Of a stretch of DNA of 64,000 nt, positions 1-64,000 are shown piece after piece; position 1 is the first letter of the stretch; every line of letters begins with the position of its first letter. The notes below the pieces were generated by a model that was not told where the DNA came from, ran no database searches, and saw only the letters and a list, made by a program, of their open reading frames with translations. This DNA is from Bacteroidales bacterium. GTDB lineage: Bacteria; Bacteroidota; Bacteroidia; Bacteroidales; ML635J-15. Location: positions 137,766 to 201,765 of the forward strand of contig JAGCDJ010000006.1 of NCBI GenBank assembly GCA_017651185.1. The letters run 5' to 3'. The position numbers were made by a program, and so were the translations under genes.

Positions 1-2244
1 CTGACAATTCCATCCACCGTAAAAAGTTTGTTTAAATCATATACCGTGGTTGGATTTGCGATGGCATACTATAAAAAAGGCACTAAGATTATTGGAACTG
101 GTTGGAAAGATGATAGACGAATGAAAGAAGGTGGATACTATGCGGGTACAACGACTGTTGAAAATACGAATCTTATAAAACCATTTCAATTTATTGCGGA
201 TAAATTGAAGGCAGTACATTTCCCCGATACTTGGAGAGATGAAGTTATTCCATCTATTAAAAAGATGGCACATATGAGAAATTTGGAAAAAGTTACGATT
301 CCCGTTTCGTGGACGAAAATCGAAAAAGAAGCATTTAAAGATTTATACCTGACTGAAATCAATATACCAGATAAGGTAACAGAAATCGGAGAAAGTGCAT
401 TTTCCTTTTGCAATAGACTGACTACAGTTAACTTCAATGCAACAAACTGCACGACTATGGGAAGTAATAATTCTCCTGTTTTTAAGGGGTGCTTTGCTTT
501 GAAAACTTTGACTATTGGCGAAAATGTAACAAATATTCCTAATGCTGCATTTTATGATTGCAACCGCCTGACATCGGTAACAATTCCAAATTCTGTAACA
601 AGCATGGGGACTCATGCATTTTCTGGTTGTAGTGGACTGACAGCAGTATATTATACAGGTAGTATTGCACAATGGTGCAGTATATCATTCGGTATCGACG
701 GTAACCCTCTTACTTGTGCACACAATTTATATATTGATAATAATCTTGTGACAAATTTAGTTATTCCAGAAACCTTAACGGAGATAAAACCTTGCTCGTT
801 TCAGGGCGCAACTTGTTTGCGTTCAGTTAATATACCCAATTCTGTAACGCACATTGGCTATTATGCATTTTACGATTGCAGTGGTTTGACGGAAATAACA
901 ATCCCAAATTCCGTAACGAGAATTGGTGATGAAGCATTTTATGGTTGCAGCAGACTGACATCAGTTATAATCGGTAATTCGGTTACGGGCATTGGAGAGT
1001 ACGCATTTGGTTATTGCAGCGGACTTACCTCTGTTTCAATTCCCAATTCGGTTACGAGCATTGGCAAAGGTGCATTTTGGTATTGCAGCGGACTGACATC
1101 GGTTACAATCCCAGAATCTGTCACGAGCATTGTCAGGGATGCATTTTATAATACGAGATGGTATAATAATCAATCAAACGGCATTCTTTATTTGAGCAAC
1201 TGGTGTTTAGGCTACAAGGGCAACACGCCCACAGGTGAATTAACAATAAATGAAGGCACAAGAGGAATTGCTAATTATGCTTTTGGTTGTTGTTTCGACC
1301 TGACATCGGTAACAATCCCAGATTCTGTAACGATAATTGGAAGTGAGGCATTTCGGAGTTGTGGTCTGACATCGGTAACAATTCCATCTTCAGTCACGAA
1401 GATAGATGAGGATGCTTTTTCTGATTGTCATAATCTCAAGACTGTCAATGTTATAGGTGATGAAGAATCTGAACTGATAAGAAAAGCCTTTCCTTCAGGG
1501 GTGAAAATCAACTATCTTGGGAAAAAACTTGCAAAGAAAACAGAAAATCCAGTTGCAAAACAAGAAGCCAAGCCTGCCGATTCAGATACAACACAGGCAA
1601 AAGAAATGCCCAAAGAAGAAACTCCCAAAGCAGAATCCAAGCCCACCGAGACTGAAACCAAAGTCGAAAAACCAAAACCTGCTGCAAAACCCGCAACAAG
1701 CGACAAGGACGGACTGACCGTAGGTTTTCTTGCCCAAGCATTCAAGAGCCAGTTTGGTGCAGTTTTGCGCATCTACAATGGCCGTTCAAAAGCCGACGAC
1801 GGAATGTCGCTGCAGGAGGTAGGTCTCAAGCAGGAAATAAACACTACATTCGATGGCAAACAGACCGTAGGTGCATTCGTCGAGCAGATGGCTAATGCAG
1901 GACTGAAAGTGAAGGTTTACACCTGCGACGAGTGGGTGGCTGTACTCGACGGACTTACACTCGAACAGGCAGGCAAGGTAAAGAAGAGCGCAACAAAAGC
2001 CGATATGGAAAGTATGATTGCGTCCCCGCAGACAGATAACTACAAGAAATCTGCTACCTGTGGCGATTATTTTATTGGTATTCAATCTAATAATAGTGTT
2101 GTAGTTTCCAAAGGCGGAGAACCTTGCTCCAATGCCAAAGCGACTTTGCGCGAGGTAGCGGCATCAAAGAAATTCTCTGTTGACGACAAATGGACTACCC
2201 AGCAACTAGGTTCCAAACTTGTGGATTTTATCAATGGCAAATAA
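1..2244 (+). CDS. BspA-type leucine-rich-repeat (LRR_5-like) protein, 5' end cut by the window edge. It has a Lys/Pro/Thr/Glu-rich linker and a C-terminal pair of the ~50-aa module shared with the next three genes.
   Basis: Frame 1 is open from nt 1, and 'LTIPSTVKS' is itself an LRR unit, so the TTG at 28 in the ORF track is not the true start. There are many units of 'LTSVTIPNSVTxIGxxAFxxCSxL'. The linker reads 'AKQEAKPADSDTTQAKEMPKEETPKAESKPTETETKVEKPKPAAKP'. The C-terminus aligns with ORF 2278..2625. Confidence 0.85.
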   Translation: MTIPSTVKSLFKSYTVVGFAMAYYKKGTKIIGTGWKDDRRMKEGGYYAGTTTVENTNLIKPFQFIADKLKAVHFPDTWRDEVIPSIKKMAHMRNLEKVTIPVSWTKIEKEAFKDLYLTEINIPDKVTEIGESAFSFCNRLTTVNFNATNCTTMGSNNSPVFKGCFALKTLTIGENVTNIPNAAFYDCNRLTSVTIPNSVTSMGTHAFSGCSGLTAVYYTGSIAQWCSISFGIDGNPLTCAHNLYIDNNLVTNLVIPETLTEIKPCSFQGATCLRSVNIPNSVTHIGYYAFYDCSGLTEITIPNSVTRIGDEAFYGCSRLTSVIIGNSVTGIGEYAFGYCSGLTSVSIPNSVTSIGKGAFWYCSGLTSVTIPESVTSIVRDAFYNTRWYNNQSNGILYLSNWCLGYKGNTPTGELTINEGTRGIANYAFGCCFDLTSVTIPDSVTIIGSEAFRSCGLTSVTIPSSVTKIDEDAFSDCHNLKTVNVIGDEESELIRKAFPSGVKINYLGKKLAKKTENPVAKQEAKPADSDTTQAKEMPKEETPKAESKPTETETKVEKPKPAAKPATSDKDGLTVGFLAQAFKSQFGAVLRIYNGRSKADDGMSLQEVGLKQEINTTFDGKQTVGAFVEQMANAGLKVKVYTCDEWVAVLDGLTLEQAGKVKKSATKADMESMIASPQTDNYKKSATCGDYFIGIQSNNSVVVSKGGEPCSNAKATLREVAASKKFSVDDKWTTQQLGSKLVDFINGK

Positions 2245-2277
2245 CAGTTTTTTATTAATAATTTAAATATTTTAAAC

Positions 2278-2625
2278 ATGGAAATTAAAGTAGATGGACG
2301 CCTTTTGGTGTCAACCCTTTGCAGCAATTTCAAGAAGGAATTTGGCGGCACACTTCGCGTGTACCAGGGACAGAAGCGTTTAACAGGTTCGGAAAAGGTT
2401 AGCGAAATCGCTACCAAGACCGGCAGTTATGAATGCCGCGGCAGCAAGACCGTTGGTGGTTTCGAGAAGGACATGATGGCTAACTTTGGACTTAAGGTTC
2501 AGGTTGCTTCTGGAGACGACTTTGTACTTGCTCTCGACGAGATGACTCTCGCTAAGTTGCCCGAAATTCCAAAGAATGCCAAGAAAGCCGATATGGATGC
2601 TCTCAAGGCTAAGTATGCAAAATAA
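2278..2625 (+). CDS. Small protein (115 aa) made of two copies of the unassigned ~50-aa module; free-standing paralogue of the LRR C-terminus
   Basis: 'TLRVYQG', 'GSKTVGGFEKDMMANFGLKVQV' and 'KKADMDAL' align with 'VLRIYNG', 'GKQTVGAFVEQMANAGLKVKV' and 'TKADMESM' of ORF 1..2244. No signal peptide or TM segment. Confidence 0.7.
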   Translation: MEIKVDGRLLVSTLCSNFKKEFGGTLRVYQGQKRLTGSEKVSEIATKTGSYECRGSKTVGGFEKDMMANFGLKVQVASGDDFVLALDEMTLAKLPEIPKNAKKADMDALKAKYAK

Positions 2626-2640
2626 TTAGGGTAAAAACAA

Positions 2641-2674
2641 ATACGGCAGGTAATTGTTGCCTGCCGTATTTTTA
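2641..2674 (+). terminator. Rho-independent terminator after the 115-aa gene
   Basis: Perfect 10-bp stem ATACGGCAGG (2641-2650) / CCTGCCGTAT (2660-2669), followed by a T-run. Confidence 0.65.
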
Positions 2675-2716
2675 ACGAACAGTAGAAAAGTGCAAAAACA
2701 ATAAAACTAATAAATT

Positions 2717-3319
2717 ATGGTAGCGACAAAAAAAACAGCAGCAAAAACTGCGACAAAGAAAACTACAACCACCAAACCGGTAGCAAAGAAGACAACAACG
2801 ACTAAACCTGCCGCAAAAAAGACAACAACAGCAAAGCCGGCCGCAAAGAAAACAACCGTAGCGAAAACTACAACAACGAAAACCACGACAAAACCTGCAG
2901 CAAAGAAAGTTGCTCCAGCAAAGACCGCAGTTGAAATTTCGGTAAATGGCAATAAGAAGATCGGAACACTGATGAAGGAGTTCAACAAGCAGTTCCCATA
3001 CATCCGTCTGGGCATTTTCTACAGTTACGCTCGTCAGGAAGTGGCAAAGGGCGGCACAATATACAACATCGACGCCGACAAGACGCTTGCATCTGTACGC
3101 CGTGCCGATTCAGGAGGCGACATATCCATCAGTGGCAACAAGAAAATCAAGACTTTGGAGCAAGAATTTGACAAAGTTTTCGGTCTTTACGCTCAAGTAT
3201 GCTATACCACTAAGGACGGCCATCGCTACTACACCAGCGGTTCTACTGATGACATGACACTTTCTGCTTTTAACAAAAAGTGTGAAGCAGACGGCTGCAA
3301 GAAAGGAGAATGGAAGTAA
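2717..3319 (+). CDS. Protein with a Lys/Thr/Ala/Pro-rich histone-H1-like N-terminus and two copies of the ~50-aa module
   Basis: The N-terminus has 'KKTTTTKPVA/KKTTTTKPAA/KKTTTAKPAA' repeats. The C-terminus has 'ISVNGNKKIGTLMKEFNKQF' and 'ISISGNKKIKTLEQEFDKVFGLYAQV', matching the module consensus. Confidence 0.7.
   Translation: MVATKKTAAKTATKKTTTTKPVAKKTTTTKPAAKKTTTAKPAAKKTTVAKTTTTKTTTKPAAKKVAPAKTAVEISVNGNKKIGTLMKEFNKQFPYIRLGIFYSYARQEVAKGGTIYNIDADKTLASVRRADSGGDISISGNKKIKTLEQEFDKVFGLYAQVCYTTKDGHRYYTSGSTDDMTLSAFNKKCEADGCKKGEWK
2756..2905 (+). repeat. In-frame 30-bp (10-aa) tandem repeats encoding KKTTT(T/A)KP(V/A)A
   Basis: Three clean 30-nt units plus degenerate ones. Codon usage differs between units, so conservation is at protein level. 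Confidence 0.7.
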
Positions 3320-3349
3320 TTTAAGTATTAACAATAAAATTTAAAGGAA

Positions 3350-3712
3350 ATGGGATTATTAGACAATTTAAAGGATCATTTTAACAAGGCAGAATTTACA
3401 GTAGCACCGAACAAAAAATTGAAAACCATATCAGCCGATTTCAAGAAGACCTTCGACCTGACATTGGCATTCTATAAGGGCGCAGTATTAGCAGACCCCG
3501 AAATGACACTCGCTGCATTGAACAAGAAGACAACCAAGGATGTGAACACCAAAGCCGACGGCTTGAAAATCAAGGGTAGCACCAAGGTAAGCGAAGCAGA
3601 GAAAATGTTCGACCAGCAGTTTGGCGTAACCGTACAGGTAAAGGACAAGGCAGGAAAAGTGTGCGTTCCGAACAATATCACAATAGGGCAGGCCGCCAGA
3701 GGCGAATATTAA
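3350..3712 (+). CDS. Small protein (120 aa) with two copies of the ~50-aa module
   Basis: 'VAPNKKLKTISADFKKTFDLTLAFYKG...MTLAAL' and 'IKGSTKVSEAEKMFDQQFGVTVQVKD'. The N-terminus 'MGLLDNL' resembles that of ORF 4363. Confidence 0.7.
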   Translation: MGLLDNLKDHFNKAEFTVAPNKKLKTISADFKKTFDLTLAFYKGAVLADPEMTLAALNKKTTKDVNTKADGLKIKGSTKVSEAEKMFDQQFGVTVQVKDKAGKVCVPNNITIGQAARGEY

Positions 3713-3825
3713 TGTAGGGACGTTGCGTGCAACGTCTAAAAACATGTAATGGCAAAAATGCGTGCAACGTCTGGACAGACCGCCAGTTGCGATTATTATT
3801 GTAGCGACGTTGCGTGCAATGTCCG
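3713..3825. repeat. Cluster of REP-like palindromic elements (TGTAG[G/C]GACGTTGCGTGCAA[C/T]GTC)
   Basis: Full copies at 3713-3737 and 3800-3825, with a half copy (TGCGTGCAACGTC) around 3758-3771. The core GACGTTGC/GCAACGTC is an 8-bp inverted repeat. Confidence 0.6.
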
Positions 3826-3847
3826 AAAATAAAATTTTTAAAACGTT

Positions 3848-4090
3848 ATGAGTAATGAATATTACAGGAAGAAAATCATTGACCTTCGTGCAAGTATGCA
3901 GAAGGAAAAGGAAGCAAAAAAGCGCGACAATGAATATTATGCAAGATTGATAAAGAGTGCAACCTCGCCATCAACAAAGGCTTCGTACCGCAAGTCGAAA
4001 ATAGACCATGCAGCCAGCCACGACCGCAATATAGAATCGTTGAAACGGCAGATTGAAAGCGCAAAGGAATCGCTGAAAAGAGAGAAATAG
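3848..4090 (+). CDS. Hypothetical 80-aa highly charged, probably coiled-coil protein
   Basis: ATG-initiated ORF rich in K/E/R heptad-like sequence ('NIESLKRQIESAKESLKREK'). No recognisable family. Confidence 0.45.
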   Translation: MSNEYYRKKIIDLRASMQKEKEAKKRDNEYYARLIKSATSPSTKASYRKSKIDHAASHDRNIESLKRQIESAKESLKREK

Positions 4091-4135
4091 TAATGCAAAA
4101 AGACCGTCATTACTCGCAAGCTTCGTGAACTAAAG

Positions 4136-4321
4136 GTTCCGCAAGTCAGAACAAACACGCGATACGGAAAGGGGAGCGTTGTAATGTTCGACTGTGCGGA
4201 ACGCACAGACTCGTGAAGCAACGCGAACAATCTCCAGCGGAACTACAAATTCAACAGGAGATTCCGTATAAGCGAACTCACACGACACGTACCTTAGTCG
4301 GTTCGTTCTGCTTTACGGAAT
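4136..4321 (+). ncRNA. Candidate structured RNA or leader with two related long imperfect hairpins; function unknown
   Basis: Hairpin 1 pairs 4136-4152 with 4186-4202 (8+3+4 bp). Hairpin 2 pairs 4261-4277 with 4301-4321 (8+4+4 bp). Both have arms of the form TTCCG...GAAC / GTTCG...CGGAA. No credible ORF lies in the 272-nt gap. Confidence 0.3.
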
Positions 4322-4362
4322 GACGATAAGGATGGACACAAACATTAATTTTAATTATCAAT

Positions 4363-4875
4363 ATGGGACTTCTAAACAATATCATTCCGGGAAAAACGGA
4401 TAAAGATTCGGGGCAACCTGCACCAACCAATGCAAGGGAAGTACAGGAGAATGTAAAAGCAGAACCTAAATACGAAGGATTAAGGTCTCTTGTCCGTTCT
4501 GCGCTGATGAACGACGAAATTTCTGAAAAAACTTTGGAAACATTAAGAAAAAAAGCCGTCAGTCTTGGAATGGATGCCGATGAATTTGAGATACTTTTCA
4601 ATGGACTGGTTGCAAAAAAGAAAAAAGCAGGCAAAAAACCACTTATCGGAAAAGGCGAAGTCAGTTATGACAAATATTTTGATGGTAAAGATTTCGACAA
4701 TGATTTTGACCTTGTATTTTTAACGGAAGAGGAACGGACAGCGAAAAAAAGCAAGGCAAGCGAGGATAAGAGCAGGAAAATAGACGATGTTGTTGGAAAA
4801 GCAAAGTCAATCGGTAAAATTGGCGGCGAAGTTATAGGCAAATTTGGCGGAGAAATTTTGAATAAACTTGGTTAA
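4363..4875 (+). CDS. Hypothetical 170-aa lysine-rich soluble protein; first gene of the KAP cassette
   Basis: ATG start and N-terminal 'MGLLNNI'. Helical segment 'ISEKTLETLRKKAVSLGMDADEFEILF', with a Gly/Lys-rich tail 'GKIGGEVIGKFGGEILNKLG'. It ends 17 nt before the next gene. Confidence 0.6.
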   Translation: MGLLNNIIPGKTDKDSGQPAPTNAREVQENVKAEPKYEGLRSLVRSALMNDEISEKTLETLRKKAVSLGMDADEFEILFNGLVAKKKKAGKKPLIGKGEVSYDKYFDGKDFDNDFDLVFLTEEERTAKKSKASEDKSRKIDDVVGKAKSIGKIGGEVIGKFGGEILNKLG

Positions 4876-4892
4876 CGACAAATAATAACATT

Positions 4893-5186
4893 ATGGCATT
4901 TTTTCTTTGGATATTTCAGTTTATCAGTCCTATAGCACTAATTATTGGCGGATTGTACCTTGTAGAAGACCCGTCTCCATTGGCACTTGTATTGGGCGGA
5001 GTGGCGGCAGTAATTGGACTTATTGTAGGCATTGTTGGTTGGGGCGATACCGTGCCGCCACGCTGGTTTTGGATTAAGAGCAGTATGGATTTGGCTGGCA
5101 GCCGTTTTATGACGGCGATTGGCTATGCACTACAGTTCTTTTTCATTCCTCCCTGCATAATAGGGTTGGTCGCGTACTTTGGATAG
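4893..5186 (+). CDS. 97-aa integral membrane protein (about 3 TM segments); paralogue of 46101..46394
   Basis: Hydrophobic stretches 'FLWIFQFISPIALIIGGLYLV', 'LALVLGGVAAVIGLIVGIVGW' and 'AIGYALQFFFIPPCIIGLVAYF'. 78 of 97 residues are identical to ORF 46101..46394 by hand alignment. Confidence 0.7.
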   Translation: MAFFLWIFQFISPIALIIGGLYLVEDPSPLALVLGGVAAVIGLIVGIVGWGDTVPPRWFWIKSSMDLAGSRFMTAIGYALQFFFIPPCIIGLVAYFG

Positions 5187-5189
5187 AAG

Positions 5190-5561
5190 ATGAAACTCGA
5201 GTTTACAGAATCGGAAGCAAAAGCCATAAAGGAATTTGGCAATGCAATGATTGAAAAGACCGTTAACGAAATGTGGGCGGCAAAGTATAATCTTCTTAGT
5301 TCGGTAATGAAAAGCATTGATGTGACCGAAGATGACAAGCATAAAACAGCAAAGGGCGATTCGTTTGATGTTGCCAAATCAATGTCGGCGGATAAGAAAA
5401 AGTTTCTCTTTTCGTTGTTGAGCGTGATAAATTTTTGCGGACCCAATGCAAAAGTGTCGGAATTCCTGTTTCAATGTATGGTGGCGTTAGGTTTGCCAGA
5501 GGTCAACTACGCGGAAGCACGTGCTTTGGTGGAAGAATATGTCGGTAAATTGGAGTTTTGA
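5190..5561 (+). CDS. Hypothetical 123-aa helical protein (possibly TerB-like; unverified)
   Basis: Starts 3 nt after the stop of the membrane-protein gene. Predicted all-helical ('KKKFLFSLLSVINF...EFLFQCMVALGLPEVNYAEARALVEEY'). Confidence 0.55.
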   Translation: MKLEFTESEAKAIKEFGNAMIEKTVNEMWAAKYNLLSSVMKSIDVTEDDKHKTAKGDSFDVAKSMSADKKKFLFSLLSVINFCGPNAKVSEFLFQCMVALGLPEVNYAEARALVEEYVGKLEF

Positions 5562-5643
5562 TTGTATGGTCATATCTGCTATGTTACATAAAGTGAATTT
5601 ACAAAGGAATTGAAAAAGTAAATGATTGAAAAACAAATAATAT

Positions 5644-7404
5644 ATGAAATCAAGTATTATAGATGTGCCTCGTAAATATTCGGAGGCTGATTTGTTTGGT
5701 ATTAAAGTTTACCAAGATGCTTTAATTGATTTTGTAAACTATACGGATACACCAATAACTATTGCTTTGCAAGGCGAGTGGGGAAGCGGAAAGACTTCGC
5801 TGATGAACCAGCTTCGCTATGAGTTGTGCGACAAGGACGGTGCTCCGTATTTCCCAGTATGGATAAACACATGGCAGTTTTCGTTGATGAAGACTCCTTC
5901 GCAGGCAATAATGAGCATACTCGAAGGTTGTATAAATCAGATAGGCGCTTTGAATCCCGAACAGCACAAGTGGGATGAGAGCAAGAAGAAAATAGGTGGC
6001 ATTTTCAAGAAAATGGCTTCCGTTGGTGCAAAGGTTGCCGCTAGTACTATTGGCGTTGATGGTGATGCTGTTGATGACTTGTTTGGTGGCGAATCATCCG
6101 AAAAGTCGGACATAGTGCAACTGAAAGAGGAAATACAGAAACTTGTTGACGGCGCACTCGAGCACGACAAGTCAAGGCGAGGATTCACATTCTACATTGA
6201 TGACCTTGACCGTATCGACCCGCCAGTTGCCGTTGAAATCTTGGAACTCCTGAAGAATATTTTCGACCTCGACAAGTGTGTGTTTATCCTTGCAATCGAC
6301 TACGATGTGGTAATCAAGGGCTTGAAGTCAAAATTTGGAGAACTTACCGACAAGAATGAGCGTGAGTTCCGTGCTTTTTTCGACAAGATTATACAATTGC
6401 CGTTCTCGATGCCAGTTGCTTCGTACAATGTCGATACTTTCCTTATTGACGCAATGAGCAAGATTGAATTTTTCACGGCTGATGAACTTAAGGATAACGA
6501 ACTTGGCGAAAACCTTTCGGAAATTGCCCGTCTGTCGGTAGGCACAAATCCGCGTTCGTTGAAACGACTGTCGAACACCCTCTCGCTTATTTCCATAATC
6601 AATAGGCGTATGCAGGAAGGTGGTGAAAAGAACGAAAAACAAAGCAAGATTGTAAACTTCGCACTGGTATGTATGCAGATTGCTTATCCATACATTTACA
6701 ACCAGTTGGCAGAGGCTCCCGATTTCAAGAAATGGAACGAGGGCATTGCCGCAAAGTTGAAACTTCGCAAACTCACAGCCGACGAGCAGGAAAGTCTTGA
6801 CCAGGCCGAAGAGTTCGACGAAGATTGGGAAAAGGTTTGTTTCCGTATGTGCCAGAAGGAAACCCACCTGAGCAACAGGGCATTCCAAGTTTCACAACTG
6901 CTGAACAAGATAGCGGATATAATAGGCAATGATGCTAATTTGGGCGAGATTATTGCCGCCACCATAGAAATGTCGGCGGTGACAAACCTTAAGGCATTTG
7001 ACACACCCAAGCAGGTGTACAAATTCAACCGCGACCTTAACAATTATAAATTCAACGGAGTGGTATATACAAAGAAGGTGCAGTTGGTATATGCAGTGCT
7101 GGCTAGTTATATTGCTGATCATCCGGGCGATACATTGTCCCAGATACAGTCTGCCTTTGCTGTCAGCCGCAATATGGACTCAATATTTATGTCGCTTGCC
7201 TTACATAAAGAATGCCTAGAACACGACTACAAAAAACTAAGTTTTTTCAAGGATAATTTAAAGGATGAAGATTTGTTGCAGGCCAGCGATACAAAGTTTA
7301 CCGTCACAACCAATTGGCCGACAAGCGTAAGCGGCAAACCTGCTGTCTTTTCCAAATTTCTTGACCTCTGCAAAAAACTCGGATATAATATAAGCGCCTG
7401 TTAA
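5644..7404 (+). CDS. KAP-family P-loop NTPase (586 aa)
   Basis: Walker A 'LQGEWGSGKTSLMNQL' and the KAP-typical Walker B 'FTFYIDDLDRIDPPVAVEILE'. Downstream 'GTNPRSLKRLSN' is typical of the family. No obvious TM insert. Confidence 0.85.
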   Translation: MKSSIIDVPRKYSEADLFGIKVYQDALIDFVNYTDTPITIALQGEWGSGKTSLMNQLRYELCDKDGAPYFPVWINTWQFSLMKTPSQAIMSILEGCINQIGALNPEQHKWDESKKKIGGIFKKMASVGAKVAASTIGVDGDAVDDLFGGESSEKSDIVQLKEEIQKLVDGALEHDKSRRGFTFYIDDLDRIDPPVAVEILELLKNIFDLDKCVFILAIDYDVVIKGLKSKFGELTDKNEREFRAFFDKIIQLPFSMPVASYNVDTFLIDAMSKIEFFTADELKDNELGENLSEIARLSVGTNPRSLKRLSNTLSLISIINRRMQEGGEKNEKQSKIVNFALVCMQIAYPYIYNQLAEAPDFKKWNEGIAAKLKLRKLTADEQESLDQAEEFDEDWEKVCFRMCQKETHLSNRAFQVSQLLNKIADIIGNDANLGEIIAATIEMSAVTNLKAFDTPKQVYKFNRDLNNYKFNGVVYTKKVQLVYAVLASYIADHPGDTLSQIQSAFAVSRNMDSIFMSLALHKECLEHDYKKLSFFKDNLKDEDLLQASDTKFTVTTNWPTSVSGKPAVFSKFLDLCKKLGYNISAC

Positions 7405-7483
7405 GTTGCGGTTAGAGTCGGAATGTTTTAAAGCGTATTTTTTGTGAATTTATAAGTAATATACGATAGGATAATTGTAAATT

Positions 7484-8245
7484 ATGAATAGACTTTTTAG
7501 TTTAGTTATGCTAATGTTCATTAGCATGGTCGCTTTTTCACAGAATGATGAATCTAGTGTTTCTGCCGACCGTCCGGGAATGGCTACAGGCACTGATGTT
7601 ATGCCTTTCCTGAAAGTACAATTGGAAACTGGATTCGAGGTTAGCAGTAGCGGCAGTACCGAAATATTGCTGCCTACGACAATGGTTCGCTTCGGTGTTA
7701 CAAAATTTGCCGAACTTCGCCTTGAATATGACGGCTCATTGATACAGAATTACAGCAAAAAGTGGGATTACGAGGTACAGCCGCTCACATTAGGCACTAA
7801 GTTGACGGTTTTCGAAGGTGAAAATTGGATTCCTAAGATCTCGTTTTTGGCAAACATAGCTATACCAATGAAGAAGCAAGGCGCAATACAGTACGAACAT
7901 GTGGCGCCGTCTCTTTATCTGCTGTTCCAGAATGACATTACCGATTGGTTCAACATTGGCTACAATGTCGGAGCAGAATGGTATGGTGTTTCGCATGTCC
8001 CTTCAACATTTCTGGCAGTTTGTCTTGGGTTTAGTTTCTGCGACAATTTTGGCGCATTCATTGAAAGTTATAATTATTTTACACGCTATGGCAAGAAAAA
8101 CACCGATGTAGAATGTGACCTTGATTTCGGACTCACATATACAGTGCATCCTAGGGTACAACTCGACCTATACGGAATGTTCAACTGCCAGAATCCAAAG
8201 TCGTTCAACGGCATAGGTTTCGGAGTGGCATGGCTAATAAACTAA
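7484..8245 (+). CDS. Outer-membrane beta-barrel protein, MetA-pathway/transporter-like family
   Basis: Signal peptide 'MNRLFSLVMLMFISMVAFSQ', the family-typical 'ADRPG' motif, alternating beta-strand pattern, and an aromatic C-terminal strand. Confidence 0.6.
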   Translation: MNRLFSLVMLMFISMVAFSQNDESSVSADRPGMATGTDVMPFLKVQLETGFEVSSSGSTEILLPTTMVRFGVTKFAELRLEYDGSLIQNYSKKWDYEVQPLTLGTKLTVFEGENWIPKISFLANIAIPMKKQGAIQYEHVAPSLYLLFQNDITDWFNIGYNVGAEWYGVSHVPSTFLAVCLGFSFCDNFGAFIESYNYFTRYGKKNTDVECDLDFGLTYTVHPRVQLDLYGMFNCQNPKSFNGIGFGVAWLIN

Positions 8246-8261
8246 CGCAAAATCATTAAAA

Positions 8262-9992
8262 ATGAACAGAAAACAGCAATTCAAGCAGGAACTCAACCGA
8301 GTTTTCGACGACAACCTGCACACCAAGCAGTGGCACAACATTGTCGATTATACAATTATCGGTTTCATTGTATTGAGTACGGTCGAGGTTTTCCTTACAA
8401 CTTTCGACGCGGTAAACGAAGAGTACGAAACGGCATTGACGGTCATCGACTGGATAACGCAGATTTTCTTCACGATAGAAGTTACTTTGCGTATCTGGAA
8501 TGCCGATATGCTTGACCCGAAGTACAAGGGCTTTTGGGGAAGGGTGAGGTATTGTTTCTCGTTCTACGGACTTATCGACCTGCTGTCAACTTATCCGTTC
8601 TACCTGAGTTTCTTTATGACTATACCGTATATGGCACTCAAGGTGCTGAGGGTTGCCCGTTTGTTCCGCGTTTTCAGGTATTTGCACTCGTTCAAACTTT
8701 TGACAAACGCATTTCGGTCGAAAAAGTCGGAACTTCTGGTTTCTATGCAGTTCTTGGTGATTATCACGCTGATACTTTCGTTCATACTTTTCTTTGTGGA
8801 GCATGATGCCCAGCCAGAGGCATACGACAACGGCTGGTATTCGGTCATTTGGGCGTTTGCACAGTATGTCGGCGACCCGGGTGGATTTGGTGAATATCCG
8901 CCTATTACCGCAACCGGACAAGTTATTGCTTTCATAATTGGAATACTTGGAATAGCAATGTTTGCCGTGCCTGCCGGACTTATTGGTTCGGGTTTTACCG
9001 AGGTTATGGAAGAAGAGCAGAAAGAAACCGAATTGAGAGAAAATGCAAAACGAATCAATGAATTCATGCTTATCAAAAGCATAAAACGCGAAGGCTTGTT
9101 TTGGCCAGCTAAGAATTTGAGTTTCGGCGACTTGAAACTGGATTTGGGTATTACTGAAGATGACATTGTAAGATCTGTATTTGCATCCCAAAATCTTCGT
9201 GTAAAGAATCAGAGTGCTGCTATTCTCGAAGGTCCTAAAAATGATATGCTTGTCGTAAACCAGTTTTTCGTAAACAAAGAATACGGAAGTTTTATTAATC
9301 GCGACTCAAGTGTAACTATTGTTAATCCGCTTGGAAGAACAGACAATGGCTTGAGTTTTTTCGATTGGCATATTGCGCAACTTGGAGGTTTTAATTATGT
9401 TGCAAATGAGTTCTATTCAAGGCAAAACGGTAAGGAAAAAGATAAACGTTTCAACTTTTACGCTATTTCGGACATTACCGAACAAAATGAAGTTTTCCAG
9501 CAGTTTATCGATGATATTATTCGCGACAGGGATGAAAATGACTGGATAGTAGTTGTTGCAGGAGAACAAGTAAGCAAAAACATTACAGATTTTCACTTTG
9601 AATTTGGTGGTGAAAAAGGCGAGACTGGCTTCGACTTCCCCGAATGTATCACTCACGACCGCGTAATGCTAAAGCAACTGTATGATGATTTCAGCAAGAC
9701 AATGGCTGAAAAATTAAATCTTAAGACAGATGCTCATCAGGTGCAGCCGAAACTGAACAAGGACAATATTGCAAGGTATATACAGACGCGAACAAAAGCC
9801 AATGTGCTGCTTATTACAGTGTCTTACAAACTTATGATATTCGACAAAGAGTTACATTCCGCAATATTCAATTTTGCCGATGTGCTTAATCGCAATCTAG
9901 AGACCAAGCAACCAAAAGGCTTGCATAAGGAGGAATATCTGGAAAGACCAGTAGAAAACGACTACTGGAAAAAACTGTATGGACTTGTATAA
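8262..9992 (+). CDS. Voltage-gated-type ion transport protein with a ~300-aa cytoplasmic C-terminal domain
   Basis: Six TM segments, with an S4-like 'LKVLRVARLFRVFRYLHSFKLL' (R/K every third residue). The pore region 'FAQYVGDPGGFGEYPPIT' lacks a canonical TVGYG filter. Confidence 0.75.
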   Translation: MNRKQQFKQELNRVFDDNLHTKQWHNIVDYTIIGFIVLSTVEVFLTTFDAVNEEYETALTVIDWITQIFFTIEVTLRIWNADMLDPKYKGFWGRVRYCFSFYGLIDLLSTYPFYLSFFMTIPYMALKVLRVARLFRVFRYLHSFKLLTNAFRSKKSELLVSMQFLVIITLILSFILFFVEHDAQPEAYDNGWYSVIWAFAQYVGDPGGFGEYPPITATGQVIAFIIGILGIAMFAVPAGLIGSGFTEVMEEEQKETELRENAKRINEFMLIKSIKREGLFWPAKNLSFGDLKLDLGITEDDIVRSVFASQNLRVKNQSAAILEGPKNDMLVVNQFFVNKEYGSFINRDSSVTIVNPLGRTDNGLSFFDWHIAQLGGFNYVANEFYSRQNGKEKDKRFNFYAISDITEQNEVFQQFIDDIIRDRDENDWIVVVAGEQVSKNITDFHFEFGGEKGETGFDFPECITHDRVMLKQLYDDFSKTMAEKLNLKTDAHQVQPKLNKDNIARYIQTRTKANVLLITVSYKLMIFDKELHSAIFNFADVLNRNLETKQPKGLHKEEYLERPVENDYWKKLYGLV

Positions 9993-10600
9993 TGAAAATA
10001 CTAGTTACGGCTTTCGAACCATTTGGCGGCAACGACCTTAACTCGTCGTGGGAAGTTGCATCGCTACTACCAGACGAAATAGACAATTGCTTAATTGTAA
10101 AGGAGTTGCTTCCTGTGAATTTTATGACGGCAGGAAAGGAGTTTCGTGCCCTTATCGAAAAGCATTTGCCCGATGTTGTGGTTTCGCTCGGACAAAGCCG
10201 CAAGTTTGCAGGACTAAGCATTGAGCGTGTTGCGCTAAACCTGATGGACTCTGCAAAACCTGATAATTACGGATATATGCCGCAAAACGAGCCAATTCAC
10301 GCAGATGGTGATATAGCATATATGACGACTATTCCTATCCGCAGGCTTGTGGATGTTTGCAAGCAGAAGGATATTCCAGCGCAAATATCCAATTCGGCGG
10401 GTACATTTGTTTGCAATCGCGTTTATTATGAGGCTCTTTACTTTGTTGCGAAAAAGCATTTCCCGACAAAGACATTGTTTGTCCATCTGCCGTATATTAC
10501 GGAGCAGGAAAAGTCTCCTTCGATGGATAAGGTGGTGCTTGCCGAGGGTATTGCAGAGATTATAAAGGAGATAGGGAATTGGCAATGTGAAACAATTTGA
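9992..10600 (+). CDS. pcp: Pyroglutamyl-peptidase I (pyrrolidone-carboxylate peptidase)
   Basis: 'MKILVTAFEPFGGNDLNSSWEV', catalytic Cys context 'SNSAGTFVCN', and His context 'FVHLPY'. Confidence 0.9.
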   Translation: MKILVTAFEPFGGNDLNSSWEVASLLPDEIDNCLIVKELLPVNFMTAGKEFRALIEKHLPDVVVSLGQSRKFAGLSIERVALNLMDSAKPDNYGYMPQNEPIHADGDIAYMTTIPIRRLVDVCKQKDIPAQISNSAGTFVCNRVYYEALYFVAKKHFPTKTLFVHLPYITEQEKSPSMDKVVLAEGIAEIIKEIGNWQCETI

Positions 10601-10646
10601 AACAAATTCATAACGCATCCTGTTGATAAATGTATTTGTCCCCCTC

Positions 10647-10678
10647 TGTAGGGATGCAATGCATTGCGTCCTTTTTTT
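10647..10678 (+). terminator. REP-like hairpin plus T7 run acting as the pcp terminator
   Basis: TGTAGGGATGCAATGCATTGCGTCC followed by TTTTTTT. The stem is GGATGCAATG/CATTGCGTCC with one G-T pair. It shares the TGTAGGGA head with the elements at 3713-3825. Confidence 0.6.
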
Positions 10679-10710
10679 ATGGGTAGTACAAATGGATAAT
10701 AAGAAAAAAT

Positions 10711-10869
10711 CCGTCCAAGTTCCCAAACAAAATCCGTCCAAGTTCCCAAGCAAAATTCGTCCAAGTTCCCAAGCAAAATTCGTCCAAGTTCCCAAGCAAA
10801 ATTCGTCCAAGTTCCCAAGTAAAAACAAGCCAAGTTCCCAGGTGAAAATCGTCCAAGTTCCCAAATGGA
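10711..10869 (+). repeat. Tandem array with seven copies of a 23-bp unit ([T/C]CGTCCAAGTTCCCAAGCAAAAT)
   Basis: Copies start at 10711, 10734, 10757, 10780 and 10803 (exact 23-bp period), followed by two variant copies up to 10869. Confidence 0.9.
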
Positions 10870-10879
10870 TAAAAATAAA

Positions 10880-10911
10880 TTTGCATAACTCATTTATATG
10901 CAGTATCTTTG
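10880..10911 (+). promoter_or_regulatory. Bacteroidetes-type promoter for the ATPase gene (TTTG -33, TATCTTTG -7)
   Basis: TTTG at 10880-10883 and TAtcTTTG at 10904-10911, with a 20-bp spacer, 25 nt upstream of the ATG at 10936. Confidence 0.5.
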
Positions 10912-10935
10912 CGGTGGATTTAAATATGCTGTTAT

Positions 10936-12213
10936 ATGAGTACTTATAGACATCGAATTGCTGACTATATGTTGGCAGAAAGATTGAGAAGAAAAGGTGC
11001 TGTTTTGGTAGAAGGACCAAAGTGGTGCGGCAAGACAACTACCGCTGCACAGCAGGCAAAAAGCATCCTCTATATGGCCGACCCAATGTCAAGACAGCAG
11101 AACCTTCAGGCAGCAAAAGTCAATGTGCAGCATCTTCTAAAGGGAGAAACACCTCGTCTAATTGACGAATGGCAGATTGCACCATCGCTATGGGATAGTG
11201 TCCGTTTTGAAGTCGATCAAAGGAGTGGATACGGACATTTCATTCTCACTGGCAGTAGTGTTCCGCCTTCAATGGATGATATATTTCACTCGGGAACGGG
11301 CCGTTTCTCCAAATTGAAAATGCGAACGATGTCGCTGTACGAGTCGCAGGATTCATCCGGCGAGGTCAGTTTTAGGGACTTGTTCGAAAATCCACAGTCA
11401 TCGCTTAATGGCAGTAGCAATATAGATATAAACAGATTGGCTTTTCTTATTTGCCGTGGTGGTTGGCCGGGAGCGTTGGATTTGAAGGAAAAAGATGCTC
11501 TTGCTCAGGCTTACGATTATTATGATTTGGTTTGCGACAGCGACATATCCCGTGTTGACAATGTGGAGCGCAACCCGCAGCGAGTCAGATTGTTAATGCG
11601 TTCGTATGCTCGTCATCAGGGGACAATGGCAACGATTGGTACGATACTCGCCGATATGAAAGCAAATGAAGCCAGTTCGTTGTCGGACAATACGGTGTAC
11701 GATTACATAAATGCACTTAAAAAGATTTTTGTCATTGAAGATATGCCGGCATGGAATCCTAACTTGCGTAGCAAGACCGCATTGCGCACAAGCGACAATC
11801 GTTACTTTATAGATTCTGCTATAGCGACGTCTGCTTTGGGCGCAAGTCCCGATGACCTTATTAACGATTTGAATACAATGGGCTTGCTTTTCGAGACGCT
11901 TGCTGTGCGCGACCTTCGTGTTTATGCCGATGCTCTTGACGGGCAGGTGTATCACTATCGCGACAAGAAGGGGCTTGAATGTGATGCCATCTTGCATCTT
12001 AGAAATGGATCGTATGGTCTTATTGAAATCAAGTTGGGTGGCGATGACCTTATAGAGGAGGGGGCAAATTCGCTAAAAAAACTTGCGAACGAAATAGATA
12101 CTACTCGTATGAAATCTCCTTCGTTTATGATGGTGCTTACTGGTGTCGGTGATTTTCCATACAGGAGGGACGATGGCGTTATTGTTGTGCCTATTGGCTG
12201 TTTAAGAGATTAA
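10936..12213 (+). CDS. AAA_14/DUF4143-type ATP-binding protein (COG1373-like) with a C-terminal PD-(D/E)xK-like motif
   Basis: Walker A 'VEGPKWCGKTTTA' and Walker B-like 'RLIDEWQ'. The C-terminal 'GLECDAILHLRNGSYGLIEIKLGG' is a D...ExK nuclease-fold signature. Confidence 0.85.
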   Translation: MSTYRHRIADYMLAERLRRKGAVLVEGPKWCGKTTTAAQQAKSILYMADPMSRQQNLQAAKVNVQHLLKGETPRLIDEWQIAPSLWDSVRFEVDQRSGYGHFILTGSSVPPSMDDIFHSGTGRFSKLKMRTMSLYESQDSSGEVSFRDLFENPQSSLNGSSNIDINRLAFLICRGGWPGALDLKEKDALAQAYDYYDLVCDSDISRVDNVERNPQRVRLLMRSYARHQGTMATIGTILADMKANEASSLSDNTVYDYINALKKIFVIEDMPAWNPNLRSKTALRTSDNRYFIDSAIATSALGASPDDLINDLNTMGLLFETLAVRDLRVYADALDGQVYHYRDKKGLECDAILHLRNGSYGLIEIKLGGDDLIEEGANSLKKLANEIDTTRMKSPSFMMVLTGVGDFPYRRDDGVIVVPIGCLRD

Positions 12214-12215
12214 CG

Positions 12216-12264
12216 AAAAACAAGCCAAGTTCCCAAGTGAAAATCGTCCAAGTTCCCAAATGAA
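12216..12264 (+). repeat. Downstream copy of the 49-bp block that ends the upstream tandem array
   Basis: 12216-12264 matches 10821-10869 at 47 of 49 positions in the same orientation. It starts 3 nt after the ATPase stop codon. Confidence 0.9.
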
Positions 12265-12390
12265 CTAATTTGTATTCGCGTAATTTCTTGGTAATAAATG
12301 AATTTATGTTTTGGTATCTTTTGCGAAATTTTGGCATAAATTTTTTGCGTTGATTCATTGTTCTACGATTTTTACAAATGATTATTTATG

Positions 12391-12398
12391 TATTTTTG
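12391..12398 (+). promoter_or_regulatory. Candidate -7 box (TATTTTTG) for the kinase gene
   Basis: Matches the TAnnTTTG consensus, about 40 nt upstream of the start codon. Confidence 0.35.
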
Positions 12399-12435
12399 CA
12401 GTTGTACTTCAATTTGCATAAAAATATAAGCTGAT

Positions 12436-13845
12436 TTGCCAATGGAACAGACATCGGATTCGGGATTTGTAGGAAAACCGTTTGAGGATAAGAGCACAAA
12501 CGAGTTTACAGATCATGTTGAGATGCCGTGTGGTGGTTTCAATCGTCTGTTCCGTGCGAAGCGTTATGGCAAATGGTTTGTCCTGAAAGGTTTAAAGTTA
12601 GAATATTCATCCAATCCTTTTTACCGTGAGTTGCTTGACAAGGAGTTTGAACTCGGTATGATGCTTTCGCATCCGAACATTGTCACAATTTATGGCAGGG
12701 AATACGATGCCGTTCTTGGCGATTGTATTGTAATGGAGTATGTCGATGGCATGACTTTGACTGATTTCCTTGATTCAAAGCCGTCTTCCGAGGCAGTAAG
12801 GAAGGTCGTTGACGAGATATTGTCGGCAATGTCGTACTTTCACGGCTTGCAGGTTGTGCATCGCGATATAAAGCCTAGCAATATTCTAGTAACGCGAAAT
12901 GGTAACAATGTAAAAATCATTGACTTTGGCTTCTCCGATACCGATTCCCACGCAATTTTGAAGCAGCCTGCAGGAACGGCACGTTACGCTGCGCCTGAGC
13001 AATACGATGAAAATGTTGCAATCGATTGTCGTGCAGATATTTATTCTTTTGGAATGGTTCTGAAGGACATTGTATCGGTTACAAAAATAGGTGGATATAA
13101 AGCGGTCGTGCGAAATTGCATTCAATACGACAGGGAAAAGCGCTATGCAAATGCCACAGAAATCCAGAATGCCATTGCTTTTCGTAGGAAATTGAGGATT
13201 TTGCTTCCGATTGTAATTATCTTGACTACTGTTGTGTGTGCTGCTGTGCTTTGGGGACGCAGTGTGATGAATTCGTCTTCGGATGTGCCTGATATTGTCG
13301 CGGATACCATTGTGAAAGTTGATACTGTATTTTCTGCAAGGTACGATTCAGAACTTGTTGATACTGTTGTTGTTCCGCAAAGGGTTGTTACAATTGTTGA
13401 TGCTGAATACGACACCATTTATGCGCAGTCGCTGTATGACGAGGCGAAAGCACAGATGGATGCACTAAGTGCTGCAACAATAGCAAAAATGTCATCTGAT
13501 ACATTGCTGACAGACGAAGAAGTTGCTGCATATCTTACAATGTTTCTTAATATGTCGCAGAGTAAATGTGATTCTATTGCCTCGCGACTGGAAGATGGCA
13601 GTATGTTGCAATCGCAGTTTGTTTCACACTGGAATGTCTTGTTCGAAAGAAATTTCTTTAATATTCAGGATAAGTACAAGTCTCCTCATTTGTATGATTT
13701 GTACGAAAGTGGTAAAATCACAAAAAACACATATATTGAGGAATTTAAGGGGTTGTGTAAACTTCAATTGGATATGGGCATTATGACAAAAGAACAATAT
13801 GATGAAATGGTAGCTGGAATGAAAAGAGCGATAGAGAATGATTAA
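12436..13845 (+). CDS. Hanks-type serine/threonine protein kinase with one TM segment and an uncharacterised C-terminal domain
   Basis: 'VVHRDIKPSNILV', 'KIIDFGFS' and 'ARYAAPEQ'. TM segment 'ILLPIVIILTTVVCAAVLW'. The ATG at 12442 is an alternative start. Confidence 0.85.
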   Translation: MPMEQTSDSGFVGKPFEDKSTNEFTDHVEMPCGGFNRLFRAKRYGKWFVLKGLKLEYSSNPFYRELLDKEFELGMMLSHPNIVTIYGREYDAVLGDCIVMEYVDGMTLTDFLDSKPSSEAVRKVVDEILSAMSYFHGLQVVHRDIKPSNILVTRNGNNVKIIDFGFSDTDSHAILKQPAGTARYAAPEQYDENVAIDCRADIYSFGMVLKDIVSVTKIGGYKAVVRNCIQYDREKRYANATEIQNAIAFRRKLRILLPIVIILTTVVCAAVLWGRSVMNSSSDVPDIVADTIVKVDTVFSARYDSELVDTVVVPQRVVTIVDAEYDTIYAQSLYDEAKAQMDALSAATIAKMSSDTLLTDEEVAAYLTMFLNMSQSKCDSIASRLEDGSMLQSQFVSHWNVLFERNFFNIQDKYKSPHLYDLYESGKITKNTYIEEFKGLCKLQLDMGIMTKEQYDEMVAGMKRAIEND

Positions 13846-14501
13846 TCCTCATTAATGTAATCCCAAATATCTTCAACCTTTTCAATTGTATAGTCTGCAC
13901 CATTTGCAATAAGTTCATCCTTTGTGCGGAAGCCCCAGAGGACGCCAAGAGCAGTTAGTCCTGCATTCTTTGCTGTCTGCATGTCTACGCCTGAATCACC
14001 GAGATATAGGATTTCTTTTTTGGCTGTTGGACATTTTTCAATAATTTTGTGTACTATTGTCGGGTTTGGTTTTACGGGGATTTCTGTGCTTGTGCCTATT
14101 GTAGCAGCGAACTTTATGTCGTGGAAATAGAAATCAACAACAGCATCAACACCTTCCTGATACTTGTTTGAGGCGATTGCTATGTTTATGCCTTTGTCGT
14201 TCAGTTCTTTGAGTAGTGGAATAATGCCATCGTAAGGACAGGTTTCTTCGTGCAGGTGACCATTGTAGCGGATTATGAACTCATCTAGTATTTGTTTGCA
14301 AAATTCGTCATTATCCCTGTGTTCCTCTGGCAATGCTAGTTTTATAAGGCGGCGGATTCCCGAACCTATAAAGTATCTGTATTCATCGTGGGTATGAGGC
14401 GGAAATCCATGCTGGTGCAATACGTAATTGCAGGCGTTTGTGAGGTCGCCGATAGTGTTGAGCAGTGTGCCATCAAGGTCGAATATGATAAGTTTTTTCA
14501 T
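13842..14501 (-). CDS. HAD-superfamily hydrolase (phosphoglycolate-phosphatase-like)
   Basis: Motif I 'IIFDLDGTLLNT', with motifs 'IASNK' and 'YLGDSGVDMQTA'. Confidence 0.8.
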   Translation of the reverse strand: MKKLIIFDLDGTLLNTIGDLTNACNYVLHQHGFPPHTHDEYRYFIGSGIRRLIKLALPEEHRDNDEFCKQILDEFIIRYNGHLHEETCPYDGIIPLLKELNDKGINIAIASNKYQEGVDAVVDFYFHDIKFAATIGTSTEIPVKPNPTIVHKIIEKCPTAKKEILYLGDSGVDMQTAKNAGLTALGVLWGFRTKDELIANGADYTIEKVEDIWDYINED

Positions 14502-14505
14502 TGCG

Positions 14506-15261
14506 CTATTTCTTCTTTTCGAACCACTCGTTTATAATCCTCTTGCCATCGGTTTGCAATGTTGCTGCAAATTCTTTTACTTCAATCTGCAGGCATTCGC
14601 TTAATGGTCGCGACATTGTGGCTGTGATTTCGTGTTTGGCGGCGCGTAATGCTTCGCATGGCTTTGAAGCAAGCAGTTGTGCAAATTCTTCTGCCTTGGC
14701 GTACAGTTCGTTGCGGGGGAAAACCTCTTGTACGATTCCGTGTTGCTTTGCGTAGTCCACAGGAATTTGCTTGCACGAATACACATAGTAAGCGATGTCG
14801 GCAGGGGAGATGTACTTCGACAGGAACGAGATTCCGCCAGCACCGGGGATTATGCCCATATCCACTTCGGGGAATTTCATGCGTGTTTCGGGAGTGCAGA
14901 AACGGATGTCGCAGCGCAGAGCGAGTTCCAGTCCTCCGCCATAAACTATGCCGTCAAGTGCAGCGATGACAGGAATTTCAAGGTTTAGCAGTCCGTCGTA
15001 TATGTAGTGTGCGTTTGTCGCCATTAGGACGGCCTTTTCGTAGTCGGCACCAGAAATTTCGTGCAGATTGCCACCTGCCGAGAAAACTTTTTCTGTGCCA
15101 CGGATGATTAGCACTCGGCATTCCTTGTCGTTGCGTACCGATTCAACGGCTTCGTGGAATTCCTTCAGGAAAAGTTGGCTCATGGCGTTCATCGTCGGTT
15201 CGTTGTCGAACTTGATAGTGGTGATGTTGCCGGCCTTTGATATTGATATGGTTTTGTACAT
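14506..15261 (-). CDS. Enoyl-CoA hydratase/isomerase (crotonase) family protein
   Basis: 'FSAGGNLHE' and 'ALDGIVYGGGLELALRCDIR' are crotonase oxyanion-hole motifs. Confidence 0.8.
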   Translation of the reverse strand: MYKTISISKAGNITTIKFDNEPTMNAMSQLFLKEFHEAVESVRNDKECRVLIIRGTEKVFSAGGNLHEISGADYEKAVLMATNAHYIYDGLLNLEIPVIAALDGIVYGGGLELALRCDIRFCTPETRMKFPEVDMGIIPGAGGISFLSKYISPADIAYYVYSCKQIPVDYAKQHGIVQEVFPRNELYAKAEEFAQLLASKPCEALRAAKHEITATMSRPLSECLQIEVKEFAATLQTDGKRIINEWFEKKK

Positions 15262-15509
15262 TGTTAAGTTTCTTGGTTTCTATGGGCAAAGCCCGTTTCT
15301 GAGTTTCTATGTTTAACGTTTCTAAGTTTGAAATTGTTTGAAATTGTTTGAAGTTGTTTGAAGTTGTTTATGGTTGTTTATTGTTATTTGATGATTTGAA
15401 GATTTGATAATTTGATGATTCTTTGAGTATAGTGAAAAACATTCGTGCTATTCGTGTTATTCGTGGTTATCCTTTCGTTTGAGCGTAGCGAAAACGCCTT
15501 TGCATCTTG
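15262..15509. repeat. Low-complexity 'stutter' intergenic element, family member 1 of 3
   Basis: Contains runs of GTTTGAA[A/G]TT and TTTGAT[G/A]AT, then boxes TTTGAGTATAGTGAAAAAC and TTTGAGCGTAGCGAAAACGCCTTTGCATCTTGTC. These are shared with 24788-25022. Confidence 0.65.
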
Positions 15510-16541
15510 TCAGCTATTTTCAAAATTGTTTTCCTTTTCTTTAAATATATCATACACAGGAATATTAAGTGCCTCTGATAGTTCTGCCGTGATTTTTTCC
15601 GAATTCATTATGTATCCGCTTGGCGATGTGGGGTTTACGCAGACGGCAATGAGTTTTGTGCGTAGCAGAACCTTGATTTTGCCGCCTTTAGACAGGTAGG
15701 AGTAGAGCGATTCGGGGGTGACGAAAATCCTTGTAAAATCCTTGACAATCAATTTGGTGTTCTGAATTTCCTTCTGCATTCGCAAAAGGTTCAGAACCTT
15801 GTCGGTAACGATTCCACTGGCGAAAATGGTAGTGCCGAACTCAAAAAGCTTGTCCTTCTTGTTTTCGAGCAGGAGGGTTGAGTCGATGCCGAGGTCGTGG
15901 ATTTCTTCTTTATCGTCAATTGCCCAGATACCGCGCTCTGTTTCGACAAGTTTGTCGCTTACTGGCGATTTGTATTCCTCGATGTTTATCAGGTTATAGA
16001 CGAATTTTGTCTTGCGGATAAGTTCGTTTGCATCGTGCGAAACAGCAGCGCCTGTCGAAAGTATCATGCAGTCGGTAACGGATGGTGAGCCAAGTGATTT
16101 TCGCGACAAAGCACCATCGATAATTGTCAACTGGCTGCCGAAATCCTTCATTTCGCTAATTACATCCTTAATCCACATTGTGTTTGTCGGCCCTGAAAAT
16201 ATCAGTTTGCCACGCGATTTTGCCCTTGCTGTTACAAGTCGTCCAAGTGATGTGCTTTGCTTCGAAATGTTCAGTATTTCCGAGGTGATTCTGCGTGTAC
16301 GGTAGTGGTTTTCGGAGGTTGTGAACAATGTGTCGGGGTAAATCTCTATTTCGGGTTTGTGCGTTTTGGTAACTTGGTCAACGGTTTCACCATCGATGCC
16401 GATTGAGGTTATGGCTATTTTTGTTCCGCTGTCCTTGAGTCTACCTATTATATAATTGAGACACTCCGTCTTGCCGGTGTTCTTTTCCATTCCGACAATC
16501 GACAATGACTTGTGCTTCAATATTTCGCTGATAAACGGCAT
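15510..16541 (-). CDS. Uncharacterised P-loop-like protein (343 aa) downstream of the aminomutase gene
   Basis: The N-terminal 'SIVGMEKNTGKTECLNYI' resembles the BioD/CobQ-type 'GTxTxxGKT' loop. I could not assign the rest. Confidence 0.5.
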   Translation of the reverse strand: MPFISEILKHKSLSIVGMEKNTGKTECLNYIIGRLKDSGTKIAITSIGIDGETVDQVTKTHKPEIEIYPDTLFTTSENHYRTRRITSEILNISKQSTSLGRLVTARAKSRGKLIFSGPTNTMWIKDVISEMKDFGSQLTIIDGALSRKSLGSPSVTDCMILSTGAAVSHDANELIRKTKFVYNLINIEEYKSPVSDKLVETERGIWAIDDKEEIHDLGIDSTLLLENKKDKLFEFGTTIFASGIVTDKVLNLLRMQKEIQNTKLIVKDFTRIFVTPESLYSYLSKGGKIKVLLRTKLIAVCVNPTSPSGYIMNSEKITAELSEALNIPVYDIFKEKENNFENS

Positions 16542-16561
16542 CTGCTTAGGTTTGAATAAAT

Positions 16562-16584
16562 AAAGGCGTGATTAACACGCCTTT
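16562..16584 (-). terminator. Palindromic hairpin between the aminomutase gene and the next gene (weak terminator)
   Basis: AAAGGCGTG-ATTAA-CACGCCTTT is a perfect 9-bp stem. The flanks are only moderately U-rich. Confidence 0.35.
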
Positions 16585-16606
16585 ATTCAATCAGCATATT
16601 TCTGTT

Positions 16607-17851
16607 TTATTTCTTTACGTGACGTTCCTTACGAGCGAGGTTGCTTGGTTCGAGAGCCATCTGTTCGCCCTTCATCAGACGGAGAACGCCTTCTGGCTTA
16701 ATCTGTGCTTCCACGTTAGCAGGAGTCTGGTTGTCAACATAATCGGTTGGCTGCGAGTAGGTTGTGATAACGCCTTCGTAGTTGCGGAGGATAACCTTTG
16801 TCGGGCTTTCCGAAATGAGGTAGTTAGGCATTACAGGAATCTTTCCGCCGCCACCCGGTGCATCGACTACGAATGTAGGAACTGCATAGCCCGATGTATG
16901 TCCGCGAAGACCTTCAATGATTTCGATACCCTTTGAAACAGGTGTGCGGAAATGTTCGAGACCCATGGAGAGGTCGCACTGGTAGATGTAGTACGGACGA
17001 ACTCTCATCATAACGAGTTTGTGAACCAACTTCTTCATGATATCGACATTGTCGTTGATGCCACGGAGTAATACCGACTGGTTGCCCAGAGGAACACCTG
17101 CGTTTGCAAGACGAGCGCAAGCTGCTGCCGATTCTTCGGTAACTTCGTTCGGGTGGTTGAAGTGAGTGTTTAACCATATCGGGTGGTACTTCTTCAACAT
17201 TTCGCAGAGGTTGTCGGTAATACGCTGCGGGCATACAACCGGAGTTCTCGAGCCAATACGGATAATTTCTACGTGAGGTATTGCACGAAGTCTCTTGATG
17301 ATAGATTCGAGCATAGCGTCATCAACCATAAGAGCATCACCGCCCGACAAAAGAACGTCGCGAACCTGTGGGGTGCGTGCTACATAGTCGATAGCTGCCT
17401 GTATGCGTTCCGATGGCGACTGGCAGTCGTGCTGACCTGCGAATCTGCGGCGTGTGCAGTGGCGGCAGTACATCGAGCACATATCGGTGATAAGGAACAA
17501 AACTCTGTCGGGGTAACGGTGAGTAAGTCCCGGAACTGGAGAATCTTCGTCCTCGTGAAGCGGGTCGAGCAAATCTGCTGCTGACTGGTGAAGTTCTGCT
17601 GCTGTAGGTATAGCCTGCTTGCGAACAGGGTCGTTCGGGTCGTCGGGATTAATAAGGCTCAGGTAGTATGGAGTGATTGCCATACGGAGAGTCTTCAGTG
17701 ACTTTGCAACGCCTTCTTCCTCTTCGGGAGTCAGCTTCACATATTGTTTCAATTGTTCCAGAGTTTCAATTCTGTTTCTCACTTGCCATTTCCAGTCGTT
17801 CCATTCTGCATCGGTAACATTCGGAAACATTTCTTTTCTTCTGCTTGCCAT
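16607..17851 (-). CDS. kamA: Lysine 2,3-aminomutase family radical-SAM enzyme (KamA/AblA-like)
   Basis: '[12 protein letters not shown]' is the CxxxCxxC cluster, with 'LLSGGDAL'. The 414-aa length is typical of KamA rather than EpmB. Substrate specificity (lysine versus glutamate) was not resolved. Confidence 0.8.
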
Positions 17852-17913
17852 ATATTTTACAGTCTAATTTTTAGAAAAAACATTTTTAAACAGCCAATTT
17901 TATTTGACGACTG

Positions 17914-17921
17914 CAAAGGTA
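17914..17921 (-). promoter_or_regulatory. Candidate -7 box (TACCTTTG on the minus strand) for kamA
   Basis: Plus-strand CAAAGGTA at 17914-17921, about 60 nt upstream of the ATG at 17851. Confidence 0.4.
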
Positions 17922-18026
17922 AATCTTTTTGCCGAATAATGCAAGGCGTTGTTCGTTTTTGTTGTTGCTATCTACTAATTGAAATTTCTTATATGGTTAA
18001 AACCCAAATGGTTATTATGAAAATCT

Positions 18027-18064
18027 ACAAATGACTGAAAAAATTTTCCACAAATGACTGAAAA
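18027..18064 (+). repeat. Direct repeat ACAAATGACTGAAAA, two copies with a 23-bp period
   Basis: Copies at 18027-18041 and 18050-18064, inside a 716-bp AT-rich intergenic region. Confidence 0.7.
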
Positions 18065-18567
18065 TTCAAAAATCGAAGTGGTAACATAAAGGTTATTAGT
18101 GCTTTATATGAGAAACTGCTCGGAATTTCCAGACAGTTTTTTTTGTGGATATAATTGACGAAAACGGAGTCCGCAAATATTTCCAATTCTCATTAAATTT
18201 GTTTCATAATATTTGCTATAATTAAAAAGCAATATGTTCTTGCTTTTGTTTTTCGGATAGTTTTTTGTGCTGTCAATTATTCTGTTTGTGGCGATAATAC
18301 GCAGAAAAAAAACGAATATGCAATAAAAAGTTATTAACAAATATTGCAAACGACATGTGTGTTTGTATGCAACTTATTGTGTATTAATGAATTACCCCCC
18401 CCTACGAAATGAAAAGTTTTTTATAAAAACAGCAATTGTTAAAAAATACTTAATTAGATTTGTTGTGCCGATATTTTAATGTTCTGTAAAACGGACTTCG
18501 CAGTATAGTAAAAATCGGTGGTAATGTTAAGAAATAGAAGTCCTAGAATGTATTAAAAATAAGGTTT

Positions 18568-19470
18568 ATGAAGTTTTTTAAGTTTTTTATGGTTTTGGCG
18601 GTCTGTTTGTCGCCGCTTTTTGCCAGTGCGCAAGATGTAATAACATTGAAGAGTGGCGATGAAATTCAGGCCAAGGTTACGGAAGTAGGGCAGACCGAAG
18701 TGAAGTACAAGCGTTTCGACAATCCCGATGGTCCTACATATACCGTTAACAAGAGCGATATTTTTATGGTGAAGTACCAGAACGGGCAGAAAGATGTTTT
18801 CAAGGACGAGCAGCCGGCACAAAATAACGTTTCTACTTCCAAGGAAAACGACGATGACGGAGAATTCTGGGAATCGCATTATTGGACGAATCAGCGAATT
18901 GCAGGCATTTCGCTGTTTGCCGATTTAGGCGGTTTTGGTTTCACTGGTCCACGGGCAGGACTGGAATTTAGATACCGCAGGTTTTGGGCAAATGCTTTTT
19001 ATAAATATGGTAGTATTGGCGCAATGAATTCTGTTTATCTGGACAGTTATCGAACCGATGATCCTCCTCAGGGTTTAAAAGGCAATGGCGTTGGGTTTAC
19101 TGTGAAATTTCTTTTCCCGTTTAAGAATTCAAATTCGGCAATGCATATTGGGGTTATCAATGAATGGGGTTTCTATTCTTGCTATTTTGATGGTTTTTAT
19201 GACGGCGAACAATTTCATCTGGATTGGGATGTAGATGTAGGAAGCACAGGTTTAGGCCTAGGATATAGTTACCATATAGACAAAGGTTTCTATTTTACTT
19301 TGGGAGGATACTTTGGCGTGTCTGTATTTAATAGGATTTATGAAAATGATTTTTATGATCCATATAGTAGAACAAACTTCCATGGTATAGGTTCTGACAA
19401 TTGGGTTGATTTCTTTGGCATTGCCGAAGTTACCCTTGGCTGGGAATTTTGCCTTTATCGCAAAAAGTAA
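18568..19470 (+). CDS. Secreted hypothetical protein (300 aa), possibly a beta-barrel or outer-membrane protein
   Basis: Signal peptide 'MKFFKFFMVLAVCLSPLFASAQ'. The C-terminal half is Gly/aromatic-rich with an alternating pattern. Confidence 0.6.
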   Translation: MKFFKFFMVLAVCLSPLFASAQDVITLKSGDEIQAKVTEVGQTEVKYKRFDNPDGPTYTVNKSDIFMVKYQNGQKDVFKDEQPAQNNVSTSKENDDDGEFWESHYWTNQRIAGISLFADLGGFGFTGPRAGLEFRYRRFWANAFYKYGSIGAMNSVYLDSYRTDDPPQGLKGNGVGFTVKFLFPFKNSNSAMHIGVINEWGFYSCYFDGFYDGEQFHLDWDVDVGSTGLGLGYSYHIDKGFYFTLGGYFGVSVFNRIYENDFYDPYSRTNFHGIGSDNWVDFFGIAEVTLGWEFCLYRKK

Positions 19471-19556
19471 ATTGGAGTAATCGCGTTTAATATAATGCAG
19501 TTTCGTTTCGGGGCTGCATTTTTTTGTCAACACGCATACATATAGGTTCCTTTGTT

Positions 19557-19677
19557 TACTTGTGATTTGAAACAAAAATCCGAAAAATATACTTGTGATT
19601 TGAAACAAAAATCCGAAAAATATACTTGTGATTTGGAACAAAATTTCTGAAAATATACTTGTGATTTGAAACAAATG
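19557..19677 (+). repeat. Tandem array of a 33-bp unit (TACTTGTGATTTGAAACAAAAATCCGAAAAATA), about 3.6 copies
   Basis: Copies begin at 19557, 19590, 19623 and 19656. The third is diverged and the fourth is partial. Confidence 0.85.
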
Positions 19678-19881
19678 TTGTGTATATGTATTTAGAATAC
19701 AACTAGTTATGCTTTTTTTTTGAAAAATCTTGTCAACTGCCTGAAATAATAGAAGTTATTGCCAAATGTGCCTAAATATCTTTTTTCCATTTGGATGCTG
19801 TTCTTGTTAAGGGTTTCTTCGATAATTTTTTGTCGTTCAATTTTAAATTCATACCTTTGTCAAGTTGTTAATAATTGGATA

Positions 19882-20268
19882 ATGAAAAACAATAGGACAT
19901 ACAAATGGGTGCGTGGGCTTCTTGCCGCATCTGCTTTTACTTCGGTGATGTTCATAATGCAGGCATGCTACGGAACTCCAAACTATCGCAACGAAGAAAG
20001 TTTCAGTTATGAGGTAAAAATGTCGGGAATGGTTACAGATAGCGCTTCGGCTCAGCCGTTGCCTGGAATAAATGTATCTACCGACATCTCTGATGAAGTT
20101 GCAGTTTCTGACGAAAACGGACAGTTCTGCTTGTCTTTTATGGTATATAGTGATGACGATGAAGGATTTAAACTAAATTTTTCTGATTCCCTCGACCGTT
20201 ACGCACCGCTCGATACGCTAATTGTTTCCGATTTTTCCGATATTAACATCTCGCTTGCTGCAAAGTAG
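19882..20268 (+). CDS. Putative lipoprotein with a carboxypeptidase-regulatory-like fold, partner of the radical-SAM/SPASM gene
   Basis: I place the start at the in-frame ATG at 19882 ('MKNNRTYKWVRGLLAASAFTSVMFIMQAC', which has a lipobox-like Cys). 'GMVTDSASAQPLPGINVS' follows. It ends 2 nt before the next gene. Confidence 0.6.
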   Translation: MKNNRTYKWVRGLLAASAFTSVMFIMQACYGTPNYRNEESFSYEVKMSGMVTDSASAQPLPGINVSTDISDEVAVSDENGQFCLSFMVYSDDDEGFKLNFSDSLDRYAPLDTLIVSDFSDINISLAAK

Positions 20269-20270
20269 CT

Positions 20271-21317
20271 ATGCTTCAGGCATTTCATAACTATTTCCGG
20301 AAAAAGGAAACCCAGCTTCACGAACTTAACTACCTTTTTTGGGAGTGCACGCAGCGTTGCAATTTGAATTGTCGGCATTGCGGTTCCGACTGCATGGCTT
20401 CGTCGTTGTTGCCCGATATGCCTTTCATTGATTTTCTGAGAGCAATTGAACCCGTGGAAAAGCGCTATCCAAGAAATTCTGTATTTGTCGTTATAACTGG
20501 TGGCGAACCTTTGTTGCGAAACGACCTTGCCGAATGCGGACGTGAGTTGCGCCGACACGGTTTTCTATGGAGTATTGTCACTAATGGCTATGCCTACGAT
20601 GCCGCAATGCATCGCAAACTTATGTTGGCAGGAATGTCTAGTATAACTGTCAGTCTTGACGGTTTGCGCGAAACTCATGATGCTTTTCGCAAGCGTGTTG
20701 GTAGTTTCGACCGGGCAATGAACGCCATAGACTTGATTGCCAATGAAAAAAACTTGCCGACCTACGACATTGTCACCTGCGTAAACCCGATGAATTTAAG
20801 TCAGTTGGGCGAGATGAAGCAGATGCTGATTGAGCATAAGGTGAAGGCGTGGCGTTTCTTTACTATTGCGCCTATTGGCAGGGCTGCTATGGACGATGGC
20901 TTGAGGCTAGATGGCTCTCAGTTGAAGCAACTTATGGACTTTATAGTTGCCACGCGCAAGGAGGGGAGGATTGATGCAAAGTTCAGTTGCGAGGCCTATC
21001 TTGGAAAGTACGACCGCAAGGTTCGCGACTGGCATTATTTCTGTCGTGCCGGCATAAACATCGGTTCGGTGCTTGCCGACGGTTCTATTTCCGCTTGTCC
21101 AAATATTGACCGTAGGTTTGCGCAGGGCAACATTTATTCCGACAATCTTATTGATGTGTGGGATAACAAATTCGAAAAGTTCCGCAATAGGGAGTGGGCA
21201 AGGTGTGGTGTTTGTGCTAATTGCCGTGAGTTTAAGAATTGCTTGGGTGGTGCAATGCATTTGCACACTGTCGATTCTGGTGAAATCATGGAATGCCATT
21301 GGAGGAAGTTGATTTAG
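20271..21317 (+). CDS. Radical SAM/SPASM-domain protein
   Basis: 'CTQRCNLNCRHCG' (CxxxCxxC), with a C-terminal Cys-rich SPASM region 'CRAGINIGSVLADGSISACPN...CGVCANCREFKNCLGG'. Confidence 0.85.
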   Translation: MLQAFHNYFRKKETQLHELNYLFWECTQRCNLNCRHCGSDCMASSLLPDMPFIDFLRAIEPVEKRYPRNSVFVVITGGEPLLRNDLAECGRELRRHGFLWSIVTNGYAYDAAMHRKLMLAGMSSITVSLDGLRETHDAFRKRVGSFDRAMNAIDLIANEKNLPTYDIVTCVNPMNLSQLGEMKQMLIEHKVKAWRFFTIAPIGRAAMDDGLRLDGSQLKQLMDFIVATRKEGRIDAKFSCEAYLGKYDRKVRDWHYFCRAGINIGSVLADGSISACPNIDRRFAQGNIYSDNLIDVWDNKFEKFRNREWARCGVCANCREFKNCLGGAMHLHTVDSGEIMECHWRKLI

Positions 21318-22609
21318 CAACGTTCTACCACATTTTTCCTGTATCTTATCCACATTAGTCCGCCACGGAAAACAAGGAATATGAGGAATGCAACCCAAAG
21401 TCCATCGTTGCCGAAAATAGGTTGCAAAATGAAATATCCTGCAAAAAATACCGATGTGGCTACGAACATTATGTTACGCATTGATTTTGCTGCGGTTGCA
21501 CCAATGTAAATCCCGTCGAAAAGGAATGCCGAGAATCCGCATAGCGGTATCAGCAGTGTCCAGCGGTTGAAATTCATGGCTTCACCAACGACATTGCTGT
21601 CGCTTGTGAGTATGTAGTAGATGTCTTCGCTCCAGAAGAAGTAAATTATTGTAAATAACGCTGTGAATATCAGTCCCCAATAGACTAAATACCTTATTGC
21701 TTTTTGCAGAGGTTCGCGTTTTTTCGCTCCAATGTATTTTCCTACAAGTGATTCGCCTGCGTATGCAAATCCATCGAGAATGTAAGAAAATAGTGTGAAC
21801 AATTGCATTATCAGAGTGTTGGCAGCGAGTGTAAGGTCACCCATGTTGGCCGAAATGGCAGGAATGAAAGTAAATACAGCGCAGAGACACAATGTTCGCA
21901 GGAATATGTCACCGTTGAGCTTGAAAAAGCGTTTCATCTCGGCTTTGTGCAAGCTTCCGCGAATGTCTATGAGATGACGCATGTCGCCGTAGTGCTTGAA
22001 CCACAAGATTATAGCTAATGCAAGTCCTGAATATTGTGCTATAACAGTTCCCAGTGCTACGCCAACAATGTCCATTTTTAACCAGATGACGAAAGCAAGG
22101 CTGGCAATTATGTTGACAATATTCAGCACAATGGCAACAGTCATTGGTGATTTTGAGTTTTGCATTCCAATGAACCAGCCCTTCAGTGCATATAGACCGA
22201 GCGTTGCAGGTGCTGCCCAGATTCGTACATAAAAGTATGATAGTGTGAGATTTAGAGTTTCGTCACTGCAATTTAGGATTAGTCCCGAAAGTTTTGCAAT
22301 AGGATATTGCAGTGCGATTAATATTGCTGCGGCACAAAGAGCGATTGTAAGTCCGCGCACCAGAATCTTCATGGCTTCGTCCTTGTCGCCAGCGCCGTAT
22401 GCTTGTGCGGCAAGTCCGCTTGTGCCCATGCGCAAGAACCCAAAGTTCCAGTATATCAGGTTGAAAAGTGCTGTGCCAAGAGCAATTGCGCCAATGTAGG
22501 TTTCGTTGCCAATGTGTCCGACAATAGCCAAATCTACCATTCCGAGCAGCGGAACGGTGATGTTGGTTATTATGTTTGGCAGGGCGAGCCTGAGGATTTC
22601 CTTGTTCAC
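21314..22609 (-). CDS. MATE-family efflux transporter
   Basis: 'LALPNIITNITVPLLGMVDLAIVGHIG', about 12 TM segments, 431 aa. Confidence 0.85.
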   Translation of the reverse strand: MNKEILRLALPNIITNITVPLLGMVDLAIVGHIGNETYIGAIALGTALFNLIYWNFGFLRMGTSGLAAQAYGAGDKDEAMKILVRGLTIALCAAAILIALQYPIAKLSGLILNCSDETLNLTLSYFYVRIWAAPATLGLYALKGWFIGMQNSKSPMTVAIVLNIVNIIASLAFVIWLKMDIVGVALGTVIAQYSGLALAIILWFKHYGDMRHLIDIRGSLHKAEMKRFFKLNGDIFLRTLCLCAVFTFIPAISANMGDLTLAANTLIMQLFTLFSYILDGFAYAGESLVGKYIGAKKREPLQKAIRYLVYWGLIFTALFTIIYFFWSEDIYYILTSDSNVVGEAMNFNRWTLLIPLCGFSAFLFDGIYIGATAAKSMRNIMFVATSVFFAGYFILQPIFGNDGLWVAFLIFLVFRGGLMWIRYRKNVVERC

Positions 22610-22610
22610 C

Positions 22611-23255
22611 TTAGATCAGTTCAACTAGCTTGTCGGCGGCTTTCTTTATTCCCATCCAAATTTGTGAAATAGAAGCATCGAGCATATAGCATGGTGCTGT
22701 TATTACGCGCTTTTCGGCATCGTAGGCAATTTCATCGAAGTTGCAAACGGTATTTTTTCCGCCCATTGCTTCAATTTTTGATGCTGTACCAGCGTCTTTT
22801 CCTGATGTTACATTTGCTCCGAGGACTTTTGCAATAATCACAGGTGCTATGCAGAGTGCAACTATCGGCTTTCCAGCCTTGTTGAATGCCTTTATTGCGG
22901 ATTCTACATCGGAATCAACCTTCATGTTAGCACCTTCGTAGAAGTAGGAGCAGAGGTTTTTTGCAGCACCAAGTCCGCCAGGAATCCATAGTGCATCGAA
23001 GTCGGCAACGTTAATTTCATCAATAGGTTTTATGTTACCGCGTGCTATGCGAGCACCTTCGACAAGCATGTTCCTTTTTTCAGAATCTTGGACTTGTGTG
23101 AAGTGGTTTACGACTTCGGTTTGATTCTTGTTCGGTGCAAAGCATTGGTATTTAAGACCATTCATGTCGATTGCCAACAACGATAATGTTGCTTCGTGGA
23201 TTTCGCTGCCATCGCGGCTTCCACATCCCGATAGTATAACTGCGATTTTTTTCAT
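22611..23255 (-). CDS. elbB: Isoprenoid-biosynthesis glyoxalase ElbB (DJ-1/PfpI family)
   Basis: 'MKKIAVILSGCGSRDGSEIHEATL'. I place the start at the second Met (23255), because a -7 box lies at 23280-23287, inside the longer ORF. Confidence 0.85.
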   Translation of the reverse strand: MKKIAVILSGCGSRDGSEIHEATLSLLAIDMNGLKYQCFAPNKNQTEVVNHFTQVQDSEKRNMLVEGARIARGNIKPIDEINVADFDALWIPGGLGAAKNLCSYFYEGANMKVDSDVESAIKAFNKAGKPIVALCIAPVIIAKVLGANVTSGKDAGTASKIEAMGGKNTVCNFDEIAYDAEKRVITAPCYMLDASISQIWMGIKKAADKLVELI

Positions 23256-23279
23256 ATTCGTTTGTTTGAAATTTCGTTG

Positions 23280-23287
23280 CAAAGGTA
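23280..23287 (-). promoter_or_regulatory. Candidate -7 box (TACCTTTG on the minus strand) for elbB
   Basis: Plus-strand CAAAGGTA, 25 nt upstream of the ATG at 23255. Confidence 0.45.
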
Positions 23288-23327
23288 CAATAATATTGGG
23301 TATTTACGAATGTTTTTATTGAACCGA

Positions 23328-23341
23328 CGCAATGCATTGCG
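23328..23341. repeat. Perfect 14-nt palindrome CGCAATGCATTGCG, related to the REP-like core at 10652-10671
   Basis: Shares the GCAATGCATTGCG core with the pcp terminator element. It lies just downstream of the stop of gene 23348..24787. Confidence 0.4.
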
Positions 23342-23347
23342 CTGCTA

Positions 23348-24787
23348 CTAGTCCATTGTCCTTTCTATACCTAATTCCCTGTGTTTCAGGATAACTTTTA
23401 CTCCGTACTTTTCGTGTATGTACTTTGCTATGTTTTCGGCAGAATAGACGCTTCGGTGTTGACCGCCTGTACAACCAAAGCAAATCATCAGACTGGTGAA
23501 GCCTCGGCTAATGTAATTCTCTATGGTTGGCGAAATTACTGCTTTGATGTTCTCGATGAATACATCAATGTCGCCGTGCTTCTTGAAAAAGTCGATTACT
23601 GGCTGGTCGAGGCCTGTTATTTTTTTGTATTCCTCGTAGCGACCAGGATTGTGGTTGCCTCGGCAGTCGAAGATGAATCCTCCGCCATTTTCTGTCTTAT
23701 CTTCAGGAAGTCCGTTCTTGAAACCGAAACTCATTACATTGATTGTGAGTTCGTTGTATTTTACATATTCGAACCTTTGTTTGCACTTAACCACTTCGGA
23801 TATTACTCTGTCGAGTTCCTTGTATTCGCCAAGTATAGGATGTGTTTCGTGCAGTTCCTTCAGGTTGTCGATGGCAAATGGTATGCTTTCGATAAAGTGG
23901 CGTTTCTTTTCAATTAGACCGCGATTTCCGTATGCACCAAGTGTTTGAAGGATACGTACATACAGGTAGAACCAGAATTCTCGTTCAAAATCTGTCTTGT
24001 CGATTTCGGTATTCTTGGCAACCTCGTCAATGTAGAATTTCAGCAGTTCCAACTTCTTGTCGTTTGGAATTTTTGCCTTTGCTTGCCATAGCAGCGATGC
24101 CATGTCGTATTGTATTGCGCCTTTGCGTCCGCCTTGGTAGTCAATGAAATATACTTGTTCTCTCTTGACAAGGATATTTCGTGCCTGGAAGTCACGGAAC
24201 ATGAATGCTTTGGTTCCGTTTTCGGCGAGGTGTGCAGCAAGTGCGTCGAAGTCGTCCTGAAGAAGTTTCTCATCGTATGGAACATCGAGGCGGTTCAGGA
24301 AATAGTACTTGAAATAGTTGAGGTCAAACAGAATGCTCTGGGTGTTGAATTCCGAAATGGAGTATGCCAAACTGAAATCAATGGCTTTGCCCGCAGCAAT
24401 CTGCAGTTTCACCAATGAACTTATGCTCTTGCGGTAAAGTTCGTCAAGATGATCGGTAAACTTGCCGTATTGCTTGTATTCGCGTTCTACAATGTTCAGC
24501 AACAGATCGTCTCCAAAATCCTCGATAAAGTAGGAGAGTGTATCCTCGCTAACATGGTAAATCTTTGGCGTATTTAGGTTTAGATTGCTGAAAATTACGC
24601 TGTAGTACAGGAATGTTTTTGTCTCGGGAATGTTGTTGCTGTAAACACCGAGTACGGTTTCTCCGTTTTTATCGTAGAATCTGTAGTAACTTCTGTTTGA
24701 TCCTGCTTTTGTTATTGCTTCAACTTTTGTCGGTTCTGCCTTGTAGAACTCTGTGTATCTTTTGGTTAGTGTTTCTTGAATTGTCAT
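23348..24787 (-). CDS. Fusion protein with an N-terminal APH/choline-kinase-like phosphotransferase and a C-terminal RapZ-like domain
   Basis: The kinase-like part has 'FRDFQARNILV' and 'FIDYQGGRKG'. The C-terminal part has 'VMSFGFKNGLPED...FDCRGNHNPGRY...ICFGCTGGQHRSV', matching the RapZ C-terminal domain signature. Confidence 0.7.
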   Translation of the reverse strand: MTIQETLTKRYTEFYKAEPTKVEAITKAGSNRSYYRFYDKNGETVLGVYSNNIPETKTFLYYSVIFSNLNLNTPKIYHVSEDTLSYFIEDFGDDLLLNIVEREYKQYGKFTDHLDELYRKSISSLVKLQIAAGKAIDFSLAYSISEFNTQSILFDLNYFKYYFLNRLDVPYDEKLLQDDFDALAAHLAENGTKAFMFRDFQARNILVKREQVYFIDYQGGRKGAIQYDMASLLWQAKAKIPNDKKLELLKFYIDEVAKNTEIDKTDFEREFWFYLYVRILQTLGAYGNRGLIEKKRHFIESIPFAIDNLKELHETHPILGEYKELDRVISEVVKCKQRFEYVKYNELTINVMSFGFKNGLPEDKTENGGGFIFDCRGNHNPGRYEEYKKITGLDQPVIDFFKKHGDIDVFIENIKAVISPTIENYISRGFTSLMICFGCTGGQHRSVYSAENIAKYIHEKYGVKVILKHRELGIERTMD

Positions 24788-25022
24788 GGAATGTATGTTT
24801 CAATGTTTATGGATTTCTAAGTTTTTTAAGTTTCAAGTTGTTTGATAATTTGAAGATTTGATGATTATTATTTTGAGCACAGCGAAAAATATTTTTGCGT
24901 CTTGTCTGATATTTTACTTCGTTGATGGCTACTTGTGCTGAGCACAGCCGAAGTACGCCGTTCAACTTTTCAACTTTCACTTTTCAACTTTCAACTTTCA
25001 CTTTTCACTTTTCAACTTTCCT
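24788..25022. repeat. Low-complexity 'stutter' intergenic element, family member 2 of 3
   Basis: GTTTGATAATTTGAAGATTTGATGATT and TTTTGAGCACAGCGAAAAATATTTTTGCGTCTTGTC are shared with 15262-15509. GAAGTACGCCGTTCAAC and CAACTTT/CACTTTT runs are shared in style with 50089-50330. Confidence 0.65.
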
Positions 25023-26090
25023 TTATCTCATTATCACCATCGTTGCTCCAAATCCATATTCCCTGAACGAAGCATCTTCGTATGGCAGTTTGTACTGTTT
25101 TTCAAGCGATTCGCGGATTGCATTTTTCAACGTTCCGTTTCCGATGCCGTGAATTAGGACAACTTTCTCTGCCTTGTTCATTATAGCATCGGTCATCGTC
25201 TTGTGGAAAGTCTGCAATTGTATGTTCAGTATTTCCGCATTCGAAAGGCCGATTACGCTGTCAATCAATTTGTTGATATGCAAGTCAACTTCAATTGTTT
25301 CGGGTTGTTTGCGTTTTTGATAACGGTGCGAATTGTCTTCTTCTGCTTCGTCCTTGCGGGCAATCTGTTCCTCAAATTCCTTTTGCGTCTTTATGGAATT
25401 GCCAAGTCCGAGGTCTTCTTTCAGAAGTTCGAAGATGTATGCCTTTTCATCGAAGAAGTCGTTGTCAACAAAAGTGTGTTCCTGGAAGAATTTTATCGGT
25501 GTAATCTTAATTCTGCGTTCCAGCATCTCGTGGTAGGTACAATGCGGATTGTCGTACAGAATGCTTTGGATTATAATTTCCTTGGAGTTGTTGATTTGGT
25601 CGCGCGTGAGTTGTCCAACAAGAATTTTTGTATTTGGTTCAAGGGTTTCAGTATCAATTTTCTCGAATCCGTTTTCGCCACGAAGTACGATGTGGTAAAA
25701 TACAAAGTAGTTGGAGTCGTTCACAAGGTAGCAATCGAAGCCGTCGAACTTGTCGTCATAGTTGCGGATGAAGGCGAACATGTATTCGGTTTTCTGGTCT
25801 TTTTTGATTTCAATCTTTGGTTTGGGAATAATCGTGCCTTCAACCTTTTTTATGTTGTCCTTGAAGTTTTCCTTTATGTTTTCGACTATGTTGTTGGCAA
25901 TTTCCTTGAACTGCTGCTTGGAATTTTCCTTCGTCTTTTCTACCACGACAACCTCTGCCGCAGGAATCGGATATTCAAAATCGTTGTCGTCCCTGACAAC
26001 TATCTGATTTTTAGGAAGTATCTTTACAACTGTTCCTCCGCCAACATCGTTTAGGAACCTAACTTTATCGCCAATGCTAATTAAATCCAT
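25023..26090 (-). CDS. Smr-domain protein (DUF2027-type N-terminus)
   Basis: The C-terminal 'KVVLIHGIGNGTLKNAIRESLEKQY' is an Smr motif. The N-terminal 'GDKVRFLNDVGGGTVVKI' is SH3-like. Confidence 0.75.
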   Translation of the reverse strand: MDLISIGDKVRFLNDVGGGTVVKILPKNQIVVRDDNDFEYPIPAAEVVVVEKTKENSKQQFKEIANNIVENIKENFKDNIKKVEGTIIPKPKIEIKKDQKTEYMFAFIRNYDDKFDGFDCYLVNDSNYFVFYHIVLRGENGFEKIDTETLEPNTKILVGQLTRDQINNSKEIIIQSILYDNPHCTYHEMLERRIKITPIKFFQEHTFVDNDFFDEKAYIFELLKEDLGLGNSIKTQKEFEEQIARKDEAEEDNSHRYQKRKQPETIEVDLHINKLIDSVIGLSNAEILNIQLQTFHKTMTDAIMNKAEKVVLIHGIGNGTLKNAIRESLEKQYKLPYEDASFREYGFGATMVIMR

Positions 26091-26099
26091 AAGAATTAT

Positions 26100-26107
26100 T
26101 ATTTTTG
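26100..26107 (+). promoter_or_regulatory. Candidate -7 box (TATTTTTG) for queA
   Basis: Matches TAnnTTTG and overlaps the ORF-track TTG start at 26105, which argues for a downstream start codon. Confidence 0.4.
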
Positions 26108-26125
26108 CGCAAATTTAATAAAAAA

Positions 26126-27349
26126 GTGGTTCGCAACATTAACATAAACGACTATAATTACGACCTGCCCGATGAAAAAATCGCCAAGTACCCTCTTGCC
26201 GAGCGTGATATGTCGAAATTGCTTATTTTCGACGGCGAAAGGATAGAGGAGGACAGGTTTCGCAATATAAGCTCTCATCTGCCATCTGGCGGACTTCTGC
26301 TTTTCAACGATACCAAGGTTATAAATGCCCGAATGATTTTCGAGAAGGAAACAGGGGCGAGGATTGAAGTTTTCTGCCTTGATCCGATTTCTCCATCTGA
26401 TTATGCACTTTCTTTTGCCGAAAACAAGTCATGTTTGTGGAAATGTCTGGTTGGAAACAGCAAGAAGTGGAAGGAAGGAAAGTTGCGCAAGCAGGTTTGC
26501 GTAGGTGATGTTTCGCTGTACCTATATATTACTCGTGTGCGCGAAATTGGAAATTCGTTCGAGATACTTTTCGAGTGGGACAATCCCGATGTTACATTTT
26601 CGCAGATAATTGATGCGGCAGGCAATATTCCAATTCCGCCATATCTGAACCGAAACAGCGAAGAAATTGACAGCGTTCGCTATCAGACGGTTTATAGCCA
26701 CTATGAAGGTTCCGTTGCTGCGCCGACAGCTGGACTTCATTTCACCGAGCGGGTCATGGACGATATCCGTAAGCATGGAATCAATTGCGATGCCGTGACC
26801 TTGCATGTTGGTGCGGGAACTTTCCAGCCAGTGAAAACCGACAATGCTGCCGAGCATGAAATGCACACCGAGCATTTTGTCGTAAACCGCTCTACAATTG
26901 AAAAAATTGCATCCAACCTTGGTAATATCACAATTACGGGAACTACAACGGTTAGAACAGTGGAAAGTTTGTATCGTGTGGCGGTGCAAGTGTTTGAAAA
27001 TAAAGACAATGAAACCAATGAGTTTGCCGTTTCGCAATGGGAGGCATATTCGGGAAAAGAGGATTACGACGCAAAGGAACTTCTACTGAACCTGCTTTCA
27101 TGGATGGACGACAAAGGTTTCGACAGCATAAGGTGTGCAACGCAGATAATGATTGTGCCTAGATTCAAGTTTAGGATTGTCGACAGGTTGATTACAAATT
27201 TCCACCAGCCAAAGTCAACATTGTTGCTTTTGCTGTCGGCTTTCATCGGTGACGACTGGCGTAAGGTTTACGGATATGCGCTTGAAAACGGATTCCGCTT
27301 TTTAAGTTATGGCGATTCATGTTTGTTTTTGCACAAAAAAGAAAACTAA
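26126..27349 (+). CDS. queA: S-adenosylmethionine:tRNA ribosyltransferase-isomerase
   Basis: 'YNYDLPDEKIAKYPLAERDMSKLL' and 'TAGLHFT'. The start is uncertain: an in-frame GTG at 26126 versus the ORF-track start at 26105. Confidence 0.88.
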   Translation: MVRNININDYNYDLPDEKIAKYPLAERDMSKLLIFDGERIEEDRFRNISSHLPSGGLLLFNDTKVINARMIFEKETGARIEVFCLDPISPSDYALSFAENKSCLWKCLVGNSKKWKEGKLRKQVCVGDVSLYLYITRVREIGNSFEILFEWDNPDVTFSQIIDAAGNIPIPPYLNRNSEEIDSVRYQTVYSHYEGSVAAPTAGLHFTERVMDDIRKHGINCDAVTLHVGAGTFQPVKTDNAAEHEMHTEHFVVNRSTIEKIASNLGNITITGTTTVRTVESLYRVAVQVFENKDNETNEFAVSQWEAYSGKEDYDAKELLLNLLSWMDDKGFDSIRCATQIMIVPRFKFRIVDRLITNFHQPKSTLLLLLSAFIGDDWRKVYGYALENGFRFLSYGDSCLFLHKKEN

Positions 27350-28695
27350 TGATTGATTTTACGAATATAGAGAAACGCAGAGCATCATACGAAATATGTT
27401 ACATTTGGGTTCATTATGCTCTCAAAGCATTGTTTTTCCGCAAATTTGAAATCAAGGGAAAGGAAAATATTCCCGAAGAACCATTTTTGATAATTTGCAA
27501 TCACCAGAACGGTTTGATTGATGCTATGTTGCCAGTTTTTGGCATTCCAAACCATAGGATGGTATTCATTGCCCGTGGCGATATTTTCAAGAAGGACAAA
27601 GTTGCCAAGATTCTGAAATGGTGCAGGGTGCTTCCTGCGTTCCGTGTGCGTGATACTGGCAAGGAAAACCTTGGCGAGAACGACAAGATTTTTGAACTTG
27701 CAGCCAATATCCTCAACAATGGCAAGATTGTGGGACTTTTCCCCGAGGCGGCTCTGCAGTACGACAGGTCGATGGGTTCGTTCAAGAAGGGTTTTGCGCG
27801 AATAGCTTTCCGTGCAGAGGAAATTTCGAATTTTAATATGCACTTGAAAGTGCTTCCGATGGCGAACTATTACGAAAATTTCTTCAGCGCAGGCCACAAG
27901 GTCTTGCTCAACATTGGAAAGCCTTTCGAGTTTGGCGAATTGCTTGACACTTACCGCGAGCATCCCGAAGCGGCATATCGTCAACTTGCATTGAAGGCGC
28001 AGGATCATGTGCGTCCGCTTATGCTCGACATTGCCGACAAGGAAAACAACGCGCAGTTGGATTCGATGAGGGAAATATACCGCGAAGCCAAGCAGGGCAA
28101 GTCGGCAAGGCGTATGCGAATGTCGGAACGGTTGGCATCCGACCAGGCTATGCTCAAAAACTTTAGGAAACTAAAGGAAGAAAAGCCAGAAAAGTTTACA
28201 TGGTTTGTGGAGAAGGCAAAGTCGTATTCCGATTTGCTTGGCAAGTTGAATTTCAGGAACTGGCTGATAGGGAAGAAGTTGGGCTTTTTCGCAATGTTGC
28301 TTTTGTCGTTGCTGGCGCTTGTTTTTGCACCATTTTATGCAGTGCTATGGCTGTTGAACATTGTCCCGTACAAGATACCAGAACTGGTTGTCAAGAAGTT
28401 GAAAGACAAGCGAATGTCGGCATCTATGCGTCTGGGAATCGGCGCTGTTGTGTCGTATCCGGTATGGAATCTATTATTGTTTGGACTTTCGTTCATAATT
28501 CCGTGGCCGTGGTGGTGTTCCCTTATCTTTTTGGCATTGCTGACGTTTTTCCCGATTCCATTCATTGCACTAAGGCATTGGTTCTTGAAGTTTTACCACA
28601 GATGGAGATATTTTGCAAAACAAGGTAAGGATGCCGATTTGAAGCAGGCGATAAGTTTGAAGGCGGAACTTGTTGAAGAACTGAGATTGGTGTAA
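27349..28695 (+). CDS. Lysophospholipid/1-acyl-glycerol-3-phosphate acyltransferase family protein with a C-terminal TM region
   Basis: H(X)4D motif 'NHQNGLID', plus 'FPEAA'. I place the start at the ATG at 27349, which overlaps the queA stop as TAATG. Confidence 0.75.
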   Translation: MIDFTNIEKRRASYEICYIWVHYALKALFFRKFEIKGKENIPEEPFLIICNHQNGLIDAMLPVFGIPNHRMVFIARGDIFKKDKVAKILKWCRVLPAFRVRDTGKENLGENDKIFELAANILNNGKIVGLFPEAALQYDRSMGSFKKGFARIAFRAEEISNFNMHLKVLPMANYYENFFSAGHKVLLNIGKPFEFGELLDTYREHPEAAYRQLALKAQDHVRPLMLDIADKENNAQLDSMREIYREAKQGKSARRMRMSERLASDQAMLKNFRKLKEEKPEKFTWFVEKAKSYSDLLGKLNFRNWLIGKKLGFFAMLLLSLLALVFAPFYAVLWLLNIVPYKIPELVVKKLKDKRMSASMRLGIGAVVSYPVWNLLLFGLSFIIPWPWWCSLIFLALLTFFPIPFIALRHWFLKFYHRWRYFAKQGKDADLKQAISLKAELVEELRLV

Positions 28696-28758
28696 TAAAG
28701 GCTTTTTCTGTTTCGATTAATTTTGCACAAAGTTCTTGTGTGATAATGTTTTGTTTTG

Positions 28759-28766
28759 TATATTTG
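28759..28766 (+). promoter_or_regulatory. Candidate -7 box (TATATTTG) for the LRR/T9SS gene
   Basis: Matches TAnnTTTG, 30 nt upstream of the ATG at 28796. Confidence 0.4.
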
Positions 28767-28795
28767 TGAACGAAAAATCATAAAAGAATTTTGGT

Positions 28796-31513
28796 ATGAA
28801 GAGAATGTTTGCAATTATACTTCTGAGTGTCTTGTCTTGTGCTTCGGCATTTGCCTACGATTTTTCTGCGGTTTGTGAAAGTGGGCAGACATTGTGTTAT
28901 AAAATAACCTCGGATACCATGCCATATACGGTAGATGTGACTTATGAAGACGATGGAACTATATTTGACAAATCTTTTTACGAATTTTATGAACCGTCAT
29001 ATGATGATATTGCTGGAGACATTATTATTCCTTCTTCTGTTATTTTCAACGGTACTATGTATTCAGTAACGGGTATTGGTTCTCATGCATTTCGTGAATG
29101 TCACGATATTACATCTGTTACAATTCCTAATTCAGTCACAAAGATTGGCGACCAAGCATTTTATGGTTGTGTTGGACTGGCGGCGGCAACTATTTCTAAC
29201 TCGGTTACAATAATTGAATCTCAGGCATTTTATGGTTGTCGTGAATTGATGGAATTTACAATTCCTAATTCGGTAATAAGCATTGGCGAAGGGGTATTTG
29301 TTGGTACTGGATGGTTCAATAGTCAGCCCGATGGCATATTGTATCATGACGGATGGTGTTTGGGGTACAAAGGAGCCCAACCAACTGGCACATTATCTTT
29401 AGATGAAGGAACAAAAGGCATTTCTGCCTATGCCTTTAGGAATTGCCAAGAAATTACAAGTTCGTTGACATTACCCAATTCAGTTATAAGCATTTGCTTA
29501 TATGCTTTTTCTGGTTGTAGTGGACTGACAGAAGTTACAATCGGTAATTCTGTTAAGAATATTGGACTTGCATTTAATAATTGTAGCGGATTGACTACAG
29601 TAAATTTCAATGCTACCAATTGTACGGCTATGGGAAATTCTGTAACGGGTACTTCTGCATTCAGCGGCTGTGCGTCACTCTCAACCTTGAACATCGGAGA
29701 AAATGTTATAAATATTCCATCGTATGCATTTAATGGATGTAATGGATTAACAGAAGTAACAATCGGAGATTCTGTTAGAAATATAGGAAGATGTGCATTT
29801 AAAGGTTGCATCAAGTTGTTTTCAATGACAGTTCCTGATTCTGTAACCGAAATTGGCGACATGGCTTTTGGTCAAATTAGAAACATCCAATATAATGGCA
29901 CTGCAACAGGAAGTCCTTGGGGAGCATTGTCAATTAATGGCATTATAGACGGAGACTTGATATATTCAGACGAAACAAAAACAGTATTGATTGGGAGCAA
30001 CCCTTTGGCTACAAATGTTACAATTCCTAATTCTGTAACGAGCATTAGCGCTTTTGCTTTTGTCGGTTGTGCAAGCCTGGCTTCTGTTACTATTCCTAAT
30101 TCGGTCGTAAATATAGGCGGAAGTGTTTTTAAAGATTGCGTTAGCCTTGTATCTGTTTCATTTCCAAATTCGGTCACAAGCATTGGGCATTTTGTTTTTG
30201 AGAATTGTTCGAACTTAAATTCTGTTGTTATACCTAATTCTGTGTCAAACATTGGAATCGGCGTGTTTAAAAATTGTATCGCACTTGAATCTGTCATAGT
30301 GGAATCGGGCAATCAAATATATGATTCGCACGACGATTGCAATGCTATAATAGAAACTGCTACCAATATATTGATTGCCGGTTGTAAGAATAGCGAAATT
30401 CCCAATTCGGTAACATCTATAGGCAGTTATGCATTTTATGGTTGTAGAGACCTAACAGAGATAACTATCCCGCATCAGGTAAGGAGCATTGGAACTGATG
30501 CGTTTAACCATAGTGGTTTAATTTCGGTTATAATTCCCGATTCTGTTACAGTCATTGAACCAAATGCCTTTATGGACTGTCGTGAACTTATGTCGGTTAC
30601 AATGGGTAATTCCTTGGAATGTATTGGAGAATATGCTTTTATGCGTTGCAATGGTCTTACATCTATAGATATTCCAGAATCAGTTACGCAAATAGGACGA
30701 GAAACTTTTGCCGGTTGCACGGGCCTGACAACGGTAAATTTCAATGCAATAAGTTGTGTGTATTGTGGGAATAATTATTCTCCTTTATTTAGTCAGGCAT
30801 TATTAACAACCATAAATATTGGAGAAAATGTAAGGGATATTCCTGCATATATTTTTTCTGGATGCAGAAATCTAACATCAATAACAATCCCAGAGTCAGT
30901 AAAAACGATTGGAAACTATGCTTTTTATGATTGCGAAAGTTTGAGAACTTTAAATTATAATGCAACAAACTGTATAAGTATGGGAAGTTCTTATAGTTCG
31001 GCTTTCTATAGATGTGAATTAAGAACTATCAATATCGGAGAAAATGTGATAAATATTCCAGCACATGCTTTTTTAGATAACAGGTGGCTACAAACTGTCT
31101 ATTCTAATGCTGTAAATCCTCCTGCGTTACAATCCGATTCCTTCGACCCGAATCAAAATTATGCAATTCCCATCATTGTTCCCTGCGGTAGTGCATCCGC
31201 ATACAACAATGCCGAATACTGGAACAATTTTTCTAACATTCAGGAAGATTGTTCTGATGTTGAGGAAAACGAAATCGTAGATTTACAAATTTTCCCCAAC
31301 CCAGTTTCCAACATACTCAACATATCATCATCGGAAGAAATTTCCGAAATCGAAATCGTTAATGTGATGGGTCAGGTTGTATATCGCACGGAAGTGAAAG
31401 GCTGCAATGCGGTTTGCGATGTTGAGAATCTGCCGAGTGGGGTGTATGTGGTAAAAGTTCGCGCCCTTCGACAAGCTCAGGGAGCGACTTTGCGGAAATT
31501 CGTAAAGGAATAG
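28796..31513 (+). CDS. BspA-type LRR protein secreted by T9SS (type-A C-terminal domain)
   Basis: Signal peptide 'MKRMFAIILLSVLSCASAFA' and about 25 LRR units. The C-terminal 'LQIFPNPVSNILNISS...LPSGVYVVKV' is a Por secretion tail. Confidence 0.85.
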   Translation: MKRMFAIILLSVLSCASAFAYDFSAVCESGQTLCYKITSDTMPYTVDVTYEDDGTIFDKSFYEFYEPSYDDIAGDIIIPSSVIFNGTMYSVTGIGSHAFRECHDITSVTIPNSVTKIGDQAFYGCVGLAAATISNSVTIIESQAFYGCRELMEFTIPNSVISIGEGVFVGTGWFNSQPDGILYHDGWCLGYKGAQPTGTLSLDEGTKGISAYAFRNCQEITSSLTLPNSVISICLYAFSGCSGLTEVTIGNSVKNIGLAFNNCSGLTTVNFNATNCTAMGNSVTGTSAFSGCASLSTLNIGENVINIPSYAFNGCNGLTEVTIGDSVRNIGRCAFKGCIKLFSMTVPDSVTEIGDMAFGQIRNIQYNGTATGSPWGALSINGIIDGDLIYSDETKTVLIGSNPLATNVTIPNSVTSISAFAFVGCASLASVTIPNSVVNIGGSVFKDCVSLVSVSFPNSVTSIGHFVFENCSNLNSVVIPNSVSNIGIGVFKNCIALESVIVESGNQIYDSHDDCNAIIETATNILIAGCKNSEIPNSVTSIGSYAFYGCRDLTEITIPHQVRSIGTDAFNHSGLISVIIPDSVTVIEPNAFMDCRELMSVTMGNSLECIGEYAFMRCNGLTSIDIPESVTQIGRETFAGCTGLTTVNFNAISCVYCGNNYSPLFSQALLTTINIGENVRDIPAYIFSGCRNLTSITIPESVKTIGNYAFYDCESLRTLNYNATNCISMGSSYSSAFYRCELRTINIGENVINIPAHAFLDNRWLQTVYSNAVNPPALQSDSFDPNQNYAIPIIVPCGSASAYNNAEYWNNFSNIQEDCSDVEENEIVDLQIFPNPVSNILNISSSEEISEIEIVNVMGQVVYRTEVKGCNAVCDVENLPSGVYVVKVRALRQAQGATLRKFVKE

Positions 31514-31760
31514 ACCTCCATTGTTTGTTGCATATTCTGCCAGCCATTGTTAATAATGTGGTTGCTACCACCAAGGATATGCTAATGCTTTTTTAACAAA
31601 GAAATATTTGTTAACGATTATGTTTTTGATTTAAAGCTACTTGTAAAAAAATGTTATCGTGAATAACTCCATTCAAAATATGCTTTGAAACATTTTTGTA
31701 AGTGTCGAAAAATTTGTATCTTCGTGGACTAATTAAATGTAAAAATAAAAGAATAGAAAT

Positions 31761-33344
31761 ATGCAGAAATTATTATTGTTGGGAGATGAAGCGATAGCTC
31801 AGGCATTCATAGATGCCGGCGGAAGCGCAATCAACAGCTATCCTGGAACTCCGTCCACTCAGATTACCGAATATGTAATCAAATCAAAGGAAGCAAAGGA
31901 AAAAGGTGTTATCGCCAACTGGTGTGCAAACGAAAAGACTGCTCTCGAAGCATCTATCGGTGTTGCATACGCTGGCAAGCGTGCTATGACCTGCATGAAG
32001 CATGTTGGTCTCAATGTATGCGGTGACCCGTTCATGAACGCAGCTATCATCGGTACTAAGGGCGTGCTCGTAGTTGTTGCCGACGATCCAAGCATGTACT
32101 CGTCGCAGGACGAGCAGGACAGCCGTTTCTATGGACACTGGGCTATGATTCCAATGCTCGAACCATCGAACCAGCAGGAAGCTTACGATATGGTTTTCTT
32201 CGGTTACGAACTTTCGGAAAAACTTGGAACTCCTGTACTCTACAGAATTCCTACCCGTTTGGCTCACAGCCGTGCAGGTGTTGAACGTCGCAATCCGTTG
32301 CCACAAAACCCATTGACAGAACCAGCTGACGCTAGTTCATTCGTTTTGTTGCCGGCAAATGCTAAGCGCTTGTACAGAAACCTTATCGACAAGCAGCCGT
32401 TGTTCACAAAGTCGTCAGAAGAATCTGGATACAACATGTATTTCGATGGCGAAAACAAGAAACTCGGTATCATCACCAGCGGTATCGCTTACAACTACCT
32501 GATGGAAAACTTCAAGGACGGACATTGCCCGTATCCAGTTGTAAAGATTACACAGTATCCGTTGCCTTACAATATGCTCAGCAAGTTGTATGATGAGTGC
32601 GACGAACTCCTTGTTCTCGAAGATGGTCAGCCATTCATCGAAGAACACATAAAGGGATTCCTTGCTAAGGGCAAGAAGGTTATGGGTCGCTTGGACGAAA
32701 CTATCCGTCGCGATGGTGAAATGAACGCAGAAAAAATTGCTGCTGCATTGAAACTCGCTCCTGCAAAGGGAATGCCTGTTCCTGAATTGGTAACCAACCG
32801 TCCTCCAGCATTGTGCCAGGGTTGTCCTCACGTTGACAGCTACACTGCTTTGAACGATGTTATGGCTAAGTATCATGGTAAGGTATTCGGCGATATAGGT
32901 TGCTACACATTGGGCTTCAACATGAAGGCTATCGACACAACCGTTTGCATGGGAGCATCAATAACCATGGCAAAGGGTGCTGCTGAGGCAGGTATTTTCC
33001 CGTCAGTTGCTGTAATAGGTGACGGTACTTTCGGTCACAGCGGTATGACAGGTCTTTTGGACTGCGTAAACGAAAAGGCAAATGTTGTAATTATGATTCT
33101 CGACAACGACATTACCGCAATGACAGGTGGTCAGCCATCGTCGGCACACTGCAAGATTGCACAGATTTGCATCGGTCTTGGCGTTGAACCAGAACACATT
33201 CGTGAGATTGTTCCGCTGCCAAATAACCACGACGAATTTGTAAAGATTCTCGAAGAGGAGATCAACTACAACGGCGTTTCGGTAATTATTCCGCGCAGAA
33301 CCTGTATCGTAGAACTCAAGAAGCATATAGGCGAAAAGAAATAA
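31761..33344 (+). CDS. iorA: Indolepyruvate:ferredoxin oxidoreductase, alpha subunit
   Basis: 'LLLGDEAIAQAFIDAGGSAINSYPGTPSTQITE', the TPP-binding region 'GDGTFGHSG', and a downstream small iorB-type gene. Confidence 0.88.
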   Translation: MQKLLLLGDEAIAQAFIDAGGSAINSYPGTPSTQITEYVIKSKEAKEKGVIANWCANEKTALEASIGVAYAGKRAMTCMKHVGLNVCGDPFMNAAIIGTKGVLVVVADDPSMYSSQDEQDSRFYGHWAMIPMLEPSNQQEAYDMVFFGYELSEKLGTPVLYRIPTRLAHSRAGVERRNPLPQNPLTEPADASSFVLLPANAKRLYRNLIDKQPLFTKSSEESGYNMYFDGENKKLGIITSGIAYNYLMENFKDGHCPYPVVKITQYPLPYNMLSKLYDECDELLVLEDGQPFIEEHIKGFLAKGKKVMGRLDETIRRDGEMNAEKIAAALKLAPAKGMPVPELVTNRPPALCQGCPHVDSYTALNDVMAKYHGKVFGDIGCYTLGFNMKAIDTTVCMGASITMAKGAAEAGIFPSVAVIGDGTFGHSGMTGLLDCVNEKANVVIMILDNDITAMTGGQPSSAHCKIAQICIGLGVEPEHIREIVPLPNNHDEFVKILEEEINYNGVSVIIPRRTCIVELKKHIGEKK

Positions 33345-33369
33345 CCTTTTAATAATAGGAGAAATAAAC

Positions 33370-33939
33370 ATGAAAAAAGACATCATATTGTGCGGCGTAG
33401 GTGGCGACGGTATAGTATCGGTTGCCAAAATTATCTCTGATGCAGCACTCAACAAGAATTTGTATTTGAAGCAGTCCGAAATCCACGGAATGTCGCAGCG
33501 TGGCGGTTCGGTTTTCTCGCACTTGCGTATTTCCGACAAGCCGATTTATGCAGACGTTATTCCCGAAGGTCAGGCTGATATTATTTTGTCGAGCGAACCA
33601 ATGGAATCCTTGCGTTATTTGCCATTCCTTGCTGCCGACGGTTGCGTAGTTACTAACTCTGAACCTTTCGTTAATATCAAGAACTATCCTGATATGGACA
33701 AGGTTATGGCAGAAATCAAGAAGGTAAAGACAAATGTTGCTTTCAACGCAAACGAAATTGCTAAGAAAGTTAACGCTCGTTCAAACATGGTTCTGCTTGG
33801 TGCAACAATTCCTTTCCTCGGATTGGAACTTGCAGAACTCGAAGCTTCAATCCAGCGCATTTTCGGTCGCAAGGGCGAAGCTGTTGTTAATTCGAACCTT
33901 GCTGCAATAAAGGCCGGTTACGAGTTCGCAAAGAAATAA
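33370..33939 (+). CDS. iorB: Indolepyruvate:ferredoxin oxidoreductase, beta subunit
   Basis: 'DIILCGVGGDGIVSVAKIISDAA...EIHGMSQRGGSV'. Confidence 0.88.
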   Translation: MKKDIILCGVGGDGIVSVAKIISDAALNKNLYLKQSEIHGMSQRGGSVFSHLRISDKPIYADVIPEGQADIILSSEPMESLRYLPFLAADGCVVTNSEPFVNIKNYPDMDKVMAEIKKVKTNVAFNANEIAKKVNARSNMVLLGATIPFLGLELAELEASIQRIFGRKGEAVVNSNLAAIKAGYEFAKK

Positions 33940-33958
33940 TTTTTGAATTGTCATCAAT

Positions 33959-33994
33959 AAAAAAGTAGGCGAATGAAAATTCGCCTACTTTTTT
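33959..33994. terminator. Bidirectional rho-independent terminator between convergent genes
   Basis: A-run, then AGTAGGCGAAT-GAAA-ATTCGCCTACT (perfect 11-bp stem), then a T-run. Confidence 0.75.
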
Positions 33995-34017
33995 ATAACT
34001 ATAACTAAAAGTTCTTG

Positions 34018-34356
34018 TTAGAACATGTTGAGTTCCAACTTTGCTTCTTCGCTCATCATTGATGGTGTCCAAGGCGGGTCGAAAACAAGATTTATGTTCA
34101 CGGATTTTACTTCTTCAATGTTTTTTACGGCATCGCGTGCCCAGACAAGGAGGTCTTCGGCCATAGGACAGTTGGGTGCAGTCATGGTCATGTCAATCTC
34201 CACATCATTGCTGTCGTTTATATCGATGCGGTAGATAAGTCCGAGTTCGTATATGTTTACATTGATTTCGGGGTCGCTTACAGTACGCAAGGCCGCGATA
34301 ATTTCCTGCTGCAATTCGAGTTTAGTTTTCATTTCGTTACTTTTTTGAATATGCAA
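34018..34356 (-). CDS. DUF59/MIP18-family Fe-S cluster assembly protein
   Basis: 'VSDPEINVNIYELGLIYRI' and 'MTMTAPNCPMAE'. Confidence 0.8.
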   Translation of the reverse strand: MHIQKSNEMKTKLELQQEIIAALRTVSDPEINVNIYELGLIYRIDINDSNDVEIDMTMTAPNCPMAEDLLVWARDAVKNIEEVKSVNINLVFDPPWTPSMMSEEAKLELNMF

Positions 34357-34753
34357 GTGCGTAAATCTTTATCTGCTTCACCATCGAAAGCAATCCGTTT
34401 GAACGGGTGGGGGACAAGTGCTGCGTAAGTCCTATTTTGTCGATGAAGTACAGGTCGGCATTCAGAATGTCTTCTGGTGTCTGGTTCGACATAACCTTTA
34501 TCAGCAGCGATGCTATTCCCTTAGTTATTATTGCATCGCTGTCGGCGGTGAAAACGATTTTACCGTCAACATATTCCGCATTGAACCATACTTTCGACTG
34601 GCATCCTTTTATAAGGTTGCTGTCGGTGCGATGAGCCTCGTCAAATGCTGGCAGTTCTCCGCCAAGCTCAATGAGGTAGGCATACTTGTCCATCCAATCC
34701 TCAAAGACGGAAAAATCTTCGATTATTCCGTCTTGTATTTCATTTATTGTCAT
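34337..34753 (-). CDS. sufE: Cysteine desulfuration protein SufE
   Basis: 'DWMDKYAYLIELG' and 'LIKGCQSKVW' (active-site Cys context). Confidence 0.85.
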   Translation of the reverse strand: MTINEIQDGIIEDFSVFEDWMDKYAYLIELGGELPAFDEAHRTDSNLIKGCQSKVWFNAEYVDGKIVFTADSDAIITKGIASLLIKVMSNQTPEDILNADLYFIDKIGLTQHLSPTRSNGLLSMVKQIKIYALAYSKK

Positions 34754-34762
34754 TTCCCTGAC

Positions 34763-35077
34763 TTATAAAATGGCTTCGAGTTTTTCAATTAACTGTGCTT
34801 CTGGAACAGCACCGACAACGCGGTCAACAACTTTTCCGCCTTTCAGGTAAATAACGGTAGGCACATTTCTAATGCCGAATTTCATTGGCAGGTCGCCTGC
34901 TTCGTCGATGTCAACCTTTGCAACTATTGCCTTGCCTTCGTAGGTGTTGCTCATCTTTTCAATGTATGGCTTTATAACTTGGCATGGTCCGCACCATGTT
35001 GCACCAAAATCCAATACTACTGGCAGATTGGTATTGCCTATTAATTCATCGTAGTTCTGTTCTGTAATTTCTAACAT
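34763..35077 (-). CDS. trxA: Thioredoxin
   Basis: 'VVLDFGATWCGPCQVIKP', the WCGPC active site, 104 aa. Confidence 0.92.
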   Translation of the reverse strand: MLEITEQNYDELIGNTNLPVVLDFGATWCGPCQVIKPYIEKMSNTYEGKAIVAKVDIDEAGDLPMKFGIRNVPTVIYLKGGKVVDRVVGAVPEAQLIEKLEAIL

Positions 35078-35239
35078 ATTCGTATAATTTATTGTTACTA
35101 AATATAAAATTCCACTATTGCGCCAAAATCAACGCAGATGCAAATTTATTCTTATATTGTCAATATTTTTTCATTTTCGGGCGATTTTTTTTAACATCAG
35201 CGTATAATTTTGTTAATAGCAACTTTTTCAAACGGTTGA

Positions 35240-36697
35240 CTAAGCATTGTCATTTTTCTTATTCTCCCAGAAATCTGCTCCCTTGATATTCATTTCTTCA
35301 GGGTGAAATTCAGGTTCCTTGCCTTGTTTCTTCTGCTTTTCGAACGATTTTAGCAGTTTGAAAACCTTTGGTGAGAGCAATAGGATTGCAATTACATTTA
35401 TCCATGCCATCGAACCAACGCCAATGTCGCCTAAGTCCCACACGGTTTTGGCTTCGTGCATCGATCCGAAGAACACCATTCCAATAACCGAAAGTCTTAC
35501 GCACCATATTGCAATCTTTTCCTTGCGTCCTTTGCCAAAAAGATATACGACATTGGTTTCGGCGTAGTAGTAATATGCCATCACTGTGGTGAATGCGAAG
35601 AAGAATAGCGCTACCGAAATTATGATGTTTCCCCACGATGTGCCTACAAGAGTTCCGAGTGCAGTCGAGGTATATGAAACATCGGGTGCGCCAAGTTGTG
35701 CGATAGGTGAAGCGAATAGCAGGTTACCGTCACCATCGTATATATTATATGTCTTTGTGGCGAGAATCATAACTGCCGTTGCGGTGCAAACTAGCAAGGT
35801 GTCGATGTAAACCGAAAATGCTTGTACAAGTCCTTGTTTTACAGGGTGGGAGACCTTTGCCGCTGCCGCCACGATTGGACCTGTACCTTGTCCTGCCTCG
35901 TTGGAGTAGATGCCACGTTTTACTCCCCATGCAATGGTGCTGCCGAGGATTCCACCAAGCATTTCGTTCATTCCGAAAGCGCTTGAAATCATGTCCTTGA
36001 ATGCCGAGGGGACATTTCCAGCGTTGCAAATCAGAACGACAATCGAAAGAATTATGTAAATAATAGCCATCAGCGGGGCAATTATCTGTGCTACATTCGC
36101 AATACGCTTCACTCCGCCTATGATAACAAGTCCTATTAGCACTGCAACGATTATTCCAACGTACATGGTGTCGATGCCAAAGGCATTTGAAAAAGATGTG
36201 GCTATGCCGTTAGAATGTACTGGCGGAAGAAATATTCCACAGGCAAGCACTGAGCATACGGCGAATATTATTGCAAGCCACTTGCATTTCAGTCCTTTTT
36301 CGATGTAGTAGGAGGGGCCGCCACGGAATTGTCCGTTATGTTCCTCCTTGTAGATTTGGGCAAGCGTTGCTTCTGCAAAGGCAGAACCAGCACCGAGAAA
36401 GGCGATTATCCACATCCAAACTATTGCACCCGGACCGCCATAACCTATTGCTGTTGCTACGCCGACAATGTTTCCTGTGCCAACTCGTCCCGACAATGCC
36501 ATTGCAAATGCCTGAAACGATGAAATTCCTGTCTTTTGCGTCTTGTCGGTTGAAAATAGCAGTTTTACCATTTTCCCGAAGTGTCTTACTTGTACGAACC
36601 TTGTGCCAAAAGAGAAGTATAGTCCTGCTGCCAAGCACAATATAACAAGCGGTGCGCTCCAGACGTATGAACTTATAGTTGATATTGTTTCTTCCAT
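35240..36697 (-). CDS. Alanine/glycine:cation symporter (AGCS family)
   Basis: 'GTRFVQVRHF' and 'SGRVGTGNIVGVATAI', multi-TM, 485 aa. Confidence 0.88.
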   Translation of the reverse strand: MEETISTISSYVWSAPLVILCLAAGLYFSFGTRFVQVRHFGKMVKLLFSTDKTQKTGISSFQAFAMALSGRVGTGNIVGVATAIGYGGPGAIVWMWIIAFLGAGSAFAEATLAQIYKEEHNGQFRGGPSYYIEKGLKCKWLAIIFAVCSVLACGIFLPPVHSNGIATSFSNAFGIDTMYVGIIVAVLIGLVIIGGVKRIANVAQIIAPLMAIIYIILSIVVLICNAGNVPSAFKDMISSAFGMNEMLGGILGSTIAWGVKRGIYSNEAGQGTGPIVAAAAKVSHPVKQGLVQAFSVYIDTLLVCTATAVMILATKTYNIYDGDGNLLFASPIAQLGAPDVSYTSTALGTLVGTSWGNIIISVALFFFAFTTVMAYYYYAETNVVYLFGKGRKEKIAIWCVRLSVIGMVFFGSMHEAKTVWDLGDIGVGSMAWINVIAILLLSPKVFKLLKSFEKQKKQGKEPEFHPEEMNIKGADFWENKKNDNA

Positions 36698-36703
36698 GCT
36701 TTT

Positions 36704-39700
36704 TTACCTGATTAATGTCACATTGCCGCGATGTTCGTATTCTTCACCATTTATACACTTGGTTTTCAACCAGAAAACATAAACATCGGGGGCAAGTTGT
36801 TTGCCCTTGTATGTTCCGTTCCAGCCATCGGTGCGGATGTTGTCGGTTTCGTAGACTACTGAACCCCAGCGGTCGTAAACTGCGAAATACAATTCTGTTA
36901 CAATTGCACTTGGGTAGAAGGGACGGAAAAAGTCGTTGTTGCCATCGCCGTTGGGTGTGAATGCATTAGGTACGAAAATGTATGGGTCGCCGCAGATTAC
37001 TTCCTTGACAATCACCGATACTGTATCGATTGCAATGCAGTTGTTGCCATCGTGGAATACAACTGTGAAAAGCGTATTTTCCGATGGATGTGCCAACGGG
37101 GATGCAACCATGTTGTTGTCAAGTATTTTTCCATTGTCCCATTCGAAGGTGCCATCGGTTTCGGTTATTGCGGACAGTCGGACATATTCTCCACGATAAA
37201 TCACGTCGGAACTTATTCTGGCATCAAGGGCAGGAACATATCCCATGTTGGTAATAGAATAATCATCGTATAGTTGGCAGCCATTTGCATCTGTAACTGT
37301 CAGCGAATAGTCTCCGTGGCAAAGATTTTCTATATATCTTGTCGTTTCCGAATTAGACCATCTGTATCGGTATGGTTGAACACCACCTATGACTGTGGTT
37401 TCAATTTTTCCATTGCAGTTGTTGTCGCATAACTGGTTGGTAACACTGCTAGAAAGTCGAAGTTCTTCGGGCTGCGATATTGTTATGTTTGCTTCGGCAG
37501 TGCAACCATGACTGTCGGTTACGACAATCGAATAGTTTCCTGCCGGGACATTTATCTGTGTGTTTATGGTTTCGTTAGTTGACCAAAGGAAAGCGTATGG
37601 TGCTGTACCTCCGTAGGTTATCGAGTTTATTGTTGCTGTGCCACCATAGCATAGGATTGGACTGGTTTCCTGAATGAGAGTTTGCAGAACATCCGGTTCG
37701 GTAATGTTGGCGAATTGGTGCGACACGCAGTTTTCGGCATCAACAATTGTTATGGTGTATCTGCCGGCGCAAAGTCCGTGGATTTCGGTTCCATGTTCAC
37801 CATTCGACCAGTTGTAGGTGTATGGCTGAGTTCCACCGCTTGCCGAAATGCTTATTGCACCATCGCAGAAACCGTTGCATGATACATGTGCTACCGATTC
37901 TGTCTGCGATGTCAGAGTTCCAGGTGATGGCATATTTATTGAGTTGGAAGCGGTACAGCCGTTTTGGTCGGTAACTGTGACTGTGTTTATGCCAACCAAG
38001 CATTCGTTATTAGTCGCAGTAGTGAAGTCGTTGATGTCCCATTGATACGAATATCCGGGAGTTCCGCCCGAAACATTTGCTGTTGCCGAACCATAGCCAA
38101 TGCCATCGCATACTGGCTCCTGTATGTTAGTGAAGTTAATCGTTATCGCTGTAGGTTCGGAAATTGTGACAGTATTTGTCGTGGTGCATGAGTTACCGTC
38201 GGTAACTGTTACTGTGTAGTTTCCTGCACAAAGTCCTGTTGCTGTTTGCGTTGACTGACCATTGCTCCAGTTGTACGAATAAGGTTCGATTCCGTTTGCA
38301 ATTATTTCTGCCGTTCCTTCGCAATATCCGTGGCAAATGTTGTGGGTTGTCGTGCCGATGCTACTGGTTATGAAGTCTATTGTAACTTCAACTTGGTCGG
38401 TGGTTGTACAGCCCATCTGGTTTGTAATTGTGACGGTGTATGTCGTTGCCGTTGAGGGTGCTACGGTTGGCGAGTTTGTATTTTCGCCACTTACGATTCC
38501 TGCGCCTTGCCATTGGTAGGTTAGCTGGTCGCTGCTGTTGTTGGTAACGGTAAGTTGCACCTGAGCATTAGGGCAGATGATGTGAGATGGTATGAGACTA
38601 TAGTTGAACCTGTGTATTGTCACTCTTACCTGACCAGTAGCGTAGGTATTGCATTCCGATTCACGAACCCTGACATAGTATGTGAGACTATTTATAGGCG
38701 AAACATCAACGATTTGTTCTGTTGAGAATATTGACGAGAAGTTCGGGTCGGCAGACCATTCCCAAGCTACTGCATTGCCTGTCGGGAAAACTTGCAGGGT
38801 AGCGGTTCCTCCTGGACATATTGTTGTGTCGTTCGAGGTTGTAAGTCCAACATCGGGGATTATCACATTAACGGTCTGGGTTACGGTGTCGTTGCAAACT
38901 CCATGAGCAACAAGTGTGTACGTTGTTGTTTGTGTTGGTGTTACACTTGGATTTTGTATGTTCGGATTACTAAATCCGCTGCCTTGTATCCATTGGAAAG
39001 TCGTGCCTTCGGGATATTCGGTTTCGGGACCGATTATTACGCTTTCGCCCGGACAGCTTGTAATGTCGTCAAGATTTGATGGACTTGGCGATACAACGTT
39101 TATTGTTCTCCGTATTGTGTCGGTCATGTTGCAACTTGCCGGGTCACGTGCAACTAGTGTTACGATGTATGTGCCGCCATTGGTATAAGTGTGCGACGGA
39201 TTTGTTTGTGTCGAAGTTGTGCCATCACCAAATTCCCACAGGAAGGATGTTCCCTGCGAGGTGTTTTCAAACTGCACATTGTATGGAGCACACCCAACAG
39301 GCACCGGATTGAAGTTTGCTTCGGCAAGGTTTTCTATTATCCTGATTTTGAATACTGCATTGTTGCAGTTTGTTGAGTTGTTGGATGTTGACCATACATC
39401 TGCTGGACTTGTCGGAAACATTTGGCATCCACCGCAACTTGCACATACCGACTGTATTATATGTCCTTTCTTGTCGAAACGGCTTGTGCCGCCATCCACG
39501 TGGTCGCGACCAGATGCACCGCATGATGTGTATCGCAATTCGCCAAAGAAAGTTGCATATTCCAGAGCGCTTACATCTTCGTTAAGAACAAGCACATAGA
39601 AGTCCATGCCGTCGGTTGTGTCCTGAATGGCATCTGCGGTTACCTGCATGTTCTTTGTGCCAAATTCTTGGTCCCAAGTGTAGTAGTGTGCTTGTGCATC

Positions 39701-41722
39701 GTAATAGTTGAATGGCCATTCGCGTCCCCAGCCCGATAGGTAAACTCTGTTGCAAACATCTACGGCAAAGGCGGTTATTGAAATGTTTGGTTTGCCAGTA
39801 TTTGTGCCGAATTGGGTTGACCATTCCACACTAGTTAGGTCGTTGTTGAATTTTGTGATGAACTGGCCGCTATTTTCAACGTAGTATCCTGCATTTTGCA
39901 CTAGTGTTGTTCCTCCGCATTTCGTTTGTCCGCATATATATACATTGTCGTTGCGGTCGCTGCGAACAAAATAGGCGTTGTCGTAGGCAGACGAACCGAA
40001 AAAGGTAGATGTCAGCAGGAAAGTCCCATTGTGGGCTATCTTGGCGACAAAAGCATCGGTACTACCGCCGTTGAATATCTGGTTATATGCATTTGCGGTA
40101 GTGGGGAAGTTGGATGATGTGGTTCCGCCAGTAACAAATACATTTTCATTATTGTCGAGCGAAACGCTGAATATTGCATCGTCCTGCGAACCGCCCATAT
40201 ACGAACTCCATGCAAGTTGCGAAAGGTCGGGGCTAAGTGCGAACACAACACCGTCCTGACCGCCTCCGTGTGTTGGCTGGAAACCTTCGTTTATGCCTTG
40301 AGGAAAGTCGGATGAGAAAGTGTTTGTTCCAACATAAATGTATGATTTGTTGCTTACAACAACTTCACCTCGGGCACCATCACCATAATTGTAGTAAAGC
40401 GAGTCGTTGCCGTGCATTTCCACATAGTTGATGCCAGTGGTCGGGTCGGGTTGTGTATATGATGCCTTGAAATTAAGACCATCATTTCCTGTTCCGCCGA
40501 TGTATGTGCTTCCAAGCAGTTGAGACCCGTCTTCCGAAAGTTTTGAAACGAAAATGTCAACGCCACCGTGAAAACCTATAACATTGTCGTATGTCACGCT
40601 TGTTCCACCGTTGAATGTTCGGTCGTAGGCGTTTGCCGTGGTTGGGAAGTCGGGAGAACCGGTGGTTCCCATTATTACGAGTTGGTTGCTTTCGGTGGCG
40701 ACTAAGCTATGAGGCATTTCCTGACCGTTGTGTCCGCCGAGGTAGGTTGCGTAGATTCTGCTTGTACCATCCGGGTTGTACTTTATGATGCCTATGTCGC
40801 AACCTTCGAGGTAGCTAGTGGCGTTGTCTGCCCACGGAGTTCCGCCGGCGTAGTTAACCTGATATGCGCCAGTGGAGGTAGGGTAGCCGGTTGAAAACAC
40901 GATTCCGCCCGAAAAAACATTGTCGTTGTAGTCGAAGGTGGCGGTAAAACCCCAGTTGTCGCCAGTGGAACCAGTGTAGGTCGAGAATACCAGCGATGGG
41001 TCGATTACAAGGTCGTAGTTTTTGTCGTAGCTTTCCGAAATCTTGTAGCCAACAATGTTCTTACGCAATACATATTCGCAACTGATGTTTATGGTATCGC
41101 CGTTTACGATTTGGTAAACCTTGGGCGTGTATTCCATGATGTCGCGTATGGTTGTGTGGGCAATCAGTACGCCGTCTTTTACTTCAATGCCATCGGTGCC
41201 GATGTATTCGAGTTGAATGTCCTTGTAGTTTCCGCCTGGATGTACAACGAAGTCGTACTTCATTCCTCTGCCATCCGATGAGTAGCGTATGTCGATGTTG
41301 TTGTAGATGCCGGAGCATTCCACCTCGCGGAATTTTTTCACATTCGATGCCCATTTCGATTCGTCGCTACCTATGAAGTAGTTGCAATAGTCGCTTGTGG
41401 CGTGATTGCTTGTTATATCTTTTGGCTTTTTTGCATTGCGGAATGTTACTTTGTATGCATGTCCGCGACCGGCTGAATTGTCGTCATGCCATTCGTACTC
41501 ATCGTGGGCGTGGGAGTGGTGTCCCATTTTGATGTCGGTAATGTTGAAAGTAAAGCCGTTGTCCTCGATGAAAAGAGCGCCATCGTTGAGTTCCATCTTG
41601 AACTTAACATTTTCGTGCCACTGACCTTTGTTTTCGATGAACTCGTACTGTGCGAATATAGACCTGCATTGCAGTATAATTGCAATGGTTATTATTAATA
41701 TAAGGTGTATTCGTTTCATCAA
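36704..41722 (-). CDS. Giant (1672 aa) cell-surface protein with a beta-propeller-like N-terminal region, a PKD-like domain, SprB-type repeats and a T9SS type-B (gliding-motility-associated) C-terminal domain
   Basis: Signal peptide 'MMKRIHLILIITIAIILQC', with repeated 'CxGxCxGxxxxxxxGGxxPYxYxWSNG' units. The C-terminal 'FVPNAFTPNGDGNNDFFRPF...WNGTYKGKQLAPDVYVFWL' matches the type-B domain. Confidence 0.85.
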   Translation of the reverse strand: MMKRIHLILIITIAIILQCRSIFAQYEFIENKGQWHENVKFKMELNDGALFIEDNGFTFNITDIKMGHHSHAHDEYEWHDDNSAGRGHAYKVTFRNAKKPKDITSNHATSDYCNYFIGSDESKWASNVKKFREVECSGIYNNIDIRYSSDGRGMKYDFVVHPGGNYKDIQLEYIGTDGIEVKDGVLIAHTTIRDIMEYTPKVYQIVNGDTINISCEYVLRKNIVGYKISESYDKNYDLVIDPSLVFSTYTGSTGDNWGFTATFDYNDNVFSGGIVFSTGYPTSTGAYQVNYAGGTPWADNATSYLEGCDIGIIKYNPDGTSRIYATYLGGHNGQEMPHSLVATESNQLVIMGTTGSPDFPTTANAYDRTFNGGTSVTYDNVIGFHGGVDIFVSKLSEDGSQLLGSTYIGGTGNDGLNFKASYTQPDPTTGINYVEMHGNDSLYYNYGDGARGEVVVSNKSYIYVGTNTFSSDFPQGINEGFQPTHGGGQDGVVFALSPDLSQLAWSSYMGGSQDDAIFSVSLDNNENVFVTGGTTSSNFPTTANAYNQIFNGGSTDAFVAKIAHNGTFLLTSTFFGSSAYDNAYFVRSDRNDNVYICGQTKCGGTTLVQNAGYYVENSGQFITKFNNDLTSVEWSTQFGTNTGKPNISITAFAVDVCNRVYLSGWGREWPFNYYDAQAHYYTWDQEFGTKNMQVTADAIQDTTDGMDFYVLVLNEDVSALEYATFFGELRYTSCGASGRDHVDGGTSRFDKKGHIIQSVCASCGGCQMFPTSPADVWSTSNNSTNCNNAVFKIRIIENLAEANFNPVPVGCAPYNVQFENTSQGTSFLWEFGDGTTSTQTNPSHTYTNGGTYIVTLVARDPASCNMTDTIRRTINVVSPSPSNLDDITSCPGESVIIGPETEYPEGTTFQWIQGSGFSNPNIQNPSVTPTQTTTYTLVAHGVCNDTVTQTVNVIIPDVGLTTSNDTTICPGGTATLQVFPTGNAVAWEWSADPNFSSIFSTEQIVDVSPINSLTYYVRVRESECNTYATGQVRVTIHRFNYSLIPSHIICPNAQVQLTVTNNSSDQLTYQWQGAGIVSGENTNSPTVAPSTATTYTVTITNQMGCTTTDQVEVTIDFITSSIGTTTHNICHGYCEGTAEIIANGIEPYSYNWSNGQSTQTATGLCAGNYTVTVTDGNSCTTTNTVTISEPTAITINFTNIQEPVCDGIGYGSATANVSGGTPGYSYQWDINDFTTATNNECLVGINTVTVTDQNGCTASNSINMPSPGTLTSQTESVAHVSCNGFCDGAISISASGGTQPYTYNWSNGEHGTEIHGLCAGRYTITIVDAENCVSHQFANITEPDVLQTLIQETSPILCYGGTATINSITYGGTAPYAFLWSTNETINTQINVPAGNYSIVVTDSHGCTAEANITISQPEELRLSSSVTNQLCDNNCNGKIETTVIGGVQPYRYRWSNSETTRYIENLCHGDYSLTVTDANGCQLYDDYSITNMGYVPALDARISSDVIYRGEYVRLSAITETDGTFEWDNGKILDNNMVASPLAHPSENTLFTVVFHDGNNCIAIDTVSVIVKEVICGDPYIFVPNAFTPNGDGNNDFFRPFYPSAIVTELYFAVYDRWGSVVYETDNIRTDGWNGTYKGKQLAPDVYVFWLKTKCINGEEYEHRGNVTLIR

Positions 41723-41841
41723 AATGAGCCTCTACAAAAAATCGGTTAAAGATAATGCTTTTTATTTGAAACGAATAACATTTTGTGAAAAAAAGTTTTG
41801 CATTCCCGAGTTTCGATTGGGTGCCAATAAGTAATTTTTTA

Positions 41842-41849
41842 TAATTTTG
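41842..41849 (+). promoter_or_regulatory. Candidate -7 box (TAATTTTG) that would drive a long 5' leader for the HTH gene
   Basis: Matches TAnnTTTG, about 170 nt upstream of the structured element and about 340 nt upstream of the ATG at 42190. Confidence 0.3.
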
Positions 41850-42021
41850 CAGAGATAAAAATAAATACGAAACAGTCCGTTTCGCAATTTATGTTCAGTA
41901 TGAATTAGGTACTATTTTGGTAAACAGATAATTATAAACGATATATCAATTAACTAAATGAAGCAACTAAAAATTTAATGATATAGACAACTTAAAATAT
42001 TAACAATTTGAGCTTTACGCT

Positions 42022-42189
42022 CTTATTCTCCTGCTGAAAAGTCTGGAAAACTAATTCGTAAGTGAGAATAAGCAAGCGAGTGGTCGCGTCTTTGGCGTGT
42101 ACTGATTCGTGCTTATTTACTTACAAGGCAATTTCCAGACGCCGTCAGCAGAAATAAGCAATCAAAACGAACGGCACACGCTTTTTTTT
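42022..42189 (+). promoter_or_regulatory. Long nested inverted-repeat leader with alternative pairings and a T8 tract abutting the start codon
   Basis: The outer arms 42022-42049 and 42132-42158 pair as 6+7+9 bp. The inner arms 42058-42079 and 42107-42124 pair as 6+8+3 bp. 42095-42110 can pair with 42167-42181, followed by TTTTTTTT (42182-42189). Confidence 0.4.
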
Positions 42190-42390
42190 ATGGACGAAGT
42201 TAAGGACATACATATAGGTTCGCTGATAAAGGCTAAGGTGGAGGAGCAGGGTCGGAAACACTCATGGCTTGCCAAGCAGATAAACTGTTCTCCCAATCAC
42301 ATATATAAGATATACAACAGTCCTAGCATTCACACCGACTTGCTTGTGCGTATAAGCAATATCTTGGGGCATTTTTTTGTGAGAATATAG
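42190..42390 (+). CDS. Small helix-turn-helix DNA-binding protein (66 aa)
   Basis: I place the start at the ATG at 42190. 'IGSLIKAKVEEQGRKHSWLAKQINCSPNHIYKIYNSPSIHTDLLVRISNIL' is the pattern of small Bacteroidales HTH regulators. Confidence 0.65.
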   Translation: MDEVKDIHIGSLIKAKVEEQGRKHSWLAKQINCSPNHIYKIYNSPSIHTDLLVRISNILGHFFVRI

Positions 42391-42506
42391 GTTAAACAAG
42401 AACTTTGGATGATGTTGGGAATATGATGAATTTTGCAAAAAATATATAAGGAGTTATTTGCCGAAAATCCTTTAAAGAGTAGGCGCAATTTTTAAATTTT
42501 GTTTTT

Positions 42507-42749
42507 ATGGCATACAAATTAATGGTAACAGCAAAAGGGTGTAGTGAACTATCATGGGTTGTAAATCCAGACGGAAGTCCAGTAAGTAGATCGACACTTG
42601 ACTCTAAATCATGGTTGGTTGAGTCGAATTATAAAGATCGTATTTATACGGATGATTTCTTGAAACAGACAGGTCTTGTGTGGAAAAAAAATGTTGGAAG
42701 ACCTACGGTTATTCAAAATGCCAATGGGTGGACGGTAAGACAGTTATAG
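42507..42749 (+). CDS. Hypothetical 80-aa protein
   Basis: ATG ORF followed by a terminator hairpin. No recognisable family. Confidence 0.45.
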   Translation: MAYKLMVTAKGCSELSWVVNPDGSPVSRSTLDSKSWLVESNYKDRIYTDDFLKQTGLVWKKNVGRPTVIQNANGWTVRQL

Positions 42750-42764
42750 TCATTATTTCCCAAA

Positions 42765-42801
42765 AGTAGTGGCGGACTGAATAAGCGTCGCTACTTTTTT
42801 T
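42765..42801 (+). terminator. Rho-independent terminator
   Basis: AGTAGTGGCG / CGTCGCTACT forms a 10-bp stem (two G-T pairs) with an 11-nt loop, then T7. Confidence 0.6.
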
Positions 42802-43049
42802 ATGTCTTCTTTAGAATTCTGTCAATTAGTTAAAAATTCTTAGAGAATTGTTAAACAGTTGAAAATTTTTGGGTGTTCGGATTATATTGATTAAAAACAC
42901 ACTTTTTTGCTAACAGCAACAAAAATATTAATTATCAACAACTTAACTAAAAATAAATTATGCATACTTTAATAAAATTCTTAAAAAAAATGACGTTTTT
43001 CAAATTTTTGGCAATATAAACACATTAAAATTTAACTCATAAAACACCA

Positions 43050-43724
43050 TTGACTATGCTCAACAACATTATTATTTACGAGGCAGTTGCAAAGTTGAAT
43101 AGCAAATGGATTGACGAAAATTCCGTTTCGCACGATTTCGCCAATGGCAAGGGAACGATAACGCTAAAAGATGGCGTGACGAAAATTGGCGATAGAGCAT
43201 TCTTTAATTGCAACAATCTTACGAAAGTCGTAATTCCTAATTCTATTGAAGCAATAGGCGGATGGGCATTTTACGAATGCAATAGTTTGGCTTCTGTAAC
43301 CATTCCCGATTCTATCACGTTCATTAGCGAATGTGCTTTCGGCGGATGTAGTAGTTTGACTTCCATAGTTATACCTGCTTCAGTGACAGAAATTTGCGCT
43401 GTTACATTTAGCGGTTGTAGGAGTCTGAAGTCAGTCGTAATACCAAATTCGATGACGAAAATTGGAAACGGCGCCTTTTCGCATTGTTCGGCTTTGGAAT
43501 CGGTCGTAATCCCGGAGTCGGTTACTACAATTGGTGCTTGTGCCTTTGCCGCGTGTAAAGTGTTGGCTTCGATAGTCATTCCTGATGCCGTTGTAGAAAT
43601 CGGAAGTTCCGCCTTTTACGGTTGCAAAAGTTTTTCTGCCGATACGATGGCGAAGATATACAAAGTAAATAATATGGCTTTCAGCGAGAATGAGGTAATT
43701 AAAACTTTTAGTCACTTATTTTAA
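43050..43724 (+). CDS. Short BspA-type LRR protein (224 aa) without a signal peptide or T9SS tail
   Basis: Six or seven units of 'LxSVVIPxSVTxIGxxAFxxCxxL'. The N-terminus is not hydrophobic. The ATG at 43056 is an alternative start. Confidence 0.8.
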   Translation: MTMLNNIIIYEAVAKLNSKWIDENSVSHDFANGKGTITLKDGVTKIGDRAFFNCNNLTKVVIPNSIEAIGGWAFYECNSLASVTIPDSITFISECAFGGCSSLTSIVIPASVTEICAVTFSGCRSLKSVVIPNSMTKIGNGAFSHCSALESVVIPESVTTIGACAFAACKVLASIVIPDAVVEIGSSAFYGCKSFSADTMAKIYKVNNMAFSENEVIKTFSHLF

Positions 43725-43865
43725 TTAAATCCATGAAAAATAAGAAGAAAAGCAATGTCCTTGTTTCTGAAGCTTTTTAACGAAAAAAGTTGAAAAAAAC
43801 ATATGCATTATAGAACAATTGTGTAATATAATTTATCAAAAAACACCCTTAAAAACAAAACGATT

Positions 43866-44084
43866 ATGATGGAAAAAATCAAAAAAACACGACGTGTAAA
43901 GGAATTCTTTGCCATTACAGATTCGGGAGACAGATCCGTAGATGTGAAAATAAATGATTGGTTGGATGCCAATGAAGGCAGGATTGAAATTATCGACATC
44001 AAATTGTCGAGCAGTTATCACCAAAAACGCTTGGTTGTAACAACTGTTGTGCTGGTGGATTATTATGAATTGAGTAATGAGTAA
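43866..44084 (+). CDS. Small 72-aa protein, Cse60/DUF2758-like pattern (tentative)
   Basis: 'VKEFFAITDSGDRSVDVKINDWLDANEGRIEIIDIKLSSS...VVTTVVLVDY' resembles the Cse60 layout (beta, helix with 'IN.WL', 'IIDIK', beta). It ends 17 nt before the next gene. Confidence 0.4.
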   Translation: MMEKIKKTRRVKEFFAITDSGDRSVDVKINDWLDANEGRIEIIDIKLSSSYHQKRLVVTTVVLVDYYELSNE

Positions 44085-44101
44085 ATTATAGGAGTAAAAA
44101 T

Positions 44102-44746
44102 ATGAGTATGAATTCAAGAATTGAGAAAATGGGTAATTATACTAGTAGCATAATGGCGGAGAACCTAAGAAATGATTTAAAGTCTTTTATTAGCGGTTTG
44201 GGTTATAATGGTGATGACATTGTCTCCAAAATGAAAACAAAAGATTTAATTCCTTTGAAAAAAATCGTAAGTAGCGTGAATAATATTTTAGCAGTTAAAG
44301 CGGCTGAAGTTTTTGTAGAAAAATTGGAAGAATATGGATTTATTAAAGAAGCGCAAAAAAAAGGAATGCTGACAAAATTATCAAATACGAATCCAAATGC
44401 AAAAGGTTATGATGTGCAGTATGATGGAAAAAATGAAGAGAAAAAAATCTTAGCAGAAGTAAAATGTAATATTCCTAAAGATAAGAAGCATTTTGGTGAG
44501 AATAAAGATTCCCATATAAAAAAAGACATTAAACACCTCTTTGATGGGAAAAATGGAATCAATACAAATGATTATTACAAATTTTTTGTTGTTATGAAAT
44601 GTGATGACATAGAAACATGTATGGAGGGTTTGATTGAAAGTTTTTACAGAGAACACGAAGAAAAAAGAGATAAAATCAAATTATATAAAAGAGGTATGGA
44701 CTTGAATGAAAAATATGTATATGTCGTTTTTGTATCAATTGATTAA
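44102..44746 (+). CDS. Hypothetical 214-aa protein with a PD-(D/E)xK-like motif (possible nuclease fold)
   Basis: 'KGYDVQYDGKNEEKKILAEVKCNIP' has a D, a 15-residue gap, then ExK, in a beta-strand context. No other assignment was possible. Confidence 0.45.
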   Translation: MSMNSRIEKMGNYTSSIMAENLRNDLKSFISGLGYNGDDIVSKMKTKDLIPLKKIVSSVNNILAVKAAEVFVEKLEEYGFIKEAQKKGMLTKLSNTNPNAKGYDVQYDGKNEEKKILAEVKCNIPKDKKHFGENKDSHIKKDIKHLFDGKNGINTNDYYKFFVVMKCDDIETCMEGLIESFYREHEEKRDKIKLYKRGMDLNEKYVYVVFVSID

Positions 44747-44776
44747 CAATAGTATTATCCCATAAATATTAAAAAC

Positions 44777-45865
44777 ATGAAAATAGTAAACATTGACGCA
44801 AAAGAAGAAGATTTAAGGGAAATTAACCTTAAAAATGTCGAAAGTATTATATGCGCTGCAGTTAGTCCGTTCGAACAAGAATTAGGAGGTTTAAAAGGTA
44901 TAAATGACTTGAATTTACTCCAAACTATCCCAATTAAATTAAGGGATAATGGTGATGACGAAAATGAAGAAGGCGTAATAGACCTGTTAGGGGCTTACTA
45001 CCCACGAACAACAAAAAGAGACCCGCGTATTGAATTATTTGTAAGTTCAATAAAAGATTCAGTTAACGGTAATGTCCAACAATTCAAATGGTTATTTACT
45101 AAAGTGTTAATACACGAATTCTCCCACGCCCTATTTGATATTAACAATTATAGAAAGACTGATTTTATATATGCTAGGATAAACTATTGTTCTGAATATG
45201 GCAGATGGAGAGAAGAATCAATGGCGAATGCACTTGCACTTCGAGTTATAAAGGAATATGGCGATACAGATTTTTATGAATATGCCAAATCTTTTATGTT
45301 GTCACAACCACCAGAATATGCATTAGGCGTATTGATGGAAGATTTTAGTTCTCTGGATTATAAACGTTATATTGACAGTAAAGAACGTGGCGTTAATAAT
45401 GACCTTAAACAAATATGGCTAAAGTATGTTAAAAATGGCAATCCAACACCTAATTTGCTAAAAAAGTGGAATGTAGTCTTCTGGGGTGAATATGCATATT
45501 ATTTTAAAGAGAACTATTATTCTAGCGTAAGAAATTTGGTTCCTAGTACGGGGAAATTGGTTGTTGACATTGTAATGGACAAACTTAATAAATTTGAGAA
45601 TGAGCATGGTCGGAAAATGACAGAGGCTGAATTTACAGATGCTTTTCCCAATAATATTGAAATTGAAACTGTTACCAAATGGGTAAATGTGCCTCATATA
45701 CAATGCGCATACGAATTTGATTCGAGACCAATATATGAATATAAGATTGAATTAAAAGACGGTATATGTTATTTAGCTAGTTTAAAATGGAACAACGATA
45801 ACCTTCATAAATTTTTAGGTAAAAATAGATATGCTTATGGTTTCACGGAGTATCAAAATTACTAA
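44777..45865 (+). CDS. HExxH zinc-metallopeptidase-like protein (ImmA/IrrE-like signature) with an extra C-terminal domain
   Basis: 'VLIHEFSHALFD' is followed about 30 residues later by 'WREESMANALALRV', the HExxH...ExxAN pattern of ImmA/IrrE-type proteases. It starts 30 nt after the upstream gene. Confidence 0.55.
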   Translation: MKIVNIDAKEEDLREINLKNVESIICAAVSPFEQELGGLKGINDLNLLQTIPIKLRDNGDDENEEGVIDLLGAYYPRTTKRDPRIELFVSSIKDSVNGNVQQFKWLFTKVLIHEFSHALFDINNYRKTDFIYARINYCSEYGRWREESMANALALRVIKEYGDTDFYEYAKSFMLSQPPEYALGVLMEDFSSLDYKRYIDSKERGVNNDLKQIWLKYVKNGNPTPNLLKKWNVVFWGEYAYYFKENYYSSVRNLVPSTGKLVVDIVMDKLNKFENEHGRKMTEAEFTDAFPNNIEIETVTKWVNVPHIQCAYEFDSRPIYEYKIELKDGICYLASLKWNNDNLHKFLGKNRYAYGFTEYQNY

Positions 45866-46100
45866 TTCAAAATAATAATGCGAAAGAGTACGAACATATT
45901 ATTATTTCCATACAATATTGCAAATTGATAGTGACAGTGTTGCTTGGTGGCATTGTAGGGGTTGGTTTTAAATCTGTCCCTACATGCACCCATCTGCATT
46001 CAAATATGGCCTTGCCTAAATGTTCGTGCATTAAAAAAATCAGTGTGAAAATCAAGATTCTTGTTATTTTTGCACACAAGCAACACAATAATGCAGTAAT

Positions 46101-46394
46101 ATGGCAATATTTCTTTGGATATTTCAGTTCATCAGCCCAATAATGGTCATTCTTGGGGCTTTGTACCTTATAGGAGATCCGTCTATATTGTCACTCGTAC
46201 TAGGAGGCGTGGCGGCAGTATTTGGACTTGTTGTCGGTATTGTAGGTTGGGCAGATACGGTGCCGCCCCGCTGGTTTTGGATTAAGAGCCGTATGGATTT
46301 GGCTGGCAGCCGTGTTGTTACAGCCCTTGGCTATGCCGTTCAGTTCTTTTTCATTCCTCCCTGCATAATAGGACTGATTGAATACTTTGGTTGA
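46101..46394 (+). CDS. 97-aa integral membrane protein; paralogue of 4893..5186
   Basis: 78 of 97 residues are identical to ORF 4893..5186. Long identical nucleotide runs include CGCTGGTTTTGGATTAAGAGC and CAGTTCTTTTTCATTCCTCCCTGCATAATAGG. Confidence 0.7.
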   Translation: MAIFLWIFQFISPIMVILGALYLIGDPSILSLVLGGVAAVFGLVVGIVGWADTVPPRWFWIKSRMDLAGSRVVTALGYAVQFFFIPPCIIGLIEYFG

Positions 46395-46598
46395 TATGCG
46401 CTATAAACAATCGAATTTCTGCATTTGTAATCCAGAAAAATCATACCTAAAATAGGTAACCTAAAATAGGTTGGATTTTGAAAAAAATTTATATTTGCAC
46501 ATCTCTAATACTTGATTTTATGATTTGCATAAATTCTGCCTAATTTTTATGTAATTCATAAAATGGCATTTTACGATTTGCATAAATTATACACTATT

Positions 46599-46648
46599 TT
46601 GCACTATGATAGTGCAATATTTCAAAATAATTGCACTGCAATAGTGCA
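46599..46648. repeat. Left inverted-repeat block made of two 18-19-bp palindromes (TTGCACTATGATAGTGCAA, TTGCACTGCAATAGTGCA)
   Basis: Matches the reverse complement of 47890-47940 at 44 of 50 positions. It lies 27 nt beyond the ATPase stop codon. Confidence 0.85.
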
Positions 46649-46674
46649 TTTGCAATTAACTGAGGTTTGGGTTG

Positions 46675-47847
46675 TCAATACATCAATCCGAAAGCCCACA
46701 GGGGAATAATGTTTCCAGAGCCGAACTCAATGTTGTCCTTTACAATGTAACCTTCTTCCGCATCCGAAATCTGCTTTTTGCCTTTCTTTTTTCCGCCGAC
46801 TTCAAATGTTTTTCCATCAATTTCAAAGTCACTTATGCGGGAATTTATAATGTCGGTTGTTACTCGCAACTGGTTGTAGAAGAAAGTTTCGCGGATATTG
46901 CCAATTTCTGTTGCTTCACCGCCAAGCAAATAAGCAAGGTTTGTGTTGTCGAGGTATACTTTTTCTACTTTTCCAACACCTCTGATGCCACCGGTAGTGT
47001 CGCGGAGTTGACCTATCATACCTGCTTGTTCCATATATAAGAAATAGTCTGGCAAAACATTCCTGCTTACACCGATAATGGTAGCAATTGTGTCCATTAC
47101 AGGTTTGAATGGCGCACTTTGTGAGATTACCGCCAGCAGTTTTTTCAGTTTTCTGCCAGTAGAAACATTCATATTGGCAAATATTGGAATGTCAACTTCC
47201 ATCGTTTGATTTATTACTTGCCGTAGTTTCAGGTCAAAGTCTCCTTCAATTGCAAACGGATAATATCCGTGCTTTAAATACTCTTGAAACAAAGGAAGGG
47301 GATGGCTTACATCTGGAATATTTGCTTTGTGTTCAAGAATTTCGTTTAACGAATACACTTGTACTCCAATTTGATGGAACATATTCAGATATTCCCTGAA
47401 TGATAAACCTTGCATCATAAAAATAGGTGCACGGCGGCTTAGGTCAGCGTATCCTTTATAAATGTCAAGTACCGATGACCCTGTAAATCCGACCTTTAAA
47501 TCGGGATAAGAGTCGTAAATCTGTTTCAGTTCGCGCGACCAGTTTTCGTATTTGTGAATCTTATCTATAAATATCTGTTCCCCGCCTTCTTTCGAAAACT
47601 CATCAACTAAGTCAACAAGTGTATGGGACGAAAAATATATGTGGTCGGCGGAAGCATAAAATATGTTTCTGTCGTTTCTGTGTTCCTTAATATATTGCAA
47701 AATCATTGTGGATTTTCCCACACCGCGCGGTCCTACAAGTCCAAACATACGTGATTCCCAATTGATTTTGGTGTACATATAACGATGAAAAGCAGTGTCC
47801 GTCTGTTGCAGTTGCCTTTCCATATAAGTTGTAATCGAAATGTCCAT
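46675..47847 (-). CDS. AAA_14/DUF4143-type ATP-binding protein (COG1373-like), second copy of the architecture
   Basis: Walker A 'LVGPRGVGKSTMI', Walker B-like 'IFIDKIH', and a C-terminal 'RISDFEIDGKTFEVGGKKKG' nuclease-fold-like motif. Confidence 0.85.
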   Translation of the reverse strand: MDISITTYMERQLQQTDTAFHRYMYTKINWESRMFGLVGPRGVGKSTMILQYIKEHRNDRNIFYASADHIYFSSHTLVDLVDEFSKEGGEQIFIDKIHKYENWSRELKQIYDSYPDLKVGFTGSSVLDIYKGYADLSRRAPIFMMQGLSFREYLNMFHQIGVQVYSLNEILEHKANIPDVSHPLPLFQEYLKHGYYPFAIEGDFDLKLRQVINQTMEVDIPIFANMNVSTGRKLKKLLAVISQSAPFKPVMDTIATIIGVSRNVLPDYFLYMEQAGMIGQLRDTTGGIRGVGKVEKVYLDNTNLAYLLGGEATEIGNIRETFFYNQLRVTTDIINSRISDFEIDGKTFEVGGKKKGKKQISDAEEGYIVKDNIEFGSGNIIPLWAFGLMY

Positions 47848-47889
47848 AACCTTGTCATTTATAATTCAGTGCTGCAAATATAATTAAAA

Positions 47890-47940
47890 TTGCACTATTG
47901 TAGTGCAAAAATGTTTAAAAATTGCACTATCATAGTGCAA
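47890..47940. repeat. Right inverted-repeat block made of two 19-bp palindromes (TTGCACTATTGTAGTGCAA, TTGCACTATCATAGTGCAA)
   Basis: Lies 43-93 nt upstream of the ATPase start codon. It is the inverted counterpart of 46599-46648. Confidence 0.85.
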
Positions 47941-47977
47941 TTTTGTTTTATGTTGGGTTATGTTGCTGATATACAAT

Positions 47978-48000
47978 AAAAAAAGCGGAATTGTTTCCGC
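47978..48000 (-). terminator. Rho-independent terminator of htpG
   Basis: On the minus strand, GCGGAA-ACAA-TTCCGC is followed by U7 (plus-strand A-run at 47978-47984). Confidence 0.7.
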
Positions 48001-48027
48001 CTTTTTCGGTATAAAGTATTGTGTAGG

Positions 48028-50088
48028 TTATTTCTTCAGCAAATCGACACTGCGTTCAACGAACTTGCTGAGCGATTCGCCCTTGAGCAGATTGTTTGCA
48101 AGCAAAGCGAGGTCGAACAACTGGCTGACAATCTTCTGGTTTTTGCCGTATTCCTTGTAAAGGTCTCTGCGCTTGTCGTCGTTTTCGTTAATCTGCTTGC
48201 GCAAGTCGTCGAGACGATTCTTGTCCTCAACTGGCTTTTCATCCTCGGTTTTGTACTGCTTCATCTTTTCATCGAGGGCATCTTTTTCTGCTTTCAACTT
48301 GTCGGCTTCGGCGTTAATTTCGTTGCGCTTGTCGGCTGTTGCCTTCTCCAAGTCCTTGCTTATGCCAACGATAAGCGGATGGTTGGTGTTGACGATAACC
48401 TTGTAGTCGTCGGGCATATCGCGATAGAAGTTTGTTCCTCCGCTGAATGCCGACATATCCTTCATACGACGCATAAATTCTTCGCGGACAATCACAACAG
48501 GCATATCTTCGGGTGACATGCTGTCGCTTACTACGTAGAAGCGTTTGTTTTCTGGTGTTACGCCTTGGAATGCCCACTTTATGTCGTCCTGTTCGTTTGC
48601 GCCAAGTACCGATTCAATCTTTTCTTCCTTGCGGATAAGGTTGTCAATAATGTCGGAATCGACACGGACAAAATGGCACTCTCCGAACTTCTGTTCAAGG
48701 AAGTTGATGAAGTGTATGTCAAGTTGGCCGTCCATCAGCAATACATCGTAGCCTTTGCCCTTGGCTGCCTGAATGTACGAATACTGGTCTTCGACATCGG
48801 TTGCATAGAGGTAAACGAGTTGTTTGTCCTTGTCGGTCTGCTCTGGTTCAATGAGTTTCTTGTATTCCTCAAAGGTGAAATATTTGCCCTCGGTGTTCTT
48901 TACAAGTGCGAACTTTTCTGCTTTTTCGTAGAACTTTTCGTCCGACATCATACCGAACTCGATGAACAATTTAATGTCGTCCCATTTCTTTTCAAACTCG
49001 CTGCGGTCGTTCTTGAAAATCTCGGCAAGACGGTCGCCAACCTTTTTGGTTATGTGGCTCGAAATCTTCTTTACGTTTGAATCGCTCTGCAGGTAACTTC
49101 TCGAAACATTCAGAGGAATGTCTGGAGAATCGAGTACGCCGTGCAACAACATAAGGTATTCAGGAACAATGCCTTCAACCGAATCGGTAACGAAAACCTG
49201 ATTGCAATACAGTTGAATCTTGTTCTTGTTGACATCGAGGTTCGACTTCAGTTTCGGGAAGTAGAGGATACCTGTCAGGTTGAAAGGATAATCTACATTC
49301 AGGTGTATGTAGAACAACGGTTCCTCGAAGTTCATCGGGTAAAGTTCGTGGTAGAACTTCATATAGTCCTCGTCCTTGAGGTCGGTCGGTTTCTTCTTCC
49401 AAGCAGGGTTGGTGTCGTTTATGATGTTATCTTCGGCGGTTTCCTGCTCTTTGCCGTCTTTCCATTCCTTTTTCTTTCCAAAAACGATTGGAACTGGCAG
49501 GAATTTGCAGTATTTCTCAAGCATTTCCTTGATTCTGTTTTCTTCGAGGAACTCTGCCGATTCGTCATCGATGTGCAGGATGATGTCTGTACCTATTTCG
49601 GGCTTTTCGGTTTCTTCGAGGGTATATTCCGGATCGCCGTTGCATTCCCATCTAACAGCCTGTGCACCATCGCGGTACGACTTGGTTACGATTTCAACTT
49701 TTTCGGAAACCATAAACGATGAGTAGAAACCAAGTCCGAAATGACCTATAATAGAATTAGCAATGTCCTTGTATTTGTCGAGGAAGTCACCTGCACCCGA
49801 GAATGCAATCTGGTTGATGTATTTGTCAACTTCTTCGGCTGTCATACCTATACCGTTATCACTGATAGTGATGGTCTTGGCATCCTTGTTTACCGATACC
49901 TTTACTTTAATGTCATCCGTATTGCCGCTGTATTCGCCAGACTGCGAAAGAGTTTTCAGTTTCTGACTTGCGTCAACGGCGTTTGATACCAATTCCCTGA
50001 GGAATATTTCATGGTCTGAGTATAAGAACTTCTTTATTACTGGGAAGATGTTTTCGGTGGTAACACCAATATTTCCTTTATTTGCCAT
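48028..50088 (-). CDS. htpG: Molecular chaperone HtpG (Hsp90)
   Basis: 'FLRELVSNAVDASQKL' and 'DNGIGMT', 686 aa. Confidence 0.95.
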   Translation of the reverse strand: MANKGNIGVTTENIFPVIKKFLYSDHEIFLRELVSNAVDASQKLKTLSQSGEYSGNTDDIKVKVSVNKDAKTITISDNGIGMTAEEVDKYINQIAFSGAGDFLDKYKDIANSIIGHFGLGFYSSFMVSEKVEIVTKSYRDGAQAVRWECNGDPEYTLEETEKPEIGTDIILHIDDESAEFLEENRIKEMLEKYCKFLPVPIVFGKKKEWKDGKEQETAEDNIINDTNPAWKKKPTDLKDEDYMKFYHELYPMNFEEPLFYIHLNVDYPFNLTGILYFPKLKSNLDVNKNKIQLYCNQVFVTDSVEGIVPEYLMLLHGVLDSPDIPLNVSRSYLQSDSNVKKISSHITKKVGDRLAEIFKNDRSEFEKKWDDIKLFIEFGMMSDEKFYEKAEKFALVKNTEGKYFTFEEYKKLIEPEQTDKDKQLVYLYATDVEDQYSYIQAAKGKGYDVLLMDGQLDIHFINFLEQKFGECHFVRVDSDIIDNLIRKEEKIESVLGANEQDDIKWAFQGVTPENKRFYVVSDSMSPEDMPVVIVREEFMRRMKDMSAFSGGTNFYRDMPDDYKVIVNTNHPLIVGISKDLEKATADKRNEINAEADKLKAEKDALDEKMKQYKTEDEKPVEDKNRLDDLRKQINENDDKRRDLYKEYGKNQKIVSQLFDLALLANNLLKGESLSKFVERSVDLLKK

Positions 50089-50330
50089 AGTTTGAATATT
50101 TTTAGTTTTGCCGCATTTTTGTCAAATGCCGTGCCAGTGGAAAAATAGTGACATTTTGGCAGATGGGTGCTGACGCCAGTTGTGCCTACGGCGTTTTTGG
50201 GTTTCAATGGCTACGCCGTTTCAAGGTTTCAATGCCTATGGCGTTTCTATGGTTACGCCGTTTCAAGGTTTCAATGCCTGCAGCGTTTCTATGTTTCTGG
50301 TTGTATGGCAAATCTATTAACAAATCCTTC
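50089..50330. repeat. Low-complexity 'stutter' intergenic element, family member 3 of 3
   Basis: Repeated CTACGCCGTTTCAAGGTTTCAATGCC and GGCGTTTCTATGG units. It shares TACGCCGTT(T)CAA with 24788-25022 and GTTTCTATGG with 15262-15509. Confidence 0.65.
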
Positions 50331-50840
50331 CTAGCCAATTATCGATGCTGTAGCGAAATATACGATTGTGATTGCAATTATGGCAATAGCGATGACGATG
50401 ACTATTTGCAGTTTGCGTTTGCTTTTTTTCAGTTCGTAGTTGCAGACTATTTTGTTTATTGTAGGCGGCAACTTGAAATACATTGAGTTGTCTTTTTTTA
50501 TGTATGCGTCTGGGCGCAGGTCGCTCGAAGTCAGTTTTAGTTCGCGGTTGGCGTTGTCGGTGAGTACGATGACGGAAATTTCCTTGTCGATTCCCTTTAT
50601 CATTGGCAGAATTTCAACCACTGATTTTGTATTTAGTCCATGACTTATAATCATGTCGTTGATAACTACCATAATGAAGTTGTTTTCGGTTTTGTCTTGA
50701 AGTTCTGAAAGGAATTCTGTTACCGAAACCTTTGTGTGAAGTCTATATGGCCGTTCGATAGAAAATTTTTCATTTATTTCCCTTAGGAACAGCAAGTCGT
50801 TGTCCACAAAATATACTTCGATTTTTTTTGTGCTTTTCAT
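50331..50840 (-). CDS. Receiver (REC)-like domain protein with a C-terminal transmembrane anchor
   Basis: CheY-like layout 'VYFVDNDLLFL ... MVVINDMII ... VIVLTD ... AYIKK', ending in 'LQIVIVIAIAIIAITIVYFATASIIG'. Confidence 0.5.
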   Translation of the reverse strand: MKSTKKIEVYFVDNDLLFLREINEKFSIERPYRLHTKVSVTEFLSELQDKTENNFIMVVINDMIISHGLNTKSVVEILPMIKGIDKEISVIVLTDNANRELKLTSSDLRPDAYIKKDNSMYFKLPPTINKIVCNYELKKSKRKLQIVIVIAIAIIAITIVYFATASIIG

Positions 50841-50844
50841 CGGT

Positions 50845-51738
50845 TTAGAAGTCGTATGAAATGCCGCGCCTCTTTATCCTGTTGACCAGGGCGTTCTTCT
50901 GGTAGTTGATAGCGATTTCGGGATTTATGTTGCTTTCCAGTTGCCAGCGTCCTCCCTTGAACTCTAGTGCGTCGAACGACATGTCGGGACCGTAGTATTG
51001 GTACATGTCCTTGAACCTGTCCTCGGCTGGCGACAGGTGGTCTATTACTATTATCTTGTGCTTGTCGTTGTAGCGAAGCAGCATTGTGGCACGGTCGGCA
51101 TATTCAAAGATCAGACGGCTTGAGATTACTCTGTCGACCTTGAACATCTTTTTTTCAAACACAGGAATTCCACGGCGAGTGAACGAAAGAACTTCAACTA
51201 TTTTTTTGTTTGTGAGGTTGTCGGCACCGTCCCAGCCAATTAGAGTGTAGTAGGTGCGCGAGTTCCATGTCTTTGTTATGCACTCGTAGTAAATGCATCC
51301 GTACCATTCTGATGTTGTGTAGTATTCAAGGTCTTTATTGGGCGCGTTCGGATTCTTGTTGCGTCGGTCGTAAAGTCCGTATACGTTTATCTTTCCGCCT
51401 GCCTTTTGCTGTACGTATCCGAAGTATTTGAAAGAACCATCGGTGTAACAAAGGTTCCATGTGTAGATTCGAAGAGCATTGTCGCTTGATTTTAGGCATG
51501 AAAGGTATTTAAGCGTGTCGATTGCGTGGTCGAACGAACCTTGCTTGTGAAGGAAATCGTTCATTACTTCCATGATTTCGTCGTTTAACCTTTCCTTGTC
51601 GGCATCGGCACGTGCCTGTACGATTTCGTTGAAAAGACTGTTTATTGTATCAACTACTGGCTTGAATGTCTGGTCGTTCTTCGATTTTACAAGGAACGGT
51701 GTGACTATCAGTAATATGACAAATATAAACCTTTTCAT
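50845..51738 (-). CDS. Secreted hypothetical protein (297 aa)
   Basis: Signal peptide 'MKRFIFVILLIVTPFLVKS'. There are 4 nt between it and the REC-like gene. Confidence 0.55.
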   Translation of the reverse strand: MKRFIFVILLIVTPFLVKSKNDQTFKPVVDTINSLFNEIVQARADADKERLNDEIMEVMNDFLHKQGSFDHAIDTLKYLSCLKSSDNALRIYTWNLCYTDGSFKYFGYVQQKAGGKINVYGLYDRRNKNPNAPNKDLEYYTTSEWYGCIYYECITKTWNSRTYYTLIGWDGADNLTNKKIVEVLSFTRRGIPVFEKKMFKVDRVISSRLIFEYADRATMLLRYNDKHKIIVIDHLSPAEDRFKDMYQYYGPDMSFDALEFKGGRWQLESNINPEIAINYQKNALVNRIKRRGISYDF

Positions 51739-52035
51739 CTCTTAAGTAAAATTAAGCAAAGATAATGTAAAAAACGCAGTTGCAAAAAAAATATTTTGTC
51801 GAGGGAGGAAAAACTGGGAAAAAACTGATGTTGCAGTTCTTCAAAAATTTTGGTTGTGCGTCTATTTTTTCCTCTTTATTCTCGGTAATTTCTAAAAACG
51901 GCGAATAATTTTATTAACAATGAAAAATATGGTTTTGATATTCAAAATGATATGTCTGCAAAAAAAAGTGATTAATGTTATTGTTATGAAATGTAAAAGA
52001 GGTAACTTGCAAAGTTAAAATTAGTGTAAAGAGGT

Positions 52036-53058
52036 ATGGCATTTTTTTCATTTTTACAGCAGGAGATCGCAATGGATCTCGGTACTGCAAATACCATCAT
52101 AATTCACAACGACAAGATAGTCGTTGATGAACCATCAATAGTGGCGATTGAGGAGAAAACAGGCAAACTTGTAGCGGTAGGCGACAAGGCGCGGCAGATG
52201 CATGGCAAGACTCACGAAGGGTTGAAAACCATACGTCCGCTTCGCGATGGCGTGATCGCAGACTTCAATGCTGCCGAACTGATGATTCGTGGAATGATTA
52301 AGATGGTGAACAAGAACAGAAATTGGATAAACCCTTCGTTGAAGATGGTCATTGGCGTTCCATCGGGTAGCACCGAAGTTGAACTCCGTGCCGTTCGTGA
52401 CTCGTCGGAACATGCTGGCGGACGCGAGGTTTATATGATATATGAGCCGATGGCGGCTGCAATAGGTATCGGCATGGATGTCGAAGCACCGCAGGGAAAT
52501 ATGGTCGTTGATATAGGCGGTGGAACTACCGAAATCGCTGTTATTTCACTTGGTGGAACAGTGGAGAAGGAGTCGGTGCGTACAGCAGGCGATGACTTTA
52601 CAAACGATATTATGGAATATATGCGCCGCCAGCATAACATAAGGGTTGGTGAGCGTACCGCAGAGTCGATAAAGATTAACGTTGGTGCAGCAATTCCCGA
52701 CCTTGATAATCCTCCGGCAGAGTTTATCGTTAGAGGTCCTCACCAGATGACGGCATTGCCATTGGAAATTCCAGTTTCGCATCAGGAAATTGCGCATTGC
52801 ATCGACCGTTCCATCTCGAAGATTGAGCAGGCGCTCATGTCGGTGCTGGAAAAGACTCCGCCTGAACTTTATGCCGACATTTATACCAAGGGTATTTACC
52901 TGACAGGTGGCGGTGCTTTGCTTAGGGGACTCGACAAGCGTTTGTCCGACAAGACCAATATTCCTGTGCATGTTTCCGAGGATCCGCTGCATGCTGTTGC
53001 TCGCGGCACAGGCATAGCCCTGAAGAATGTGGACAAGTTCCAGTTCCTGCTGAGATAG
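52036..53058 (+). CDS. mreB: Rod shape-determining protein MreB
   Basis: 'EIAMDLGTANTIII', 'VDIGGGTTEIAVISLGG' and 'GIYLTGGGALLRGLD'. Confidence 0.95.
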   Translation: MAFFSFLQQEIAMDLGTANTIIIHNDKIVVDEPSIVAIEEKTGKLVAVGDKARQMHGKTHEGLKTIRPLRDGVIADFNAAELMIRGMIKMVNKNRNWINPSLKMVIGVPSGSTEVELRAVRDSSEHAGGREVYMIYEPMAAAIGIGMDVEAPQGNMVVDIGGGTTEIAVISLGGTVEKESVRTAGDDFTNDIMEYMRRQHNIRVGERTAESIKINVGAAIPDLDNPPAEFIVRGPHQMTALPLEIPVSHQEIAHCIDRSISKIEQALMSVLEKTPPELYADIYTKGIYLTGGGALLRGLDKRLSDKTNIPVHVSEDPLHAVARGTGIALKNVDKFQFLLR

Positions 53059-53067
53059 TTTCTGGCG

Positions 53068-53877
53068 ATGAGGAATCTGCTCGACTTTGTCGTTAAATAT
53101 GCTTATTTCATTCTGTTTATAGTGCTCGAGGTCTTGTGCCTCGTGCTGCTATTTTCAGCCAATCCGTATCAAAGGTATGGTTTCGCGACATCTGCCAATG
53201 CCGTTACCGGAACTATTGCCGAAAAGTGGGCTGGTGTAGTTCAATATGTAAGTTTGTCGGAGGAAAATGAGGCATTAAAGAAGGAAAATGCCGATTTGCG
53301 CAACCGTCTCGAAGCGTATAGGCGTAGCAGTATTCCTGTGCTAGGTAAAAAAGGTTTCGAATATGTTGCGGCATCGGTAATTTCGGCAACAACTAACAGG
53401 GAGAAAAATGCAATAACTGTAAATGCAGGAAAAAAACTGGGCGTTGAAAACGAAATGGGTGTCATTGGTCGCGATGGCGTTGTCGGTATCGTAAGTTCGG
53501 TGTCCGACAAATATTCGGTAATTATGCCAATAATACATCCTGATGCTAGAATAAGCGTTAAACTTGCCGAAAATGGATATTTTGGTTCGCTTTCATGGGA
53601 TGGACGCGATGTGAGGGTGGCAACATTCTCCGAGGTGCCCGGATATGTGGATGTGCGTATTGGTGATGAAATCGTAACCAGCGGATTTTCTGCAATATTC
53701 CCCGAAGGTGTTCCTGTCGGTTATGTAAAGAGTTTCGAGAAAGACCTTTCTACCGACTTTTATACCATTGATGTTGAATTATATACCGATTTCCATAACA
53801 TAAAGTATGTATATATCGTCAGAAACAACAACCGAGAGGAGTTGAAGGCATCTGACAAAGAGCAGAAAAAGAAATGA
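53068..53877 (+). CDS. mreC: Rod shape-determining protein MreC
   Basis: N-terminal TM segment, coiled-coil 'ENEALKKENADLRNRLEAY', and position after mreB. Confidence 0.85.
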   Translation: MRNLLDFVVKYAYFILFIVLEVLCLVLLFSANPYQRYGFATSANAVTGTIAEKWAGVVQYVSLSEENEALKKENADLRNRLEAYRRSSIPVLGKKGFEYVAASVISATTNREKNAITVNAGKKLGVENEMGVIGRDGVVGIVSSVSDKYSVIMPIIHPDARISVKLAENGYFGSLSWDGRDVRVATFSEVPGYVDVRIGDEIVTSGFSAIFPEGVPVGYVKSFEKDLSTDFYTIDVELYTDFHNIKYVYIVRNNNREELKASDKEQKKK

Positions 53878-54380
53878 TAGAGAAACTGAAATACATATTG
53901 TACTTTTTCGTATTGCTTCTTGTGCAGACGCTGATACTCGACCAGATAAGCGTTAGCGTTTATGTAAATGCATTCGTGTACATACTTTTCATAATGATGC
54001 TTCCAATAGAAACCAACAAGTATATGGTGCTATTGCTGGGACTTCTTATGGGATTGGGCGTAGATTTGTTCGATTCCACACTTGGTCTTCATGCTTCGGG
54101 TGGTGTGCTGGTTGCGTTTGTGAGGACATTTGCACTCGACATATTCTCTCCTCACGACGGATATGAGGCCAATAAGCAGTTAAGTGTACGCAATTATGGC
54201 TACTATTGGTTTTTTAAGTACGCAATTACATTGATTCTTGTGCATCACCTGTGGATTTTCTTCTTTGAAAACCTGAGTTTTGCTAACATATTTTTTACGC
54301 TTGGCAAGGTTGTTATCAGTTCTGCTACCTCGTTTGTTGTCATATTGCTGTTCCATCTTCTGCTAATGTCAAGAAAATGA
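53874..54380 (+). CDS. mreD: Rod shape-determining protein MreD
   Basis: A 168-aa polytopic membrane protein overlapping the mreC stop and the mrdA start. Confidence 0.75.
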   Translation: MIEKLKYILYFFVLLLVQTLILDQISVSVYVNAFVYILFIMMLPIETNKYMVLLLGLLMGLGVDLFDSTLGLHASGGVLVAFVRTFALDIFSPHDGYEANKQLSVRNYGYYWFFKYAITLILVHHLWIFFFENLSFANIFFTLGKVVISSATSFVVILLFHLLLMSRK

Positions 54381-56191
54381 AGGAATTTGCTATTCGTAGA
54401 TATCCTATTATCGCAATATTCGTGATTGTAATGATTGCAATCTGGATAAAGGCGTTGCTGCTCATGTTCGATGATTCGCTGAAGCATTCTGCCGAAAACA
54501 ATTCCCGCCGGCGCATTGTGCAGTATCCATCGCGAGGTATCATTTACGACCGTGACGGTAATATACTTGTTTGCAATGAAGCCGCTTACGACCTTATGAT
54601 AACACCTCATCAGATGCAGGAGTTCGATACTACAATGCTTTGTGCCGATTTAAGCATAACCAAAGAAGATGTTGAGTCGCGCATACTGAAGGCAAAGAAA
54701 TATTCGATGTACAGGCCGTCTGTCTTCATGAAGCAGATTGATTCGAAGGTGTATGCGCAAATGCAGGAACATCTTTACCGTTACCCGGGATTTTATGTGC
54801 AGAACAGAACGTTGAGAAAGTATAACGGTGGAATTGCCGCTCATGTCTTGGGTGACATAGGTGAGGTTTCGGAATCGCAGATAGAGGCCGACCCTTATTA
54901 TCAGAGTGGCGACTATGTTGGCAAAAGCGGTGTAGAGCGTGGCTATGAAAGTATTCTGCGTGGTGAAAAGGGAGTGTCGTTCTATCTTGTCAATGTGAAG
55001 GGTGTCGTGCAGGGAAGTTACGAGGATGGCAAGTACGATACTGTTGCTATTCAGGGTAATGACATAACTTTGACTATCTCTAGCGAATTGCAGGAGTATG
55101 GCGAACGGCTGATGGCAAACAAGGTTGGTGCGGTGGTGGCAATTGAACCGTCGTCGGGCGAAGTGCTTGCCATGGTTTCGATGCCTACATACGATCCTCA
55201 ATTGATGGTTGGACGTGTGCGTGGCAAAAATTACGACAGTTTGCTGCGTGCTCCATATAAACCGTTGATAAATAGGGCTGTGTCGTCAACTTATCCACCG
55301 GGGTCTACATTTAAGGTGGCGCAGGCGTTGGTAGCGTTGCAGGAAGGCGTTATTACTCCCAACCAGTCGTTCCCTTGCGATAAGTCCAAGGTAGGATGTC
55401 ATAATCATCCAACGCCTACATCGGTGTCGATGGGAATTCAGATGTCGTGCAATCCGTATTTCTACTTTGTGTTTAGGCGTTTGGTACAGCGAGGTTTAGA
55501 CCGCAACTTGTATAAGGATGCTGCTATCGGGTTGGGTTTGTGGAAAGAGAAAATAGAAACGCTCGGTTTCAATCATGCTTTCAATGTGGGCGTCCCGGGT
55601 GTAAATAAAGGGCAGATTCCTGGACCAGACTATTATAACCGTCTTTATGGAGAAAACCGCTGGGCATTCAGTACGATATACTCTGTAAGTATCGGTCAGG
55701 GCGAGGTGCTTGTGTCGCCGTTGCAGATGGCAAACTATGCCTCGATACTTGCAAACCGTGGCTACTATATTACCCCGCATTTGCTGAAGCAAATTAACGG
55801 CGAGGACTATGAAGGAGAAATGGCACAGAGGGTTGAAACGCCTTTCGACAGAAAGTATTTCGATATCTGCGTTGAAGGTATGGACTGGGTTGTAAACAAA
55901 CCGGGTGGTACAGGGCACAATGCATATATTCCGGGAATTACGGTTTGCGGAAAGACGGGTACAGCCCAGAACCCTCACGGCAAGGATAATTCCGTGTTCA
56001 TGGCGTTTGCACCAAAGGAAGATCCGAAAATTGCAATAGCAGTATATGTGGAAAATGCAGGTTTCGGTGGAACATGGGCGGCTCCAATCGCACGCCTAAT
56101 GATGGAAAAGTACATTAAGGGTGAAATATCCGACCCGAATCTGGAACAACGAATATTAACAACATCAATTTTGCCAAATGCAACAAGGTAG
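54377..56191 (+). CDS. mrdA: Penicillin-binding protein 2 (elongasome transpeptidase)
   Basis: 'PPGSTFKV' (SxxK) and 'GKTGTAQ' (KTG), in an operon with mreBCD and rodA. Confidence 0.9.
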   Translation: MKEFAIRRYPIIAIFVIVMIAIWIKALLLMFDDSLKHSAENNSRRRIVQYPSRGIIYDRDGNILVCNEAAYDLMITPHQMQEFDTTMLCADLSITKEDVESRILKAKKYSMYRPSVFMKQIDSKVYAQMQEHLYRYPGFYVQNRTLRKYNGGIAAHVLGDIGEVSESQIEADPYYQSGDYVGKSGVERGYESILRGEKGVSFYLVNVKGVVQGSYEDGKYDTVAIQGNDITLTISSELQEYGERLMANKVGAVVAIEPSSGEVLAMVSMPTYDPQLMVGRVRGKNYDSLLRAPYKPLINRAVSSTYPPGSTFKVAQALVALQEGVITPNQSFPCDKSKVGCHNHPTPTSVSMGIQMSCNPYFYFVFRRLVQRGLDRNLYKDAAIGLGLWKEKIETLGFNHAFNVGVPGVNKGQIPGPDYYNRLYGENRWAFSTIYSVSIGQGEVLVSPLQMANYASILANRGYYITPHLLKQINGEDYEGEMAQRVETPFDRKYFDICVEGMDWVVNKPGGTGHNAYIPGITVCGKTGTAQNPHGKDNSVFMAFAPKEDPKIAIAVYVENAGFGGTWAAPIARLMMEKYIKGEISDPNLEQRILTTSILPNATR

Positions 56192-57611
56192 GAGAAATAA
56201 TATCATTTTTAATATCGACTGGGTTATAGTAATCCTTTATTTGGCATTGGTGTTCATGGGCTGGATAAATATTTATTCGGCAGTTTACGACGATACACAC
56301 CAGAGCATTCTCGATGTCAGTTGCCAGTACGGCAAGCAGTTGATTTGGATTGGTGCGGCAATAGGCGTGATTATAGTTGTTCTTCTCATTGACAGTAAGT
56401 TCTATTCTACTTTCGCGTACATTATGTATGGGCTTGGGTGTTTGCTTTTGCTGTCGGTATTGCTGTTCGGAAAGGAGGTAAACGGGGCAAAGTCGTGGTT
56501 CGAAATTGGTACATTCCGAATGCAACCTGTTGAGTTTGCCAAGATTGCCGTCTGCCTTGCTATGGCACGGCTTATGAGTTCCGAGAACTTTACGTTCAAG
56601 GATGTACGCAACTATATGTACGTTGGTATTATTCTTGGCATACCTATGCTAATGATTCTGCTTCAGAACGATACGGGATCGGCACTTGTGTTCTGCACTT
56701 TCATTTTTGTGATGTTCCGCGAGGGTATGAACAAGGTGCTTTTTGTTTCGGCTTTTGCATTGATTTTCCTTTTCATATTTGCATTATTGGTAGAAACGTC
56801 GTTGCTGATGCTGATTGTCGGGCTTATATGTGTCATAGGTCTGACGATGCTTTGCGGACGCAACAAATATACGCGCATTGTTTTGTATTCAGCAGTTGCA
56901 TACTCTCTATTGGCAGTAGTGCTATGCATTCTCTCTCCTGAATTGGCAGAGAAGAGCATCAATTTTGCAATGATAGGATATGGTGCAATGTCGTTGCTGA
57001 TGCTAGTCATGTTCTTCATTAGTAAGATGAAACCTATGATCTTCACAATGATATTGATGATAGGCATGGGTGGATTTGTTTATTCGGTGGATTATATTTT
57101 CAACAATGTGCTTCAGGCGCATCAGCAGTCGAGAATTATGGACTTGCTTGGCAAGAACGACGATGTGCTTGGTACGGGCTATAATGTTCACCAGTCGAAA
57201 ATTGCAATAGGTTCGGGCGGAATGTTGGGCAAAGGATTTCTGCATGGTACGCAGACAAAATACAAGTTTGTGCCCGAACAGAGTACCGATTTCATTTTCT
57301 GCACAATAGGCGAGGAGTGGGGATTGCTGGGTATAACCGTTATCCTTGTTTTGTTTGGAATATTGATAGTAAGGATTATAAATAAGGCGGAACGGCAGCG
57401 GTCTGTATTTTCTCGTATATATGGTTATGGCGTCGCATCAATATTGTTCTTCCATGTGGCTATCAATATAGGTATGACGATTGGACTTGCACCTGTTGTT
57501 GGAATTCCTTTGCCGTTCTTTAGTTATGGCGGTTCATCGCTGTGGGCGTTCACTATCCTGCTATTCATCTTTGTGCGGCTTGATGCCGACAGATTGCAGG
57601 TATTCAGGTAG
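56178..57611 (+). CDS. rodA: Rod shape-determining protein RodA (SEDS family)
   Basis: 'PEQSTDFIFCTIGEEWGLLG' and 'PVVGIPLPFFSYGGSS'. Confidence 0.9.
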   Translation: MQQGRRNNIIFNIDWVIVILYLALVFMGWINIYSAVYDDTHQSILDVSCQYGKQLIWIGAAIGVIIVVLLIDSKFYSTFAYIMYGLGCLLLLSVLLFGKEVNGAKSWFEIGTFRMQPVEFAKIAVCLAMARLMSSENFTFKDVRNYMYVGIILGIPMLMILLQNDTGSALVFCTFIFVMFREGMNKVLFVSAFALIFLFIFALLVETSLLMLIVGLICVIGLTMLCGRNKYTRIVLYSAVAYSLLAVVLCILSPELAEKSINFAMIGYGAMSLLMLVMFFISKMKPMIFTMILMIGMGGFVYSVDYIFNNVLQAHQQSRIMDLLGKNDDVLGTGYNVHQSKIAIGSGGMLGKGFLHGTQTKYKFVPEQSTDFIFCTIGEEWGLLGITVILVLFGILIVRIINKAERQRSVFSRIYGYGVASILFFHVAINIGMTIGLAPVVGIPLPFFSYGGSSLWAFTILLFIFVRLDADRLQVFR

Positions 57612-59297
57612 TTATTTCCGCTTGAACTCGTATTCGTAAACGGCTTCGTTCTTCATGTTGTCACCGACAATAACCTTTAATTTATAGGTGTCGGCTTTCT
57701 GGAGGCGATTGTCGAAATTGTAGCGTAGCGAAGATTTCTTTGGCTCGTATTCACCAAGTACCCATTGGTCATTGATGTAGATGTTGTAAGTGCTAACGCC
57801 CGAAAGGTTGTCGGTAATCTTGAATTCCATATACTTCTTGCCAGTCATGTCGCCTGCGATTATAATCGGCTTTATGGTTGGAGCAACGGTGTCTATCAGT
57901 ATGAAGAACTTGCCGAACCTATTTGTCTTGGCTGTTAGCCAACCATTTTCCAGCGATGAGGTAAGGTAGTTGGTTTTTCCCTTTATTTCGCGGCAGACGA
58001 ATGCTTTTTCCTTGCACCGTGGTGGTACAAGACTGTCGTTCAACGAAATGGTAAAACTTTTCTTAACGGTTTCGGTTTCGTCGCCAAGTAAAAATATGGG
58101 AGAATATTTCTTGCTGCCACTGCGAGTTAGGTTTATTTCGCGGTCATCGAACAGAGTTGCGGAATCCATTGTTACACGGCAACCTTCGGTTTCCAATGTA
58201 TTTGATTCATTCCATTTTAGTTTTTTGACATTGTTGTATTTTATGTTGCATGTCGTGTCGGTTACGATTGCAAACTTTACGTTGCTTACATTTCCGTTGA
58301 AGTCGGTAATCTTGATTTGAATGTTGGCAGAATCTTTTTCTCCTATGTTCAGATAGCCGTTGTTCAACAGGTTGCTGTATATGTCGAGGTTGTTGTTTGG
58401 TTCAACGAAAAGTTTTTGCACATATTTGCTGTCGGTAACGTAGTAGTTGAAATCGAAGCAACTGTTCTTACTTGACTGCTTGTCGAAATCAACCTTGTCG
58501 AAAACGGAAGTGTATATTTTTTTGCCGTTGACAAACAAATCGACTTGTTTTGCTCCGTATCTGTTGTTCGAACTGGTCATTCTGTCGCAGTATTCCACGC
58601 CTATTCCTATTCTGCCTTTGGCATAAACCGATGAGGGAAGTTTGTAGTCGCCTGCCGATGTCTTTGTGATGGTGAGCATTTGCTTCTCTGTTTTTCCTAA
58701 TACTGATGCTTTCGCTGATTGCGGATAAATTACAACCGATGAAACTTCGGGTGGGACGTTGTCGGTTAACTTTATGTATTTGCCAATGGTATTGAGCGAA
58801 ATGTCGGTGTCAGTTTCACGTATTTCGAAGTGCAGGTGAGGTCCGCCCGATTGTCCCGTATTACCCGAATATCCAACTATTTGACCTTTTTTCACAGGGA
58901 TGTCGAGAGGGGAGAGAGAGACATCGATGCGGAAGGATTTCTTTTCGTATTGTATGTTCTTGGCGTATGTTGCTATTTCGCCTGCGAATGCCGACATGTG
59001 TCCATAAACAGAGCGGTAACCATTTTCGTAGTCGATGTATATTGCATGGCCGTATCCGTATGGCGAAATGAATATTCTAGATACGTATCCGTCGGCGAGG
59101 GCATACAGCGGTTTGCCATCGGTGTAGGTTCGTATGTCTATTCCCGAATGGAAATGAGTTGCTCGTGGTTCGCTGAAATTTCCAGAAAGTTGTATTGGAA
59201 AGTTTACTGGAAGCGTAAAATCATTGAATGCATCTATTTGAGCGTAAATGTTGTTTATTAATAGTGATATAAATAGTGCTGTTAATGTTTTTTTCAT
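57612..59297 (-). CDS. M23-family metallopeptidase with a large C-terminal beta-rich extension
   Basis: 'HFHSGIDI' and 'GGPHLHFEI'. The real start is 'MKKTLTALFISLLINNIYAQ' at 59297. The ORF-track N-terminal extension to 59432 is a read-through of the tRNA. Confidence 0.8.
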   Translation of the reverse strand: MKKTLTALFISLLINNIYAQIDAFNDFTLPVNFPIQLSGNFSEPRATHFHSGIDIRTYTDGKPLYALADGYVSRIFISPYGYGHAIYIDYENGYRSVYGHMSAFAGEIATYAKNIQYEKKSFRIDVSLSPLDIPVKKGQIVGYSGNTGQSGGPHLHFEIRETDTDISLNTIGKYIKLTDNVPPEVSSVVIYPQSAKASVLGKTEKQMLTITKTSAGDYKLPSSVYAKGRIGIGVEYCDRMTSSNNRYGAKQVDLFVNGKKIYTSVFDKVDFDKQSSKNSCFDFNYYVTDSKYVQKLFVEPNNNLDIYSNLLNNGYLNIGEKDSANIQIKITDFNGNVSNVKFAIVTDTTCNIKYNNVKKLKWNESNTLETEGCRVTMDSATLFDDREINLTRSGSKKYSPIFLLGDETETVKKSFTISLNDSLVPPRCKEKAFVCREIKGKTNYLTSSLENGWLTAKTNRFGKFFILIDTVAPTIKPIIIAGDMTGKKYMEFKITDNLSGVSTYNIYINDQWVLGEYEPKKSSLRYNFDNRLQKADTYKLKVIVGDNMKNEAVYEYEFKRK

Positions 59298-59315
59298 GTT
59301 TGAGGTACTATATTT

Positions 59316-59344
59316 AAAATAAAAGCGGTCAATTTCTTGACCGC
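59316..59344 (-). terminator. Rho-independent terminator after tRNA-Val
   Basis: On the minus strand, GCGGTCAA-GAAA-TTGACCGC is followed by UUUUAUUUU. Confidence 0.6.
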
Positions 59345-59350
59345 TTTTTG

Positions 59351-59425
59351 TGGGAACAATAGGATTCGAACCTATGACCCCCTGCTTGTAAGGCAGGTGC
59401 TCTGAACCAGCTGAGCTATGCTCCC
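59351..59425 (-). tRNA. tRNA-Val, anticodon TAC
   Basis: The minus-strand sequence GGGAGCATAGCTCAGCTGGTTCAGAGCACCTGCCTTACAAGCAGGGGGTCATAGGTTCGAATCCTATTGTTCCCA folds as a cloverleaf. It has a 7-bp acceptor stem, an anticodon loop CTTACAA, a T-loop TTCGAAT and discriminator A. No CCA is encoded. Confidence 0.95.
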
Positions 59426-59506
59426 TTGTCATTAGCGGTGCAAAAGTATTGCAAATTTCCGAACTGACAAAATAAAATCAATAATTTTTCAAAAAAAACT
59501 TTTATT

Positions 59507-60802
59507 TTATTGAAAACCATAGTGTTTGAAGTAGTCTCCAACGATAAATGTGCTTCCTCCAATGAAAATTGCGTCGTCTGACGAGGCATTTTTCTTCGCG
59601 GATTCGTATGCCGAGGGAACATTTGCGTAGATTTCGCCTTCAAGTCCGAACTTTTCTCCGTATGCTTTTACTTCGTTCGCAGGCATTGCACGAGGTATTT
59701 CGGCGTTGGTGAAATAGTACTTTGCATTTTTCGGGAAGAGTGGCATTACGTGTTCCACGTCCTTGTCGTTGACAAATCCCAGCACAATGTGAAGTTTCTG
59801 GCATCTTATCGCTTTCAGCTGAGTCGTTACGTATGATAGTCCGTCAACGTTGTGACCTGTGTCACAAATTGTTAATGGTTCTTCTGCAAGGATTTCCCAC
59901 CTGCCGTGCAAACCAGTAAGTCCTTTTACGTTCTGTAGCGCTTCAGAAATGTAATTGTCGCTTATTGCGAAACCTCGTGTTTTAAGCACCTTTGTCGCTT
60001 CTATTATTGTTGCAAGGTTCTTGGTCTGGTATTCGCCGAAAAGGTCGAATTTGATGCTTTCTGTACCGTTAATTAGGTATTCTGCATATTTGTGGTTGTC
60101 GGTGACTTTGATTTTCTCCACTTTTATTTCCTTGTCGGCAAATGAGATGGGAGATTCCTGTTCTTTTGCTTTTGCCACGAAGACATCTTTTGTTTCGGGG
60201 TGTGTCTCTCCAATCACGACTGGTACGTTATGCTTTATAATTCCTGCTTTTTCGCCAGCGATTAGCGGTAGAGTATTTCCCAGAAATTGCGTATGGTCGT
60301 ATCCAATATTTGTAATTACCGAAAGTTCGGGTGTTATGATGTTGGTCGAGTCCAATCTTCCGCCCATGCCGACTTCGATTACGGCAACATCCACCTTCAT
60401 GTCGTGGAAGTAGTTGAATGCCAATGCAACAGACATTTCAAAAAAAGACGGTTTAAGTCTACCTATAATATCTGTATTGTTGTTGATGAAGTCGCATATA
60501 TAGTTCTCGGTAATCATTTTGCCGTCGACGCGGATTCTCTCGCGGAAATCGACAAGGTGAGGCGAGGTGTAGAGACCTGTCTTATAACCTGCCGACTGTA
60601 GTATCGCTGCAAGCGAGTGCGATACAGAGCCTTTGCCGTTTGTGCCCGCTACATGTATGGTTTTGAATGTCTTGTGCGGATGACAGAAATGTTCGTCAAG
60701 GGCCAAGGTGTTGTCGAGATTTGCTTTGTATGCTGCTTTGCCAACTCGCTGGTACATAGGCAGAGAGTTGAACATAAAGTCTATTGCTTCCTGGTAGTTC
60801 AT
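59507..60802 (-). CDS. folC: Bifunctional folylpolyglutamate synthase/dihydrofolate synthase
   Basis: 'IHVAGTNGKGSVS' is a Mur-ligase P-loop, 431 aa. Confidence 0.88.
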   Translation of the reverse strand: MNYQEAIDFMFNSLPMYQRVGKAAYKANLDNTLALDEHFCHPHKTFKTIHVAGTNGKGSVSHSLAAILQSAGYKTGLYTSPHLVDFRERIRVDGKMITENYICDFINNNTDIIGRLKPSFFEMSVALAFNYFHDMKVDVAVIEVGMGGRLDSTNIITPELSVITNIGYDHTQFLGNTLPLIAGEKAGIIKHNVPVVIGETHPETKDVFVAKAKEQESPISFADKEIKVEKIKVTDNHKYAEYLINGTESIKFDLFGEYQTKNLATIIEATKVLKTRGFAISDNYISEALQNVKGLTGLHGRWEILAEEPLTICDTGHNVDGLSYVTTQLKAIRCQKLHIVLGFVNDKDVEHVMPLFPKNAKYYFTNAEIPRAMPANEVKAYGEKFGLEGEIYANVPSAYESAKKNASSDDAIFIGGSTFIVGDYFKHYGFQ

Positions 60803-61653
60803 TGTTTTGATAGTTTTTTCAGGTCGTCGGATGTGATGTATCCGTAAGTGTTCTTCTTTAGTTTTTGAAAATCGTAGTAGTATATCATTCCTTCCTTTAC
60901 ATCGATGATTATCTTGATGCAGTATTGTAGTCCGTTATCCTCAAAAGGATTGATAATTAATGCAATTAGTGCCTTGTCATCGTTTTTGTCTATCAGTTCT
61001 TCAATCCTTTCGGATGTTACAAATTCTGCTTCGTATGGATATGCCGACTTGAGGTTTGAGTTGCTACGCAAATCCTCTGACACTTCGTCTTTTAGCAGGT
61101 ATAATTTCTTGTCGGCTGGACTGCTGGAATTGTTCATGTAGTAGTCGAGAATTGTTTCCTTTTTTAGTTCTGGGTGCTTGTGACAAATTTCGATATGAGT
61201 CTGGCAGTGTTTCAGCATTGCACCGAGTTTATATAGGTATTTGTCCTCGTCTTCATCCTCGTAGTAGCATAACGGAATGGCGCATAGGGTAGGCATGTCG
61301 TTGAATGTCTTGTACTTGCTTCCGCCAAGCGACAAAATAAGGAATTCGAATTTGGTGTCATCATTGTCAAAATATGCAATATTCGCCATAAGGAACGACT
61401 TGTCGTCGTCGTGGCTTAGTTTCTCGAACTCGCTGGCTTTTATGAATTTATAAGGAGTTATGGTCCAGTGCTTTTCGATGGTTTCCTTTATTTTTTCGTT
61501 GTAATCACTCATGAATTCGTTTTTCATTACGACATAAGTGGTTGTCTTGTAGAACTTTTCAACTTCAGCACTGCTGCCCATTGGCATTTTTATCTGCGAA
61601 AATCCCTGCAGTGCAGTTGCGATTGTTATTAATAATATAGTTAATCGTCTCAT
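60799..61653 (-). CDS. Secreted hypothetical protein
   Basis: I place the start at 'MRRLTILLITIATALQGFSQ' (61653). The longer ORF-track start would overlap the upstream gene. Confidence 0.5.
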   Translation of the reverse strand: MRRLTILLITIATALQGFSQIKMPMGSSAEVEKFYKTTTYVVMKNEFMSDYNEKIKETIEKHWTITPYKFIKASEFEKLSHDDDKSFLMANIAYFDNDDTKFEFLILSLGGSKYKTFNDMPTLCAIPLCYYEDEDEDKYLYKLGAMLKHCQTHIEICHKHPELKKETILDYYMNNSSSPADKKLYLLKDEVSEDLRSNSNLKSAYPYEAEFVTSERIEELIDKNDDKALIALIINPFEDNGLQYCIKIIIDVKEGMIYYYDFQKLKKNTYGYITSDDLKKLSKQ

Positions 61654-61663
61654 TTTTATTGCG

Positions 61664-62329
61664 TTATTTGTTAAAGTATATTGGATGTTTTTTGTTGTAT
61701 TTCTGGACATATTCCATTACGCTGCGATTACGTTTACGTTTGCGTAAACTTGCATATTCTTCATATATTTCAGAGTCGTCCTTGATTAGTTCGAGTAGAG
61801 AGTTGCTACCGTATGAGGTAATGTTTCCAGTGTTCATGTCTATAAAGTAATGCATTAACTCTTCTGTCGTATATGTTTGTGTAGAAGGAATGTACATTGG
61901 GTCGTACATCATGGTTCCTGTACTATTTATGTATCGTGTAACCGTTTCTGTTGACATGAAGTGCGATATTGTTCCGATGTATGGTATAAGGTTGAATTTC
62001 CCTGCCCATAGGATGTTCGGTTTCCCGTTGCTTGCATACCCCCATATTAGTTTACGTGGAATTTCGTTTAATGTTCCGTTTTCATCATAGTAACTTATTG
62101 TTTCACACTTAAGTATGTTCTTGAAAAACTTTTCATCGAATGTTGGCGAAACAAACCTTTCGAACGGTATGGGAGCATTGTTCCTGAATGAGTAGAAGGA
62201 TGTATATAGACCGTTGTTGAAAGAAAAAGAGTAGTCGTAGCGGACAGTGTCTGCTTCATTTTGTTGTGCAGAGGCGAGGGAAAATGTTATTGCCAGCAGC
62301 AAAAATAATATGAAGCGTTTGTTTAACAT
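61664..62329 (-). CDS. Secreted hypothetical protein
   Basis: Signal peptide 'MLNKRFILFLLLAITFSLASAQ'. Confidence 0.5.
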   Translation of the reverse strand: MLNKRFILFLLLAITFSLASAQQNEADTVRYDYSFSFNNGLYTSFYSFRNNAPIPFERFVSPTFDEKFFKNILKCETISYYDENGTLNEIPRKLIWGYASNGKPNILWAGKFNLIPYIGTISHFMSTETVTRYINSTGTMMYDPMYIPSTQTYTTEELMHYFIDMNTGNITSYGSNSLLELIKDDSEIYEEYASLRKRKRNRSVMEYVQKYNKKHPIYFNK

Positions 62330-63207
62330 ATTACCATTAACGATTTGTGTAATATTGAAATTTCAACTGTTTTCCCAACTTCTATTGCTTCTCCGTCTAT
62401 GTTTGCGTATCCGTTGGTGTTGTTGCATATTTTTACATTTTTCCCGCGCAGAATTTTTACTCGAGGCGAGTGATTCAGGTTGTTTGTCATTAATAGCAGT
62501 GCGGTTGGCGTAGCCGAAAGAAGCGGTATGTTTTTCACAATGCAGATGTCGATGAGTCCGTCATCAATCCTTGAATCGGGTGATACTATCGCATTGTAAC
62601 CGAACTGGTTAGCATTTGCAAGGCAGATGAACATTGCCTTGTGGACGGACGAAATTCCATCGATTTCCAGTTTGTACTGGTTGGGTTTGTATTTCGGGTA
62701 CTTTGCAGCAATAAGTTGCAGGTAGGAGTGAAATCCTCGAGTGTTCTTTGGCTTTTCTTGGAATTCCTTGGCAATCAGTGCATCGAAACCTATTCCTGCT
62801 ATGCTTGTGCAGAAATGTCCGTTCACTTCCATTGTGTCTATGCGTTTCATTTTGTTGTCGTTCAGCACTTTGATGGCTTTTGCTGGTGTGACGGGAATTT
62901 TTAGACATCTTGCAAGTCCGTTGCCTGATCCACAGGGTATTATGCCCATTTTTGTCTGAGTTCCAACAAGTCCTGATGCAACTTCGTTGACAGTCCCATC
63001 GCCACCAACTGCGACAACTATGTCGTAGCCGTCGGCAGCCGCCTGTCTTGCGATTTCGGTAGCGTGGTGTGCGTACTGGGTTTCTGCGATTTCGTAGTCA
63101 AAGTTGATTCTATCAATCTGTTTGTCAATGGCTTTGAGTGCAGATTTTTGCTTTCCGGTGCCTGAAACAGGATTTATGATAACCAATACTTTCTCCTTGT
63201 CTGCCAT
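62323..63207 (-). CDS. Diacylglycerol-kinase-family lipid kinase (YegS-like)
   Basis: 'VLVIINPVSGTGK' and 'VVAVGGDGTVNEV'. Confidence 0.85.
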   Translation of the reverse strand: MADKEKVLVIINPVSGTGKQKSALKAIDKQIDRINFDYEIAETQYAHHATEIARQAAADGYDIVVAVGGDGTVNEVASGLVGTQTKMGIIPCGSGNGLARCLKIPVTPAKAIKVLNDNKMKRIDTMEVNGHFCTSIAGIGFDALIAKEFQEKPKNTRGFHSYLQLIAAKYPKYKPNQYKLEIDGISSVHKAMFICLANANQFGYNAIVSPDSRIDDGLIDICIVKNIPLLSATPTALLLMTNNLNHSPRVKILRGKNVKICNNTNGYANIDGEAIEVGKTVEISILHKSLMVIC

Positions 63208-63287
63208 GTTGTTGCGAATTTTCTGCGAAAATAGTAATTAAATTGCGAGGAAAAAATGTTTGCGCTAATTGTTATTAACAAAAATAT

Positions 63288-63295
63288 TACCTTTG
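63288..63295 (+). promoter_or_regulatory. Candidate -7 box (TACCTTTG) for the DUF2797-like gene
   Basis: Matches TAnnTTTG, 33 nt upstream of the ATG at 63328. Confidence 0.4.
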
Positions 63296-63327
63296 TAGAT
63301 TGTGATTATCAGTGCTAAATTTGACTT

Positions 63328-64000
63328 ATGACAATAGATTTTAATCTATCGAAGATGCGTACCGAGTACGGATTCCCAGTCCGTTACTATCTCGCGTCTG
63401 ATAATGGTGAAATTTTTATGAATGACCTTATTGGTAGTCGCATTTCTATTGAATACCAGCATGTAATTAATTGCGTTTCGTGTGGTAAGGTTACTGGTCG
63501 TAGTTATATGAATGGGCACTGTTACGACTGCTATACGACTTTGCCGGAATGTGACGAGGGTGTTTTCAATCCTGAAAAGGACTTGTCGCATCTGGGCATT
63601 TCGCGCGACATGGAATGGTCGAAAAAATATTCGCTGATTGACCATTATGTTTATCTCGCATTTACTGGCGATTTGAAGGTTGGAGTTACGCGCCATAACC
63701 AGATTCCTACGCGATGGATTGACCAGGGTGCTGTGGCCGCGATAAAGTTTGCCAAGACACCAAACCGAAATCTTGCAGGACTGATAGAGGTAGAGATGAA
63801 AAAGCATATCGCTGACAAGACTAACTGGAAGGCGATGTTGTCGGTTTCAAAGCAGAATATTGATTTGGTAGAGCGAAAGAAATTCTTTTTGCCTATGTTG
63901 CCAGATGAACTGGTGGACTATGCTTCTTTCGATGACTCGGTGACAGAAATAGTTTACCCATACGATTATAAGTTGGCAAATGTCAAGGTAGTATCGCTTA
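63328..64000 (+). CDS. DUF2797-like protein, 3' end cut by the window edge (missing from the ORF track)
   Basis: By hand translation, the frame from the ATG at 63328 stays open to nt 64000. 'CVSCGKVTGRSYMNGHCYDCYTTLPECD' is a Cys-cluster motif, followed by 'YLAFTGDLKVGVTR'. Confidence 0.7.
   Translation, partial: MTIDFNLSKMRTEYGFPVRYYLASDNGEIFMNDLIGSRISIEYQHVINCVSCGKVTGRSYMNGHCYDCYTTLPECDEGVFNPEKDLSHLGISRDMEWSKKYSLIDHYVYLAFTGDLKVGVTRHNQIPTRWIDQGAVAAIKFAKTPNRNLAGLIEVEMKKHIADKTNWKAMLSVSKQNIDLVERKKFFLPMLPDELVDYASFDDSVTEIVYPYDYKLANVKVVSL

Follow-up and report, generated by a model that had tools for sequence, protein, structure and literature searches.

Arrays of 23-bp direct repeats accompany the promoters of many DUF4143-type ATPase-nuclease genes in Bacteroidales and are candidate binding sites of the encoded proteins

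The window, which is the whole 64-kb stretch of Bacteroidales DNA that was analyzed, carries a gene for a DUF4143-type ATPase-nuclease between a pyroglutamyl-peptidase gene and a Ser/Thr protein kinase gene. The ATPase gene is preceded by a tandem array of 23-bp units and followed by two more copies of the same unit. The features of the locus are:

10650..10683, + strand: intrinsic terminator that closes the upstream pyroglutamyl-peptidase gene and marks the left edge of the module (terminator scan)
10706..10866, + strand: upstream array, in which seven 23-bp units follow one another head to tail (Tandem Repeats Finder, core search, reading of the sequence)
10880..10911, + strand: Bacteroidetes-type promoter of the ATPase gene (read from the sequence)
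10936..12213, + strand: ATPase-nuclease gene, 425 aa, AAA_14 and DUF4143 domains, PADLOC candidate PDC-S01 (Pfam, PADLOC)
11014..11037, + strand: Walker A motif (G27-PKWC-G32-K33-T34), with G27, G32, K33 and T34 invariant in the alignment
11575..11811, + strand: predicted winged helix-turn-helix, residues 214-292 (AlphaFold2 model)
11947..12039, + strand: PD-(D/E)xK nuclease core, residues 338-368 (invariant columns, modelled beta strands, Foldseek)
12216..12261, + strand: downstream unit pair with cores at 12225 and 12248 (47 of 49 positions identical to the last two upstream units)
12262..12441, + strand: intergenic stretch that ends at the Ser/Thr kinase gene and contains its promoter
12442..13845, + strand: Ser/Thr protein kinase gene, right neighbour outside the module (Pfam Pkinase; gene calls of L002 and L004; blastn against L046)

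Each unit is made up of the core CCAAGTTCCCAA followed by an A-rich spacer. Tandem Repeats Finder placed the array at 10706-10864 with a period of 23, 6.9 copies, 87% matches and a score of 225. The initial annotation had described seven 23-bp units upstream of the ATPase gene, and the cores indeed start at 10715, 10738, 10761, 10784, 10807, 10830 and 10853, with a spacing of exactly 23 bp throughout. It had also described the motif as private to the locus: the exact core CCAAGTTCCCA matched nine times, seven times upstream (10715-10863) and twice downstream (12225 and 12248), and no further exact copy was found elsewhere in the 64-kb window. When one mismatch was allowed, 12 matches were obtained against 0.79 expected, a number reached by none of 100 shuffles. 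The stop codon of the ATPase gene (TAA) occupies 12211-12213, so the downstream copy begins at the third base past it, and the comparison of 10821-10869 with 12216-12264 returned 47 of 49 identities with two differing positions; both points are as first described. The units at the window locus are purely direct, no inverted repeats involving them being detected. Independent assemblies of the same species (L001-L004) show the same arrangement, which is therefore not an assembly artefact. Tandem repeats are also present in several other intergenic regions of the window.

Several known kinds of repeat element were considered and rejected. An RNA element was discarded on the basis that no Rfam match at E<=1 occurred within 10300-12600 and that the array showed no single-strand structure (z-score 0.58). 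Direct units and the same lack of structure spoke against an integron attC site on anatomical grounds. The units are contiguous, with a 23-bp period equal to the unit length and without the unique spacers of a CRISPR array. An IS element or MITE was rejected because terminal inverted repeats and a module-encoded transposase are lacking.

The array ends 71 nt 5' of the ATG of the ATPase gene, and 15 nt separate the end of the last core from the -33 element (TTTG at 10880-10883). The -7 box, TATCTTTG at 10904-10911, is located 32 nt 5' of the ATG. The Bacteroidetes promoter consensus is TTTG/TAnnTTTG. On the right-hand side, the kinase promoter has its -7 box, TATTTTTG, at 12391-12398. Genes within about 8 kb encode a KAP NTPase, a porin-like protein, an ion channel, a peptidase C15, the kinase, a HAD hydrolase, an enoyl-CoA hydratase and a lysine aminomutase; the domain search found no recombinase domain among these neighbours, in agreement with the initial annotation.

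The encoded protein matched Pfam AAA_14 (E=1.5e-13, 51.3 bits, cut-off 27) and DUF4143 (E=3e-31, 108.8 bits, cut-off 28.1), which were its only Pfam domains, and no NCBIfam model was matched above cut-off. The PADLOC profile PDLC04790 (PDC-S01) aligned with residues 1-423 (E=6.9e-62). More than 8000 homologues were found. PDC-S01 (COG1373), an ATPase fused to a PD-(D/E)xK domain, is a candidate phage-defence system without experimental validation; it is found in great abundance among rumen Bacteroidales and archaea, and is reported to rank fourth among the commonest candidate defence systems in prokaryotes and to be the top single locus in rumen microbiomes (PMC12988326, PMC13356809). DUF4143 is a listed PD-(D/E)xK family (PMC3424549). 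The Walker A and B motifs and the PD-(D/E)xK catalytic residues are intact. Residues G27, G32, K33, T34, D77, E348, D350, E364 and K366 were invariant in 71 sequences from two DUF4143 subfamilies, and the last four of these belong to the PD-(D/E)xK-like tail ('ECDAIL...LIEIKLGG') that had been proposed from the translation. Foldseek matched the nuclease core to Cdn1/Card1 and PspGI.

Between the AAA+ and PD-(D/E)xK domains, the AlphaFold2 model, which is of moderate quality (mean pLDDT 68; 75-87 over most of residues 214-292), predicted a winged helix composed of three helices (214-226, 234-244, 251-263) and a beta hairpin (267-270/289-292). Local Foldseek searches aligned it with Fur/PerR winged helices (rmsd 4.4-4.8 over about 95 residues); global fold matches were weak, and there were weak matches to Orc1/Cdc6 chains. 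According to this model, the predicted winged helix is a candidate reader of the repeat units.

The linkage between array and gene was analyzed across loci. Orthologues of 60-97% identity occur in unrelated genomic contexts, and all of them carry 2-8 units next to the promoter (about 40 loci). In look-ups that started from the protein, five of five orthologues with 81-97% identity had 3-7 units directly upstream, again in five unrelated contexts. The spacing is conserved at more than 25 orthologue loci, where the distance to the downstream ATG is 68-73 nt from the end of the last core and 29-34 nt from the -7 box. In hosts with sigma-70/Shine-Dalgarno type signals (L152, L163), the array adjoins the -35 element instead. 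The 12-nt core is conserved while the spacer varies, and the core is kept in orthologues down to about 65% protein identity. At 18 of 21 orthologue loci, homology to the window starts within the array (10751-10808) and ends at the stop codon or shortly before it (12201-12215); at the three most divergent, nucleotide homology stops short of one or both ends. Together, the array, the promoter and the ORF make up a single, discrete module about 1.45 kb long.

A DNA-pattern scan, in which one genome per species was used and two perfect cores were required, returned 119 loci, nearly all from Bacteroidales; the loci of the analysis as a whole are a non-random sample, since they came from this two-core scan and from IMG/VR contigs. 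Matches in Saprospirales, cyanobacteria and Chloroflexi were excluded as unrelated repeats whose cores overlap at 8- or 15-bp spacing. Among 98 arrays from Bacteroidota, 38 were followed by the ATPase gene and 10 by ATPase fragments, while 40 had no adjoining ATPase gene and still contained perfect cores. If not all of these 40 are relics, a trans-acting factor may read them. The motif was also tried as a defence target in phage DNA; the two-core scan of IMG/VR gave only two matches, neither of which adjoined an ATPase homologue.

Arrays were also common in the wider family. In a pattern-independent sample with near-duplicates removed, an upstream array detectable by Tandem Repeats Finder was present at 28 of 48 DUF4143 genes and at seven of 44 other genes from the same loci (Fisher p=3e-5). 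All but one of these 28 arrays had a period of exactly 23 or 33 bp. Some DUF4143 genes had no detectable array, including those of L153/L154 and the 393-aa gene of L008. In the second subfamily, to which the 451-aa gene of L008 and relatives with as little as 27% identity belong, the promoter is accompanied by 2.5-4.3 copies of a direct repeat that measures exactly 33 bp and differs in sequence between clades. A metagenome scan with this 451-aa paralogue returned one locus. Viral contigs gave no match when scanned with the single 451-aa and 390-aa ATPases, whereas an alignment-based scan was successful. As to the suggested search for other DUF4143 genes with private repeats, the period is fixed within a subfamily and the unit sequence varies by protein clade, for example GCCAAGTTCCCAA, GCCAAATTTCCAA, GCCAACTCTCGGAA, GCCAACTACCGCAA, TCGGAAGT, AAATTGCCAAATGAAA and GCACAAAAAGCATCA. 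In L008, two unit specificities occur side by side in one genome.

Specificity-type positions, defined as conserved among users of the CCAnnTTCCCA core and different elsewhere, were mapped on the protein. Eight of the 22 fell within residues 235-262 (28 of 425 residues), which correspond to predicted winged-helix helices 2 and 3. This cluster could also be a fast-evolving surface unrelated to DNA reading.

On balance, we favour as probable an iteron- or operator-like array at the promoter that is bound by the AAA+/winged-helix/PD-(D/E)xK product of the gene itself and mediates its autoregulation. From linkage and co-variation we infer that the protein binds the units. The initial annotation had offered binding by the encoded ATPase-nuclease as its alternative reading; the comparative evidence argues for it, because the array travels with the gene, its distance to the promoter is fixed and its sequence co-varies with the predicted winged helix. 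The protein also has the parts that binding would need, namely an AAA+ domain, a predicted winged helix and an intact nuclease motif. The product would read the units through its winged helix, with protomers sitting head to tail, one per unit, which would account for a period that is fixed (23 bp, or 33 bp in the sister subfamily) and a unit that drifts with the protein. As the array runs right up to the upstream promoter element, its occupancy should set transcription of the gene. Binding would presumably repress, and the likeliest sign is negative autoregulation of a potentially toxic nuclease. The two units past the stop codon would be a second copy of the array and not att sites. Homologous recombination between array copies, presumably of the RecA type, would have made the repeats that bracket the gene; unequal crossing-over, gene conversion and loop-out could then explain the 47/49 identity, the apparent differences in copy number and the empty-site allele.

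An array of asymmetric sites beside the gene of its own AAA+ binder, as proposed here, would have precedents. DnaA boxes at the dnaA promoter give autoregulation, and archaeal Orc1/Cdc6 genes have origin-recognition boxes next to them. These proteins resemble the present one in combining AAA+ with a C-terminal (winged) helix-turn-helix and in forming an oligomer along the DNA, although here the helix-turn-helix and the oligomer are predicted. The PDC-S01 protein differs in its additional PD-(D/E)xK domain and is not an essential initiator, and its sites are strictly tandem with a 23- or 33-bp period and private to a clade instead of universal. Plasmids such as R6K, pPS10 and F carry iterons for their Rep proteins. 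Three to eight head-to-tail direct repeats of about 22 bp, a replicon-specific sequence and variable copy number are shared features, and the seven 23-bp units of the window, next to the gene of their presumed binder, resemble iterons, which are direct repeats of about 17-22 bp. The contexts here are however chromosomal, Rep-family domains are lacking, and the neighbour of the array is a promoter instead of an AT-rich unwinding element. In partition cassettes, for example parC-ParR of R1 and sopC of F, tandem direct repeats that are private to each cassette likewise lie at the promoter or directly after the last gene, where they serve as assembly site and operator. The present locus is instead a single-gene AAA+ ATPase-nuclease, with neither a ParA/ParM and adaptor pair nor a plasmid context.

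The copy of the array past the stop codon requires separate consideration, since the initial annotation had read the repeats on both sides as marks of a cassette, either one that had split an array or one flanked by recombination or att-like sites. In such a scheme the arrays would be recombination sites, and a circular array-promoter-ORF or repeat-ORF molecule would enter a resident repeat and leave by the reverse route. No dedicated recombinase would be involved; the engine would be host homologous recombination or a homing-like use of the encoded PD-(D/E)xK nuclease. The sharp module ends in many unrelated contexts are in favour of a cassette. An empty site had been proposed as a check, and L046 provides an exact one: a single uninterrupted array of three units without the ATPase gene lies between flanks like those of the window. 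By blastn it aligns from 13154 to 12225 of the window and then from 10772 to 10645, so that the terminator hairpin (10650..10683) flanks the array on one side and sequence homologous to 12262..12441 on the other, with the kinase gene as anchor of the comparison. The occupied and empty states are compatible with insertion and with deletion alike.

The bracket itself recurs at two other DUF4143 genes of L008 and in L163. Three unrelated consecutive DUF4143 genes in L008/L060 each lie between direct repeats of their own kind: an array of 33-bp units, one of 23-bp units and a promoter segment of 40 nt. The downstream copy begins 3-12 nt past the stop codon in every case. In the region that matches 12262..12441, the third of these genes (393 aa) is inserted between the copies of the 40-nt segment. 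In L163, a different host type, two units spaced 23 bp apart directly follow the stop codon. Bracketing of three further genes, with the downstream copy at most 12 nt from the stop codon, is not predicted by simple autoregulation. Two observations of another kind also favour a cassette, namely a presence/absence difference that is precise to the ORF (L177 versus L035/L049) and composite arrays, in which two unit types stacked at one locus resemble successive arrivals at one site.

Most orthologues, however, have the upstream array alone. Within the clade of the window, downstream units number three in L008/L060, four in L078 and three each in L118 and L124; they are absent from L013, L015-17, L174, L177 and all pattern-found orthologues below 92% identity. 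Among the lineages found from the protein, four of five (>=81% identity) have no downstream copy, nor have nearly all more distant ones. Relatives that carry the gene without flanking repeats had been named as evidence against a cassette: the downstream copy is indeed mostly missing, while upstream units are present in all orthologues. Many of the arrays that lack the gene are ordinary relics of deletions, which end at different places within the ORF (the L026 group, L089, L097, L045, L110, L121 and L140), and the ORF-less state of L035/L049 fits loss better than a pre-insertion state because its -7 box has decayed. When upstream arrays were compared with downstream ones, within a genome as well as across genomes, the result fitted duplication and integration alike. 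Integron attC and att-flanked elements share with this module the single-gene unit, the variable contexts, the repeats at both ends in some lineages and the occupied and empty sites; they differ from it in that the module has its own promoter, direct repeats without inverted cores and no integrase, and most relatives have no downstream copy. The empty site and the recurrence of the bracket thus stand from the cassette reading, while att-like sites and a defining bracket do not. As orthologues mostly have no downstream copy, the units are purely direct and lack inverted symmetry, the gene is served by a promoter of its own and recombinase genes are missing from the neighbourhood, the bracket appears from these comparisons to be a lineage-specific by-product of recombination between arrays and not the defining structure of the element. 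We regard a mobile cassette as unlikely, although it has more in its favour than the explanations that follow.

The units may also be promoter architecture that is merely inherited together with the gene and is read by a separate trans-acting regulator, or provides phased A-tract curvature in the manner of an UP element. The array always adjoins the upstream promoter element, each unit contains an A-tract, cores remain perfect in the 40 gene-less arrays, and several other intergenic regions of the window contain tandem repeats. However, the unit sequence tracks the protein clade and not the host, it differs between subfamilies within L008, and the arrangement outlasts the switch between Bacteroidetes-type and sigma-70-type promoters. 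A conserved 12-nt core with a variable spacer is more than curvature alone requires, and by simple arithmetic neither a 23-bp nor a 33-bp period is in phase with the helical repeat. This explanation seems to us improbable, somewhat more so than a cassette.

A more speculative proposal, which we consider slightly less probable again, combines binding and mobility. PDC-S01 ATPase-nucleases would be self-addressed modules whose array is both an autoregulatory assembly platform and a target for insertion, excision or swapping without a recombinase. The 23- or 33-bp period would be dictated by how the protein oligomer is shaped, and the arrays would serve as homology or target at hot spots where the module's own nuclease possibly breaks DNA in a homing-like manner. 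This could account for the triple brackets of L008/L060, the exact empty site, the ORF-precise gains and losses and the stacked arrays of two types.

That the array acts as an iteron or centromere in the replication or partition of an extrachromosomal form of the module, with the protein as an Orc1/Cdc6- or Rep-like initiator, is very improbable. Such a role would be in line with an AAA+/predicted winged-helix gene next to direct repeats whose period is about 22-23 bp, with the weak Orc1/Cdc6 fold matches and with homologues on IMG/VR contigs, but all long contigs show a chromosomal context, Pfam and NCBIfam revealed no Rep or partition domain, and a nuclease domain together with an array exactly at the promoter suits regulation better. 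That the repeats are functionless products of neutral replication slippage can practically be dismissed: unit number seems to vary among near-identical strains or assemblies (6, 7, 8 or more), which is soft evidence because short-read assemblies can collapse arrays, and the idea is contradicted by the comparative data, with a core conserved to about 65% protein identity, a fixed position relative to the promoter, a constant period across the family and enrichment over other genes (p=3e-5).

The papers found on DUF4143, COG1373, PDC-S01, AAA_14 and guilt-by-embedding describe no cis element, repeats or autoregulation for this family. A conserved, private promoter array with a fixed period would offer a concrete candidate DNA ligand for PDC-S01 together with a testable regulatory logic, and the period suggests how the oligomer may be placed on DNA, with one protomer per 23 or 33 bp. 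The array could also serve as a simple annotation marker for intact, decayed and lost copies of PDC-S01. If the arrays also drive gene gain and loss, these genes would be an example of single-gene defence modules that move without mobile-element machinery.

The ATPase-nuclease gene of the window is preceded by seven 23-bp units and followed by two. The features of this locus are as follows:

about 10650-10683: intrinsic terminator of the upstream peptidase gene (terminator scan)
10706-10864: upstream array (Tandem Repeats Finder [TRF]: period 23, 6.9 copies, 87% matches)
10880-10883 and 10904-10911: TTTG and TATCTTTG of a Bacteroidetes-type promoter, 3' of the array
10936-12213, plus strand: ATPase ORF, 425 aa, AAA_14 and DUF4143, TAA at 12211-12213
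12225 and 12248: cores of the downstream unit pair (exact core matches)

The 11-nt core CCAAGTTCCCA has nine exact matches across the 64-kb window, seven at 10715-10863 (spaced exactly 23 bp) and the other two at 12225 and 12248; no further exact copy was found in the window. When up to one mismatch was allowed, 12 matches were detected against 0.79 expected, a number reached by no shuffle. The segments 10821-10869 and 12216-12264 mismatch at 2 of 49 positions, and the downstream copy begins at the third base past the TAA. These results reproduce what the initial annotation had described: seven 23-bp units upstream of the promoter, a 49-bp repeat with 47 of 49 identities, a second copy 3 nt past the stop codon and a core private to these two places within the window.

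Independent assemblies of the same species displayed the same layout of array, ORF and downstream copy, with six units in L001 (5741-6000) and seven in the window and L004. In L002 (6799-6899) a scaffold gap (run of N) lies inside the array, with at least eight units around it. Assembly across the array is difficult, and the unequal counts reflect either real copy-number polymorphism or short-read assembly collapse. The KAP-family NTPase gene (window 5644-7404) is intact in the window and L002 (586 aa) and split into ORFs of 237 and 360 aa in the near-identical strain L001/L003 (L001 734-2492).

Comparison of loci indicates that the array belongs to the gene and not to the site. Homologous proteins were found first and their DNA was then read. 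Five orthologues (97%, 85%, 82%, 82% and 83% identity) were located in five unrelated neighbourhoods, and all of them had about three to seven like units immediately upstream. Nucleotide homology to the window in 18 of 21 orthologue loci started within the array (10751-10808) and ended at or shortly before the stop codon (12201-12215); it fell short of one or both module ends in the remaining three, the most divergent. The sharp limits in the 18 loci define array, promoter and ORF as one discrete module of ~1.45 kb. Spacing to the ATG is nearly constant in more than 25 loci, at 68-73 nt from the end of the last core and 29-34 nt from the -7 box. A pattern scan for two cores 23 bp apart, with one genome per species, detected at least 119 loci, nearly all from rumen or gut Bacteroidales. 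Among the matches listed, the ATPase gene came next after 38 of 98 Bacteroidota arrays and ATPase fragments after 10; four arrays were directly 3' of an ATPase stop codon, 40 had no ATPase and six were too near the locus end to judge.

Among these loci the gene has often been lost. All that remains of the ORF after the array is its final 18-90 codons, with differing end points, in L026, L051, L062, L113, L137, L089, L097, L121 and L140. In L045 and L110 array and promoter persist, with just the final few codons of the ORF. The Aphodosoma loci L035 (4400-4727) and L049 (6190-6560) were colinear with L177 (1000-2640) minus the ORF, the missing part matching the ORF limits to within ~5 nt at either end. 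Array, promoter and 5' leader are present in both and run on into the sequence found past the L177 stop, and the -7 box of both has decayed. Gene-less or remnant arrays (L083, L106, L139, L140, L141, L045, L110) often adjoin defence-like genes, judged by eye from N-termini as restriction-modification or other defence proteins, which fits with the module residing in defence islands.

Arrays were also found at other DUF4143 genes. Next to the orthologue in L008 stands a gene for a 451-aa DUF4143 protein (~20% identity to the window protein), with 33-bp repeats of its own both upstream (3050-3137) and downstream (4556-4646, from 12 nt past the stop), and its homologues in other genera (50-65% identity) each have three ~33-bp units ending at the promoter. 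IMG/VR was scanned protein-first for the 425-aa type (23 loci, 40-65% identity) and by alignment for the 451-aa type (31 loci, 27-49% identity). Most of these loci carried 2-9 direct repeats abutting the promoter, with a period of 22-24 bp in the former type and exactly 33 bp in the latter, and the unit sequence varied clade by clade. Some of the hosts use sigma-70 -35/-10 boxes and Shine-Dalgarno sites, and their arrays adjoin the -35. After removal of near-duplicates, TRF detected arrays within 260 nt upstream of 28/48 DUF4143 genes, against 7/44 other genes of the same loci (odds ratio 7.4, Fisher p=3e-5), and the best period was 23 or 33 in 27 of the 28. The value of 28/48 is a lower bound, since TRF misses several arrays visible by eye. 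Other DUF4143 genes have repeats of their own, a point that the initial annotation had proposed to check genome-wide.

The 54 viral-collection contigs (L151-L173, L180-L210), some of 40-107 kb, encode both subfamilies with arrays; they may be phage- or prophage-borne candidate defence genes or misclassified cellular DNA. The upstream regions of several loci (L026, L028, L031, L032, L043-L045, L051, L062, L128, L137, L140) contain a further unit type of 23-bp period, CGCCAACTCGCCGAA, next to CCAAGTTCCCAA units. Its position is distal to the promoter in the 80%-identity clade and proximal to it in the 62%-identity clade, and the series in L042, L111, L129 and L136 are still more mixed. Such mixtures suggest either that arrays of successive alleles became stacked or that paralogues cross-regulate.

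The AlphaFold2 model of the ATPase had a mean pLDDT of 68, with the N-terminal 130 residues poor. It placed a helix-helix-helix-hairpin (residues 214-292) between the ATPase and the beta-rich C-terminal domain. Weak Foldseek matches included Cdn1/Card1 and PspGI (nuclease) and Orc1/Cdc6 (AAA+ plus winged helix), with weak local matches to Fur/PerR winged helices. E348, D350, E364 and K366 were invariant across both subfamilies. When proteins with CCAnnTTCCCA-core arrays were compared with proteins having other units, within- minus between-group conservation peaked at residues 231-260, and 8 of 22 group-fixed, outside-different positions fell at 235-262 (~1.4 expected if spread evenly), the second and third helices of the predicted winged helix. 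The L008 genome has two unit types, each beside its own gene. Taken with the fold matches and this clustering, the gene's own product would be the most economical reader of the units. Binding sites for the encoded protein, the secondary reading of the initial annotation, are therefore favoured, on array-gene linkage and helix co-variation. Each unit may be bound by one protomer, in head-to-tail order; a period set by the protein would explain its constancy despite drifting unit sequence. With the array reaching up to the upstream promoter element, its occupancy should regulate transcription of the gene itself. Repression is favoured, as a guess, for two reasons: a nuclease is encoded, and deletions of the gene are so frequent.

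Units 3' of the stop codon were confined to the window's clade (at least 92% protein identity), with upstream/downstream counts of 7/2 in the window, 4/3 in L008/L060, 4/4 in L078 and 7/3 in L118; L124 also has them. Every such locus has the same kinase gene downstream, and the remaining orthologues compared had no post-stop units. The bracket is, on this comparison, lineage-specific. Relatives carrying the gene without flanking repeats, named in the initial annotation as contrary evidence, were found as regards the downstream copy and never as regards the upstream array.

The downstream units form a second array, a possible recombination partner for the first. The expected empty site was found in L046, a related rumen Bacteroidales genome, which aligns to window 13154->12225 (kinase, intergenic stretch, downstream units) and resumes at 10772->10645 (first upstream units, terminator hairpin), with a single three-unit array and no ATPase. 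This state would fit loop-out between the two arrays as well as a site before insertion. A unit type (..ACAAGCCAAG..) common to the window's penultimate upstream and first downstream units was not in other genomes, and resembles the outcome of gene conversion between the upstream and downstream arrays.

The headline reading of the initial annotation was a cassette. In the form considered here, [repeat-ORF] circles would integrate and excise by homologous recombination. We consider this unlikely, and a version driven by the encoded nuclease more doubtful still. In its favour, L008/L060 have three unrelated DUF4143 genes in a row upstream of the kinase (L008 3050-7745; 451, 425 and 393 aa; ~20% mutual identity), each bracketed by its own direct repeat (33-bp array, 23-bp array, 40-nt kinase-promoter copy), with downstream copies 3-12 nt past the stops. 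The layout is identical in L009, L010 and L060. The 393-aa gene lies between two 95% identical copies of the 40-nt segment, the first ending at the ATG and the second starting 3 nt past the stop; in the window, which is without the 451- and 393-aa genes, this segment is single-copy. L163, from a different host type, has two units 23 bp apart from 11 nt past the stop, and several loci have CCAAGTTCCCAA and CGCCAACTCGCCGAA arrays stacked, with either one first. The circles would account for all of these features, as would duplication and subsequent loss. The empty site and recurrent brackets thus support the cassette in part, but the downstream copy is clade-limited and an integron or att-flanked cassette failed its defining tests, as did a CRISPR array and an IS element.

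Further elements of the window resemble parts of the module:

19557-19676: orphan-like array, four head-to-tail 33-bp units, TACTTGTGATTTGAAACAAAAATCCGAAAAATA
46675-47847, minus strand: second AAA_14 ATPase gene, 390 aa, without a DUF4143 Pfam match
47940-47922 and 47908-47890: two 19-nt palindromes TTGCACTAnnATAGTGCAA, 32 bp apart

The period and core (GATTTGAAACAAAA) of the first resemble 451-aa subfamily units, such as ACTTGCCTCCGATTTGAAACAAAAAT of L150. Within the window tblastn found no ATPase remnant after it, and the ORF that follows is unrelated; the array resembles an orphan whose gene has been lost. The palindromes lie directly upstream of the -7 box TATATTTG (47882-47875) of the 390-aa gene, forming a private, operator-like promoter element at a related ATPase gene, here with inverted symmetry instead. 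Other tandem repeats, mostly intergenic, are at 15326-15420, 24961-25024, 50183-50293 and 898-1147 (periods 10/20, 7/14/21, 25/42 and 69 bp).

The window protein is a clear member of PADLOC candidate PDC-S01, a very abundant family described as fusions of an ATPase and a PD-(D/E)xK domain, with validation pending (PMC12988326, PMC13356809). DUF4143 is among the PD-(D/E)xK families of unknown function (PMC3424549). No mention of repeats or regulation for the DUF4143/PDC-S01 family was found in the searchable literature. The arrangement is alike in logic to DnaA boxes at dnaA, Orc1/Cdc6 with origin boxes, plasmid iterons with Rep and the centromere/operator arrays of partition cassettes, but is a member of none. 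The array is a family-wide cis element, not described before, in a very common and uncharacterised group of ATPase-nucleases; the mechanism proposed for it, though unproven, has good grounds.

What the first reader, a model, noticed from the sequence alone, without database searches (positions are those of the whole stretch)
46599..47940. Second DUF4143-type ATPase gene bracketed by ~50-bp inverted repeats built from private 19-bp palindromes
Block 46599-46648, just past the stop codon, matches the reverse complement of block 47890-47940, in the promoter region, at 44 of 50 positions. Each block consists of two palindromes of the form TTGCACTAT-N-ATAGTGCAA, about 32 bp apart. The motif occurs nowhere else in the window. 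The left flank also carries GATTTGCATAAATT twice (46516-46535 and 46569-46588) and ACCTAAAATAGGT twice (46445-46471). The other ATPase of this architecture (10936..12213) is bracketed by its own private repeats, which are direct rather than inverted. Two independent cases suggest these ATPase-nuclease genes travel or are regulated as repeat-bounded ~1.35-1.4-kb cassettes. The inverted geometry here would permit whole-gene inversion, or a TIR-type mobile unit mobilised in trans. Alternatively, the palindromes are operators or terminators bound by the encoded protein.
Basis: seen in the sequence. Interest (0 to 1): 0.7.

Follow-up and report, generated by a model that had tools for sequence, protein, structure and literature searches.

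The report
Private operator sites of a mobile ATPase gene
The palindromes on either side of this ATPase-nuclease gene are most likely its own control sites, which sit in the promoter of nearly every relative examined in other gut and rumen bacteria; the second, inverted pair after the gene is a lineage-specific extra copy, not the end of a flipping or jumping element.

Summary
Four 19-bp palindromes (TTGCACTAT-N-ATAGTGCAA) form two pairs 32 bp apart. The pairs are inverted copies of each other (44/50, 51/60) and bracket gene 46675..47847 (-).

Its fallback reading (operators bound by the encoded protein) is well supported, though only indirectly.

- **Conserved promoter element.** In 78 relatives from other genomes, 76 carry the dyad TGCA[CT]-N7-[GA]TGCA upstream. 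It usually occurs twice, 32-33 bp apart. The proximal copy lies 7-8 nt before the Bacteroidetes -7 box. In 0.5 Mb of these loci the exact motif occurs nowhere else.
- **Rare downstream copy.** Only three lineages carry a downstream pair.
- **Mobile module.** The gene with its operators is a sharply bounded unit with no conserved neighbours. Direct repeats of local sequence flank it in 8 of 73 loci.
- **Other repeats in the spacer.** ACCTAAAATAGGT x2 and GATTTGCATAAATT x2 are orphan operator blocks of two other ATPase modules whose genes are missing here.
- **No inversion.** None was seen in 14 collinear loci from at least 11 samples.
- **Family.** The protein belongs to PADLOC candidate PDC-S01, which is abundant in rumen genomes and not experimentally validated.

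The new point is that ATPases of this kind carry lineage-specific binding-site arrays.

The parts
47922..47940 (.). Distal operator dyad TTGCACTATCATAGTGCAA (perfect palindrome), flanked by A and T runs
   Evidence: A homologous copy lies roughly 85-97 nt before the ATG in relatives. Flagged as terminator-like on the + strand.
47890..47908 (.). Proximal operator dyad (1 mismatch). On the gene strand it ends 8 nt before the -7 box, so it covers the -33 region of the promoter
   Evidence: In relatives the gap to TAnnTTTG is 7 nt in 58 loci and 8 nt in 6 loci.
47875..47882 (-). Bacteroidetes-type -7 promoter box TATATTTG (TAnnTTTG) of the ATPase gene
   Evidence: Read from the sequence. TAnnTTTG lies 7-9 nt after the proximal dyad in 65 of 78 relatives. 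Its identity as the -7 consensus is from established knowledge of Bacteroides promoters.
46675..47847 (-). 390-aa AAA+ ATPase: AAA_14 domain, predicted helix-turn-helix (residues about 250-280), and a C-terminal region with invariant E320, D340, E349 and K355 (PD-(D/E)XK-like). Member of PADLOC candidate PDC-S01
   Evidence: (PDLC04787, E = 3e-22, residues 35-344).
46631..46649 (.). Inner downstream dyad (3 mismatches), 26 nt past the stop. On the mRNA strand it is a hairpin followed by AUUAUUUUG
   Evidence: A perfect palindrome at the same position in L099, although the spacer before it has diverged.
46599..46617 (.). Outer downstream dyad (perfect palindrome). Together with 46631-46649 it forms an inverted copy of the promoter pair
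   Evidence: Conserved in L096-L098 and L100.
46516..46588 (-). Orphan operator block of a different AAA_14/DUF4143 ATPase family (AATTTATGCAAATC x2 around the palindrome TTTTATGAATTACATAAAA). Neither the -7 box nor the gene is present in the window
   Evidence: In L096 the same block is followed by TGTATCTTTGCG and an AAA_14 gene. Relatives of that gene in unrelated contexts (L124, L125, L126) carry the same block before their -7 box.
46445..46499 (+). Orphan operator-plus-promoter block of an ATPase_2 (PF01637) module: ACCTAAAATAGGT x2, then the -7 box TATATTTG at 46490-46497. The gene is absent
   Evidence: 98% identical to L100 2160-2215. There, ACCTAAAATAGG x3 and the same -7 box precede a 374-aa ATPase_2 gene.
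47978..48007 (-). G+C-rich hairpin with a T run. It is the htpG terminator and marks the upstream limit of the 1,491-bp unit shared with L096
46515..48005 (-). Extent of the unit shared at 92% identity with a second genomic context (L096 and L097: RsgA, DUF4348 | unit | another AAA_14 gene)

Best explanation
The 19-bp palindromes are the private operator of this ATPase family.

**How the promoter pair works.** The promoter pair (47890-47940) consists of two dyads three helical turns apart. The proximal dyad overlaps the -33 region, 7-8 nt before the -7 box. Most likely the encoded AAA+/helix-turn-helix/nuclease-like protein binds both dyads cooperatively and represses its own transcription. 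This would keep a potentially harmful nuclease at a low level.

**What moves.** Operators, promoter and gene form a self-contained module of about 1.3 kb. It has been relocated many times among Bacteroidales genomes.

**The downstream inverted pair (46599-46649).** This is an extra copy of the operator block, carried only by this sub-lineage. It sits on top of two further operator blocks that have lost their genes. The 280-bp spacer therefore records turnover of ATPase modules at a hot spot. The extra pair probably still binds the protein, and its hairpin plus U run can act as the gene's terminator. It is not a recombination end.

**Shown:** conservation, geometry and exclusivity of the motif; the module's boundaries and its non-synteny; the orphan status of the two neighbouring blocks; absence of inversion in assemblies.

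**Inferred:** which protein binds; that the effect is repression; whether the downstream pair does anything.
For: - **Exclusivity.** The exact motif TGCA[CT]-N7-[GA]TGCA occurs 147 times in 504,617 bp across 80 loci. Of these, 144 lie within 200 bp upstream of the gene and 3 lie just downstream of it. None occurs elsewhere. Allowing one mismatch, density is 10.4 per kb upstream against 0.05-0.12 per kb in the gene and far flanks.
- **Geometry.** 76 of 78 loci carry the dyad and 64 have exactly two copies. Spacing is 32 or 33 bp in 85 of 86 cases. The gap to TAnnTTTG is 7 nt in 58 loci and 8 nt in 6.
- **Binding-site behaviour.** The half-site sequence is conserved while the centre varies, as expected for a protein-binding site and not for a terminator.
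- **Only one candidate binder.** The module is a single gene found in Prevotella, Bacteroides, Alistipes, Parabacteroides and Butyricimonas, with no shared neighbours. The ATPase is therefore the only module-encoded candidate.
- **Covariation of motif and protein.** Three clades differ both in dyad (TGCACTA..TAGTGCA; TGCAC..GTGCAg; TGCAT..ATGCA) and in the predicted recognition helix (SRNVLPDYF; SRNYLSDYL; ISRN(N/D)I).
- **Each family has its own repeats at the same promoter position.**
  - The ATPase-1 family has 3-7 tandem iterons of 22-23 bp, with a GCCAA core in most lineages and otherwise lineage-specific sequence.
  - Two ATPase_2 genes use ACCTAAAATAGGT and TTGCGAAATTTTTCGCAA respectively.
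  - The third AAA_14/DUF4143 family uses ATGCAAAT-type sites.
- **Helix-turn-helix.** The predicted HTH aligns with that of the DUF4143 region.
- **Sharp module boundaries.** Pairwise homology of 86-92% runs from about -98 to -115 up to the stop codon (within about 7 nt).
Against: - No binding or expression data exist. Binding by the ATPase is an argument by elimination plus covariation, and the covariation is confounded by phylogeny.
- The structure model is unusable (pLDDT 38.8), so the helix-turn-helix and the nuclease fold rest on weak profile evidence (probability 56%).
- The dyads flanked by A and T runs also score as bidirectional terminators, so part of their conservation could reflect insulation.
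- The rigid 7-nt gap could mean the proximal dyad contributes to promoter recognition or activation, not repression.
- The origin of the downstream inverted pair is not explained mechanistically. In L099 the inner downstream dyad is a perfect palindrome although the adjacent spacer has diverged. This hints at selection for function and argues against a decaying remnant.
Confidence: 0.62

Rival explanations
1. The downstream pair is a functional auxiliary operator, not a remnant. Protein bound on both sides of the gene loops the 1.29-kb segment or titrates free protein, as the incA iterons do downstream of repA in plasmid P1. This would tighten autoregulation or mark the locus.
For: - Copies of promoter sites right after the stop codon recur independently in different families and are well preserved.
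  - L010: 56/58 identical. L057: 112/123 identical.
  - Window ATPase-1: its last two iterons are repeated after the stop.
  - L091: a 33-bp block is repeated with one mismatch.
  - L113: two copies follow the stop.
- In L099 the inner downstream dyad is perfect although the spacer next to it has diverged.
- The downstream pair keeps the same 32-33-bp spacing as the promoter pair.
Against: - About 95% of relatives do without it.
- Orientation is inverted here but direct elsewhere.
- Divergence between the window and L096 in the downstream dyads (1 mismatch per 19 nt) equals the local average of 8%.
- The two adjacent blocks in the same spacer are demonstrably orphans.
Confidence: 0.25
2. The operator blocks act as recombination (att-like) sites for cassette mobility without a dedicated recombinase. 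The ATPase-nuclease bound at its sites cuts nearby. The gene body with its -7 box then excises or integrates at operator blocks. This would leave orphan blocks as empty sites and operator copies on both sides of the gene as filled sites. Insertions elsewhere would produce long target duplications.
For: - Flanking repeats are strongly enriched: 10 of 73 real loci (8 direct) against 3 of 591 control placements.
- The direct repeats are 28-123 bp of locus-specific sequence.
- In L010, window ATPase-1 and L091, the repeat-bounded segment is exactly the -7 box plus the gene.
- Breakpoints fall at the boundary between operator and -7 box in the window inverted repeat, in L010 and in the orphan block at 46516-46588.
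- A filled-versus-empty difference exists for the ATPase_2 gene between L100 and the window. That module is also flanked by 21-nt direct repeats.
- The nuclease-type residues are invariant.
Against: - No empty site was found for any locus with flanking direct repeats.
- Module ends are variable and share no terminal motif.
- Most copies have no flanking repeat.
- L100 has no downstream copy of its operators.
- The window's orphan ATPase_2 block keeps its -7 box, so the breakpoints are not uniform.
- Repeated simple deletions and duplications could give the same picture.
Confidence: 0.12
3. The palindromes are primarily RNA or DNA hairpins that act as bidirectional intrinsic terminators or insulators on both sides of an inserted gene. 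They are not protein-binding sites.
For: - Three of the four dyads are flagged as terminator-like: 8 terminator-like sites found against 1.3 expected in the region.
- The 3' UTR block folds at -22.5 kcal/mol (z = -3.2), with a U-rich tail after the first hairpin.
- Some relatives extend the distal dyad into a long hairpin with a T run (L042).
Against: - Terminators conserve pairing, not sequence. Here the half-site TGCAC/GTGCA is conserved across genera while the positions next to it are often not complementary (e.g. TTGCACAACTTTAGTGCAA).
- The fixed 32-33-bp pair spacing and the 7-nt register to the -7 box have no explanation under termination.
- The ATPase-1 family uses direct iterons that cannot form hairpins at the same position.
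Confidence: 0.08
4. One reading: the inverted repeats are the ends of an invertible segment or of a TIR-type transposable unit mobilised in trans.
For: - The inverted repeat is real (51/60).
- It travels with the gene into a second context.
Against: - One orientation in all 14 loci from at least 11 samples and three sub-lineages.
- The arms are only 85% identical, so they are not being homogenised.
- Inverting the segment would not change the gene's link to its operators and promoter.
- No recombinase or transposase was found among the neighbours.
- The shared unit ends outside the repeats (46515 and 48005).
- 78 of 81 related loci lack any downstream pair, and the two other cases are direct.
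Confidence: 0.04

Closest known systems
Autorepressed genes with tandem dyad operators overlapping the promoter (e.g. toxin-antitoxin and defence-gene autoregulators)
   Same: Two dyad sites on the same helical face. The proximal site overlaps a core promoter element. The site is private to the gene. The gene product carries a predicted helix-turn-helix.
   Different: The presumed regulator is itself the large AAA+ ATPase/nuclease-like effector, not a small dedicated repressor. Binding has not been shown.
Iteron-flanked initiator genes of plasmids such as P1 (incC-repA-incA) and F (named from established knowledge, not tested here)
   Same: Arrays of private binding sites overlap the gene's promoter, with further copies just downstream of the gene. 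This is most similar to the window's ATPase-1 (7 + 2 iterons) and L113.
   Different: - These are chromosomal single-gene modules with no evidence of an origin.
- The protein is an AAA+ ATPase with a nuclease-like C-terminus, not a Rep protein.
- Here the sites are dyads and the downstream copy is inverted.
PADLOC candidate defence gene PDC-S01 (AAA ATPase fused to a PD-(D/E)XK domain)
   Same: The protein matches PDC-S01 models (E = 3e-22). PDC-S01 is reported as the most frequent individual defence-candidate locus in rumen genomes (PMC13356809). It is described as an ATPase fused to a PD-(D/E)XK domain, with validation pending (PMC12988326).
   Different: The papers retrieved by my searches do not describe promoter operators, lineage-specific site arrays, orphan blocks or flanking repeats for this family.
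IS1634-type insertion sequences that make long, variable-length direct repeats (recalled from memory, not tested)
   Same: Long direct repeats of variable length (28-123 bp), made of target sequence, flank an inserted unit.
   Different: There is no DDE transposase and there are no defined terminal inverted repeats. Only about 11% of copies show the repeats.

Membership tests
PDC-S01 (PADLOC candidate defence gene) | Match to a PDC-S01 profile HMM | tested here: met
   PDLC04787: E = 3e-22, residues 35-344. Five further PDC-S01 models match at E <= 4e-5.
PDC-S01 (PADLOC candidate defence gene) | Protection against phage | not testable with these tools
   [quoted passage not shown] The family is absent from IMG/VR contigs.
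AAA_14 + DUF4143 architecture (COG1373) | AAA_14 domain above the Pfam gathering score | tested here: met
   PF13173: 89.8 bits against a cut-off of 27.
AAA_14 + DUF4143 architecture (COG1373) | DUF4143 (PF13635) domain | tested here: inconclusive
   No Pfam hit even at E <= 10 on the C-terminal 218 aa. hhalign against a DUF4143-containing family gives probability 55.9%, E = 1.1e-4, collinear over 289 columns. E320, D340, E349 and K355 are invariant.
Invertible DNA segment (inverton) | Both orientations present in populations | tested here: not met
   14 loci from at least 11 samples are all collinear with the window. Assemblies are consensus sequences, so rare variants cannot be excluded.
Invertible DNA segment (inverton) | Site-specific recombinase nearby | tested here: not met
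   Neighbours are htpG, mreB, mreC, an LRR protein and ORFs without Pfam hits. No recombinase domain was found.
TIR-bounded transposon or MITE | Terminal inverted repeats located at the element's ends | tested here: not met
   The unit shared between two contexts spans 46515-48005, beyond both palindrome pairs. 78 of 81 related loci have no downstream pair.
TIR-bounded transposon or MITE | Short target-site duplication of fixed length | tested here: not met
   Flanking direct repeats, where present, are 28-123 bp and variable in length.
Autoregulatory operator | Conserved site at a fixed position overlapping core promoter elements | tested here: met
Autoregulatory operator | Binding by the gene's own product, with an effect on transcription | not testable with these tools
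   Only indirect support: a single-gene module, and covariation of motif and protein across clades and families.
Iteron replicon (P1 or F type) | Origin features and autonomous replication | not tested
   Only the geometry of sites around the gene resembles it.

The most novel reading that the evidence does not exclude
ATPases of the PDC-S01 type and related ATPase_2 proteins are sequence-specific DNA-binding nucleases whose private site arrays serve two purposes. They act as operators, and they act as landing or excision sites for a form of single-gene cassette mobility that needs no recombinase. This mobility would leave orphan operator blocks and long direct repeats. The stack of three operator blocks at 46445-46658 would then be a used landing pad.
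Probability: 0.12. Interest if true: 0.85.

Novelty: new variant of a known kind. Interest (0 to 1): 0.55.

Why it matters
PDC-S01 is reported as the most frequent single defence-candidate locus in rumen genomes and among the commonest in all prokaryotes (PMC13356809, PMC12988326). Its mechanism is unknown and its defence role is unvalidated.

Four findings here turn that into a testable hypothesis:
- Members carry lineage-specific site arrays locked to their promoters.
- The arrays covary with the protein.
- The gene plus its sites moves as one unit.
- Orphan site blocks persist after the gene is lost.

Together these suggest that the proteins read specific DNA sequences through their helix-turn-helix. 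The findings also supply ready-made ligands for EMSA, footprinting and structural work.

There is a practical annotation point too. Short private repeats next to such genes are regulatory sites or their remnants. They are not transposon ends.

Tried and rejected
- **Structure.** The AlphaFold2 model built from 36 close homologues was unusable (mean pLDDT 38.8), so no fold search was run.
- **Solved structures.** Neither the sequence nor the profile found a relative in the PDB; the best E-values were 0.34-1.2, on P-loop segments only.
- **Pfam.** The C-terminal half gave no hit at E <= 10.
- **NCBIfam.** No family matched.
- **Rfam.** Only sub-threshold eukaryotic microRNA hairpin models matched, which is chance for a palindrome.
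- **Sigma-70 promoter scan.** Uninformative for Bacteroidetes: 5 sites found against 6 expected.
- **IMG/VR.** It holds no relative of this ATPase, of the third AAA_14/DUF4143 family, or of the ATPase_2 from L100.
- **Metagenome scan.** That contig was informative, but no empty site could be searched for afterwards.
- **Neighbour look-ups.** Look-ups with htpG and the 97-aa neighbour found no allele lacking the ATPase at this site.
- **Host global regulator.** Rejected, because the motif occurs nowhere else in 0.5 Mb of flanks and each ATPase family has a different motif.
- **pdif/Xer-type modules.** Considered from memory and set aside. The dyad is 9-1-9, it is paired at 32-33 bp, and it is locked to the promoter.
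Full report
**1. The observation**

The pattern TTGCACTATNATAGTGCAA, allowing up to three mismatches, matches four times in the 64-kb window: at 46599, 46631, 47890 and 47922. Chance would give 0.02 matches. The two pairs have the same internal spacing of 32 bp.

Block 46599-46658 is complementary to 47881-47940 at 85% over 60 nt. The 50-nt core matches at 88%, which is 44/50. Each unit is itself a palindrome, so a direct alignment also works, but less well (75% over 53 nt; E = 5e-5 against 5e-11). The inverted orientation is therefore real, but it rests on few positions: the centre bases, the spacer and a short AATTA extension.

The gene between the pairs is 46675..47847 on the minus strand and encodes 390 aa. 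So are the direct repeats around the other ATPase at 10936..12213: seven tandem 23-bp units upstream, and a copy of the last two units right after the stop codon.

**2. The protein**

- Pfam finds only AAA_14 (89.8 bits). DUF4143 is not detected, even at E <= 10 on the C-terminal half.
- The protein matches six PADLOC PDC-S01 models, the best at E = 3e-22 over residues 35-344.
- A profile-profile comparison with the family of the window's other ATPase (AAA_14 + DUF4143) is collinear over 289 columns but weak: probability 56%, E = 1e-4. It aligns GVSRNVLPDYFLYMEQAGMI with the helix-turn-helix of the DUF4143 region.
- E320, D340, E349 and K355 are invariant in 31 relatives of 62-81% identity. 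This fits a variant PD-(D/E)XK site.
- No relative has a solved structure detectable by sequence.
- My AlphaFold model, built from a shallow alignment, was unusable.
- In the literature, DUF4143/COG1373 is a PD-(D/E)XK family of unknown function (PMC3424549). PDC-S01 is the most frequent individual defence-candidate locus in 6,530 rumen genomes (PMC13356809). It is described as an ATPase fused to a PD-(D/E)XK domain, with experimental validation pending (PMC12988326).

**3. The upstream pair is a conserved, private promoter element**

One scan of representative genomes returned 80 loci that encode relatives of 62-81% identity. They come from Prevotella/Xylanibacter, Bacteroides, Phocaeicola, Parabacteroides, Alistipes, Butyricimonas and others. 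Printing the 130 nt before each start codon shows the same dyad almost everywhere.

- **Exclusivity.** The exact motif TGCA[CT]-N7-[GA]TGCA occurs 147 times in 504,617 bp. Of these, 144 lie within 200 bp upstream of the gene. The other 3 lie just downstream of the gene, in L010 and L057. None occurs elsewhere.
- **Density.** With one mismatch allowed, density is 10.4 per kb upstream. It is 0.05 per kb inside the gene and 0.09-0.12 per kb in the far flanks.
- **Copy number.** 76 of 78 loci carry the dyad: 64 have two copies and 9 have three.
- **Geometry.** Spacing is 32 or 33 bp in 85 of 86 cases. The gap from the proximal 17-bp core to the Bacteroidetes -7 box TAnnTTTG is 7 nt in 58 loci and 8 nt in 6, including this one.

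The proximal dyad therefore covers the -33 region of the promoter. The half-site sequence is conserved while the centre and the positions next to it vary. Those neighbouring positions are often not complementary. That behaviour fits a protein-binding site and does not fit a terminator hairpin.

**4. Who binds**

This step is inferred. The gene has no conserved neighbours. None of the 80 loci shares htpG or the other window neighbours. The largest group of loci that share any flanking protein has five members. A site that travels with a single gene into many genera needs a binder that travels with it, and the ATPase is the only candidate.

Two kinds of covariation agree with this.

- **Within the family.** Three clades differ in both dyad and predicted recognition helix:
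  - TGCACTA..TAGTGCA with SRNVLPDYF
  - TGCAC..GTGCAg with SRNYLSDYL
  - TGCAT..ATGCA with ISRN(N/D)I
- **Across families.** Every ATPase module I met carries its own repeats at the same promoter position:
  - The ATPase-1 family has 3-7 tandem iterons of 22-23 bp. Most lineages share a GCCAA core, and the rest of the sequence is lineage-specific (20 IMG/VR loci examined).
  - Two ATPase_2 genes, 23% identical to each other, use ACCTAAAATAGGT and TTGCGAAATTTTTCGCAA.
  - A third AAA_14/DUF4143 family uses ATGCAAAT-type sites.

Because the proximal dyad overlaps the -33 region, repression is the most likely effect. Activation is not excluded.

**5. The gene with its operators is a mobile module**

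Pairs of loci from unrelated contexts are 86-92% identical in DNA. That identity runs from about -98 to -115 (the distal dyad) up to the stop codon, within about 7 nt, and stops there.

The closest relative of the window protein (96% identical, P0001) lies in a different context: RsgA, DUF4348 | ATPase | another AAA_14 gene. Even so, it shares 92% DNA identity with the window over 1,491 bp, window 46515-48005. That stretch contains:
- an upstream hairpin terminator;
- the operator pair, the promoter and the gene;
- the inverted downstream pair;
- the GATTTGCATAAATT block.

Its limits, however, lie outside the palindromes.

Flanking repeats are enriched. Ten of 73 loci have a significant repeat between the 300 bp before and the 300 bp after the gene. 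Only 3 of 591 equally spaced control placements in the same loci do. Eight of the ten are direct repeats of 28-123 bp. Six of these consist of locus-specific sequence, such as a duplicated terminator in L026 (39/39 identical) or the 3' end of the upstream gene in L020. In L010 and L057 the repeat includes the operator pair itself. These look like long, variable target duplications. I could not find an empty site to prove it, and the module ends share no terminal motif.

**6. The downstream pair and the rest of the spacer**

Only three lineages have a downstream pair: this one (inverted), L010 (direct) and L057 (direct).

The other repeats in the 280-bp spacer turned out to be operator blocks of other ATPase modules.

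- **Window 46445-46499.** One metagenome contig, L100, is 97% identical to the window from inside the gene to 46512 and in the same orientation. It then carries a 374-aa ATPase_2 gene on the other strand. The promoter of that gene, ACCTAAAATAGG x3 plus TATATTTGCA, is 98% identical to window 46445-46499. In the window the gene is missing.
- **Window 46516-46588.** In L096 the same block is followed by a -7 box and an AAA_14 gene. Relatives of that gene in unrelated contexts (L124, L125, L126) carry the same block before their -7 box. In the window and in L100 that gene is missing too.

The spacer is therefore a stack of three operator blocks, and two of them are shown to be orphans. By analogy, the inverted pair may be the remnant of a lost convergent copy.

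Some evidence points the other way.
- In L099 the inner downstream dyad is a perfect palindrome although the 15 nt before it have diverged strongly.
- Copies of promoter sites right after the stop codon recur in other families: window ATPase-1, L091 and L113.

A working auxiliary site thus remains a serious rival. On the mRNA strand the inner dyad is a hairpin followed by AUUAUUUUG, and it scores as terminator-like. It may also end the transcript.

A related species with the same upstream genes (90% identity over the 362-aa and 97-aa genes) has a different ATPase_2 module at this position (L091). The site therefore behaves as a hot spot for such modules.

**7. Inversion and transposition**

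All 14 loci of this lineage are collinear with the window. They come from at least 11 samples and three sub-lineages. The arms are only 85% identical. No recombinase or transposase is nearby. Flipping the segment would not change how the gene is wired to its operators and promoter. Assemblies hide rare variants, so low-frequency inversion cannot be excluded, but nothing points to it.

**8. Verdict**

The best explanation is a private autoregulatory operator belonging to a mobile single-gene ATPase-nuclease module, with a lineage-specific extra copy after the gene.

The part that goes beyond routine annotation is the generality. PDC-S01-type and ATPase_2 genes carry lineage-specific site arrays locked to their promoters. 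Some also have copies after the gene. They leave orphan site blocks behind and are often flanked by long direct repeats. The papers retrieved by my searches do not describe this.

Noticed in passing
window 10706-10866 and 12216-12261: The other ATPase (10936..12213, AAA_14 + DUF4143) has seven tandem 23-bp iterons (AAAATTCGTCCAAGTTCCCAAGC) just before its -7 box. An almost exact copy of the last two units follows directly after its stop. Relatives examined in 20 IMG/VR loci mostly have 3-7 iterons with the same 22-23-bp period, a GCCAA core in most lineages, and lineage-specific sequence.
   Followed up: partly
window 46101-46394 (97-aa ORF); L086, L090-L094: Exactly the same 97-aa protein, hydrophobic and without a Pfam match, is encoded in at least three unrelated contexts. 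DNA homology is limited to the ORF plus about 40 nt on each side (window 46058-46429). L086 also has a second partial copy. It looks like another small mobile or recombining unit.
   Followed up: partly
L091 1105-1137, 1186-1203 and 2290-2322: An ATPase_2 gene sits at the equivalent chromosomal position in a related species. It has its own palindrome, TTGCGAAATTTTTCGCAA, in its promoter, and a 33-bp copy 14 nt after its stop codon in direct orientation with one mismatch.
   Followed up: partly
L100 993-1013, 2275-2295, 2348-2368: The ATPase_2 module of L100 is flanked by direct copies of a 21-nt element (TATAAATCCGACACGACAAAA) that is part of a hairpin. The element is absent from the window.
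   Followed up: partly
L113, upstream about 1380-1440 and the first 45 nt after the stop: A relative of ATPase-1 with a sigma-70-like -10 box has three TCGGAAGT-type iterons upstream. Two more lie between its stop codon and its terminator.
   Followed up: no
L126 1501-3630: A relative of the third AAA_14/DUF4143 family is split. Its AAA_14 part (209 aa) and DUF4143 part are separated by a DDE transposase gene of the ISAZ013 type, and another transposase gene lies upstream.
   Followed up: no
L102, about 60-110 nt after the stop: Four tandem GCGTACTAA units lie downstream of an ATPase-1 relative. They differ from its own upstream iterons and may be the sites of a neighbouring module.
   Followed up: no
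homologue list: Most database relatives of the third AAA_14/DUF4143 family are fragments of 110-280 aa that end at contig edges. These multi-copy genes may often break metagenome assemblies.
   Followed up: no
L052 against L054: Two Bacteroides genomes share the ATPase and 869 bp downstream of it. Homology upstream stops exactly at -89, the edge of the operator block, which suggests a rearrangement breakpoint at the module's left end.
   Followed up: no
window 43050-43724: A BspA-type leucine-rich-repeat protein gene (LRR_5, E = 2e-52) lies upstream of the unannotated genes at 44102-45865.
   Followed up: no
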